NCBI GenBank assembly: GCA_964016885.1
Contig: OZ024742.1
Location: 267,034,001 to 267,098,000 of the forward strand
DNA: 64,000 bases
Origin: Eledone cirrhosa
Taxonomy: Eukaryota
Direction: 5' to 3'
Positions 1-64,000 of this stretch are shown here, in pieces (positions within the stretch are counted from its first letter, which is position 1; every line of letters starts with the position of its first letter). The position numbers were made by a program, and so were the translations under genes. The notes under the pieces were generated by a model. It had not been told where the DNA came from. It did not search any database and saw only the letters and a program-made list of their open reading frames with translations.

Positions 1-730
1 GGTGCTAGCGACGAGATTGTTGCTTGTCGTCGAGGACATGGTAGAAGAGGTGCAAACTTGCGCAATCCCGACCAGGTCCATATACGCCCATAGAGAAGGA
101 AGGGCGTAAACCTGATTTCGGTGGCGCTCTGATCAATTTAGATCAATCGAAAGCATTCGATAGGTTAGACCATCGATACCTGGAGGTTGTCCTCAAGGCG
201 GCTGGCTTCGGCACCGTTTTCAGAGGCTGGATTGCTGCAATGCAAAGCGGCATCTCCTAGGTGGTCAAAGCTAATGGCCACCTTTCGGAACCGTTTCAGA
301 TCTCCCGATCGGCCCGTCAAGGGTGCCTTCTCTCCACCATTCTGTACGTATTGACTCTCGAGCGCTTACTACGGAAGCTGGAGCTGTTGCAGGGCATCCC
401 GTTCGAACTGGGACGCGGAAGGGCTGTGTCTGAATACGCAGAAGACATCACCGTGGTGGTATCGGACACCTCGGAACTCTAGGTTGTCGGCACCCCCTTG
501 TAGGAATATGAAATGTTGATGGGAGTGAAACTAAACCCGGAAAGGTCGATGGGCTTGCAGCTCGGCACTGGGAGAGGCACGTCCATGCCGTCCATGCGTC
601 GTGGGGTACTGGACGGACGGATCGGTGAAGTTGCTCGGTATTTTGTTCGGATCAGACCTCAAGGTGGATAAGACTCGGAAAGGGGTGACGATCAGAGAAG
701 CCACTCTCATCCAAAATTGGGCCGAGAGAG
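1..730 (+). pseudogene. Tx1/L1-clade LINE reverse transcriptase fragment (decayed)
   Basis: Translates to LINLDQSKAFDRLDH, RQGCLLS..LYVL, YAEDIT and WTDGSVKLLG with stops. Clearly homologous to the minus-strand element at about 21100-21850. Confidence 0.9.
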
Positions 731-996
731 AGCTTTCTCTTATATATATAGATGTGCGTGTGTGGGTATGTACACATACCAACCTACCACAGTAGTCAGA
801 TCCTACAGCAGTAGTCAGCTCCTACAACCCCCTACCCCCTTTTGACCTATTTACCACAAGATTAAGCAAAACAACTTGGCCTCTTTCCATGCCAACTTTT
901 CAGAAGGCATGAACTTTTGCTCAAACATTCGTTTTTGATTTTCATTTTAATTTTAAACACTTTTTTTACTCCCGTTTTAATTAACTTTTTTTCACT

Positions 997-1039
997 GAAT
1001 TTGACAAGATAGATTTTAATACATCGAAACCGGTAATTT
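997..1039 (+). ncRNA. Minimal type-I hammerhead ribozyme motif, U3-A8 core variant
   Basis: GAAT-TTGACAA-GAT..ATC-GAAA-CCGG-TA-ATTT. Palindromic stem III ACCGGT, GUA site, weak stems I and II. Confidence 0.5.
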
Positions 1040-1409
1040 TTCCATACACTTTATATTCTCCATAAAAAATTTTCAGAAAAGAATTGTCCCTCTTTTTTTA
1101 ATAACACTATATTTTCAATAATGTCACTTTGACGAATCAAAAAAGAATAACAGACCCTTAAACATATGTCCCGTGTTATTTCCAACTTCATCTTTTCTCT
1201 ATACCCACTATTTTGTATAGAACCTCACTTCTCGTTTCTAATATATATATATATATATATAATAAGGATTGACGGACCCAGCATATGTATCAATGCCAGT
1301 ACCGGTTGTATCTCAACGCACTCAATGGGCAATGTAAGATACATTACCAGAGTATGCACAAAGTTAATTGCTTCAACACAACACACGTAAAACGGATGCC
1401 TATAAGGTT

Positions 1410-1517
1410 CCCGGACTCGAGTTTCTGCCGCACTATGCAGCTGTAATGTGCACTGCACCATCTGTCTGCATATATTATGCAACAATGCACAATCGGCTAT
1501 GCGGCTTCATCACCGGG
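1410..1517 (-). ncRNA. Type-I hammerhead ribozyme motif with long loop II (C3 mutated to G)
   Basis: Reverse complement: CCCG-GTGATGA-A-GCCGCA...TGCGGC-A-GAAA-CTCGAG-TC-CGGG. Stem III palindrome ACTCGAGT, GUC site. Confidence 0.65.
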
Positions 1518-2079
1518 TATCGCCTAATCAATAACCAATCGATCAACAGAATCCTACGACCAGTCTACGCCGGCCATGACTGTTTGTGACGACTGACACA
1601 GTAAAGCTATTAGCAACTGGCACCCGATAGGACTCTATCTCTCAACCAGCCACTGATTTACAAATTTTACGTGGGGACGGGACGCTAAAAAGAATCAATC
1701 TTTTCGTTCCCGTCAGAAGCCTCAGCCAACGTGTCTCACACACAAATTATCAAATTATAGAAATAGCAGTTCACATTGATATAAAATAGAATGGTAGCAT
1801 TCGGTTCATGTATCCAAGCCCCATGGCTAGAGGAAAGCGATGGTAACAATGGTCGAGGCCAAGAACCTTTAATGGACTTTAAATGCGATCATCCATTATA
1901 TAGCAATATAGTAGCGAGCTGAAATGTGTCAGCCGCGTGCGTAGATAACAAGCCTATTTCACAACTTAAAAGAGTGAGAGACACAATTAATAGCAGGAAA
2001 AAAGAGTGCATATCAAAACAAAAACACAATAATATATATATATAATATAATATAATCATCTCGGGAATTTTACCCGCCT

Positions 2080-2266
<187 letters not shown>

Positions 2267-2751
2267 GTGTGTGTCTGTGTAGGAAAACTTGCCGCAAGAT
2301 GTTGAATCAACCATATGCAACAAGAACACACTTGCCCAATGTTTCATTAAATCATATCGAATATAGTATCATGTCGATGCGAAACCAACATTTTAAGCAT
2401 ACCATTTGCAATTTAGATGAATTATTCAACAACCATATAGCAAATATATAACATTTCAATACCCCTACGTGTACCGTAGATTCCAGAGTTGTCTGTCCTG
2501 GCAAGGCAATGTAAGAAAATAGAAGAACCATGTATCGAACAATGACTGAAATAAAAAAAGAAATATAAATGAAAGCAATTCTGCGTACATAACACAACTT
2601 CATAGCCATCAATAGATGCTCACACAGACACACAGACAAACACACAAACACACACACAAACACACACACAAACAAAAAAAATATATATATAAATATATAC
2701 ACACACAGGTATGTGTTTATATTTATTTATTTATTTATTTATTTCTATGTG

Positions 2752-2784
<33 letters not shown>

Positions 2785-2974
2785 GTATGTATATATATAT
2801 GTATATGTATGTATATATATGTATGTGTATATATATATATATATATGTATGTGTATGTATATATATATATATATACATAATATATATATATATATTATGT
2901 GTGTGTCTATGTGTGTGTGTGCTCAAAATATATTTATGTGTGACTATGGGCATGTGTCTGTATGTGTATGTGAG

Positions 2975-3810
2975 CATATATGTGTATGCGAGCATATGTT
3001 TGAGGTGCAGCTATTTTTAACTTCTTTGATTTTCGTTTCTCTTATTCTCAGTTGGTTTAGTATGTCAGTTATAGGTATTTTTGCGGATTACAAACAATAT
3101 CACGATGGAAGCCAATTCACCATAACTATACAGAATATTATAATAAGAGAGATTTTTATGAGAATACCAAAATGGACTCTCAAACGTATACCAGTTTATA
3201 TACACTGCTGTGTTGATTAAAGCACATATCCAACTTGTTAAGTAAGTGCAACGAATAATATAACGATTCATATAAATGTGAGAGTATATTGAAAAAAAAA
3301 AAGATTGTGAATAACTGTATCGGTTTTATAATGGAAAACTAGCTTAGAAACTGCTGATTAGCATACTGTAAAAAAGTATTCCATTTTCTTATAGTATAAC
3401 TCAGCTCAGCACATTTAGATTTTAATATGTAGCTCATTGTGATATAGTCTAGTATGATGTGCCATTGGTGGGGTCACGCTGGCCTCTCAGTGATGGTAAG
3501 TTTACTAGAGTTAGACCAGAGTTCCATCAAGCACGAATGTGCCTTACATCCTCTGTAAACTACTATACTTGTGATTCTAACAACACAGCAACTTAAATTG
3601 GTATACGTCTGATTGTCTATTTTGTTATTCACTATTTCTTATTATAATATTCCTTTATAATTCTGGTGGATTGGTTTCCTTCGTGAAATCGTTTGTAATT
3701 GGCATTCAATAAAAGCATTAACTTGACCGAAGCAACTGAGAATAAGAGAAATGAAAATCAAAGATATCAAAAATAGCTGCACCTCAAACAATCGTGCATA
3801 TACACATATA
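2975..3810. repeat. Diverged inverted repeat (arms about 2975-3145 and 3640-3810)
   Basis: tgtttgaggtgcagctattttt..tctcttattctcagttg is mirrored by caactgagaataagagaa..aaaaatagctgcacctcaaaca. Confidence 0.8.
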
Positions 3811-3891
3811 CACACAGACGCACGCATGCTCATACACACACAAATGCAAGTTTCAGCGCATATATACGCACAAACATACACACACGCACAC

Positions 3892-3969
<78 letters not shown>

Positions 3970-4018
3970 ACCCACACACACACACACACACACCCACACA
4001 CACACACACACACACACC

Positions 4019-4084
<66 letters not shown>

Positions 4085-4124
4085 AATATATGTATTTGAA
4101 CAATAAAAGAAGAAGTCAGGTCAT

Positions 4125-4255
4125 TGTTTTACGATCGTTTCAAACGGTCTGTTGATCGATGGAGTTCGATGTATCGACTAGCATGTTAGTGATTAAGTTA
4201 CTACCTATTTCTCGTCTCGAGAACCCTGTTCAATCGGCCGTCTTCCTCAGAAACA
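4125..4255 (-). ncRNA. Type-I hammerhead ribozyme motif with about 90-nt loop II insertion
   Basis: Reverse complement: TGTTT-CTGAGGA-AGACGG...CCGTTT-GAAA-CGATCG-TA-AAACA. Palindromic ACGATCGT, GUA site. Confidence 0.7.
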
Positions 4256-4713
4256 CACTTCTTTTTTTATTGTACAAAAACATATATGACTGTAATCCGG
4301 ACGGAGTTTCTTCTCTATATATGTATATAAACACATGCACTCATATCTCTATATATAGAGAGATATGTGTGTGTGTGTGTCTGTCGATGACTATGGAGTT
4401 ACGGTAAGTACGCAGAAATGGATTGGTTCATATTTCTACCTTATTTCAGTCACCGTTCTATATACCTTAAATTTGCTGGTATTTTATTTTTCACACCAAA
4501 TATTTTACATTGTAGCATTTCTAGAATCTTCTTTTAATCATCCAAATCTGGCTCGTCATTTATTGTCACTTCTCCAACTATCAACAGTGAATGTGTCAAG
4601 TACATTAGACATATAGTGTTTGAAAAAACTCCGCCTGGTTGTCATGAAGCTGCTGAACAGGGGCGAAGACAAATAGCAGAAATGACACAGACACACACCC
4701 ACATGTGTGCACG

Positions 4714-4757
<44 letters not shown>

Positions 4758-7184
4758 CGCACGTGCGCACTCACACACACACAAACACACACATATGTAT
4801 CTATATGCATACATACATACATACATACATACATACACACATCTATATACTTCTAAAACTCTGTGATTATGTGCTTGTAATGTAATACAGCCAAAACGGT
4901 GCATAATGGGAAAATACTTTGAAAGGAAGTTGCCTCTGAAATGGGAATGCAAATGGAATCGAACAATTTTCTCGCAAATCGGAGCACGCGCTCACGAGAT
5001 ACGAGGTTTTCCGGGTGCCTTCCTAAATACAGAGAGAGAAAGATAGAGGGAAAGAGATAGTGGTTGTGAGAGTGTAGATTGAAAGAGAGACATAGATAGA
5101 GAGAGAGAGAGAAGGGAGAAGGAGACAGAGAAGAAAATGGAAGAATGAATGAGATGGTGGTGTTGTTGAAAGAAATTATAACAAGTGACTTCAAACAATC
5201 GAATACTGCATTACTGTATCTAGGTCGAGAATAAGATCACTAAAACTGAAACTGCAATATAATGAGGAAAACAAAGAAGAAGCATACCGCACCATCCTTA
5301 ATAAGGGACGCGTTCAGGTCTTATGTAGAGGGGCCTGTTCGAAAAATGTATTCCAGTCTCCATTTCATGCTGCAAAAACTGACGGTGCGCGTGTGACCTG
5401 TCCAGGAATGTGTGGTATTGACGCACAAAGATTGCGTATTCAGAGAACCCAAGGTGGAAGGGAGCAAACCTTGAGAGTTGGAACGTGGAACACCACTCTC
5501 TTACAGGTAAGGAACAGATACAGATGGGCGATGCTAGATGTTACCAGATAAATATAATCGGGATTTCTCATCAAAGTTCCGTTCCACTGATTCTTTAGTT
5601 TTGGGTGAAGGATGGACACTCCACTATGGAGGTGTGGTGCTAGAATGTGTTATGAACTGGATCCCGTTAGGGGGGATGATGTGCCTCTTGAAGCTTAGGC
5701 TGAAAGATAGGTATCTGTGGGTGGTGCAAGTTTATGCACCAAACAAGGATTTCAAATACAGGTCCTTCCTTAATGAAGTAACTGCAGCGTTAGACTGAGT
5801 CATATATCCTGATGGGAGACTTCATTGCACATGTTGGCACTCATGACCTGACATGGAAAGGAGTAATTGGAAGGAACAGCGACCAGGATCTAAATACAAA
5901 TGGAGAGGTCTTATTAGGCTTCTGTTCAGCGATGATTCTCTATTATGAACTTTTTCCAGCACAGATACATGGTATAAGGGGAATCAGGGACAGAGATCAA
6001 TAACTGATTTTGTTATTGTCTCTGATCATTTTGATACTCTGCTGTATGTTCATGTTAAGAGAGCAAACTGAGGACGTTGAGACGGAGTGGAGATTGTTAA
6101 GCGCAGCAGTCTCTGTTTCACCTGTTAAGTGCTGCGGAAGAATGAGGCTTGATGTGGGGCTGGATGGCAGGAGGACCGCTTGGTTCAATAAACAGGTCAA
6201 AGATGCCATCGGAGCAAAGAAAGAGGACTACAAAGTTGTATTTGCAGTACAAACAGGCACTAACAATCGGTGCAGAGATAGTAAAGACGTCCAAAGTCAA
6301 GGCTTGGAAGCAATTTGGGTTTAAGCTAGAATCCTACTTTAGATCAGCAAATATAGTGTTCTGGCAGACCATCCGCTGACCCCGTAATAAGTAGTCTTCT
6401 TCCACACCTACTATCAAGAACACGTCTGGAGTTCAACCTCTCGAGATAGAGTTAATGCTTTGATGATTTCTTAAACCCGATCAAAACAGCATCTTCTTAT
6501 GTACACCAGGTACATCTGGGAGCTGCGTCTAATCTCTCAGAGGCTGATATCACAAGAGCATTTAAAGTGCTCAAATGTGGCAAGGCCGCTAGGGAAGATG
6601 AAATCCGCTCCGAGATGTTAAAAGCCTTAAATAGAGAAGGTATTCTCTGGCTGACTCATGTGTGTCGGATGGTCTGGATCTCTGGAAAGACACCTAAGCA
6701 ATGACAATCGGGAGTGATGATCACAAGTTTGAAAAAGGGAGACAAGCGAGATTGTTTCAATCACAAATGGATCTCCTTGTTAAGCCTCGCCATAAAGTCT
6801 ATGCTAAGTGTCTGGCAAAGAGATGCAGTGAGATTGTCGAGTCAATGCTAGCTGATGAACAGTGTGGTTTTTGCATCGGACGCAACACAACCGAGCAAAT
6901 ATTCAGAGTGGCAGGTCATGGAGAACTCGTGGGAGTATTACCAAGAAATACATACTTATTTTGCCGACCTTGAAAAGGCATCTGACCGCTTTACACGGGA
7001 TATGCTGTGGAAGATTATTTAGGAGTATGGCATCGATGGTCAGCTTCTTGCTGCCATGATGTCTCTATAAGAATGCCCGAGTAATTGTGTTCGGATAAAT
7101 GGTGTTAAATCGAAACCATTCAATATGGTAGTCGGACTCTACTAAGGGTGCGTACTATCACCTCCCCTGTTCATTATTTACATG

Positions 7185-7324
7185 ACGCATAGATTTACGG
7201 CCCTTGCCCTTCTGAGTTCAAATCCCGCCGAGGCTAACTTTGCCTTTCATCCTTACGGGGTCGATAAAATAAAGTACCAGTAATGCACTGGTGAATTGCT
7301 GGCCTTGTGCTAAAAGTAGAAACA
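7185..7324 (+). mobile_element. tRNA-derived SINE (5'-truncated) inside the RTE RT
   Basis: B-box-like gagttcaaatccc plus conserved core ctttgcctttcatccttacggggtcgataaaataaagtaccag, flanked by attatttacatg. Confidence 0.85.
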
Positions 7325-7336
7325 ATTATTTACATG

Positions 7337-7510
7337 AAAGGCGGTGGATTAGCAGTTTTGGTAGAGGGTCGGATTCCATACTTTGCAGCATAGAGTTAAG
7401 CTCCTCTACGGTCTGAGTTCAAATTCCGTCGAGGTTAGCTTTGCCTTTCATCCTTATGGGGTCAATAAATGCACTGGGATAATTGCTGGCCTTTCGCCAA
7501 AATTAGAAAA
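7337..7510 (+). mobile_element. tRNA-derived SINE (near full length) inside the RTE RT
   Basis: ggcggtggattagcag (A-box-like), gagttcaaattcc and the same core, flanked by at(t/g)atttacatg. Confidence 0.85.
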
Positions 7511-8303
7511 ATGATTTACATGCGCAGCGGGGTTGGAAGTGGTATCATGATTGGCAGGTATAAAGTCAGTCAGCTGTAATTTGCAGACGGCATGGTGTTA
7601 CTTCCCTCGACATAAAGTGATCCCCGACTTCCTCTTGATAGGGATGATATCAAGTATTTCATGGCTGGAATGGAAACCAGTGCTGCGAAAACTGAGATAC
7701 TCGTCCCCTTAAGGAAGTCTGCACAGTGCATTCTAAATGTGAATGGAATGTCACTGAAACAGGTAGAGAATTTCAAGTATCTTGGATCTCGGGTCCGTAT
7801 TCACGAGTAATTGAAGGGAGGAGGCTGAATTAAATGTATTAATTGCAGGAGTGCCAGCTTCAGCATTCAGTATTCTGAAGAAGGGAGATAGACATAAAAT
7901 CAAACACGCTGTCTTCAATTCGGTTTTCATGCCAACTCTTACCTATGTTCATGAATCTTGGGTAATGACCGATAGAATACGACCTCGAATACAAGTGGCC
8001 GAAATGGTAGAGCCGCTTGAGAGATCACACCTCCCATAATATGGGCAAGCGGTTAGAATGTCTCGGGAAAGAATCGCTGGACAGATTTTACGGGCAAAGC
8101 CAACCGGAAGGAGACCAGGGGTAGACCCCGAACAAGATGGTTGGATTACACCCATGAGCTTGGCTAATCTCATTTGGTGATCCAGCCGGATCAGTTGGAG
8201 GGGGTTACTTTTGACGGGACCTGATGGAATGAGTGTTTGCGGACTTTACCCCCGCCCCTCCGCCAGTACCTTCTCAGAAATAAGTGGGCAAAGAAGAAGA
8301 GGA

Positions 8304-8307
<4 letters not shown>

Positions 8308-8353
<46 letters not shown>

Positions 8354-8357
8354 AAGG

Positions 8358-8402
<45 letters not shown>

Positions 8403-8432
8403 TGTAGTTGTAGTAGTAGTTGTAGTAGTAGT
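8308..8432 (+). repeat. (AGT)n microsatellite
   Basis: Directly visible, at the 3' end of the RTE element. Confidence 0.95.
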
Positions 8433-8741
8433 AGAAGCAGAAGAATGTAAATGATAGTAAGAAGTGATGAGGGGAAGTTTCAAGTAAAACAGAATCATAT
8501 GGAGAGAATAAACATTATCTGACACATTTACATCCAAATAAAACCATACATACGTTCACATTAATAGGCGCCCACACACAGACATTTATACATATATGTG
8601 TGTGTGCGCGCGCACGCGTCCATACACGTGTATGTGTTTATGTATGCATGTATATAATTCTTTTTTATATATATGTATGTGTATGTCTCTGTATAGTTGT
8701 GGTTATATAAATATATACATACAAGCGTGCACCCCCCCCCC

Positions 8742-8805
<64 letters not shown>

Positions 8806-8872
8806 CATATATATATACATATATATATAAATATACATATATATATATATATATATATACATACTTAATACT

Positions 8873-8956
<84 letters not shown>

Positions 8957-9135
8957 TACACATATATATATATATACATACATATATATATACATATATA
9001 CATATATATATACATATATATACATACTTACTACTTACATATATATATATATATATATATTTATATACAGACACCCACACACACACACATATATATATAT
9101 ACACATATACATTTAGATATATATGTGTATATATA

Positions 9136-9166
<31 letters not shown>

Positions 9167-10103
9167 ATATATATATATATATAGAAGAGAGATAGAGAGA
9201 GGGAGGGTGAGAGAGGGAGAGGAAGATAAATAGAGACAGAGAAAGAGAGAGGCGAGAGAAAGATGTGGTGACTGTGTGCGGTGTTCAGTGGCTTGAGAAA
9301 ACAGTGAAGTGACAGGCTCAAAGCTACATTGGAAAGAAGAGTTGATTCAATTAATCACAGGTTTTTATAGTTCAGTTGTTTGATGCTACAAACTGTTTCA
9401 TCTTTGATCAAAATTTTTATCTTGTGTCAAACGTCATAAATCTTCTAGTTTTCCGATTTCATATTAGGGTCTACACGCATACATACATACATAGATACAT
9501 TTAGGCATACATACGCACATACATTGATACATGCATACGCGCATGATTATGCTTAAGAGTGCGCGTGTCTCTATACATTCATATATACTTAAATAAATTG
9601 CGTGTATGTATATGTATGTGTACGTGTATGCGTATAAATATATGTGTATAAATATATGTGTACGTGTATGTGTATAAATATATGCGTTGATATATATTTA
9701 AAAGGAAGAATATATATCCGCCTGAGCAGACATAATGTTTTAAATACAATTAACAAAAAAAAAACAAAACAGAAACAACAATGTACGCTTGGCTTTGTTT
9801 GAAGGAAAATGATTACTGAAAATGATTACTGAAAATGAGGAGACGATTACATAGATTTACACACACACACACACACACAGATATATATATAAATATTTAT
9901 ACCTATATACACACAGAGATATATGTACACATAGATATTTATGAATATATGTGTATGAGTCTTTTATTTTTTACTCTTTTTAAGGTTTCAGCCATTATAC
10001 TGCGGCCGAGCTGGTGCACCGGGTTCATGAAAATATCATTAACCAATAATTTACGGGAATTTAACACAAACATAGACACAAACGTAAACACACACACACA
10101 CAC

Positions 10104-10229
<126 letters not shown>

Positions 10230-10415
10230 TTCGTTTCTGAATTTGTTTAGCAAGATTCTTTATCTGAAAACGTGTGCTGAAACCGATATTGTTATACTTT
10301 GGGAGGGTCATGTTGCTAATAAGAAACACACGCACCAGTTGCTTTCACTTCAATTTATTATAATAAATTTATAAATTTAGGAATTTATAAATTTCCAGAT
10401 GGTTGTTTATATATT

Positions 10416-10458
10416 GTCAAAGTTCTTTCGTCACACATTCTGTGACCTCTTCAGTGAC
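10416..10458 (-). ncRNA. Hammerhead ribozyme motif in the inverted pLTR
   Basis: Reverse complement: GTCA-CTGAAGA-G-GTCACA gaatg TGTGAC-GAAA-GAAC-TT-TGAC. Confidence 0.7.
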
Positions 10459-10835
10459 TGCGGATTCTTTTCTTTGTTTTTGTGCCTCTCAACTAATCTT
10501 CTTACATCAACACCGATGTAAGAAGATTACAACTCACCAAAAAGCAAGCAGATAGGCTAAAACAAACATTAATTCGAAACATAAAAAAGAAGATCTATAG
10601 AGAATTAAGTCATCAAGAAAAACGTAAGCGTAACCTAATACGAGAAATAACTAAGATCACCACACCAAGAGAAAAACTAATATTTATAAGCCTTATACGT
10701 CCTGAAGAACAGTACATTGCTCAAGAATGTGATAAGCACTTTAACAAGAAACTAAAGTGGCTTAAGCAGATAAAACTAAATCATGATACTGTAGAGAATA
10801 CCAATAGATATCCCGACAAAATTGACGGGATAAAT

Positions 10836-13800
10836 ATGGCCGACATCTCATTAACAGATGAGTTCAACAACAACAACACAAATATATACGGCAACACTGC
10901 AGTAGATCCTGATGAATTATCTGTATTACAACTACCGCCTAAATATGCGACATTCAAGAAGGTAAATATGATTAGTTGTTTGTCAGAAATAGAAAAATCA
11001 TTTACAAAATTACGTTGGAGCCTCAAAAACAAAAACAAAAACAAAAGTAACAACATACGCACACATATACAACACACATCCCAACAACAACAGACACGCA
11101 GACACAAACAACAATAACAACAACACACGCATCAACAATAATAACATACTCAGAAACAACAACAGACACGCAGACACAAACAACAATAACAACACACACA
11201 ACAATAATAACACACACGGAGACAACAACAACACACATCAACAACAGCACACATCAACAATAACAACACACACACATTCAATGCCTCTCACCACCACCAC
11301 AATCTTAACAAACACACAGACACAGAAAACATGTAATGACAGTATCACACAAATAAGGGAAGGTTATAGGATTAAAAGGAGAAGGGAGACTATGGACAAA
11401 GAAAATAACCAAGTCGAACACACAGACACACAAAATAGAGTAGATAATAACAATGAGCCAGTGCAGAGAGACAGGAGTAATAATGAGAGACATAGAAACA
11501 ACCATGAGGCTGTTGGTGGAAATAGAAATAGAAACAACACAACTAACAATAACAATAGCACTAGTACACATAAAGCAGCAGCCTGGAACTCTACTTTTTA
11601 TAATCCCTCCGATAAGTCGTTCGACCTGCGACGAGTCCACGCCACGACTTTACCATTTAACAAACGCACGCAATTGCCGTCGCAGGTCGATGAACAAACA
11701 GAAGCACAATTTAGTATAGCTAGATCCGAACTTAGAAATATTATAGAACAGTATAGCAAGAAGCATAATAGAATGGAGGCCCAGCAACTGGGAGAAAAGT
11801 CTGCAAATGGCTTGCGTAAGCTCATGCAGCGCTCGCGTAATGAAGAGATAGCATGCTTTCTAACAGACAAGTCTGGCAGAATGTCGGTTGACAGCCTGCC
11901 AAACTACATCCAGGCAATGCAACCCCACACCACCAACACAAGAGAAGTAACACCACAGGAGCATGAGGATAGAGAAAAAGCCCTCAATGCCCATATAGTG
12001 ATGTGGACGAATATAATGCAGCCCAACAAAAGGACTGCCAACAACTTCCAGGCCTGGAACACTGACGTGCCGGCGTTGTATGGGCTTCGAAAAGACCATA
12101 AAACGGGCAGTGACCCTGTCACGGGACCACCAACACGGCCAGTCTGTGGTGCTAACATTGCTAGTAACTACAGACTGTCCTACTTCCTCTCCCTGATCAT
12201 ACGCCCCATCATTGAAATGTCCCCAGATGTATGTGACAGCACGGAGGACCTCCTCAGCAGAATCGGCGTGAGTAACCGATCTAGGGACCTAACAAACTGC
12301 ATAATAGGTAGTATGGATGTTGTCTCCCTGTATCCATCTATTGACGTGGATTTTGCTGTGGAGAAATGCGTAGAAATGATCAGTGAGAGTAATGTTGAGT
12401 TCCGTGGGATTGACACCAGTGAGCTGGGACGCCTACTTAAACTTACCTATAGTAATAATTACCTAGACACATATGACCTTAGCAACCTGTGCCCTACAAG
12501 ACCAGCAAGAGCCAGACCACCTACCATTACCTCAATGGCCAAGAAAACCCACACAGATAGATGGAACCGGTGGACCAGAGCCATACGGACACCCGAAAAC
12601 CACGATGAACTGAAGAAAATGATTGCACATGCGGTGGAGGCCAGCATAAAATTAACCCTTAGGGAACATATGTTCAAATTTAATGGAAAAACATATGCCC
12701 ATGAGGAAGGAGCAGCCATTGGTGTTAGCATTGCAGGCGACATAGCTAACTTATTCATGGTATGGTGGGACAGTAGACTTAAACTTAAACTTAAAGAACA
12801 ATTAGAAGACCCCTTAATCCTGATAATGTACTCCCGCTACGGTGATGATATAAACATCGTAGTTAAAACACCCACACTATAGAACAGTCAGGAATTAGAG
12901 AAAAGCACAATGGAAAGCATCCAGCAAATATCTAACTCCATCCACCAGAGTATTAGAGTTACTATAGACTACCCAAGTAAACACCCCAACCAACGATTAC
13001 CTGTACTAGACACAGAGCTCTGGTTAGATACCATTAATAACAAAAAACAAATCCTCCATTCCCATTATGCCAAGCCCATGACTTCCAAATATCTGATCCA
13101 CCGAAACTCAGCTGTTTCGGGCCATACGAAAATCAACATACTGATTGCGGATTTGGTACGGGTGCTGAGAAACGTGTCCCGCATGTGCAACCCCGAAGAA
13201 CTAGAGAGACACATACAACACTTCATCCACCGTATGCAGTTCTCTGGTTACAATCAGAGAGATAAAATCAGAGTGTATAGAGGAGCCAGAACCAAATGGG
13301 GAAAAATGGTAAATAATGACACAAATGGGACCTGCCCCTTCTAGAGGAGCACATTTTGGAATAGAATAGAAAGAACTAGGAATAAGGCTAATAGAATAAA
13401 CTCATGGTATGATAGCAATAAATACCAGAGTGTAATGTTCATCGATACAACCCCTAGAGGTGAATTAGCTTACAAATTTACAAGGGCCCTAGACAAACAT
13501 AAACTCAATATTAAGATAGTAGAAAGACCAGGTACCTCCGTAAAAACACTTATTAGCAAGACATACCCTTTTCAAAGACCCCCCCCTGTATAGATAAGAA
13601 ATGTATAACCTGTAAATTAAGCCCCCATATTAACTGTAAAACTAGAAATGTAGAATATAACATAACATGTACTGAAGGACAATGTAGAGACAAAAATATA
13701 GTGTACATTGGTGAGACAGCTCGTAGTGTAGGGGAACGGACAAATGAACACTGGCGAGACCTTCAAGATAGTAAAGAATCATCTGTACTCTACCAACATG

Positions 13801-13970
13801 CTAAACTAGAACATAAGGGTAAATTAGAGAACATAGAAATAAAAATAGAATCTACACACAGAAAAGACGCAATGTTTAGACAAATCACAGAGGCAATAAA
13901 CATAAAAGAATTACAACCAAAATTAAATAGAAAATATGAGTGGAACAGCAACATCACAACTTACAATTAA
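10836..13970 (+). pseudogene. PLE polyprotein: RT, Cys-rich linker and GIY-YIG endonuclease (disrupted)
   Basis: LPPKY..KLRW N-terminus, TDKSGR, YGLRKDHK, RPVC, MDVVSLYPSI, RYGDD, LPVLD, CxxxxCxxC..NCK linker and YIGETARS. Stops at 12880 and 13342, frameshift in the C-run near 13580, low-complexity expansion at 11030-11280. Confidence 0.9.
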
Positions 13971-14171
13971 GGACAAAATGAAAACACACACGCACATAGA
14001 ACAAACAACCAACCTGTAACATGTAAATAAACAAATAAATAAACGAATATAAACACACACAGACACCCGGATGTGGCGCATGCGCAGACTGAGCACACAA
14101 CACACACTCAGAAACAAAATGGCGTAGGACAGAACAATGGAGTGACACAAAAACAAAGAAAAGAATCCCCA

Positions 14172-14214
14172 GTCACTGAAGAGGTCACAGAATGTGTGAC
14201 GAAAGAACTTTGAC
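14172..14214 (+). ncRNA. Hammerhead ribozyme motif in the 3' pLTR
   Basis: GTCA-CTGAAGA-G-GTCACA gaatg TGTGAC-GAAA-GAAC-TT-TGAC. Confidence 0.7.
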
Positions 14215-14499
14215 AATATATAAACAACCATCTGGTTGTGGAACCAACCAAGCAACCGGAAATTAATAAATTTATTATAATAAATTGAAGTGAAAGCAAC
14301 TGGTGCGTGTGTTTCTTATTGGCAACATGACCCTCCCAAAGTATAACAATATATATATATATATATATATATATTTAAAAGAATAGAAGTGTAACACACG
14401 AGTTGTGATATATTGGTAAAAGGAAAAGAAAATGCTGACAAATTGTTCCCAGTGAAAAATAGTTTAATTAGGAATAAGTAAACATTAGTAATAAGTATT

Positions 14500-14714
14500 G
14501 GTTAGTATTCAGGTTTAGTTTTAAGTTTTTACCGGTTGCACATTTCTAATGCTTTTCAAAAATAATTTTGAGATAGAGCGCCCGTGATGGTTGCTCTAAT
14601 CCGAGGTCTCATGGTTAGATCAAACATCACGGGCGCTCTATCTCAAAATTATTTTTGAAAAGCATTAGAAATGCGCAACCGGTAAAAACTTAAAACTAAA
14701 ACTGAATACTAACC
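14500..14714. repeat. Near-perfect about 100-bp-arm hairpin
   Basis: ggttagtattcag..gagatagagcgcccgtgatg mirrored by catcacgggcgctctatctc..ctgaatactaacc. Confidence 0.9.
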
Positions 14715-17433
14715 TAGAGTGCTCAGGACTCCATTCGAGCCAGCGACTGGGAGCGCCTCTTCTATCGTCCCACTCACCCTTGGCCTCCCCAGCTCTGGGG
14801 TTGACCGAGGTGGCCTGTAGACAGCAGCCTTTGTCAAGGCCAATGTTTCGTCTTTTGGGCAAGCACCCATTCCAAGCCTGCCGAAGGACGACACAACCCC
14901 TGCTCTTGGCTGCCTCCAATCCTCCACATCTGAGGCCAGCGCCAAGCATGTGCGTGACCGTGTAAACACTAAACTTATCATGGGGGGTGCCAAGGCTGCA
15001 GTCAGAGTGGTTGCCTCAGAGGACACTGTCCTCCAACCCACCGAGGAGGTCCTGGGTGCCCTATTACTCAAGCACCCTGAGCCACCCGCTGACCTTCGGC
15101 CCATACCCTCACCATATCCCCACCTGCTCCTTGTGGCTTCCGACGCAGACATCATGTCTACCATCAAGTCCTTCCCAGCTAGCAGCAGCGGAGGTGCTGA
15201 TGGTCCTCGACCAGGCCACCCCATGGAGTTGCTCTCAACCCTCTCCACTGAGACCGGGGGCCGCATCTGAGTGCAATTGTGGAACTCACCAATAGGCGCC
15301 CTGGATCCTAACACCCGAGGCCTCTTTTTTTCGGCTAGTCTGACCGCTCTCAGGAAGAAATAGGGTGGCATACGTTCCATCGCTGTGGCCAATGTCTTCC
15401 GGAGGCTGGCTGCTAAGGTGGTCTGCAGGTCAATATCACCTAAACTGTGTGAGGAGTTCAGTCCGGTGCAACTGGGTGTCGGCGTGTCCGGTGGCTCTGA
15501 GGGGCCCGCACATGCAACCAGGCAGTTCTTTAATAGCTGCCCACCGGAACCGGCATCCAGGGACTCCAGTCACCTCATTGTCAAGCTTGACATGAGGAAT
15601 CCCTTTAACTGCATACGCCTGGACCATCTGCTCAATGCCTGCCTCAGCCGAGCCCCCTTCACCTTCCCGCTGGCCTACTTATTATATGGAGCCCTGAGCA
15701 TGCTCCTTGCTGCTGACACGGTCATACCTTCGGCCACTGGGGTCCAACAGAGCGACCCTTTGTGCCCCTCCTGTTTGCCTTGGTATAGACCACATTGCCC
15801 GGAGTATCACGACCCCTCTCAACGTTTGGTACCTGGATGATGCTACGCTGGGCGGGCCCGTGGAGACTGTCTGCCATGACTTTCAATCGGTGGTTCGTGC
15901 CCTGGCGGGAATCGGCCTCCAGGTTAACTCGTGTAAGTCGGAAGTGGTGAATGTCAACTATGATGCTGAGAGTTTTGCAGCCCCCGTCTTGGACGTGCGA
16001 TCCATTCTCCACCAGTTACAGGTGACCCCCCCAAAGTGGATACCCTCATCCTCGGGTCACCGATACACTCGCCGGCCATCCGCCCCACCATCAAGTCTAA
16101 GCTCCAACAATTCCAGACCATGACGAGCCGACTAGGCTCGATAGACGGACACCCTGCTCTCTTCCTGTTGAGGAAGTGCTTCGCCATGCCAAAGCTCCTC
16201 TACACCCTTCGCAGTGCTCCGTGCTACAGCCACGCATCTCTCTTCTCTGACCTCGATACTTGTATCCGAGCGGCAGCTGAGGAGATATGCAACGTCAGGT
16301 TTGACGACATTGGATGGCAACAGGCCACTTTACCTGTCAATTGTGGAGGCCTTGGTCTCCGGTTTCCGATCTAGCTGGCTTTGCCGACGTTTCTTTCATC
16401 GGTAATCTCATGCCGCGTCCGCGTCAGCAGGTTTCTCCAAAACACAATAGAACCCTCTGTGTTCAGGGAACGTGAGGTCGCCTGTGAGACGTGGGACAGG
16501 CTGGGACTTAGCCCGCTAGACATCCCTCCCCCTTCTCCTCCTGCTGATGTCAAGTGCCCCCAAAGCGTATGGATGCCATCCAGTACAGCCTGGCCTCAGA
16601 CAGGCTTACGCGCCAGCTCGACCAGCACTGCCTTGCCAGTTTTCGGGCGGCGTCCAAACCCCACAGTGGTGCCTGTCTCCATGCCTTGCCCACAATCTCC
16701 ACTGGCACTGGATAACGATAGCCTGCGCATCGGCGTTTTTCTGGAGGCTTGGACTCCAGATCTGCGAGCCACATAAATGTCGCTGTGGATCCACCGTTAA
16801 CTCTTTCGGACTCCACCCGCTTTCCTGTCGCTACAGTGCCGGCCGCCTTCCACGCCATGCTGCCCTCAACGATATCATTAAGCATAGCTTGGACGCTGCA
16901 GGCTTCCCCTCCCAGCTCGATCCGGGAGGGGGGGGGACCTAGGTGATGGCAAAAGACCAGACGGTATCACCATATTCCCGTTCCGCGGTGACAAACCTCT
17001 CGTCTGGGATGCTTCTTGCAGCGACACTTTCTCCAGCCGCAACCTGGTGCAGTCTGCGACTAACCCGGGTACTGCTGTACGTCGGGCTGAGGAGGACAAA
17101 CTCTCCAAGTACCGGTCGCTCTCCGATAGATTCCCGGTCGTGCCCTTGGTAATGATGACTTCTGGTGTCCTTGGCCCTAGAGCTACACCCTATTCACCAC
17201 CATTGGCGCTGAGCGTGCCAGCTGCAGGTGTGAGCCTCGCGAGTTGGAATGGCCCTTCCAGCGCATCTCCCTTACCATCCCCCGAGGAAACGCCTTCTCC
17301 ATCCTGTCCCCCGGGGCTGCGGGGAGCCAGCACCTGGGACCCCATTTGCTCACCATATGGATTAATAGGCAAAGTTATAAACTATTGTAAATAAACATAT
17401 CACATTAATGTGTAACAAGTAAAAAAAAAAAAA
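14715..17433 (+). mobile_element. CRE-type non-LTR retrotransposon (RT, zinc finger, restriction-like endonuclease), 5'-truncated and decayed, poly(A) tail
   Basis: GGIRSIAVANVFRRLAAK, QLGVGVSGG, KLDMRNPFN, GVQQSDPL, WYLDD, GGLGLR, CRCG..HPLSC..RH..ND and RPDG. A-tract at 17421-17433. Confidence 0.85.
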
Positions 17434-18370
17434 GATTAGGTGCTTAAGCAATGAATTTCTGTTTTAAGCTAAGCGGGGTTATCTGAAACTGAGAAAAATC
17501 AATCTGCAAACGTAGAATTAAGTATCTAAACAAATATTATGAGCAGATATTGCATTTAGAAAGCAGGAAGACATAACGATAGTGCGTGATGACGTTTTCT
17601 GCGATGAACGAAATATATGCAAGGAGAATTACAACGTTATATGGAGCGGGTAGTTAGACTGTTGAAAGGGAGACAATTGAGTTAATTCCGGGTAAAATTC
17701 AGCCTACATCTTTGTAGTTTTTTAACATGCATTTTACAGCATGGAGGCAGTGATTATAAAAAATCAGATCTTTTTTTTTGAGACAAGTACTATTACGTAA
17801 TCTCTGCAAGATATTTATTCGTTCATCGATACACAATCTGCAAGACAAATTTCTATTTCTGTATAGCCTAGATTTGGTCAAAACTTTCCATTGAATGGAA
17901 TAATCGACGTCTACCTATTTGAGTGGCCATATGTGGCTTACTAGCTTAGTGGACGATCACTTATCCGAATGTCTAAATGCAGACTGATGGTTAATGATGC
18001 GTTCTTTAAACCGGCCCTCTGCCATACCTACATATGTTTTGAGCTCCTGTTGTTGGTTTGGTCGTGTAGATGTATCTTCAGCCTCATAGACTATTCCGGG
18101 TATGTTACACTGTTGTTGAAGGGGTCATCTTTCTGGCTTCCTGCATCCAGGTCGGGTTGAGCTCTTGTGGTTGGTGGTTATGTGGGCTTTCATATTTTTA
18201 GTATAGGAATAACCGAGTTTCACCCTATATCTATTGAATATAGGTGCGTCTTTATGTCACGTGGGGAAGTGTTTATCTAGGAGTACTAAGAAACTTACAT
18301 TGGGTGTAACACTGAGCGAGAAGGGTTGGCAGAACCAAATTATTTTTTCCTACTTCTTTTTGTACTGTAG
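17434..18370 (-). pseudogene. Penelope-like element 3' fragment (GIY-YIG) plus 3' UTR
   Basis: Minus strand reads YVGMAEGRFKERIINHQSAF...IQWKVLTKSRLYRNRNLSCRLCIDERINI, typical of a PLE GIY-YIG C-terminus. Confidence 0.75.
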
Positions 18371-19057
18371 GACAAATTTGGGATAAATAACCAAGGGTTA
18401 GAGCATTCTATCCATACGACGAGGTAAGTATAACTAGTTATAACAGTGACATATACATGTACATGACTGTTTTAGGGTTATTCATTGCAACTCATATGAA
18501 TAAAATCGCTTTTCATATGATAAAAATGGCTTTCCACCATGAAGATTTTGGTAATCCCGAATTTATCTATGGTTGTTGTAGTGATCACGAGGTTGATGCT
18601 GCTATCGGTGCTGTGTGCCTTATGACTTTTTGTGGGCAAAGAGAGAAAATCTTTCTTATTTTGTCATTTTTGTATATTAACTTTTTCACTCCAACCCACG
18701 CCACAACATATGTCTGACTGCAGCTCGCTACTGAAGCATCACAGAAACGTCTGAAGCGTTGACGGTGATATGAGGCACACGTAGTACGTACATGACTGTA
18801 GCTGTTCTATTAAGGTGATGCGGTGGGGGTGGGAGGGGTATGTTCGCCTTCATTTTTAAAAATTAAGGGGCATATATTAGAAATAAAAGAAATATTTACA
18901 GCAAATACCTAAATATTACTGGGGCAGCCTTTTGTAGGCAAAGTAGTGTATATGACCTATTTCGACATTGTAACAAAAATTTACAGAATAAAGAATTTTG
19001 TAAACAAGTGAAAAACACCAACACTCGTGAACATGTGAAACAAAACCACAAACAATA

Positions 19058-19780
19058 ATAAGGATTTCTACTATAGGCACAGGGCCAGCAATTGTGGGGG
19101 AGGGGAAAGTCGATTAAAGCGACCCCAGTGCATTGCTGGTGCTTTATTAAATCGACCCCATAAGGATGAAATGCAAAGCTAACCTCGGCAGGATACCCTA
19201 ATAATAATGATTTGCTTCAAGTGCCATGTTGACACACGGTATGATAATGGAAGGACGCTTCAAATAATAATTGTTTCTACTTTTGGCACATTGCCAGCAA
19301 TTACCCAGTGCATTACTGGTACTTTATTTTATCGACCCTGTAAGGATGAAAGGCAAAGTTACCTCGGCGGGATTTGAACTCAGAATGGCAAGGGCCGTAA
19401 CTCTATGCGTCAAAGCATGGTGTCCGACCCTCTACCGATACTGCCAATCAAATAATAATAGTAATATTTTCTACTTTGGCACAAGCCCAGCATTTATACC
19501 ATTTTGGTGCTTTATTTTATCGACTACGTAAGGATGAAAGGCAAAGCTAAACTCGGCAGGATTAGAACTCAGAACGTAAAGGGCCACACCTTGTCCATTG
19601 CTCTACCGATACTGCAATCTACCGTCCTAATAATAATAATAATAATAATAATAATTGTTTCTATTTTTGGCACAAGGCCAGCAATTACCCAGTATATTAC
19701 TGGTACTTTATTTTATCGACCCCGTAAGGATGAAAGGCAAAGTTAACCTCGGCGGGATTTGAACTCAAATCATAAAGGGA
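19058..19780 (-). mobile_element. Cluster of four SINE copies separated by (AAT)n tails
   Basis: Repeated tcgaccc.taaggatgaaaggcaaag..ctcggc.ggatt.gaactcagaa at about 19150, 19330, 19520 and 19715. Confidence 0.88.
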
Positions 19781-20050
19781 ATAATAATAATAATAATAAC
19801 AATGCTTTCTTTATTAACCACAAGGGTTTCCATAAAGTAGACATTAAGGACAGTACAGGACAATACAGGACGGTACAAATGGGCATGTCTGCGTGTAAAA
19901 AAAAGCAGAGGATGTATTAAAAAATAACAATGAAAAATTCCCCAATAGGGGGGAGACTTCCGAGGGACATTTGTGGAGAAAGCCCATTAAAAGGCCACAG
20001 TGACCCTGACTACCAGGGCAAGTGCCCTCTCCCAGTTTTCCACCTTTAAT

Positions 20051-23000
20051 TTACAGACACATACTCAGAGTAGGTCCATTCACTCGGGCCATACTGGCTT
20101 CTCTCACCCATCTTTCAACAAAATGCTGGGAAGAGAGCACTTCCTTCTCTACCCTGATTTTCCTTTTCAAATAAAATTTGAAAAAGTTAATCAGGGCATC
20201 ACCGAAGAGGTAAGTGCTCGTCTTCAGCCCTTTCAAACGTGTCCACCATACTATCTCTTTCGCCATGGCCACCACACAGATAAAAGCTGCCTGCCCTTCC
20301 CGGCTAAAGGAAGAGGGCGGGGCAATCCTCACGATGGACTCAGCTGATAGCTGGATCCGACCTACACGTGACAGCAGGTGTTCGACATAAACCCACAAGT
20401 CAGCAATGCTCGGACACTGGACGAGTGCGTGCAGGACGGTTTCGTCGCCCTGCGCGCATCTCGGACATGCCCGGCTGACGGCACTTCCATGCCTGTAGAG
20501 TTTCTCCCGAACTGGCAAAGCTCCTCGGTAGCACTGCCAGGCCAGGGATTTCTGGAAGTTGTCAATAGGCCCCGGCCCGAAAGTCCTTCCGAAGAGATTG
20601 GTTACTGATTTTCGTCGACGCCTAGAGTGTCTCCAAGTACGTCGTCGCTCTTCCCCTCCACTAATCCTCTATAGAACGCCAAGGTGGAGTTTCCACCGAT
20701 CACAAGGCCCGATTGTTCGAGGGCTGTGAACGCCTGAAGACATTCCAGTCTCCAAGTGCTCCCTCTCGGTCTTCGCTTAACCCAGGACTGCAGCTCCGTC
20801 AAGGAAACGAGCTGGGGAAAGACGTGTCTAGCAAACGGCGACCACACCTGATCACCGTCGAGGAAGAGGTGGAGATGTCGTAGCCTGAACGCGTGTCTGC
20901 GCATCATCAGCCACGGCATTCCCTGCCCTCCACGTAGCGGGTGTTGACAGCAGATGGACCGCCTGACCATCGGAGCGCGTCCCTTCCACAAAAAGCGAAA
21001 AAGCAAACGCTCCAGCGCAGTCAGGTGGGGCTTAGGACAAGGTACGACGGTCAGGCGGTAGTAGATGACGGACCCGATGTACGCGTTGGCCACCTCCGCT
21101 CGACCTTTCAGGGGTAGTTTCCTCTCCGCCCATTTCTGGGTGAGAGAAGCCACCCTGCTCGTCACCTCGTCCCAGTTTTTGTCCGTCTGGAGGTCCGGAC
21201 AGAACCAGACCCCTAGCAATTTAACCGGTCCGTCCGTCCAGCGCCCGACGACGCTGTTGGACGGCATGGACATGCCTCTCCAGGTGCCGAGCCGCAGGCC
21301 CACTGACCTTTCCTGGTTGATCATTGCTCCTGTCACCGCTTCGTATTCTCTTAGTGTAGTGCCGATCGCCTCGATGTGTTTGGCGTTCAACACCACTACG
21401 GTGACATCGTCCGCATATGCTGATATGGAACTTCCGCATTCTAGTTCGCGCGGGATCCCCCTCAACGTCTCCAGTTAGTGCAGTAATGGCTCGAGAGTCA
21501 ATACGTACAAGAGGGACGAGAGGGGACATCGTTGGCGTACCGAGCGCATGATGTTGAACGGTTCCTAAAGGTGACCGTTCACTCTCACCACAGAGCAGAT
21601 GTCGCTGTGCATGGCGGAGAATGAGCCTCTGAAGACTGGCCAAAGCCAGCCGCCCTCAGGACTGCCTCTAGGTAACGATGGTCGACCCTATCGAAAGCTT
21701 TCGACTGATCTAAATTGATCAAAGACCCACCCGTGCCAGGTTCCCTAGCTACCCTCTCTACGATGTATCGCATGAGGTCGAGGTTGTCGTGGAGGATCTG
21801 TAGGGAATGGCGCATGTCTGCGCCTCTCCCACCAGACCCTTGACGACAAGCGCCAACCTCGTTGCTAACATTTTGGCCAAAATCTTGAACTCTGTGTTTA
21901 GCAGAGTTATGGGCCTGAAATTATCTATGTTATCCCCCTTGTTCGGATCCTTTCTCAGCAGCGCCACAGCTCCTCGGCTCACAGATCTGGGAATTCTCCC
22001 GTTCTGTTGCCAGTTGCAGTAGACGTCCGCCAAGAGGCCTCCGAACAAGTCTGGCATCTGTACGTAAAGTTCATAGGGCAGACCATCCAAACCAGGCGAT
22101 TTACCCCTTGTGCAGCCAGTCATTGCCTCCCGTACTTCAGCGGCTGTTATCGGCTTTTCGCAACACTCCGCCTCAGTGGCCGAGAGCCGCGGCCGTCCGT
22201 TGAGGTAGACACTAAAGTCCATCCCTCGATCCAGCCCGCTGCTGCCGCCGAACAGCTGTGCGAAGTGTTGCTGAAAAGCTTCACACATTTGCCCGGGATC
22301 GAGTAGCATGCGCCCGTCGTGGTCCACCAAAGACCGGATCGTGGCTTTGTTGCCACGACGCGCCTCCGCCACTCGGGCCCATTGAACGGCTTTCGTCCCC
22401 TCGTGTCTGAGAGCACGCACCCTAGCTCTGACAACGCAGCCTTCGTGCTTTGCATTGAAGAATTGGTCAAGGGCCAATTTCGCCGCAAGTACATCGGTCG
22501 CGATGCCTTTGCTAAGCGCCTCGTCTAATTTTCTAACTAATTCTCCCTCTGCTCTATTTTTCTCTATTGCTAAAGCCTTACTAACCTAATGGACTATATT
22601 CTAATTGCTCTTTTCAGAGCAAACAACCACTTGTTGTTGACGATGGCCCCCGTCAACGACTGCTTAACTAGTTCGCTAATCCGGTCTCTGTAAGCCTTGC
22701 GCGCTGGTAAGGACGCGTTTAGCTTCCAGTAGCCGGGTCCTCGTCTATGAAGCCTATCTAAGTCAAGCACACAGATCACGAATTTGTGGTTCGTGTAACT
22801 GACTATCTTGAATTGTGGACAACCTATGCTAGACCTATCTATTTCCCTACAAAATACTCTATCTAGATATGATCTGGATGACCCTATGCGATTTGTTCAA
22901 ACCACATTATCACACTCTGGAAATCCAATCGGTACCTCTCAGACTGTTCAAAACGCCTGAGCAGGTTGGTGAGGCTCTTTCACCCTCCTCCCTTATCCGC

Positions 23001-23440
23001 TGATCCCACACAGTCCCAGCGTACATCTAAGATCCCGTTCCAGTCGCCCACTAATACTAAAGAGCGGGACGTTCCAAGAAAGGTCTCCAGACGACGGAAG
23101 AAATCAGGCCGCCCTGCTCCTGTCGGGGCATAGACGGCCACTAGCCTGAAAGCTTGCCCTTCTCCGCTGGTTACGTCTAGCACCACCGACTTACTTTCTG
23201 GGTCCAGGAAGATGGCTCGTATGGCGAGATCCAAACCTCTCCGAAAAAGCACAGCAACTCCTCCCCTCGATCCCGGACGGCTGGGAGATGCGTACACATT
23301 GTAGCCGCCGAAGAGCGGTGCGAGGGCCCGTGCTTCGGAGATTCTGGTCTCGCTTATGGCCACTACATCTATGTTTAGTGACCTGAGGTCGTTGAGCAGG
23401 TGGCCCTCCAGTCATGACGACCCCAAGCCACCCGCATTTA
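20051..23440 (-). pseudogene. Tx1/L1 ORF2: APE endonuclease, RT and CCHC zinc finger (frameshifted)
   Basis: AISETR, VYAPTG, VGDWN, RGPGYWKLN, KSPGLDG, FRPITLLN, DQSKAFDRVDH, AYADD and CPRC..ETVLHALVQC. Confidence 0.92.
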
Positions 23441-23511
23441 TGCTGCCTATTCTGAGTAAGGTCATGTTGAAATGGAGTGGAAAAGATGGGAAAGACCACT
23501 TACCTTACTTC

Positions 23512-25330
23512 TCATTGAGGAAGGATGGTTTCTCCATCCTTTTCACTGCTTGTGGCCTCCTCCGGAAGGATGTCCTTATAAATCCTCCTGGAGAGTGTTT
23601 GTCGGAAGTTTCCGATGTCTTTGGGGAATTTTTGTTTTAGTGTCGTGTACGTTTTCTGTGTGATGCGAGTGATTTGTATGTGTGGAGGTGGTGTGAACTT
23701 TTGGATTGTTGTGTAGTCTTTTTCTGTTATGCTGGTGTTGTGTTGGATGTAGTGTAATAATTGGTTGTTGTTCAAATTTAATGCTGTGTAGTGTGTATCG
23801 TTTTGGTTGTTTTGTTTTGTTTGCGTTTGTTGTGGGTTTGTTTCTGTTTCGCTTTTTGATGACTTTTGTGGTGTTGGTGATGGTGGTGTTGGGGTTAATG
23901 ATGGTGATGGTGTTGGTGTTTGTGGTGATGGGGTTGGTGATGCTGGTGTGGATGGTGGCATATCTGTCCTAACTTTTTTGTTTGATAGTTTATTTGTTTC
24001 CCTCTGTATTTTGTCTTTGGAGGAGGAAGGAAGAGAATTTTTCTTTTTTGGTTTCTTTTTTTCTTTTTTCCTGATACCGTTTCCCACTCCCCGTCGTCAC
24101 AATCTGTCTCCAGTTGTGATAGGCCGGGGAGTGGAAAATCCTCCACAGGCGTTGGTTTTGGTTGTGGCGTGGTGGATGGTGTAGGCGCTAGTGCTAGTTC
24201 TGGCGCGTTGGTTGGTGGTGGTGTTGGTTTTGCTACTGTTGCTGGGGTTGTTGCTGTTACAGTTGCTTCTGTTGTTGCTGCCATCTCTGCTACTGGTGGT
24301 GTTGATGGTTGAGTCACTGGGGTGGGTAAGAGAGGTGGCCTCAACCTTTTAGCCTGAGGGCAGAAAGCCCTTAGGTGGGTTCCTTCACCACAAACGACAC
24401 ACCTAGGCCTTCTGCCCTCGACGATTACGGTGAGATGGCTGCCGTCAGTGAGGTCTATTACCTCTGGGATCTCCTCAATGCTTTTTTGGTCTGCTTGGAT
24501 CACGAGCTCCATCCCAGATCCATACCAGTTCTCCTGCTTTTCTTTCGCTATTTCGATTATCTTGGTGTTATCATGTCTCGAGGAAAGCTGTCTTGTATCT
24601 CTTTGTATAAATTGAGCGACATTCGCACCAGAAACAAATCTTCCGGCACGCCGCGAAATGTGCTCGATTTAAAAATTCCCCCATCTTTTTGTATATCTTC
24701 ATTTCGTGCTACAAAGTCTATCAGTTCCTTGTTGGCCCTCCTGACGAAGTTTTGTATGTTTTGTTGGTGTGATTTTATTTGTTTCCGTGGCTGTGGTGGT
24801 GATGGTTTTGATGGTGTTGTTTCGGTTGTGTCTGTGTTTGTTGTGAGTACGGTGTCTGTGGTTTCAGATGTTTGTGCGTGTATTTGTTCGTGCGTCTATT
24901 TAGGTTGTTTGCGTTTGGGGGATTCTGGTAATGGTGATGGTGATGGTGGTGTTGATGTTGGTGTTATTGGGGAGATGTTTGAGTGGGTGGTTTCTGCATT
25001 TTCTCTTGTGGATGATTTTGTGCTTTGTTGAGTTTTTTTTTCTTTTTGTGTTTCCTTTTTTTGTATTTTGGGGGATTTTGGTTTTCCCTCATCTTCACTA
25101 TTGGTAGATGAGGGGTTTGCAGCGAAAGTGTTCTTCTTGTCATTGGGGTGTTTTTATTGTTGTCGTTGTTCTTGTTGGTGTTGTTGTTGTTGTTATCACT
25201 GTCGCTGTTATCATTGTTGTCTTTCGTGCCGCCGTTGTTCTCGGTGCAGTCGGTATTGTTGCTGTTTGTGTTGTCGCTATTTGTTTTCATGTTAGTGGTG
25301 TTGATATTGTTGTTGCAATTTTTTGTCATT
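23512..25330 (-). pseudogene. Tx1 ORF1 with CCHC zinc knuckle and low-complexity P/T/N/K-rich regions
   Basis: VEGRRPRCVVCGEGTHLRAFC (CX2CX4HX4C) and WETVSGKKKK, split across frames. Confidence 0.7.
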
Positions 25331-25607
25331 TTTTCTGTTATCTGTATTTTCGTTGTCGCTATTACTGGGGGGGGGGGGGGGGGGCAGCCATGTTTTTTTT
25401 GTTGTTTTTTTTCGATAATCTTTTTAAAATGTAAAAGAGTTCAAATATTTGAGCCAACAGGCCCAAATATTATTCTTTCCCCTTCACAGGGCAAAATCCA
25501 AAGGTTTGTATGCCTTACACAACAACAACAAATTCAATAAATAAGTTTTGACAGGTAAATAAATAAACTTACGAGGCGAGCAAAAAGACGTCCGTCCGTT
25601 CAGACTC

Positions 25608-25657
<50 letters not shown>

Positions 25658-27532
25658 TAACAATAAAAATTGTAACGCTAGCACTTAGAAATGATACTAC
25701 ATGAAGTAATAAAATTGTTAGCTACACCGACCTTGGTTTTATATTAAATCATCGATGGAATTTACTCACCTCTGCTTTTAAACGCAATATATGTGTTGGC
25801 GTGGCACCAAGGAGTCTTGTATCCAACAGAAAGCGTCAGTCAAATTAACGAGTGAGCTGTAGACTGATTAATTAAAGTTATTGATTATCCGCTAACTAGG
25901 TGATGAGAATTAATTTTTCCAGCCAGTTGAATTTAGTGCCTAAACTGTTTAGCCAAGACTCTATCTGCCAAATTGTTGCCATGGAAATTTTGAATTACCA
26001 ATCATGTTTTCATTATGTTCTGATACACACCACGTGTTCTATCAATTAAACCTTTGACTCTTCCTTCATCTTGCAATTAAATTTCTATTATTTGGATTCG
26101 AAATTTTGTTCATATTTGTTACTTGTATTTGTTACTTGTATTTGTTTAAAGTACTTCATTTTTTAAATTTCATTTTCCTTTAATTTAGTAAATTGTTTCC
26201 ATAATTTTGTTTGTGAAATCAGTGATATTTCTCTCTCTCTCTCTCTCTCTCGGCTACATATTCTATTTCAGATGATATTCAATGATATGTCTTCGTTATT
26301 GTTTCTGATGTTATTGTTGTATTTCGTTTACTTCTTGTGTGTGTTTTGCTGTCCTTCATAATGTGCTTTTTTCTTTATTAAATCTCTAGCATCCTTAGTC
26401 AATTTGTTCATTAGTCGGGCTTAACCTCTGCTCACTCTTGTTTGTGACCAGCGAAAAAATACACAATGCAATTATCACGCCATCAGGAAAGTTGATAAAA
26501 TATAAATGTTTCATTACACATTCGACTAAAAACAAAATATTGGAATTTAATCAAGTATGAAACGTTCCAAAATTAGATATATTCTCCATTTTCTTTCGCC
26601 ACGCTTTGTCTTCTTTTGTTTTCCAATTTTTACACATTAACTCACCCCTTTCTCTTTATTCATACACATACTCTCAATCATGTCTCTCTTCATCTTCCTC
26701 TCTCTCTCTCTTTTTCTATCCAACTTTGCTATAGTAATGTTTCACATTTAATATATTTTCGCTTGAATTTTTGATACTTGTAGGTTAAAATACATCGTCC
26801 TTTTGCTCCCAATTACGTGTCATGCTATTAATCATTTATTTCTCTGGTGTGTAAGAAGAAATATTACACCTTTTTGAGTTTAAGATACGGTTTCTTCTCC
26901 AGTTTAAATATAATTCTCCTCCGTTTACGGCATAAAGAGTTTTCGGAAAGACAATATTTCAAGATCTAAGTTGCCCAGTGCTGTTATTGTATTTGCAAAT
27001 TGCTGAATAACTGTATGTTTTACATTGATGATGATGTGAACCCGTGCGCCATGTACCGAGTTCGATTGCTTGTTGAAGCCATTGCAGACAATTTCCAAGG
27101 CTAATGTTATTTTGCAGTCCTATCTTTTCTAACACAAAATATACTACGCGTGTTTAATAGAAGAAAGCATTTGATTTTACTGAAGTAAGGTTTCCAGAGA
27201 AATCAATTCATTAGGCTGCACATTAGACAGCCCATTACATAATATTTTCTGTATTTCTTCCCGGAAACAGTCTCAAATTCAATAGTTGATAGCACAGTCT
27301 TTATTCAAGAAGCAAATAGAGTTTCCTAGCGGACGCTCTCTCTGTTCACATAGATGCCAAATCTCATTCATATCATACAATTCGGTTTGGTGAGGGATGA
27401 CTTAGAGATAAAGAAAAAAAAACTTTATTTGACAAATACTTTATATTGAATTCAATGTGACTTTCTAGAATCCACTTCATATTTTCGAAGCTGAAGTAGT
27501 CGTTTTACAACTGGAGTCTCTCTCACCCTCCC

Positions 27533-27665
<133 letters not shown>

Positions 27666-27671
27666 TTCTAA

Positions 27672-27708
<37 letters not shown>

Positions 27709-28670
27709 AATGTATGTAAAAACAACATACATGTATATAATTATGTGCATATATACGCACATACATTTGTATACACATATGTGAATATATATATATGCAT
27801 ACATATATATGGACTTTAAGTTGTATAAAGGTAATATCCACAAACCGAAGTGACAACTAAAGCTGATCCGAACAAACATTCTCACAGGAACAGGAAAAAG
27901 TGTTTAGTATTTTGTGGCATGTTTACATGCTTATATAACGGTGACGAAGATTCGAAACCGAATCTGAGCTTTCCCGCCTCTGGGACAAGCCGTGGTTAGC
28001 TGCGTACGCCCTTGGGAGATGTTAAACACAGGTCAGATGTTGTTTACTCCTGGCAGAAAAAGTGTTACCACGGACAAGAACGGACATTTCACCTACTCTG
28101 TCACATCTCCCTTCATGAAAAACGTCTGACCACTATTTCTCACACGCCATTACACGCCTGACTGAGTGATTACTTATACGTACCCTTTCTGTCACATTGT
28201 ATCTTTCAGATACAATACAAATTATATTATAATCGTATTCTGTGATACTTGTATTTACGTGGCTCGAAGATCCACCAAATTATTTTACGAATATTTCATG
28301 TTATAAATTTTATCATTCAATATTCAAATTGAATATTGTTATAATAAAATAAACATTGTAACAACACAATCCTGGTATTATTCTTTGCATTGAAACCATC
28401 ATACCAACAATTCCATCTATTCACTTATCCGTTACAACTGGATTATTCGCTACACTTACATACTAAAATGTGTATATTTATATACACATGGGTGCAGTCA
28501 CGGTCACCCACTATAAATGTATACATTATACCTTTCAGTCTGACGAGCAGATCGAAGCTGGAGTTTGATCCATAGCTTCCATAGTTGACTTTGAGCCAAT
28601 CATCTGTGAAACGTAAATAACAGGTCGATAACCAATATAACATTTAAATAACACTTTTTTTACACACACA

Positions 28671-28729
<59 letters not shown>

Positions 28730-28746
28730 TTATATATATATATATT

Positions 28747-28842
<96 letters not shown>

Positions 28843-30262
28843 GAATGCGACTCATTAGTACAAAATACTGAATAATTAGTTAGAATGAGTTACAATATTC
28901 AGACCTGCGACAGTAGTCTAAATGGTACTGAAATATCCCTCTGAAAAATCATATCAAGGACAGATCCTGATTAAGAAAATCCAACTCAAGACGCGAGATA
29001 TGAATCTGATGAAATATCTTTGCACAAACCTAACTGTTTGAGAAGTTAAAAATACCACCAGGTAACTCAAATATGTGGTACAAAATTCTGTAATAAGAGG
29101 GGGAATAGTGATTTATAGTATTTAATTTTCTTTTTAGTTGAACGCAAATAAATAACACCAATATTTGGAGGAAACACACATATATATGTTTATGGTACCT
29201 ATATACGTATTTTTGTAATATGCATCTATTTACATGTATATATGTTTAATGCCGACATGGGCGAAAGTGCATGGATGGACAGTCAAATATGCTATAAAAC
29301 ATCCAAAGGCAATCCTTATATTTTTCTGTGCACGAAGAGAATAAGATGTTTTTACATTTATTTCGTAGCAAGGAATAAAATAACATAAATCGTTAGTGTA
29401 TCTAGATTAATATATTAGTAAGTTTTAACAATCTACATAATTCTCAGGATAAATATTTATTAATTAATTAATCACACAGCCTAGGAATGCACGTTATGCA
29501 AGTTGGCCCAGGTCACTTTGTTTGAGATATGGTTTGTGTTTGATATAAATAATGATTTTGTCTTCTGATGAACATCACATTTACTTTGAAACATGTACAA
29601 AACTATAGGTTTTTCTGTGAACGAAGTGAGGCGTGCGCATACACATATATATATATATATACATATAGAGTAATATGTAAATATGTTAGGAATATATTTA
29701 TGTATATATGTACATGCACACATATAGATATATGTCACAATCAAAAACACGCATATATATTATACACAACAATCTCTAAACTATATATTGGGACACTAAG
29801 GAAAGCTAAACAAAATATATACGTGCAGGTACACACACACACACATGCGCACATATATACATACACAAACACAAACACATCCACATACACAAACAAAAAC
29901 AGACACATGTCATGATAAAAGAAAGGATAATAAATGGTTTCCTTCAGATATTGTGTGATAATTGTCTCAGATTTAGTAAATATTTTTAACTCCTCTGAAC
30001 TTTGTTTCCTGTAATTTCTTAGTTGTGATTTTGTTTCTTTTTGCTCCAATCCTACTTGATTCTGTCTTTAACATTTGTCTTGTCATTTTTTTTATTTTAC
30101 ATCTTCAGAGAGGAAGTAGGAATGTTGATGCTACTAGTGCTAATGTCATAGGGAGATATGGAGATAGAAATATAGGGCGATGGAAAAAAAACGATTAGTA
30201 AGACAACACACCAATATCTATCTATCTATTAATCTCACCTTGCTTTCTCTCTCTCTCTCTCT

Positions 30263-30330
<68 letters not shown>

Positions 30331-30350
30331 GGAGAGAAGGAGAGAGAGAA

Positions 30351-30430
<80 letters not shown>

Positions 30431-30851
30431 AGCGAGTGGGGATTAGATAGAGTTTATGCGTGATTTAGAAAAATTATGATCGAAACAGTCGTTATAGAAA
30501 GTGAAGAGAAGCACATAATAATGATACATTATGAGATAATGCAACAGAGATTACCATAGATATATCGCGAGAAGTGAGCGAGAGAGTGAGAAGTGACAGG
30601 GGGAAGTTGATAAGATCTCTTACCTTAATATGCGTATAAAGAAAATAATGGTTTTTACATCTCTTAAAATTTTTACAGAAAGCCCTATAAAGTAAATTCA
30701 ACATCAGCCATAAATCTATCTAGTTCGCTTTTTCAGTAATTATATATATATATATATATATGCAAAGGTTATATTTAATTTGTTGGAATTCAACAAACTT
30801 AAAAGTTTTATAACTGATATAAAGCACCCAACAGTTTGGTGGAGTAAATAT

Positions 30852-31100
30852 TCATTATATTAATAAATGGAAACTATATTTATAAAACCATAATTATTTG
30901 ATTATATATATTTCAAGGGCAACCAAGGTAAATTATGGTGCGCTTTCATAAGATAAAATACAAAATTTGTTTTATAAATGTTGACATACCCGCAGAAGAA
31001 CAACCTTGACGGTTGGAGGTTCGCTGGATATATATGCCCTTGAAATATATATAATAAAATAATTATGGTTTTATAAATATAGTTTACATTTATTAATATA

Positions 31101-31103
<3 letters not shown>
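30852..31103. repeat. Short inverted repeat, diverged relative of the 40473-42690 module
   Basis: cattatattaataaatggaaactatatttataaaaccataatta..tttcaagggca is mirrored at 31035-31103 and shares the ggaaactatatttataaaacca motif with 40489. Confidence 0.75.
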
Positions 31104-31138
<35 letters not shown>

Positions 31139-31329
31139 GGAGGGTCATATTTGTGTTTTTTTTCCAGAATTAATAACAGAACACTCACTGTTTGGTTGGT
31201 TTTAGCTTTTCGCTTCTGTGTCTTTTATATCGGTAATCTAACTTACTCGGTCCTCAATGTTGCCATTGACTGACCGACGGTCAAAAATAATACAGATACA
31301 ATGTAGACACAAACACATATATATAGTTT

Positions 31330-31371
31330 ATCATAAATCTTTCGTTGCACATCTGCAACATCGTCAGTGGT
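31330..31371 (-). ncRNA. Hammerhead ribozyme motif (partly decayed)
   Basis: Reverse complement: ACCA-CTGACGA-T-GTTGCA gatg TGCAAC-GAAA-GATT-TA-TGAT. Confidence 0.55.
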
Positions 31372-32075
31372 GCTATTTGCATTTATTATGTAACCCAGTA
31401 TGAATCATGTTGTACATATTGCTTATGGTTAATATAATGTTAACAATTTATCATTGTATTTCACTGTGACATCTATATTGTTTCTGTAAATTAACCGGAG
31501 ATTATATATATTCTACTTTATTATATTGTATTGTATTATATAATTTTGTTGTTTATTATTTATTATAAGTGTTTCTTGTAATTATTGCCTCATGTATATT
31601 GGGTGGATGTGTTAGCATTATTTTCACTATTACCATGCTTATTTTTGATATTTTTGATGTTCAAACTTCCAATAGGGCTTAATTTCTGTGTAATAGAAAA
31701 TAGATATGTGTATTGTAATATGTGTGTGTGTGTGTGTGTGTGCGCACATATATACATGTATATATTGTACCTTTTGATTTTTGATTTGGAATTTCAGTGT
31801 TGGTATAGATATATTATTATTATAATGTATTATACTGTGTTATATATAATTCCTGCTCTATATAACCAAATTTGTTTAGATTTAAGTTGGTGACTTTGGA
31901 CTATATTTGTAATATGGTTCTTAATGTTATCTACATCCTTAGTTATTATAATTTTATTATTTTTATCTTCATTTTTATTATAGTATATCTTTGTAAGACA
32001 TTAGTGTATGTAAACTCCATATTCTTCAGAGTTTCTGGCTTGTATCTGCCGAAATTACCTCTTGTTGTTTTGATT

Positions 32076-32113
32076 GCCCTGATGAGTCCTTAATAGGACG
32101 AAACATTGTCGGC
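32076..32113 (+). ncRNA. Canonical minimal type-I hammerhead ribozyme
   Basis: GCC-CTGATGA-GTCCT taat AGGAC-GAAA-CATTG-TC-GGC, with an intact core and a GUC site. Confidence 0.85.
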
Positions 32114-32161
32114 TAATAAAAACTTTTGATGTTTTAAAGGATTCTTTGTTTTACTCTCTTA

Positions 32162-32218
<57 letters not shown>

Positions 32219-32279
32219 TGTAATTACTGAAAAAGCGAAATAGATAGATAGATTTATGGCTGATGTTGAATTTATGTAT

Positions 32280-32319
<40 letters not shown>

Positions 32320-32320
<1 letters not shown>

Positions 32321-33096
32321 AACGGAAAAAATGAAACGAATTTTCATTTCTCACTCTTAGTACGGCTGTTACTTAAATATAAGTATGTATACGTACATAC
32401 ATATATGTATACAGACGTACAATAGTATGTATATCTTCCTGCCAGATGGTTGAACGTCTGAAAGTATATACTTTCCTTATGCATATTAACGGCTGAGCAG
32501 CCTAATTTGCATATCGAGTGAGTTAATCGGCCGGGGTACCGAAAACGATAAACGGAAAACATGAATCGAAATTTCATTTCTCACTCTTAGTACGGATGTT
32601 ACTTAAATATAAGTATCTATACGTACATACATATATGTATACAGACGTACAGTAGTATGTATATATATATATATATATATATACATACATGCACACATAT
32701 ATATATATACGTATGGATTCACCGAACATTTATTATAATGCTCGGTGTGTTTGCAAACAAACATCCCGAATTAAGCCGTACAGTGTCTAGCAACCATCGT
32801 TGCTCATTTGTCCAACGCTGACAAAGGAACGCTGTACTAGTTTCAAGCTTATTAGCTATCGTCAGCAACGTATACCTTCCTGCCAGATGGTTGAACGTCT
32901 GAAAGTATATACTTTCCTTATGCATATTAACGGCTAAGCAGCCTAATTTGCATATCGAGTGAGTTAATCGACCGTGGTACCGAACACGATAAACGGAAAA
33001 CATGAAACGAAATTTCATTTCTCACTCTTAGTACGGATGTTACTTAAATATAAGTATCTATACGTACATACATATATGTATACAGACGTACAGTAG

Positions 33097-33160
<64 letters not shown>

Positions 33161-33530
33161 CCTGCACACATATATATATATACGTATGGATTCACCGAAA
33201 TTTATTATAATGCTCGGTGTGTTTGTAAACAAACATCCCTAATTAAGCCGTACAGTGTCTAGCAACCATCGTTGCTCATTTGTCCAACGCTGACAAAGGA
33301 AGGCTGTACTAGTTTCAAGCTTATTAGCTATCGTCAGCAACGTATACCTTCCTGCCAGATGGTTGAACGTCTGAAAGTATATACTTTCCTTATGCATATT
33401 AACGGCTGAGCAGCCTAATTTGCATATCGAGTGAGTTAATCGGCCGGGGTACCGAAAACGATAAACGGAAAAAATGACACGAAATTTCATGTTCGTTGAA
33501 TCCATACGTACATATATATATGTGTGCATG

Positions 33531-33580
<50 letters not shown>

Positions 33581-33984
33581 CGTCTGTATACATATATGTA
33601 TGTACGTATAGATACTTATATTTAAGTAACAGCCGTACTAAGAGTGAGAAATGAAATTTCGTTTCATTTTTTCCGTTAATCGTTTTCGGTACCCCGGCCG
33701 ATTAACTCACTCAATATGCAAATTAGGCTGCTCAGCCGTTAATATGCATAAGGAAAGTATATACTTTCAGACGTTCAACCATCTGGCAGGAAGGTATACG
33801 TTGCTGACGATAGCTAATAAGCTTGAAACTAGTACATCATTCCTTTGTCAGTGTCGGACGAATGAGCAACGATGGTTGCTAGACACTGTACGGCTTAATT
33901 CGGGATGTTTGTTTACAAACACACCGAGCATTATAATAAATGTTCGGTGAATCCATACGTATATATATATATGTGTGTGCATGC

Positions 33985-34069
<85 letters not shown>

Positions 34070-34123
34070 TATGTATACATACTTCTGTACGTCTGTATAC
34101 ATATATGTATGTACGTATACATA

Positions 34124-34130
<7 letters not shown>
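32320..34130. mobile_element. Tandem plus inverted array of an about 470-bp ORF-less HHR-bearing unit
   Basis: The unit repeats on the minus strand (partial 32345-32580, 32580-33015, 33015-33490) and is then inverted on the plus strand (33490-34130). HHRs at 32830-32870(-), 33302-33342(-) and 33799-33839(+). Confidence 0.85.
32830..32870 (-). ncRNA. Minimal type-I hammerhead ribozyme
   Basis: Reverse complement: CGTTG-CTGACGA-T-AGCT aata AGCT-T-GAAA-CTAG-TA-CAGCG, with palindrome ACTAGT. Further copies at 33302(-) and 33799(+). Confidence 0.8.
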
Positions 34131-34161
<31 letters not shown>

Positions 34162-34162
<1 letters not shown>

Positions 34163-34985
34163 GTTATTTCGGGTTGAATCGGAGGTAACCACAGTAAGTA
34201 AGGTACTCAATACATAGCAGAGTATAAAAGTTTTAATATAGATGAGATTCTACAGGACTAGAACTGTTTCATTCTTTAGAAATCATCAGTAATCTGGGTA
34301 TCAAAAAATAAAAATGGTATTTATAGGTCTCTACAAGTGGTAGGAGAGGGTGGGGAGTGTGATGGGTGTAGGTCATTGGTTGATAGAAAAGGGAATTCAA
34401 CAAAGCTATAGTTTATTTTTATTTATTTATGTTTTTAGAGTAACAAAGGCAGACAGAATTCTATAAACAGGTTCCGGATGGCATACCATTCCTTGTCATT
34501 AAGTCTCTCTTCCCGCCGAGGTTGACTTTGCCTTTCATCCTTACGAGGTCGATAAAATAAAGTACCAGAAATGCACTGGGTTTTTGCTGGCATTGTGCCT
34601 AAAGTGGAAACAATTAAGTTTCTCTTAAGCTAACAGATGTCTATAAAATCAGTGGGGGGGTCGGTCATGGTAGATAGAATAAAAGAAAAGGGAGATTCTT
34701 TAAAAGCTAAAATCGTTAAGGTTCTACTAAGCGACAAAGGTTTAGAGAATTCTGTAAACAGATTCAAGATACTGAGTGCATATCTTACAATTATCTTCGA
34801 ACTTCTCTTAAACTAATCAACTATATGCCAAAAATCATCAGTCACATTCACAAAAAAACAAAAAAACATAAAAAAACATACTCACTCACACACTCACGCG
34901 CAACCATGAACACACATACACATACACAAAAACACACATAAGAACACACACACAAATATATAAATATATTTATATACATACATCT

Positions 34986-35010
<25 letters not shown>
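34162..35010 (-). mobile_element. pLTR-like HHR module, outer part of the left arm of a large inverted duplication
   Basis: 34229-35010 is the reverse complement of about 51545-52197. HHR at 34256-34294 reads GATTA-CTGATGA-TTTCT aa AGAAT-GAAA-CAGT-TC-TAGTC. Same family at 63638-63770. Confidence 0.85.
34512..34612 (+). mobile_element. 5'-truncated SINE with 14-bp TSD
   Basis: TSD attaagt(c/t)tctctt at 34498-34511 and 34613-34626. Absent from the paralogous arm near 51920. Confidence 0.9.
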
Positions 35011-35021
<11 letters not shown>

Positions 35022-35022
<1 letters not shown>

Positions 35023-38000
35023 ATAAAAAATTGAACAGGGACAGAACAGAGAGGCAGTACGACAAATGTTTATTAGATTCACGCTCGGGAGAGTGGGGGG
35101 TAGGTGGAGGACGACGTTTCGGGCATAAGCCCTTCTTCAGGTAAGAGTTCAAAAGGTGTGTAGGGGAGTGGTGGAGAGACATATAGCGAAAGGAAACGGT
35201 GCGAATGAAAAATTAACAAATAAAGACAAAAATATAATAAATAATAAATAAAAATAAAGCATGATCAAAATACAAGGAATGAGAACATTTAAAAATAAAG
35301 GCATGATCAAAATAAACTGAAATTAAAAGGGGGGTAAACAGGTGGTGGAAGGGTGTGGGGTGAGTAGAGGTGGAGGCGGGTGGAGTGGGGAGAGGGAGAC
35401 GGGGTGTCCGAGCGGGGAGGGCTGAAGGTGGTGTGTGTGGTTAGGTGTGCGTGTGTGTGTGTGTGTGTGTATGTGAAACTGAGGGTTGGGGGAAGAACGG
35501 GGTTGCATGTTCAGGAAGGTGTGTGTGGGGGGTGTTTTTGTGTGTCGGAGGGTCTGTGCGTGTGTGGATAGGGGGTGGGGGGAGAGGAATCAGGGGGCTG
35601 AGGGTGTAAATATGTGGTGGGAAGCACGTGTGTGTGGTGGTTTAAGCGTGTTGTGGGTGTGGGTGGCGTGTGGATAAAAAAAATTTGTTTGGGGATGTGT
35701 GTGTGGGTGAGTTATATAGGTGATGGTGTTAGAGGATGGTTGAAAGTGGTAAGTTACACGGATGTATGGAGATTTGGGTTGGAAGTCAAAACGTGTGTGT
35801 GTAATCCAAGAAGCGGTGGTCGGAAGAGGAGAGATGTGGGGTGCGCGCGCAACAGGAAGTGGTCAGCAGTGGAAGTGCTGTGGTCAGTTGGTGCTGAGAC
35901 AGTGGTCGGAAGGGCATAGCAGCAGTCAGCGGAATGGTAGGGAGGCGAGGATGGGTAGGTGTGAGAGTTGGAGTGAGGAGGGTGTGTGTGTGTGTGTGTA
36001 TTAGTAGGGGTGTTAGTGGGATGAGTGAGTGTGGAGTGGGGAGAGAAAGGTGTGTGTGGTTCTATGGAGGGAGTGTGGTGTACTGGTGCGTGTGTAGTTT
36101 GGTGAGGAGGTGTTAGTGGGTGTTAGTAGACGGGAGGTGGGGAGGGGTGGAATTCAGGTGTGAGTGGGGGTTAGTGGGGGTAGGGTGTGTAGAGTTGGTG
36201 GTGTACGAGGGTGTGTGGGTACGTGTGCGTGGGGTTGGAGGGTGTTAGTGATGTTAGTTGCGTGTGGGGTGGGTGGTGTGAGTGTGTGCGTGTGATAAGG
36301 AGGGGGGAGGAGGAGAAGAGGGGAGGGAAGGGATGTTAGTATGTTAGTTGGGGAAGGGTGGTTAGATGAGGGGTGGAGTGGAGGTGGTAGTATTGTTAGT
36401 GTGGGGTGGGCGGTGAAAAGGAGGGGTGTGTTAGTGGTGTTAGTGGGGGATAAGTGGGGGAGGGGGGCGGTCGAACGCTAAAGGAATAAGGGTGGGGAGT
36501 TCAGGCCGGGGGGAGTGTGGGTCTGTAAGAGGAAGATAGTACGTTGTTCGACCGTGAGGCGATGGGCGGGTGTTCCGTGGCACTGGAGTAGGCCACAGAC
36601 TGTGAGATGGTGTGCGGAGTGTCCAAGGCCACCAAAGTGGCGGGAGATGGGGGAACTGCCCCCGAGACGAATGTCCCGGAGGTGCTCTGTGACTCGGTCC
36701 GCCAGGCGGCGTCCCGTCTGTCCGACATAAGTCGCGCTGCACCTCGTGCAACGAAGTCCGTAGACTAGGTTGGAGGAGGTGCAGCGGAAGGCATGCCGGA
36801 CCGAGAGAGGGTGGCCGTTGGGACCCTGGAAGGTGGTGGTGTTGGTGATATGGGGACAGGTGTTGCAGCGGGGCCTAGAACAGGGGAAGGAACCGGGGGG
36901 GAAACGGAGCGTGGGTTGGGGGGTAGGGAGCTGTGGACGAGGAGGGTGCGGAGATTGCGTGCGCGTTTGAAGGAGGGGAGTGGTGGGGTTGGGAAGATGT
37001 GGGAGGTGGAGGGGTCGGACTGGAGGTGTCGGAAGAGGCGGCGGATGGTGCGGTGGAGGGGTAAGGTGGAGGGGTGGTAGGTGATGGGGAAGGGGAGACG
37101 GTGGGTGGGTGTGCGGTGGCGTGGGGTGAGGGTGGTAGAGCGGGGGATAGCACGGGCGCGGGTGAGAGCGGTGTCGACGAGAGAGGGGGGGTAACCTCTG
37201 CGGATGAAATGGCTGACTAGGGAAAGGGCTTGGGACTCGAAGTCAGCATCTCGGCTACAGAGGCGGCGGATCCTGAGAAGTTGGGAGTAGGGAATGGAGA
37301 GTTTAGTGTGGGTGGGGTGGGAAGAGGTGAAGTCGAGGTAAGAGTGAGAGTCGGTGGGTTTGAAGAAGGCGGAGGTGACGAGGGAGTGGTGGGAGGGGTC
37401 GAAGGCGACGGAGATGTCCAAGAAGTGGACGTGGGTGGTGGAGATAGAGGTGGTGAAGTGGAGGGAGGGGTGGAAGGAGCAGAAGAAGGAAAGAAAGGAG
37501 TCGAGCTGTACTCGGGTGAGGGTCGTGGGTCCGATACAGTCGTCAATGTAACGACCGTACAGTTCGGGCGTGGGGCCGGTGTACTGGGCAAAGATTTGGG
37601 CCTCAACATGGCCAACAAAAAGGTTGGCATAGTTCGGGCCCATTCTTGTGCCTATGGCTACCCCCGTGACCTGTTGGTAAAACTCACCCGAGAAGGAGAA
37701 ACAATTTAGGGTGAGGACCAGCTCGGCGAGGCGAAGGAGGGTGGGGGTGGAGGGAATGGGGGAGGGGCGAAGGTCGAGGTAGTGTTTGAGGGCGCGAAGG
37801 CCGTCGGCGTGGGGGATGACGGTATAGAGGGACTTGATGTCTAGGGTGAAGAGGAATGGCTGAGGGCCGGGTAGGTAGGTGAAGGAGTCGAAAAGGCGCA
37901 GGGCGTGGTTGGTGTCAGAGATGTGGGAGGGGAGGGTGGTGACAAGAGGGGCGAGGAGGGAGTCGAGAAAGGCGGAGATGAGTTCGGTGGGGCAGTTGCA

Positions 38001-38336
38001 AGCGGAGACGATGGCACGGCCGGGGTTGTCGGGTTTGTGGAGTTTGGGGAGGAAGTAGATGGTGGGGGTGCGGGGTGTGCGGACGATGAGGTGGGAAGCG
38101 GTGGGGGGAGGAGGGAGGAGGCGATAAGGTCTTTGATGGTGGAGGAGACTTGTTGTTGGTAGAGGGGGGTGGGATCGGAGGGTAGAGGGCGGTAAAAGAG
38201 GGGGTTACAGAGCTGCCTGAGGGCTTCGGCCTTGTAGAGGTCCGCGCGCCATACCACCACGGTGCCTCCCTTGTCCGCCGGTTTGATGACGATGTCATCT
38301 CGGCTACGGAGGGAGCGGAGAGCGAGGAGTTCGCCC
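35022..38336 (-). mobile_element. Penelope/Poseidon-type PLE, 5'-truncated, in (TA)n
   Basis: [40 protein letters not shown] and GIY-YIG YVGQTGRRLADRVTEH, with frameshifts. Long C-rich 3' UTR carries a HHR-like CTGAAGA-A-GGGC ttat GCCC-GAAA-CGTCG-TC at 35105-35146. Confidence 0.9.
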
Positions 38337-38465
<129 letters not shown>

Positions 38466-38633
38466 TACATACACCTACATATACACACACATATACATAC
38501 ACACACACACATATATATACACACACACACACACATATATACACATATAAATACACTCACACACATACACATACACATACATATATATATACACAATACA
38601 CCTACACACACATATACACATATACACACACAT

Positions 38634-38666
<33 letters not shown>

Positions 38667-38668
<2 letters not shown>

Positions 38669-39644
38669 CATTATGAAGAGAGAAGAAACATTTAGATATA
38701 ATTAGTAATAAAATGTATCATACCTAAACTGTTCCTAAATTCCTCGACTACGTAGTTTCGTGGCATAAACAAAAACAATATATCAAAGATATAGAGTCCT
38801 TGCGAGGTCTGCCGACTTATCAAGAGGATACCTCATTTTACTAGTCTCAAGAACGCGTCTACACGACGTGAGAAAGAATCCCAAAAGGCGGAGGGGGAGA
38901 TAGTCACGCGATATAACGGTCGAGAAACAGAGCTAAGCCTCTTATAACCACGAAGAAAATACCACGGAGGCGGAGGGGGTATTCATATCGAGGCCGTAGA
39001 AGAGGTAGTGAAGAAGGCGAGAAGTATGAGTAATGGAAGCTTTCCAGTTGTCCCCACACTTCAAAGATTGCTCGACCAGAGGGAGTTATTAATATATTTA
39101 GAAACACACAGATACATGCGGACACACACATATATACATGAATGCATCCGCACCCAACTGTGAGTTAAGGGTGCCAACTTCACCGATGTTGCTCAATGAA
39201 TGACTGGGACAGACCAATTCAGTTTGAACGAGACTGAACCAGTATCAGAGTTAAAAATACATTATGAAGAGAGAAGAAACATTTAGATATAATTAGTAAT
39301 AAAATGTATCATACCTAAACTGTTCCTAAATTCCTCGACTACGTAGTTTCGTGGCATAAACAAAAACAATATATCAAAGATATAGAGTCCTTGCGAGGTC
39401 TGCCGACTTATCAAGAGGATACCTCATTTTACTAGTCTCAAGAACGCGTCTACACGACGTGAGAAAGAATCCCAAAAGGCGGAGGGGGAGATAGTCACGC
39501 GATATAACGGTCGAGAAACAGAGCTAAGCCTCTTATAACCACGAAGAAAATACCACGGAGGCGGAGGGGGTATTCATATCGAGGCCGTAGAAGAGGTAGT
39601 GAAGAAGGCGAGAAGTATGAGTAATGGAAGCTTTCCAGTTGTCC
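38667..39644 (-). mobile_element. ORF-less partial-tandem (pLTR-spacer-pLTR) HHR element
   Basis: About 387-bp direct repeats (38667-39053 and 39258-39644), period 591 bp, apparently identical, embedded in (TA)n/(CA)n. Confidence 0.88.
38741..38828 (-). ncRNA. Hammerhead ribozyme with U3-A8 core (second copy 39332-39419)
   Basis: Reverse complement: TCCTC-TTGATAA-GTCGGCA...TGCCAC-GAAA-CTACGTAG-TC-GAGGA, with palindrome ACTACGTAGT and a GUC site. Confidence 0.75.
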
Positions 39645-39745
39645 ATATATATACATACACATACATATACATATACATATATATATATATATATACACAA
39701 TACACCTACACACACATATACACATATACATACACATACACACAA

Positions 39746-39786
<41 letters not shown>

Positions 39787-39853
39787 TATATAAATATATA
39801 TACACACATACATACATAAACAAATATATACATATACATACACACACACACAC

Positions 39854-39918
<65 letters not shown>

Positions 39919-39971
39919 CACATACGCACACACATATACACATATATAAAGAAAAAATACCATATGTACAA

Positions 39972-40036
<65 letters not shown>

Positions 40037-40104
40037 TATATATATACATATATATATACATACATATACATACATATACATATATATATAGGGAATACGT
40101 ACAA

Positions 40105-40149
<45 letters not shown>

Positions 40150-40378
40150 TATACATACATATATATATATACATATATATATACATATACACATATACAC
40201 ACATATATGTACATACACATACACATACACACACATATGTACATATATATACAAACACACACACACACATGTACACACGCATATACACACACACATACAC
40301 ATACAAACATATATACACAAATACATACACACGTATACACACACACGTATATACACATATATATACGTACACATATAC

Positions 40379-40445
<67 letters not shown>

Positions 40446-40472
40446 TACATACATAAATATATATATATATAT

Positions 40473-42690
40473 ACGATATTAAATAAATGGAAACTATATT
40501 TATAAAACCATATTTATTTCATTATATATATTTCAGGGATATCATATTAACAATATGCTATGCCTTCCTCAGACAAAATACAATATAAACAGTTTTATAG
40601 ATAAATAGATTTGACATACCGTACAACATCGACTTGTATTTGAAAAGTTGAATTGGCAGTGAAAAAATTGTACACAGAGAGAAAGAAAGAGAGAAAAAAA
40701 GGAAAGAAAGACAGAAAACGAAAAAGAAGAAAAAGAAGAAATGCATGGAACAAAATAGAGAGATGGAAAGATAGATAAAGAGAAGAACTTCATGTAAAGA
40801 AACAGAGATATATATATATATAGAGAGAGAGAGAGAGGAAATAGAGATAGATATATATATAGAAAACTAGGTAGTGGGACATCCGTTGAGTAAACGTATC
40901 AATGATACATTTATTTATTTATTTATTTATTTATTTAGCTCTAGTATTAATGTAAGGGAGATATATGTGGTTAGGAGAGAAACCAGCTGTTATATAGAGA
41001 GAAAAATTAAAATTAACCAGACATAGGCGAGGCATAAAAACCCTATGTTTTAATGTAGAGGTATTAGTATGTATAAAAACCAGCCACTATATTGTAAATA
41101 TCAGTATTCCTGAATGAGACATGTATCCATAATGTGTGAAAAGTAATGATCTTATGTTTAGTTTTTAAAAAAAAAAATTCATATGTTTATGTGATAACTA
41201 CAAACATCTATGTGAATTTACATGATCAACTCTGCAAACCCTAAGGTCACGGAAAACATTCTCATTGTGCTATAAAAATTTAAGTATACATATATATGTA
41301 TATATATACACACATATATATATAGAGTCTATATTACTACTATTCTTGTCTTTACTCTACAAGATTATCTATCAAGCAGAAATAGAGAGCAGATTTCAAT
41401 ATATTAATAAAAAAATATATATCAGAAACAAAAACCAAAAAAATAACAATAATAATAATAATAATAAATAATAATAAAATAAAATAGAAAACTAAAAAAT
41501 ATTACGAAAGAATATTACATATTAAAAATATTACATATTAAAAATAAAAATATTAGAAAATACTACAATAATAAAAATAGAAAAATAAACCACACAGATC
41601 AACCCTTCAAAATTAATTGACAATATATTGCCAAGTTCATTATAAGCATCAGAGTCGAAAAACAGATAAAGCTAAAAATTATTTATCAAATCGCATCTAG
41701 CAAGAATCATTTCAAAAAGTTTAGGATGCCCATTTGGTCTACATGTGTTCTTATATTTAATATAGAAGTTTATCTAGTGTAACGTTTATTCGAAATATTT
41801 GGAGCATCAACTTTTAGGGTAGTTTAATTTTTCATGAAGAATGTTTAAATAAAAATAAAAATAAAAAGAATAAAAAGAAGAAATCGAAAGATTTATCGGC
41901 TAGTTTCCCATATAATTATAAATCAAACTAAATATACTACATTTTAAATTTAAATTTATATTTAAAAGTTGAGTTTAATCTATGTTTGCAGCAACTGAAT
42001 AAATTTGTCCGTAGATTAAGGGAATTTTTAGATTTTAGTATAAAGAATATCTCCTCTGCGCAGGGTTTTTATGCCTCGCCTATGTCTGGTTACTTTTAAT
42101 TTTTCTCTCTATATAACAGCTGGTTTCTCTCCTAACCACATATATCTCCCTTACATTAATACTAGAGCTAAATAAATAAATAAATAAATAAATGTATCAT
42201 TGATACGTTTACTCAACGGATGTCCCACTACCTAGTTTTCTATATATATATCTATCTCTATTTCCTCTCTCTCTCTCTCTATATATATATCTCTGTTTCT
42301 TTACATGAAGTTCTTCTCTTTATCTATCTTTCCATCTCTCTATTTTGTTCCATGCATTTCTTCTTTTTCTTCTTTTTCATTTTCTGTCTTTCTTTCCTTT
42401 TTTTCTCTCTTTCTTTCTCTCTGTGTACAATTTTTTCACTGCCAATTCAACTTTTCAAATACAAGTCGATGTTGTACGGTATGTCAAATCTATTTATCTA
42501 TAAAACTGTTTATATTGTATTTTGTCTGAGGAAGGCATAGCATATTGTTAATATGATATCCCTGAAATATATATAATGAAATAAATATCGTTTTATAAAT
42601 ATAGTTTCCATTTATTTAATATCGTAAATATACTCCAAATACTTGTCGAGTGCTTTTATATCAGTTATAAATATTTACTAGTTGTAACCC
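40473..42690. mobile_element. Fold-back HHR module (arms 40473-41043 and 42062-42625, about 1-kb spacer, one-sided tail to about 42690)
   Basis: Near-identical inverted arms. HHR TTTGT-CTGAGGA-AGGCATAGCATATT gtt AATATGATATCCCT-GAAA-TATATA-TA-ATGAA at 42521-42580(+) and 40518-40577(-). Confidence 0.88.
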
Positions 42691-42696
42691 ACATAT

Positions 42697-42805
<109 letters not shown>

Positions 42806-42901
42806 TACACCTACATATACACAGACATATAGACACACACACACACACACATATATACACACACACAATCATACACATGCATATGTATAAATATACATAT
42901 A

Positions 42902-42992
<91 letters not shown>

Positions 42993-43070
42993 ATATATAT
43001 ACAAACATACATATACATACACAGACCTATACATAAAATACACATATATACAGACATATAACGCATATAT

Positions 43071-43104
<34 letters not shown>

Positions 43105-43108
<4 letters not shown>

Positions 43109-43691
43109 CGTTTCTGAATTTGTTTAGCAAGATTCTTTATCTGAAATCGTGTGTTGAAACCGATATTGTTATACTTTGGGAGGGTCATGTTGCCAATAAG
43201 AAACACACGCACCAGTTGCTTTCACTTCAACTTAATTTAATATATATTTATAAATTTACAAATTTATAAATTTCTGGTTGGTTGGTTGGTTGGTTCCACA
43301 ACCAGATAGTTGTTTATATATATATAATCATAGTTCTTTCGTCACACACTCTGTGACCTCTTCAGTGACTGGGGATTTCTTTCTTCGTTTCTGTGCCTTT
43401 CCTTTCTTCTATCCTACGCCATTTTGTTTGTCAAACAAAATGGCGTAGGATAGAAGAAAGGAAAGGCACAGAAACGAAGAAAGAAATCCCCAGTCACTGA
43501 AGAGGTCACAGAGTGTGTGACGAAAGAACTATGATTATATATATATAAACAACTATCTGGTTGTGGAACCAACCAACCAACCAACCAGAAATTTATAAAT
43601 TTGTAAATTTATAAATATATATTAAATTAAGTTGAAGTGAAAGCAACTGGTGCGTGTGTTTCTTATTGGCAACATGACCCTCCCAAAGTAT

Positions 43692-43700
<9 letters not shown>
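43105..43700. mobile_element. Fold-back made only of pLTRs of the 10.2-14.3 kb Penelope family
   Basis: Perfect palindrome centred near 43431 (cattttgtttg-t-caaacaaaatg). HHRs at 43327-43369(-) and 43493-43535(+). Same outer termini as the ORF-bearing copy. Confidence 0.92.
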
Positions 43701-43721
<21 letters not shown>

Positions 43722-43729
<8 letters not shown>

Positions 43730-44835
43730 AATAAATAACAAAGAACGCTTATAGCATATGCATATCTTTACTTGCTAACATTGTTTCATCCACACTATAA
43801 GTGGGACTCATCAGAGCATAAAGGTTAAATTACATACCATACAAGCAATAACAAATCCAAGACATTGAAGAATGAAAGGTAATAATAGACGATAGAGGAT
43901 AAGAATAAAAAGTAAATAAAAATAAAAATAAAAGTGAAAATAAAAATAAAAATAAAAATAAGGGGTGCTATCTGTCACAGTTGGGCGGTGTGCTGTCAAC
44001 ATATAGTTACATACAATCATACACATGGATAAGAGAACAGACAAGAGTAGACACATGGATAAGAGAACAGACAAGAGTAGATAAGATAATGGGATTAGGT
44101 AAGAGTAGGTAAAAAATAGGTAAAAAATAGGTAAAAAACAGACTTATAATATATATAAAAAGAAATACAAAGAAATACATAACAAACTTACATATAAAAT
44201 ATAAAATATAGGGTAAGGAATGAGATAAAATAATATACAATTAAAAATTAAAAATTATATACATAGAACATAATATAGTATAATCGTAAAATAAGATAAA
44301 ATAAGGTAATCTATATTATAAGTCTGTTTTTTACCTATTTTTTACCTATTTTTTACCTACTCTTACCTAATCCCATTATCTTATCTACTCTTGTCTGTTC
44401 TCTTATCCATGTGTCTACTCTTGTCTGTTCTCTTATCCATGTGTATGCTTGTATGTAACTATATGTTGACAGCACACCGCCCAACTGTGACAGATAGCAC
44501 CCCTTATTTTTATTTTTATTTTTATTTTCACTTTTATTTTTATTTTTATTTACTTTTTATTCTTATCCTCTATCGTCTATTATTACCTTTCATTCTTCAA
44601 TGTCTTGGATTTGTTATTGCTTGTATGGTATGTAATTTAACCTTTATGCTCTGATGAGTCCCACTTATAGTGTGGATGAAACAATGTTAGCAAGTAAAGA
44701 TATGCATATGCTATAAGCGTTCTTTGTTATTTATTTATTATATTACGGCTCTGTCCTCAGACATTGAGCTAACCTCATACTGCCTGCTGGATAAGTGGAG
44801 TGTTATACACCCCTGATCCTTTCCCTAGCATACTA
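43722..44835. mobile_element. Fold-back HHR module (arms 43722-44153 and 44312-44743, tail to about 44835)
   Basis: HHR TGCT-CTGATGA-GTCCCAC ttata GTGTGGAT-GAAA-CAATG-TT-AGCA at 44647-44692(+) and 43773-43818(-). Confidence 0.88.
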
Positions 44836-44981
44836 TATATATATATATATACACACGCATACACACATACACACACACACACACAAATATATATATACAC
44901 ACTCTCTCTCACGCACATATATATATATATATATATACATACACATACACACACACATATACATATATATATATATATACA

Positions 44982-45014
<33 letters not shown>

Positions 45015-45145
45015 CATATACATACACATATATACATATACATACATACACACACATACATACATATATACACACCTACACATATATATACACACCTGCC
45101 TACACACACATATATATATATATACATATATATATACACACACAC

Positions 45146-45222
<77 letters not shown>

Positions 45223-45241
45223 TACACACACATACACACAT

Positions 45242-45316
<75 letters not shown>

Positions 45317-45380
45317 TATACACACATACATACATACACAAACATATATATATATAAGTGTGTGTGTGTGTGTATATATA

Positions 45381-45413
<33 letters not shown>

Positions 45414-45438
45414 GTATGTGTGTGTATATGTATGTGTC

Positions 45439-45470
<32 letters not shown>

Positions 45471-45620
45471 TATATATATATATATATATATGTGTGTATA
45501 TATGTGTATATGTATGTCTGTATATGTGTTTGTATGTATATGTATATATATATGTATATATGTGTGTGTATCTTTATATATATATATATATATTTATGTA
45601 TATGTTTATATATATGTATA

Positions 45621-45665
<45 letters not shown>

Positions 45666-45692
45666 GTGTGTATATGTATGTGTGTGTGTGTA

Positions 45693-45731
<39 letters not shown>

Positions 45732-45744
45732 GTATGTATATATG

Positions 45745-45777
<33 letters not shown>

Positions 45778-46012
45778 GTATATGTGTATGTATATATATG
45801 TATATATACGTGTGTGTGTATATGTGTGTATGTATTTGTGTATATATGTTTGTATGTATATGTGTGTGTGTATATGCGTGTGTACATGTGTGTGTGTGTG
45901 TGTGTATATGTATATATGTGTGTGTATGTGTATGTGTATGTATATATATGTGTGTATATGTGTATATGTATATATATATATGTATATATATATGTATGTA
46001 TATGTATATGTG

Positions 46013-46051
<39 letters not shown>

Positions 46052-46357
46052 TTGTACGTATTCTCTATATATATATGTATATGTATGTATACATACATAT
46101 ACATGTTTTCGAACTTGTGAGTACATTTTCCTTTAACTACAAATTATTATTATATACTTTCGTCTTTTCATTAACTTAATTAATTTCAAATAACCAGAAT
46201 ATACATATATATATATATATACTCATATTTATATATATACTCTTCTCACTCACACACAAGAAAAACAAAAAACAAAAATAAATAAAAAATAAATTAAAAA
46301 AAAATATATATATATATTGAAATACTTAACTAAAACACACACACACTCAAAACTAGA

Positions 46358-47500
46358 ATGGCTAACCAGCAAAAATCCAAACAGAACTGGTCTGATAATG
46401 AAATCGACATTCTAATAAACACATGGCATTGCCTTACCCAAACAGAAGACATACATGCTTCATCTCTGAACGACATTGCTAAACGTACAGTTCAATTTTT
46501 GAAAACTCGATCTGAACAACAGATTCAAAATAAATTAAAGCAAATCGAAATTGTTTTTAAATTAATCAATAAACATTTGGATAAACTACGGTGTGTTTTT
46601 TCTTCGAATACTGTCCAGCAACAACAACAACAGCAGCTACAATGACAACAACAACAACAGCTACAACAACAACATCAACAACAGCAACAACAACAACAAC
46701 GACAACAACAGTGTGAACCACTCCTTGATTCATCAACAATGGCCGATCTACTAAATGAAACTATTGACCCCCCAGTAGCCTCTGTCTCACAGCATGAAAC
46801 GCCACATCCTTTCTCTGGCCCAGCAGTCCAATCATCACCACTGCCAACATCTCTGCCTACTACTACTACTACTACAACATTTTTGTCTACTGCTATGTCA
46901 AGGAATTTACCTTCTAATACCAGAACAAGAACTCTCCCTCCCACAGTCCACAAAGGTCGTCAAATCCTACCCAAACCATCATCTACACCTCTAACAACAC
47001 ACACACCCACATACCCACCCACTCGAAACCCCATCATTTGCCGCTACTCTCTACGCTATAGAATATGTACGGATAGTGGCTGCAAATTCACCCATTTACC
47101 TAGGACAAAACGATCTATCCCCACAAACAGCCACCACCATAATACATACTCTAATTTAACACCAACACAACCACCAATAACTCAAACAAGGAATCCACAA
47201 ATCTGCCGTTTTTCCCTGCGAGACAGATTGTGTTTAGACCGGGATTGTCCCTTTACCCATCTCCCGGGGACCCGCCGGACAAATGAAAATAAAATTAAAA
47301 ATAAAAGCAAAAACAAAAACCATAACCTACATAAAAATAACCACTACCACAGTCACCAACAGTCTTCTAAACAGGAAACTTCTTCCTCTTTTTTAGCCAT
47401 AATGAATCTGGCAAAAGAACTGGAAAAAAACATTCGAGCTATCACCCAGCACCACCCTCCACTATCACCCCACTGCACAAACTCCCATTGCTGCCATTAA
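46358..47500 (+). pseudogene. LINE ORF1: Myb/SANT-like N-terminus, polyQ, P/T-rich linker and two CCCH zinc fingers, with one premature TGA
   Basis: 46358-46645 and 46739-47500 are in the same frame, separated only by TGA at 46643 within a CAA run. Motifs are WSDNEIDILINTW..RSEQQIQNKL, CRYSLRYRICTDSGCKFTH and CRFSLRDRLCLDRDCPFTH. Confidence 0.75.
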
Positions 47501-50500
47501 CAAACAAACAAATTAACAACACACCAAAACAATTAAAACCATCCACTCTCGCCTCTACATTTTTGCTTAACGCCCAAGGCATCAGCCCTTCCACCAATAC
47601 TCAAAAATGGAAGATCAAATTCCTGGAGGACTGGATTGATGTCCATCCAAACCACATCCCTTTCTTCGTCCTCACTGAAACCCATCTCAGTAACCTCCAC
47701 TTGGAAGCCGAGGTGAAAGTGAAAAATTTCAAAGCCATCCGTGCTGATCGCGCTGGCAGAAGAAAGGGCGGAACTGCCATTTATGTCCATAATTCTTTCT
47801 CAACAGAGTCTATGAACATATTCACTGATGGATACTGTGAAGCAGTCACTGTATTCAGTCAAACCAACAACCTATTAGTAGTTGGGCTCTATAGGCCACC
47901 CCAAACGCCTGTACCATGCTTCAAGGAATGCCTCAACAGCATAAAGTGTTTCATCCAAGAGTGTCACCCTGACAACATCTTAATGATGGGGGACTTCAAC
48001 CTCCCCGGAGTTGACTGGTCCACAAACAGCCTGCCACCAGGTTCTTCTGCCTCAACCTCTGACAGGGAAGCTGTGGAATCGCTTCTTGACTTCATGGATG
48101 ATTTCTTCCTATCCCAACTGGTGCTCGAACCAACGAGGTGCCACAAAAACGTCCTAGACTTAATTTTCAGCAATCACACTGACAATATCCACAATATTGC
48201 AGTGGAGAAAACTCTACTCTCTGATCATGACATGGTTCTCTGTGATCTGAGATTCCACCGTCCAATATACAAACCCAATGTCATCTCTCCTGTCCATCCG
48301 TTTGACGCTATGGATTTCCACAATGCAAACTGGGAAGCGATCAGTCATGATCTTGCACATGTCGACTGGTCCTTCACGCACACTCATACACCCACTAACA
48401 TCAAAAAGTCCTGGCAGACATTTGTGGACACTGTTACAAACATATGTGCTAAACACACCCCATTAAGAACTATAAACAAATCTAAGAGCAGAATCCCTAG
48501 AAATAGAAAAACGCTCATCAGAAAAATTAAGAGAACGAACAAAAAAATCAACAAGCTGAAATACTGTCAGCAGCAACGCATCAACTTGACTGCCATTTCA
48601 TCACTAGAGATTAAAAAACATAACCTCCAAAACAACATAATGTCCCTCATCAACAATCAGAGAAGAGCTGAAGAGGCCTGGGCCATTGAGAAGATCAAAC
48701 TCAATCCCAAAGTGTTATTTTCATTTGCAAAAAAACACAAAATCACTGGCTCTACTGTTGGCCCTCTAATTGATGAAAATGGCACTCTTCAAGACAATGC
48801 TAAAACCATGGGTGAGATACTGCAGAAACAATACTGCTCTGTTTTCAGCAATCCTGATATGGCCAATCTGGGCTGTATCGGCGATGTTACTCCCCATTAC
48901 ACCTTATCGGACATAACGTTTGGCGCCCCTGATGTCTTGGCGGCAATAAAGGAAATCAAGCATAATTCAGCAGTAGGTCCCGATAGGTTCCCTGCTTGTG
49001 TCTTGAAGGCGTGTCAACACCAACTTGCATCTCCTCTTGCCAATCTGTGGCGGAACTCGCTGGATGCTGGATATGTGCCAGAAAACCTTCTATCCCAGTC
49101 TGTTGTCCCAGTTTTCAAAAAGGGAAACAAATCCCTTGCCGTGAATTACCGTCCAATCTCACTCACCTCTCATATCATTAAGGTATTTGAGAGAGTGGTG
49201 AGATCGCGAATGACCCACTTCCTTGAAAGTAACAATATGCTGAACTCCAACCAGCATGGATTCCGTAATGGAAGGGATTGCCTGACGCAGCTACTGCATC
49301 ACTTTGATGACATTTTGAGAGCCTTGGGAGAGGGTTCCAACACTGATGTTATCTACCTTGATTTCAGCAAGGCCTTTGACAGGGTTGATCATAACATTCT
49401 ACTGAGAAAGCTGTCCAATATTGGTGTCACTGGAAAGCTGCTGCAGTGGATCAAGAGCTTCCTGTCAAACAGAACTCAACATGTTGTAGTTGAGGGAGTC
49501 AAATCAAGCCCAGCCAAAGTCAGTAGTGGGGTCCCACAAGGCACTGTGTTGGGCCCACTTCTCTTCATCATCTATATTAATGACATCACTGACATCATCA
49601 AACACAGCAACATTAAAATTTTCGCTGATGATTCCAAGCTCCAAAAGGTCATCAATGGCGTGGATGACCGGATAAGCCTTCAGTCAGACCTACTGGCTGT
49701 TACCCAATGGGCAGAAAAGAACAACATGCTACTGAACGAAGACAAATTCGAACTGATCCACTTTGGAAAAGAGGATGCTCTGAAACTCCCGTACTCCCTT
49801 CCCTCCGGGGAAACTCTCGTGGCATCTAACAACATCAGAGACTTGGGAGTAACCGTGGACAGCAACATAAGCTGGACCACGCATATAAGCAGCAAAGTTG
49901 ACATGGCCCGCAGAATGTGTTCCTGGATCCTCAGAACCTTCCAGTCGAGAGATTCCCGCACCATTATCCTTCTCTTCTCTACTTTTGCCCGACCACACCT
50001 TGAATACTGTTGTCCACTGTGGTCTCCCCACACGAAACAAAGTATCATGAAACTTAAAGCTCCTCAAAGGGCAATCACGAAAAAGATAGATGGCATGTCA
50101 GACCTTGACTACTGGGGTCGATTAGAAAACCTGAAACTTTACTCACTCCAACGTCGCCGTGAGCGTTATATTATCTGCATGATGTGGAAAATGTTCCATC
50201 ATCACTGCCCAAATGATGTTGGCATCGCCTTCAAGATACACCCAAGGCTTGGGCCCCGTGCTATCCGTCCCATTCAAAAATCTAAATCGCAACTCATAAC
50301 AACAATACGGCACAATTATTTCACCTCAATCGGCCCTGCTCTCTTCAACATCACACCAGGACACGTCAAAACAGAAACTGACCACACAAAATTCAAGAAG
50401 TCTTTGGACAAATTCCTCCAAGTAATCCCGGACAAACCACCCACACCCGGATATGTCTCCGCAAACAGTAATTCTCTTCTCGAATGGGCCATGGTGCCCA

Positions 50501-50508
50501 AATCCTGA
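47371..50508 (+). CDS. LINE ORF2 (APE endonuclease + reverse transcriptase), intact reading frame
   Basis: LTETHL, GGTAIY, MGDFN, LDLIF, SDH, NYRPISLT, QHGF, DFSKAFDRVDH, GVPQGTVLGPLLF, FADD and LEYC..WSPH. The frame opens after the TAA at 47368, and the first ATG (47812) lies inside the APE domain. Confidence 0.93.
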   Translation, partial: TGNFFLFFSHNESGKRTGKKHSSYHPAPPSTITPLHKLPLLPLTNKQINNTPKQLKPSTLASTFLLNAQGISPSTNTQKWKIKFLEDWIDVHPNHIPFFVLTETHLSNLHLEAEVKVKNFKAIRADRAGRRKGGTAIYVHNSFSTESMNIFTDGYCEAVTVFSQTNNLLVVGLYRPPQTPVPCFKECLNSIKCFIQECHPDNILMMGDFNLPGVDWSTNSLPPGSSASTSDREAVESLLDFMDDFFLSQLVLEPTRCHKNVLDLIFSNHTDNIHNIAVEKTLLSDHDMVLCDLRFHRPIYKPNVISPVHPFDAMDFHNANWEAISHDLAHVDWSFTHTHTPTNIKKSWQTFVDTVTNICAKHTPLRTINKSKSRIPRNRKTLIRKIKRTNKKINKLKYCQQQRINLTAISSLEIKKHNLQNNIMSLINNQRRAEEAWAIEKIKLNPKVLFSFAKKHKITGSTVGPLIDENGTLQDNAKTMGEILQKQYCSVFSNPDMANLGCIGDVTPHYTLSDITFGAPDVLAAIKEIKHNSAVGPDRFPACVLKACQHQLASPLANLWRNSLDAGYVPENLLSQSVVPVFKKGNKSLAVNYRPISLTSHIIKVFERVVRSRMTHFLESNNMLNSNQHGFRNGRDCLTQLLHHFDDILRALGEGSNTDVIYLDFSKAFDRVDHNILLRKLSNIGVTGKLLQWIKSFLSNRTQHVVVEGVKSSPAKVSSGVPQGTVLGPLLFIIYINDITDIIKHSNIKIFADDSKLQKVINGVDDRISLQSDLLAVTQWAEKNNMLLNEDKFELIHFGKEDALKLPYSLPSGETLVASNNIRDLGVTVDSNISWTTHISSKVDMARRMCSWILRTFQSRDSRTIILLFSTFARPHLEYCCPLWSPHTKQSIMKLKAPQRAITKKIDGMSDLDYWGRLENLKLYSLQRRRERYIICMMWKMFHHHCPNDVGIAFKIHPRLGPRAIRPIQKSKSQLITTIRHNYFTSIGPALFNITPGHVKTETDHTKFKKSLDKFLQVIPDKPPTPGYVSANSNSLLEWAMVPKS

Positions 50509-50641
50509 ATTGAAAGACTTCGCCAGGTGGTGCTATTAAGTTAGACATGGCCTGGGCCAATACTGGCCAAAACATTTCAAAGTTATTCAAAGTTATTCAA
50601 AGTTATATGTATGTATATATATATGTATATATATATGTATA

Positions 50642-50706
<65 letters not shown>

Positions 50707-50751
50707 TTGTACGTATGGTGATTTTTCTTTATATATGTGTATATGTGTGTG

Positions 50752-50798
<47 letters not shown>

Positions 50799-50867
50799 GT
50801 GTGTGTGTGTATGTATATGTATATATTTGTTTATGTATGTATGTGTGTATATATATTTATATATATT

Positions 50868-50904
<37 letters not shown>

Positions 50905-50994
50905 TTGTGTGTATGTGTATGTATATGTGTATATGTGTGTGTAGGTGTATTGTGTATATAAATATATATATATATGTATATGTATATGTATGTG

Positions 50995-51043
<49 letters not shown>

Positions 51044-51143
51044 ATGTGTGTGTATATGTGTATATGTGTGTGTAGGTATATTGTGTATATATATATGTAT
51101 GTGTATGTGTATGTGTATGTGTATGTATATGTGTGTATATATA

Positions 51144-51188
<45 letters not shown>

Positions 51189-51303
51189 ATCTGCATATAT
51201 GTGTATACATGTGTATATATGTATATATCTATGTGTATTTATGTGTTTTTGTATACACATGTATATTTGTGTTTGTATGTGTATGTGTGTGAGTGTATTT
51301 ATA

Positions 51304-51343
<40 letters not shown>

Positions 51344-51387
51344 TATGTGTGTGTATGTATATGTGTGTGTATATGTAGGTGTATGTA

Positions 51388-52231
<844 letters not shown>

Positions 52232-52235
<4 letters not shown>

Positions 52236-52705
52236 ACAAACATAGAATATTCGAAAATATTCTGTATGTTTATAATAAACATTTTGAAGACCCAATCGCT
52301 ATAGAATAGAATACGTCACGTATTACAATTTGAGATTCTCGATAAAAGCAAGGGAAGTAATCTACGCGTTTCATTCTTATTAGAAATCATCAGGATTACA
52401 TATCCAGTGCTTTTATCGAGAACGACACAGCTAGAGACTTATAGAATACTTAGCTGTGTACAGGAACTGGTTTGAAAGAGCGGTAGCCGGTCCGGCAGAA
52501 ATTAGAATTTGGATTTAATGCTCTAAAATAGCGATATATATGTGAAGACAAACATAGAATATTCGAAAATATTCTGTATGTTTATAATAAACATTTTGAA
52601 GACCCAATCGCTATAGAATAGAATACGTCACGTATTACAATTTGAGATTCTCGATAAAAGCAAGGGAAGTAATCTACGCGTTTCATTCTTATTAGAAATC
52701 ATCAG
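52232..52705 (-). mobile_element. ORF-less partial-tandem HHR element, period 312 bp
   Basis: Direct repeats at 52233-52393 and 52545-52705. HHR reverse complement GTAATC-CTGATGA-TTTCT aata AGAAT-GAAA-CGCG-TA-GATTAC at 52357-52399. Confidence 0.88.
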
Positions 52706-52708
52706 ATT

Positions 52709-53368
52709 TAGAGTATAGATGTTTGGTATTCCAGAAGAAGTATTTTAACAGAAGTTTCATTTGTTCCTAAAACAATAACAAAAAAACTTACAATATTATT
52801 TAACTAGCATTCAAAGAATAGCCACATGGATGAAACTATGAATATAATGCGTTCTGGTATCTCTAGATGAATAAAGAGAAAATTCCAAACATTTATATCA
52901 GTAAATATTTATTCTCTCGATGTATCTTTCAAATGTTACAATATATATATAGTATATAGTATATATATATATATACATACGACTGTACGTCTGTATACAT
53001 ATATGTATGTACGTATACATACTTATATATATAAATATATATATATATATATAAGTATGTATACGTACATACATATATGTATACAGACGTACAGTCGTAT
53101 GTATATATATATATATACTATATACTATATATATATTGTAACATTTGAAAGATACCTCGAGAGAATAAATATTTACTGATATAAATGTTTGGAATTTTCT
53201 CTTTATTCATCTAGAGATACCAGAACGCATTATATTCATAGTTTCATCCATGTGGCTATTCTTTGAATGCTAGTTAAATAATATTGTAAGTTTTTTTGTT
53301 ATTGTTTTAGGAACAAATGAAACTTCTGTTAAAATACTTCTTCTGGAATACCAAACATCTATACTCTA
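52709..53368. repeat. Near-perfect 660-bp palindrome centred on (TA)n
   Basis: tagagtatagatgtttgg... mirrored by ...ccaaacatctatactcta, with one visible mismatch. Confidence 0.92.
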
Positions 53369-54176
53369 GCTCTGCACTTGTATCTTTCCTACTGCTTTTG
53401 CTACTGTTATTAACATATTTGCTACTGTTCGCTGCTGAACAGGTGTTAAGCATCTGCTTTACTGCCAACTGACATTGGCTGAATTTGGTAGAATATTGCA
53501 CAACATGATTGCCTAGTGATGCATCGTCTATATATATGTTCTTCGTGTATTATTATTTTTGTAGCGTTTTCAATTTTCATTATACAATTACAATCAGCAA
53601 ACGTCGTAGTGCATCCAAGGCATGCTGCATTTTAATCGTGCTGGTTCCTTCTGAAATAATTCAGTTTATGCAACGACTTTTCATTCCATTTAAAATAAGC
53701 ACCTGAGGAGGAAATGTTATGATGTTATAGCATTGTATAAGATATTTTTGTGTTTTTAACTCGGTGGAATATGTACTTCAAATTTCGATTCCTTCCATAA
53801 AGAATACAATTATGTTTACATTTTCAGATGCTGTTTTAATTAATCATCGGGTATTTTGTTCCTGTGTTGCCGGCTATGGCTCATACCGCGTAATTAGCTA
53901 TGATTAAATCACTTATGGGTCTTGGGGTAGTGAGCTTTGGTTGCATGTAGGACGAGGAGAGACATGGTAAAGATAATGGTATCAGTCATCGAACGTGCTG
54001 CTTCTGATCGGCCAGAGGTGTCTGTTAGCATGAGAAATAGTAGACACTTTAATACGGTAGACCTAATTGAAACACAAGCCATTTCGTTTATTTATTGTAA
54101 ACTGGCAGTCGTACATATTTTTCTCAGATGAATTATTGACAAACCGAAACAATTAATCTTTTTACTTTAGCGCACG

Positions 54177-54187
54177 CAGTAGTAGTG

Positions 54188-54265
<78 letters not shown>

Positions 54266-54341
54266 GTAGTAATAGTAGTAGTAGTCATAGTTCTCGTCTT
54301 CGTAATCGATGTAGTCGTCGTAGTAGTTGTAGTAGAATTAG

Positions 54342-54395
<54 letters not shown>

Positions 54396-54480
54396 AACTA
54401 CTACTACTACTACCACCACTACTGCTGCTGCTGTTGCTTGCGCTGCTGTTGCTGCTGCTCATACTGTTGTTGTTGCCGCA
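54177..54480. repeat. (GTA)n/(CTA)n/(CTG)n compound trinucleotide microsatellite
   Basis: Directly visible. The GTA and TAC tracts are mutually complementary. Confidence 0.9.
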
Positions 54481-55085
54481 GTCTGTGCCTGTTGAAAACA
54501 ACCATTCACTACTTAATGTATGACAGTTATTTCAGAAATTAAACAATTACATAAAAAATATGAATTAAAATAAAAATTAAAAGACATGATATTCACATGA
54601 AAGTATAACTACTTTTCATGAAATAATCCCACTATGTAACACAGTAATCCCTCTGGTGCACAGCACGATAGATGCTTACAATAGATAAGTATATACGTTA
54701 AAGCTTGTCGTATTAGTAAGTGCCATCTTGTACAAAATCACCTTACATTGCACAATTCACAATAAGCAGATTGGTTTTCACATTTCTTTATCCAACTTTA
54801 TTGAAACTTTCCTCGTAACATTCTCTTTGAACTGGCACTTTCATTATTGTATCTATTTCTCTATCACATTACCATCTCTCTCCTTCACACTTTCTTATCA
54901 TTCTCTTTCTCTGTCATATTGTTTCTTTCTCTGATAATTTCTCTATTCTATATATTTCTCTATCACATCACGATCTTTTTCCTCGGCACATTCACACTGT
55001 TCTCTCTTCTTTTATATCTCTTTCTATTTCACCATCCTAGCTAATTCTCTTTCCTACCGAAAATTCTCTCTCTCTCCCCCTCCCC

Positions 55086-55139
<54 letters not shown>

Positions 55140-55395
55140 GGGGAGGTAGAGGCGTTGAAGAGAAAATTCGTAATGACTTCGAAGTTTCAAATTGGTTGCA
55201 GTGACTCAACTATGCTGAAAAAAAAAAGAAAACATCAACAACACTGCTATGATTCCCCGCAGAGAATAAAATTTACACACTGCTTCCATGTATTGACATC
55301 TCATTCAGTTGTTGTTTTGAAGGTTTGAAGAACACTGGCGTTTTAAACATACATTCCAATCTTTCTCTTTCTCTATACACACACACATATACGCT

Positions 55396-55485
<90 letters not shown>

Positions 55486-55519
55486 CTCACATATATATAT
55501 ATATTAAATACATGAAACA

Positions 55520-56835
55520 AACAAAACACAGGGCGTTATTTTACACAGTTATATTAGATTCTCGCTTGATGGAAGTGGAAGAGGTTTCAACGTTTCGGAC
55601 AGAGGTCCTTCTTCGGGAAAGTTCGGATAAGGAGAGAACAGATACACGTAACTGTTGTTTGAGAAGGTAAGGGAAGGAAGTTAGAAAAAACTGGTGATAC
55701 TGTGAGGTGGGTGAAAGGTCTGGATTGGGGGGACAGGGTGGTGGGTAAGTGGCTAGCATTTGTGTGGTTGTGTGTGTGTGTCGAAGGGAATACATTGGTA
55801 AATGTGCGTGGCTTAAGTCTACGCGAAGTGTGCACACTAGTATGTGTGTCTGTGTGTGTACGTGGGAGTGTGTGTGGGAATATTTCTGTTATTTCTATGT
55901 ATGTGAGTGTGTCCAATTGCGCGCGTCTGTGATTTTGTAAGTGTGTGAGAGTGTACGTTTGTGTGTGTATATGTCTGTGTATATGATCGTTCTATTGTTT
56001 TTACGTATGTTTGTATGTAATTTAGGGTGTGTGTATATTTCCAGATGTGTATGTTGTATCCACAAGATTGTCGGGGTTGTGTTCGGTCAGTAGAGGGAAT
56101 ATATTAGGTACATGTGTGTATGGTGGATATGTGTATGTTTATGTGTAGGTACGTCTGTATGTGTGTGTGTGTGATGGAGTATCTTGTAGGTAATTCAGGA
56201 GAGAAAAGCAATGATCAAGTATAGTAGAGCGAGGCCAAGGAAGGTTTGGTCAGGGCGGAAGTGTGAGGAGGGGAGGTAGTGGCGCTCGCAGAATGGAAGT
56301 GAGTGGAGAAGGGGTAGTGTTGGTGGAGTGTGTGCAAGTTTGTGTAAGTGTGTATTTAGTAGTAAATGCCGTGGTAAGTAGTGGGATGGGTCTGTGAGGC
56401 TAGGTGAGGTGGGAAGGGGCTATGTTGTGTTAGTGAGGGGGGTGGGGTGGTCAGTTAGAGGTTAGTGAGGTAGAAGGGGGAACAATGGTTAAAAGGAGGA
56501 ACAGTGAATGTTCGTGTGTGCGCTTGAGTATGTGTGTGTGAAACTATTCTCATATTTCTATGTATATGAGTATGTACGTTTGTTTGAGTGTGTATATATG
56601 GTGTCGTCGGAGTTGTAAATGTTGAATACGCACGAGTTGTTTTGTCCTCCTTTTATTCTCATTTTTCCACCTTCTCACGCTCCATCTTTCTATTTACTCT
56701 ATTTCTAACTCTATCTTCTGATGAAAGACTAATGTCTGAAAGGTTAAAAAACTTTTCCTCCTATTTCAGGTGTTAAACTAATATATTTTCTCAATGTACT
56801 GTGTCATTTGCTTTGTTATTTCTATTTACCTTTTA
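55520..56835. mobile_element. Decayed Poseidon-type pLTR/3'UTR sequences with outward-facing HHR-like motifs
   Basis: Reverse complement TTTC-CCGAAGA-A-GGAC ctct GTCC-GAAA-CG-TT-GAAA at 55585-55620. CTGATGA-A-AGAC taat GTCT-GAAA at 56718-56741(+). GT-rich interior resembles 35.2-36.4 kb. Confidence 0.55.
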
Positions 56836-56986
56836 CAAACACATATACACACACACATACATACACAGACACACAGACACACAAACATCCTCCCCACCAC
56901 ACACATATATGTATATATATGTGTATATATATATAGAAAGAGTGAAGAATAACATGGTCAACAGTACAAAAAAGGGGTTTTATTTA

Positions 56987-57071
56987 CAGTATTAACAATT
57001 GTTTCACTGATTAAGTTGTCTAAAAATTGCTGAACACAATGTTAGCTTAACCAGATCATCAGAAAGGACTG
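56987..57071 (-). ncRNA. Hammerhead ribozyme motif in a short module between (TA)n tracts
   Basis: Reverse complement: CTGATGA-T-CTGGTTAAG...CTTAATCAG-T-GAAA-CAATTG-TT, with palindrome ACAATTGT and an imperfect stem I. Confidence 0.65.
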
Positions 57072-57144
<73 letters not shown>

Positions 57145-57439
57145 AAATAACAGGAGGCTGGACTTGTGTAAATACTTGAAAGGTTTATTATACTATGATC
57201 AATTCAATGACCGGGTCCCGTATGAATCCGGTGATATCATCAGGTATTCAAAATAAAATAAATGAACGTAACAGATAAAATCCATGGAGCTGAAAATCAT
57301 AGAGCCAAGGACGACCGGCCATCTAGCATCTTCCACTTTAGCCGGTCGCCCTCAAGTGCTGCTCATTCGGCCTACTAAGGCGATCTGGTGAGGGGGCTGA
57401 AGCTTATAGTGTGCTACTAACCTCCCGGTCAAAGAGAAG

Positions 57440-57590
57440 AAAAGCAGAAAGGAAGAAGAAGAAAAGTCAGCGTTAATGTCATGCTACAAGAAAAAAAGAC
57501 AGAAAGAAAGAGGAAGAAAAGTCAGCACTAATGTCATGCTACAAGGAAGAAGAAGAAAAGTCAGCGTTAATGTCATGCTACAAGAAAAAA
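57440..57590 (+). repeat. Three tandem copies of gaagaaaagtcagc(g/a)(t/c)taatgtcatgctacaag
   Basis: Directly visible. Confidence 0.85.
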
Positions 57591-58240
57591 GACATTTTAT
57601 ATTATTGTAAGATGTATAAAATTATTTTCAGTCTTTTAATATAAACAACTACAAAAAACAATCAATATTAGATAAATATATTTTACATAATAATTGTTAT
57701 AGTTGAATTAATAAAAATTAAATATTACATACAAATAGTCTAACATAATAATAAAAAAATAATATAACATAATAATAATAAAATAATCTAACATAAAACG
57801 AACAATAATATGGACAAATATACAAGTAAATATGATACAACCAATATTATAAGCATGTTATAACGAACTGATAAAAAAATAGTTAATATAAATTTAAAAA
57901 ATCATATATAAATTAACAATATAACTTACCAAAACGAGAAAAATATTTTGATGATAAAACGACGAAATACAGGAGGAAGATTCAAAAGCCAAACGATAAA
58001 TAAACGTGCAAACAAAGTGGATGATGCTTTTGAGGAACAATTATTCTCATTAGCTGATTAGCCAATAAGACGATGAAATGAGCCAATAAGACGATACATT
58101 ACAAAAGATGTTTAGCAGGTATCACCACGGCCAGCGAAACGCCTTGAAATTTTTATTGACAGGCTACGCATGTATGTCATCAGAATCAGAACAAACATGC
58201 AGGCTTAAAGCATTCTGTTGTTAGTCACTGCGTGTCTAAC

Positions 58241-58283
<43 letters not shown>

Positions 58284-58311
<28 letters not shown>

Positions 58312-59105
58312 TTGCAAAATTTCTTATCTGAAAACGTGTGTTGAAACACATATTGTTGTACTTTGCATGCAGCCAATAAAACACACGCACCTGCTGATTT
58401 TCAATTCAATTTATTATAAACATCCAGTTGGGTTGTTTATTAACCGGATGGTTGTTTATTTATTTATTATCAAAGCTCTTTCGTGACACATTTCCTGACC
58501 TCCTCAGTAACTAATTTGTTATTTTGTGTCTCCCCTTTATTCCGCTCTACACAAAACAGCTCACAAAAACAAGATGGTGTAGGACAGAACAAAGGAGATA
58601 CACAAAATAAGAAATTAGTCGCTGACGAGATCATAGAATATATATATCTGCACGCGCATGCAACACAATCACTAAGAGCACCACCACTACACAGCTTATG
58701 CACCCAGCACCAACGTCCCCATCAACACCACCACCACTACCACTAATGCTACCACGAAAGCACAGAGCAAAGAAGAGACACAAAATAACAAAATCAGTTA
58801 GTGAGGAAGTCACAGAATGTGTGGCGAAAGAGCTTTGACAATCAACAAATATATCTATACGTTTATGTATTTGTTCTGCAAGATATTTTATGTAAAATCG
58901 TGTGTTGAAACTAATATTGTTATATCACGTTTGTGCCTTCTCCTTTTGGTACTCTTAAACGTGTGTTTCTTTTAACTGGTAATATTGGCAACATAGCCAA
59001 GAATATGGAGTAGAAGTTTAAGAATGAGTAAAGGGGAGACACAAAACAAATAATCATTCAGTATTTCACAGAATTCGTGACGAAAGAACTTTGATAAACA
59101 ATTGA
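58284..59105. mobile_element. Diverged pLTR fold-backs related to the 10.2-14.3 kb Penelope family
   Basis: atttgtt..gcaa..atctgaaaacgtgtgttgaaac at 58284 and 58870. HHR-like motifs at 58468-58510(-), 58797-58840(+) and about 59065-59095(+). Confidence 0.75.
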
Positions 59106-59547
59106 ATATCGAACAATAAAGAGAAAGTGGGGTTAGTTGTGAACAGCTGATCCCTATGTGTAGAGCAAAAGTCGGGTAAAAATGTAAGCACATATTGAGC
59201 GGAAGAACGGTGAGGGAGAGAGAGAGAAGAGAGAGAAGAGAAAAGGAGAGAAGAGGAGAGAAGATGGAGCAAAATAGACTTGGAGGGTTGCGAATAATAA
59301 AAATGATGGGGAAAGAATGAAGAATGTAGATTAAAGAGAAATACATTTATAGAGTAATAAAGATCTCTTCAGCTTTCTTCTATATTCACATGGTTTAGCA
59401 CGGGAAAAAGGAAGTACCATATATAGATATATATATATTATATATATATAAGGTTATCCAGCGCAACCGCACCAAAAATGTCTGTTGGCCTGACGCGGGT
59501 ATAGGCAAAATAAACAAGACTAAAGTAGGGAGCAGTTTGAACGACAA

Positions 59548-59735
59548 AATAATTGTTTCTACTTTAGGCACAAGGCCAGCAATTAACCAGTGCATTACTG
59601 GTACTTTATTTTATCGACCCCGTAAGGATGAAAGGCAAAGTCAATCTCGGCGGGATTTGAACTCAGAACGGCAAGGGCCGTAACTCTATGCGTCAAAGCA
59701 TGGCGTCCGACCCTCTACCTATACTGCCAATCCAT
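59548..59735 (-). mobile_element. tRNA-derived SINE
   Basis: Same core as the copies at 19265-19450. Confidence 0.88.
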
Positions 59736-59827
59736 AATGCCCTGGCTTTTGACTCGGAGGTGAAATTTCTTGGTGCAAAGCCCACAGCCATTCGCGAGTG
59801 AAGGTTTCTGTACCATTATTTATATAT

Positions 59828-59897
<70 letters not shown>

Positions 59898-59991
59898 AGA
59901 AAGTAAGTTATGCGTTTATTTATGTCCATGTGTATTCTACTTTTAATTCAGCCCAGTAAATTTATAGTGTAATATAATACAAATTAACATA

Positions 59992-60329
59992 TCTATATAT
60001 CTAAAACAGAGAATGTCTGTCTGTGTGTCTGAATCCCTAGAGCTCGAGAACCACTCAACCGATTGTTTTCAAACTTTACACATGTAATACTTATAGTCCT
60101 GTGAGTGTTTTGAGCAAAAGAAATTTTTTAATGCCCCAGGGACAGCATTAGGCGAAAAAGCGATCTCTCTCTCTCCCTTAGTCTTTCTTTTTAGATAGAT
60201 ACATAATGTTGCGCCATTATAATATCTGTCTGTATATCTGGCTGTCTGCATTACCACATTATGATGCTGTGTGTGTGTATATGTATATTTATATAGTCTG
60301 TATATATGTATATATATATATAGTGTGTG

Positions 60330-60410
<81 letters not shown>

Positions 60411-61923
60411 TGGGTGTGTGTGTGTAACGTTTTTCGAAATATTTACTTCTGTTTTCACAGATTGATTTTTTTTAGAAGATCCCGTTAAGGGTGACAGCAG
60501 CGATTCTTTGCTTAAACTTTAATCTGTTATTTTAATATATATATATATTTAACAACGTTCAACACTCACTAAAATGGGATATCGTGGCTAGGGCCCAACC
60601 GTTCAATGGACGAAGAAAATCTTGTGATCTCTCTATTACGGAAGCATATTACATAACTCTATCACCACCTCTACCGATTAACGATAGAACGGAGGTAACC
60701 ATTAGCTGTCAACATCGAAGGGCTAATTCCTTCGCCAATAGAATTTTTGACCCAACTTAGTCATGTAGTCCCATTTTTACGTGTAGCTAATAAGTTAAAT
60801 TGCTATGAACAACTCGATAATTATAAGTTACACTGTCTCTCAATTAAAAAAATTTAAAAATTAGCAGTTAACTATAAACACCCACAATTTCTAATCTCTC
60901 GAGAAGTTACTTCCCCTGAAACCACCCTCTAATTAGTAAGGTAAATGTTCCCTTTGGCAGCCATCTTGTTACCCATAGGCAGATCTCACACAATGCAGCC
61001 TCGATAGATGAATACTGCTTGATTATGGCTGACAACTGATGCAACCAAGACACCATAGTAAAAACCAATATATGGAACATTATATTATGTAACATTATCC
61101 CATTATTTTAATTTATATTCCTTTGAAGTTCCGATGAGCCACTCTGCTTTTTAAATATGTTAATTATTTTCAACTGAACCAGATCAATTATGATATATAG
61201 TCATCTGCTCCAGAAATATTATATGGAGTAGCGAAACAATTGTAAACGGACATTATTATTATTAATATTATTATTATTATTCTCTACATTCCTTACATCA
61301 AACTAAAATATGTTGACAATCTTTTAATAATGTCTTCCTTGTGAAATTTGTGGTCTTGTTTGGCTTAACTAATGAATATTTCCAGCTCTGCATGAACCCA
61401 GCCACCTAGCTGCTTTCTACTGCATATTGAACATTGAGCACATGCCTTTACGCTTTGGCTTCTAACTAACTCACCAATCTCTCCTCTCATATCTCCTTTA
61501 CTATCTCCACCTCTCTCTTTAAGATTGGTTACTCTTGAACTGTGTATATATATATATATATATTCGTGTACAGATATCTTTGCATACAATATAACAAAAT
61601 ATAAACAAAAGTATTTATTTCGCGATAAAGTATTGATTTTCTTCGCACGGAAAAAACCCTGGTAGTCTACGATGAATTATTATTATAAGCACAAAATGTA
61701 GACACCATCTCGAGGTATTCCGTACTTCTTTGTACTGTTATATATATATATATATATAATTATATATTCGTGTACTGATATTTTTGCATACACAATAACA
61801 AAATATAAACAAAAATATAAACAAACGTATTTATTTCACGAGGCTCGATAAGGATATATATATATATCAAATATTAAAGGAAGTCTAGAGCAAATCTCGA
61901 GCAACGCCGGGTCATTCTGCTAG
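59992..61923 (+). mobile_element. Non-autonomous Helitron
   Basis: 5' A|TCTATATATCTAAAA..tgtctgtctg, 3' hairpin ctcgagcaacgccggg followed by ..CTAG|T. Inserted between A and T with no TSD. Confidence 0.75.
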
Positions 61924-62847
61924 TATTAATTATTGCTGAAACGAGGCCATATTATCACGATATCATGCTTTAATTATTTTATTTCATTCTAACATTTAAA
62001 TTAACTTGTTTCCGCAAAGATGTAATACGTTTATTTCTTTATTCTGGTTAATTCTATGCAGCTCGCCTTCCGATATCATCTGCTATAAAAGCGGTTTTGT
62101 CTCAGTTATTTTAAACTAGAGTATTTCTGTACTTTTAATGTTTATAAACTTCTTTTTCAGTTGTCTGAAATATATATGCCTATCTTTACTTATAAAACTG
62201 CTACAGGAAGCCTTATATTGTCATTATATGCTAACATGTCTAATCCTGTAGTTTCTCGTTTATACGTTTCTCTCGAGACGCCACTTCATTATCCGTCCGT
62301 CATAATACGAAGACGAAAATTAATCTCATTAAATGAATGTATATGCGTCAAAATGATGGTGCAAACAGTGTTTATGCAGTGATACTTTCTATAATATTTG
62401 TTGACACGATACAGACGGTAGACAGGTCTTAGTAACGGTCATATGTAATACATGACGTAGCTAAATGCTAAGTTTGAGGAATTTAAAAGTTAACAAGTGA
62501 GCTCCTATGTGGTCGTGTCACTGGTTAAAAAATATTCTCTCACACTTTTATAAGAATACATGAAGTAATATAGTCACAGCGCCCACCAAAAGATGATAGT
62601 TGGCTAAAGAACAAAGGCGTTTTATATAAAATTGAGTTGTTTGCAGAATTAAAAGGGTTCCAGTAGATAAGAAAACAAAATCTATCCATAGAAAAGCGTT
62701 CTCTAATACAAGATTTATCATCATGTAGCTATTCCGTTTGTTGTCATATTATGTGGTGATATTAAAATATTACTTGTAATACTTTGGACATCGAAAACGA
62801 CGTATCTTTAGATATATGTGTGTGTATGTGTTTGGGTATATATATGC

Positions 62848-62906
<59 letters not shown>

Positions 62907-62976
62907 TGTGTGTGGGTGTAGTTGTGTGTATGGGTGTGGGTGTGGGTGTAGATATGTATTTATATATATATAATAA

Positions 62977-63635
<659 letters not shown>

Positions 63636-63637
63636 TA

Positions 63638-63770
63638 AGTTATTCCGGGTTGAATCGGAGGTAACCACAGTAAGTAAGGTACTCAATACATAGCAGAGTA
63701 TAAAAGTTTTAATATAGATGAGATTCTACAGGACTAGAACTGTTTCATTCTTTAGAAATCATCAGGAATC
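63638..63770 (-). mobile_element. Short copy (tail + HHR) of the 34162 module family
   Basis: Nearly identical to 34162-34294 and ends just 5' of the ribozyme. Confidence 0.88.
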
Positions 63771-63837
63771 AGAGATTCTCTCTCTCTATATATAATAGTA
63801 ACATTAATAAACATGCTGCTGTTACAAAAATCGTTTA

Positions 63838-63927
63838 TTCATTATAATTATTTCAAAGGTTCTCCAATGCAATCAAAATGTAATTCATGCATTTGTTGTT
63901 GTTTTGAGAACAGTATCCTCAGATGAA
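63838..63927 (-). ncRNA. Hammerhead ribozyme motif with long stem II
   Basis: Reverse complement: TTCAT-CTGAGGA-tact-GTTCTC...GAGAAC-cttt-GAAA-TAATTA-TA-ATGAA, with palindrome ATAATTAT. Confidence 0.6.
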
Positions 63928-64000
63928 ATCCGACAGGAAAAAACAAACGTCCTTCTGCTTGTGCGTCCAGCAGCATATCACAAAATCGAATTTCATCTGA

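What the first reader, a model, noticed from the sequence alone, without database searches (positions are those of the whole stretch)
43105..43700. Autonomous and non-autonomous pair in one window: a pLTR-only palindrome with the same termini as the Penelope at 10227-14350
Both start with ttcgtttctgaatttgtttagcaag after (TA)n and end with ccctcccaaagtataacaat(at)n. The 43 kb copy lacks the 3.6-kb ORF region and is a perfect palindrome. This links the fold-back modules directly to a Neptune-type RT/GIY-YIG element and shows that the ends and the roughly 58-nt one-sided tail are reproducible. Diverged relatives lie at 58284-59105.
Basis: seen in the sequence. Interest (0 to 1): 0.75.

Follow-up and report, generated by a model that had tools for sequence, protein, structure and literature searches.

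The report
Mirror-image Penelope stub, not separate family
The palindrome is a real, young, two-armed stub of a very common Penelope-like jumping gene, one of about a thousand stubs joined at the same short stretch, and it is likely a by-product of the full-length element's own insertion (two copies made from one RNA and joined head to head) rather than a self-copying partner of the broken long copy nearby.

Summary
In detail: 43163-43699 is a 537-bp palindrome with a 56-nt tail on the left only, in (TA)n, with the same ends as the 10230-14352 element and different flanks. The autonomous/non-autonomous pair does not hold. The 10-kb copy is 5'-truncated, broken, and of another subfamily (about 82%). 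The stub matches the front end of an intact 1,268-aa copy elsewhere at 319 of 321 bases. The genome has over 11,600 tailed ends. Joints vary (43 distinct of 53). Only 31 copies share this exact joint, and their tail lies left or right of the centre about equally (16:12), so the palindrome is not copied as a unit. Short copies form no clade of their own. Arms usually differ in length; in 27 of 68 the tail-less arm is longer, which plain fold-back cannot make. About 1,070 joints sit in one 30-nt stretch and often read T-[C/G]-A, which suggests run-off at a capped RNA start. Likely mechanism: both cut strands prime on one RNA at two sites 56 nt apart. The nuclease linker is Nematis-like, not Neptune-like. 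The shape is published; the mechanism is inferred. The scan reached similar readings on other DNA of this genome.

The parts
43107..43162 (-). 56-nt one-sided tail. In intact copies it follows the pLTR and is ORF coding sequence (about codons 9-28); its outer end abuts ATAT of the target repeat
43163..43430 (-). Left (tailed) arm: one pLTR of the young subfamily; with the tail, 319 of 321 bases match the 5' pLTR+tail of intact copy L259
43431..43432 (.). Head-to-head joint, T-C-A type; the same joint string occurs 31 times genome-wide, with the tail on either side
43432..43699 (+). Right (tail-less) arm, exact mirror of the left arm; ends in ACAAT-AT(AT)n
43436..43445 (+). CAAAATGGCG just downstream of the stretch where arms start (mirror 43417-43426). 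Resembles a YY1 site (motif recalled, not tested); predicted transcription-start region
   Evidence: sequence
43493..43535 (+). Minimal type I hammerhead motif: GUCA stem I, CUGAAGA plus one extra base, 5-bp stem II, GAAA, predicted cut after CUA; activity untested
   Evidence: motif scan; stems I and II in the fold (z -0.41, not significant on its own); features as in PMC4209133
43327..43369 (-). Mirror copy of the hammerhead motif
43105..43188 (-). ORF stub: start codon and first 28 codons of the RT-endonuclease ORF, running into (TA)n; the right arm holds the first 9 codons from 43674
10230..10490 (-). Long copy: tail plus 5'-truncated inverted pLTR (starts about 30 nt downstream of the hot spot)
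10505..14352 (+). Long copy body: 5'-truncated, broken RT + GIY-YIG ORF (stops at 12880-12882 and 13342-13344, two frameshifts) and tail-less 3' pLTR; older subfamily
58305..58512 (-). Diverged relative: tail-like end plus pLTR with hammerhead motif, 69% identical to an intact unit
58549..59105 (.). Further diverged pLTR and tail fragments (58549-58639, 58759-58842, 58849-58924; a piece near 59030-59105 seen by eye)

Best explanation
The 43-kb palindrome is a single insertion of two head-to-head front ends (pLTRs) of a high-copy Penelope-like retrotransposon, likely made when both cut strands of a (TA)n target primed reverse transcription on one element RNA and both copies ran off its predicted capped start. 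Shown: two fixed 3' end points 56 nt apart, each followed in the intact element by ATATCG; one arm uses each; arm lengths are mostly unequal; the two arms of an insert usually share a haplotype; arm starts pile up in one 30-nt stretch; intact ORF copies carry the same pLTR. Inferred: the RT-endonuclease cuts both strands of (TA)n; each 3' end pairs with the AUAU at one of the two sites; each cDNA is extended until it stalls or reaches the RNA's 5' end; the two cDNA ends are joined, through 1-5 nt microhomology at internal stops or through a cap-copied C at the RNA start. The full-length RNA begins with pLTR+tail, so priming at that front copy of the two sites would give only 270-325 nt arms, i.e. 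this ORF-less palindrome, without a dedicated non-autonomous source.
For: Family structure: of 93 inserts anchored on the tail, 68 have an inverted partner arm; its outer end is tail-less in 59, tailed in 4, lost in 5. Tailed arm longer in 26, tail-less arm longer in 27, equal within 15 nt in 15; Spearman rho 0.21, p 0.08. A fold-back of one cDNA cannot give a short tailed arm plus a longer tail-less arm. One template: 55 of 63 listed arm pairs were not flagged discordant (5 of the 63 rows are repeats or mispairings), against a median of 16 differences between random arms; this includes very unequal inserts (L105 0, L143 1, L146 0, L152 2 differences). Hot spot: 16 of 161 arm starts lie in 14095-14124, against 4 in the 45 nt upstream and 3 in the 30 nt downstream; 1,072 joins match the hot-spot pattern; one hot-spot position gave 305 matches (about 39 of the first 100 are truncations, by eye) against 6 at a control position about 45 nt upstream. 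Joints: of 52 hot-spot loci, 22 read T-[C/G]-A and 1 reads T|A; a uniform blunt-join null expects about equal shares, p 4e-6; 0 of 45 resolved internal joints are blunt T-[C/G]-A and 19 show microhomology. Not inherited as a unit: 43 distinct joints of 53; in 30 of the 31 copies with this exact joint the tail is left of the centre in 16, right in 12, unseen in 2. No short-only lineage: short and long arms need 30 label changes on a 123-row tree; 1,115 of 2,092 arms of this subfamily keep the upstream sequence; the one haplotype that looked short-only was long in 7 of 30. Intact ORFs of 1,265-1,318 aa from the ATG in L256-L260. Literature: two RT start sites bound the tail, both target strands are cut and extended, dimer predicted (PMC11167929); pLTR holds an internal promoter in D. 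virilis (PMC2377424); an extra G at full-length 5' ends is attributed to the cap in L1/SVA (PMC3287187, PMC11702581).
Against: No RNA evidence: the one RNA run found held 0.04 of the words and is kept as contigs, so the start site and cap are not shown. In 20 of the 22 T-[C/G]-A joints the middle base could be a templated base of the partner arm; it is clearly untemplated in 2, plus 3 similar C/GA inserts. By eye only 8 of about 39 truncations listed begin with G, and none of the 14 joined straight to (TA)n. The null is crude. Equal arms are more common than chance (15 of 68 against 3.8); three are hot-spot pairs and three rest on an alignment artefact at 14260, but about eight remain at internal sites and fit fold-back too. 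The 10-kb joint itself holds a short hairpin-like templated inversion. Some inserts have discordant arms (L158/L159, L071, L110, L133). Later gene conversion could also make arms alike. 17 of 99 tails end 2 nt early, where the 4-nt match to the target is absent. Short arms cluster a little on the tree (30 changes against 38.8 shuffled), and up to 47% of this subfamily's arms lack the exact upstream sequence. The 93 inserts are consecutive hits from the first 45 Mb of one contig, not a random draw.
Confidence: 0.68

Rival explanations
1. Self-priming fold-back: one cDNA (or an antisense RNA) snaps back near its end and is copied to give the second arm; the hot spot is a preferred stall or hairpin site.
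For: Excess of equal-length arms (15 of 68 against 3.8); arms usually identical; short templated inversions at some joints, including the 10-kb copy; self-priming is the published reading of such junction palindromes (PMC3846280).
Against: In 27 of 68 inserts the tail-less arm is the longer, and the shorter arm carries a tail that the longer lacks. The 43-kb joint has a one-base centre, too tight for a priming loop (inference). Fold-back does not explain why one end is tailed and the other not in 59 of 63 scored inserts.
Confidence: 0.17
2. A non-autonomous family: pLTR-only copies keep an internal promoter and both start sites, are transcribed and are mobilised in trans by the long element.
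For: About 1,070 hot-spot joins; up to 47% of the young subfamily's arms start near the hot spot; ten identical short tailed arms had no identical long tailed arm in the tree sample; trans-mobilisation by pLTRs and non-autonomous PLE derivatives are published (PMC3846280; PMC8557442; bioRxiv 10.64898/2026.07.22.740005).
Against: Joints are not inherited and tail side is about even; the common young haplotype is carried by long copies, including intact L258 and L259 (15 long of 18 arms); the candidate short-only haplotype has long copies; stubs lose the ATATCG after the tail and the ORF sequence beyond it, which the anole element needs in vitro (PMC11167929). A short source that passes on arms but not joints is not excluded.
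Confidence: 0.12
3. The palindrome arose from a long two-armed copy by deletion of the ORF, by gene conversion, or is an assembly artefact.
For: Inverted repeats recombine and can be mis-assembled (established knowledge); the arms are 100% identical.
Against: Deletion would not stop repeatedly within one 30-nt stretch with a recurring joint trinucleotide. An assembly mirror would not leave a 56-nt tail on one side only, 31 times at one joint with both polarities and mostly unrelated flanks. Raw reads across this locus were not examined.
Confidence: 0.03

Closest known systems
EN+ Penelope-like element insertions with inverted 5'-truncated pLTR and one-sided tail (PMC3846280, PMC8557442, PMC2377424; passages read)
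   Same: Single RT + C-terminal GIY-YIG ORF starting inside the pLTR; tail = next ORF codons; inverted truncated copy head to head; palindromic joints; tandem full-length units; (TA)n targeting; hammerhead motif in the pLTR.
   Different: Tail is 56 nt, not 30-40. About 1,070 ORF-less palindromes join in one 30-nt stretch. The passages read explain palindromes by self-priming; arm lengths here favour two separate primings.
Poseidon of Anolis carolinensis (PAc) in vitro (PMC11167929; first half of the text read)
   Same: Two internal RT start sites bounding the tail; AT-rich target; both strands cut and extended; start sites lie near the ORF start.
   Different: PAc start sites are reported as not homologous to the cut DNA; here both main end points abut ATAT, matching the target. 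Different clade. No biochemistry here.
L1 twin priming and cap-derived extra G (PMC11702581, PMC3287187; passages read)
   Same: Second reverse transcription primed from the other target end gives an inverted piece; extra G at full-length 5' ends.
   Different: In L1 the second primer lands at variable internal sites and gives non-overlapping pieces; here both start sites are fixed and the arms overlap fully, giving mirror images.
Nematis-clade PLEs (Fig. S2 text of PMC8557442)
   Same: CX4CxxC linker, then 7 residues to the next Cys, and YIGET.
   Different: RT motif 4 (GAAIGVSIAGDIAN) matches neither the Nematis nor the Neptune rows of Fig. S1 closely; no reference tree was built.
Non-LTR retrozymes (bioRxiv 10.64898/2026.07.22.740005; first fifth read)
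   Same: ORF-less, type I hammerhead, pLTR-derived.
   Different: Retrozymes are head-to-tail tandem repeats; this is a head-to-head pair with no lineage of its own.

Membership tests
EN+ Penelope-like element | Single ORF with RT and C-terminal GIY-YIG endonuclease | tested here: met
   1,268-aa ORF in L259 with YVDD and VVY...YIGET. Pfam GIY-YIG on the 10-kb fragment is weak, E 0.0058, below cut-off, and Pfam found no RT family on its pieces
EN+ Penelope-like element | pLTRs from partial or full tandem arrangement | tested here: met
   Units of about 4.3-4.4 kb in tandem, pLTR+tail reading into the body (L256-L260, L263)
EN+ Penelope-like element | Inverted 5'-truncated copy and one-sided tail | tested here: met
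   68 of 93 inserts two-armed; partner end tail-less in 59; tail 56 nt
EN+ Penelope-like element | CCHH zinc-finger motif in the endonuclease | tested here: met
   Two Cys between VVY and YIG, two His downstream, read by eye in P0002
EN+ Penelope-like element | Hammerhead motif in the pLTR | tested here: met
   Core motif at 43497(+), 43365(-), 14176(+), 10454(-), 58507(-). Not among the 150 Rfam matches shown of 199; cleavage not testable here
Neptune clade | CX2-5CxxC linker before the endonuclease | tested here: met
   CIDKKCITC in P0002; shared with Nematis and Naiad
Neptune clade | Long spacer (over 20 residues) between CxxC and the next Cys; YVG[QM]T | tested here: not met
   7 residues and YIGET here; the two Neptune rows seen in Fig. 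S2 are long. Compared by eye
Nematis clade | Reduced linker | tested here: met
   7-residue spacer as in Nematis_C4 and Nematis_Cr, by eye
Nematis clade | RT groups with Nematis in a reference phylogeny | not tested
   No clade-named reference proteins among the 120 homologues listed
Non-autonomous self-propagating family (MITE- or SINE-like) | Fixed internal structure inherited between copies | tested here: not met
   43 distinct joints of 53; tail side 16:12 among identical joints
Non-autonomous self-propagating family (MITE- or SINE-like) | Own clade or private variants | tested here: not met
   30 label changes on the tree; haplotypes shared with long and intact copies. Sample only, not the whole genome
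Non-LTR retrozyme | Head-to-tail tandem units each with a type I hammerhead | tested here: not met
   Two head-to-head copies only
Autonomous element (10-kb copy) | Intact ORF with 5' pLTR in sense orientation | tested here: not met
   Residues 28-71 missing, two frameshifts, two stops

The most novel reading that the evidence does not exclude
This family records the unsolved in vivo insertion step of Penelope-like elements: an RT-endonuclease dimer primes both ends of a (TA)n cut on one RNA by 4-nt pairing at two repeated AUAUCG sites 56 nt apart, both copies can run to the cap, and a cap-copied C joins them head to head. Priming at the front copy of these sites on the full-length RNA mass-produces ORF-less ribozyme palindromes, maps the transcription start from DNA alone, and may seed divergent internal promoters at about a thousand sites.
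Probability: 0.4. Interest if true: 0.62.

Novelty: new member of a known kind. Interest (0 to 1): 0.38.

Why it matters
How Penelope-like elements form their inverted ends and one-sided tail is named as open in the papers read (PMC8557442, PMC11167929). This family is young, has over 11,600 tailed ends and intact ORFs, and its copies separate the two candidate mechanisms: unequal arms and random tail side favour two primings over fold-back. It gives exact predictions (two start sites, a transcription start, a cap-derived joint). In practice, such palindromes should be annotated as truncated Penelope insertions, not as MITEs, microRNA hairpins or a new non-autonomous family. The claimed pair in this window is a chance neighbourhood of two subfamilies.

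Tried and rejected
Segmental duplication of the two loci: flanks match only in microsatellites. MicroRNA: Rfam hairpin hits over the palindrome all lie below their gathering scores and follow from the perfect symmetry. Fixed fold point: rejected. Short-only lineage: one haplotype was short in 8 of 8 sampled arms but long in 7 of 30 loci when searched directly, one reading into the body. An apparent second pile-up of arm starts at 14260 is an artefact of indels against the 10-kb reference and was set aside. A cap test by single-position pattern was blurred by point variants of long copies and was read by eye only. Fold energies of the hammerhead and tail are not better than shuffles (z -0.41, -1.29, +0.61). 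Expression: seven runs listed, one RNA run with a share of 0.04, all kept as contigs; no read data were obtained, so the RNA start stays open. The protein atlas gave no result. Literature: 'twin priming' with 'Penelope-like' gave 3 papers, seen as listings only, none about PLE insertion by title (where no PLE paper held the phrase); 'Penelope, YY1, pLTR' gave 0; 'Penelope, pLTR, transcription start, promoter, untemplated' gave 4 with none on this point by title. Arkhipova 2006 and Evgen'ev and Arkhipova 2005 were not read and may already discuss these shapes; supplements of bioRxiv preprints were not seen. Rows dropped: of the first 100 tail matches 99 were examined; 6 were left out before the count of 93 (4 inner tails reading into the body, 1 second end of the same insert, 1 unmapped arm). 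Of 68 two-armed inserts 62 were parsed at the joint and 52 resolved. One tandem duplicate was dropped from 53 joints to give 52, of which 9 stayed unparsed.

Full report
1. Observation. The stretch 43163-43699 equals its own reverse complement at 536 of 537 positions; only the central T (43431) is unpaired. The left arm carries 56 further bases (43107-43162) that the right arm lacks, and both ends run into (TA)n. The element at 10230-14352 has the same two ends: tail and inverted pLTR on the left, a tail-less pLTR on the right. The flanks share only microsatellites. The pieces at 58.3-59.1 kb are diverged relatives, 69% over 249 columns at best.

2. The family. The window lies in a 3.0-Gb assembly. 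The closest named protein to the family's RT-endonuclease is an Octopus vulgaris protein at 70% identity, so the host is probably an octopus (inference). Exact patterns find 11,641 tailed ends and 13,325 tail-less ends. Tandem units of about 4.3-4.4 kb carry uninterrupted ORFs of 1,265-1,318 aa counted from the ATG (L256-L260, among 12 stretches fetched for their spacing). The ATG lies inside the pLTR, and the tail is the next stretch of coding sequence, as described for Pen2a of Adineta (PMC3846280, passages). Both end points are followed in the intact element by ATATCG. The pLTR holds a minimal type I hammerhead motif with the extra base between positions 9 and 10.1 that PMC4209133 describes (passages; scan); its activity is untested.

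3. The supposed pair. The 10-kb copy aligns to an intact protein in pieces: residues 72-260, 356-1143 and 1136-1268, in changing frames, with stops at 12880 and 13342. It is not autonomous as it stands. Its pLTR differs from the 43-kb arm at 22 of 245 columns, whereas long copies L015 and L189 differ at 1-2. The tailed 43-kb arm matches the front of intact copy L259 at 319 of 321 bases, plus one extra AACC unit. The stub is a product of a younger subfamily, and its closeness to the 10-kb copy is expected at this copy number.

4. Fixed or varying joints. I examined 99 of the first 100 tail matches (first 45 Mb of contig C1) and kept 93 inserts. 68 have an inverted partner arm, whose outer end is tail-less in 59, tailed in 4 and lost in 5. 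The tailed arm is longer in 26, the tail-less arm in 27, and they are equal within 15 nt in 15 (3.8 expected by permutation). Arm starts spread over the whole element but pile up at 14095-14124 in the 10-kb copy's numbering: 16 of 161, against 4 and 3 in the neighbouring bins. Genome-wide, 1,072 matches join two arms there (a few are nested or tandem repeats). Among 53 such joints 43 are distinct strings. The exact 43-kb joint occurs 31 times. In the 30 fetched, the tail lies left of the central T in 16 and right in 12, unseen in 2; with both ends called it is 10:10 (L202, L203 and L223 look alike and may not be independent). A palindrome copied as a unit would keep one side. Short and long arms interleave on a tree of 123 tailed arms (30 changes; shuffled mean 38.8, so mild clustering; bootstrap not settled). 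In the stub's subfamily 1,115 of 2,092 arms keep the exact upstream sequence, and 21 of the first 30 are long. The one haplotype that looked short-only proved long in 7 of 30 loci.

5. Mechanism. Shown: two fixed 3' ends, one per arm; mostly unequal arms; arms of one insert usually alike even when very unequal, with some discordant cases. Inferred: a short tailed arm cannot template a longer tail-less arm, and a tail-less arm cannot template a tail, so at least the 27 inserts with a longer tail-less arm need two separate primings. PAc in vitro cuts and extends both strands, starts at two internal sites that bound its tail, and is predicted to be a dimer (PMC11167929, parts 1-2 of 4 read). Here both main end points abut ATAT, so 4-nt pairing with the cut (TA)n is likely, though 17 of 99 tails end two bases earlier. 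The hot spot is likely the RNA's 5' end: it lies at the pLTR front, where D. virilis Penelope has an internal promoter (PMC2377424, passages), just before a YY1-like motif (recalled). Of 52 hot-spot joints, 22 read T-[C/G]-A and 1 reads T|A; a uniform blunt-join null gives 42% and 41%. None of 45 resolved internal joints is a blunt T-[C/G]-A, and 19 show microhomology. This fits a cap-copied base, as reported for L1 and SVA (PMC3287187, PMC11702581, passages), but in 20 of the 22 the base could also belong to the partner arm, and only 8 of about 39 truncations begin with G by eye. No RNA data test it. Because the full-length RNA opens with pLTR+tail, priming at that front copy and running to the start gives exactly this ORF-less palindrome. 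Against a single mechanism: about eight equal-armed inserts at internal sites, and short templated inversions such as the one at the 10-kb joint, fit fold-back or a broken RNA copied twice.

6. Comparison with what is known. The shape is the textbook EN+ PLE insertion: an inverted 5'-truncated copy and a tail on one end (PMC8557442, passages; PMC8969392, passages). It works like the published elements and meets their defining features. It differs in its 56-nt tail and in the mass of pLTR-only palindromes. It is not Neptune by the endonuclease linker: 7 residues separate CxxC from the next Cys and the motif is YIGET, as in the Nematis rows of Fig. S2 (supplement text; by eye); a long-linker Neptune-like element lies separately at 36478-38204. 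The RT clade was not tested. It is not a retrozyme, which is a head-to-tail array (bioRxiv 10.64898/2026.07.22.740005, part 1 of 5). Passages of PMC13282606 and PMC12602865 held nothing on these palindromes. My searches found no paper applying twin priming to PLEs, but two older reviews were not read.

7. Earlier scan notes. After stating my reading I found eight unreviewed notes from this genome that reach similar conclusions on other loci. They are not independent evidence and did not change the analysis.

8. Verdict. Real feature, known kind, new family member. The autonomous/non-autonomous pair is not supported. The value lies in the family statistics, which favour twin priming with run-off at a predicted capped start (confidence 0.68) and give direct tests. 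Interest 0.38.

Noticed in passing
window 43722-44743: A second, unrelated inverted repeat (435-bp arms, 99.5%, spacer about 150 bp) begins right after the palindrome's (TA)n; each arm holds a CTGATGAG...GAAA hammerhead motif (44651 +, 43814 -). Probably another Penelope-type family.
   Followed up: partly
window 36478-38204 (-): A different Penelope-like element with a long CxxC linker, YVGQT and GVAIGTRMGPNYAN, i.e. Neptune-like; C-rich coding strand.
   Followed up: no
window 62969-63352, 33045-34133, 52703-53374, 14500-14714, 39986-41044/42062-43106, 34229-35022/51520-52197: Further palindromes and inverted repeats of 82-99% identity; several carry hammerhead-like cores.
   Followed up: no
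window 10491-10530: Short hairpin-like templated inversion at the joint of the 10-kb copy, suggesting local fold-back before joining.
   Followed up: partly
window 10286-10490 vs 14140-14352: The two pLTRs of the 10-kb copy differ by indels (89%); the left one has an AT-rich block like the younger subfamily's and lacks the AACC run. Possibly two templates or a later change.
   Followed up: no
L259:1946-5749 (P0002): The intact ORF has an Asn/Thr/His-rich low-complexity insert (about residues 245-480) of variable length and frame between copies, upstream of the RT; N-rich inserts are described in Adineta PLEs at other positions.
   Followed up: no
window 47371-50508 and L194: A 1,045-aa endonuclease-RT frame of a LINE; a near-identical copy is inserted in L194 on another contig, so that family is young too.
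   Followed up: no
window 32073-32117: Best Rfam Hammerhead_1 match in the window, 31.7 bits against a gathering score of 34.
   Followed up: no
rows, e.g. G000:C1:9932467 and C1:60071499: Some inserts have a partner arm made of only a few bases of the tail, joined to a hot-spot arm through a G.
   Followed up: no
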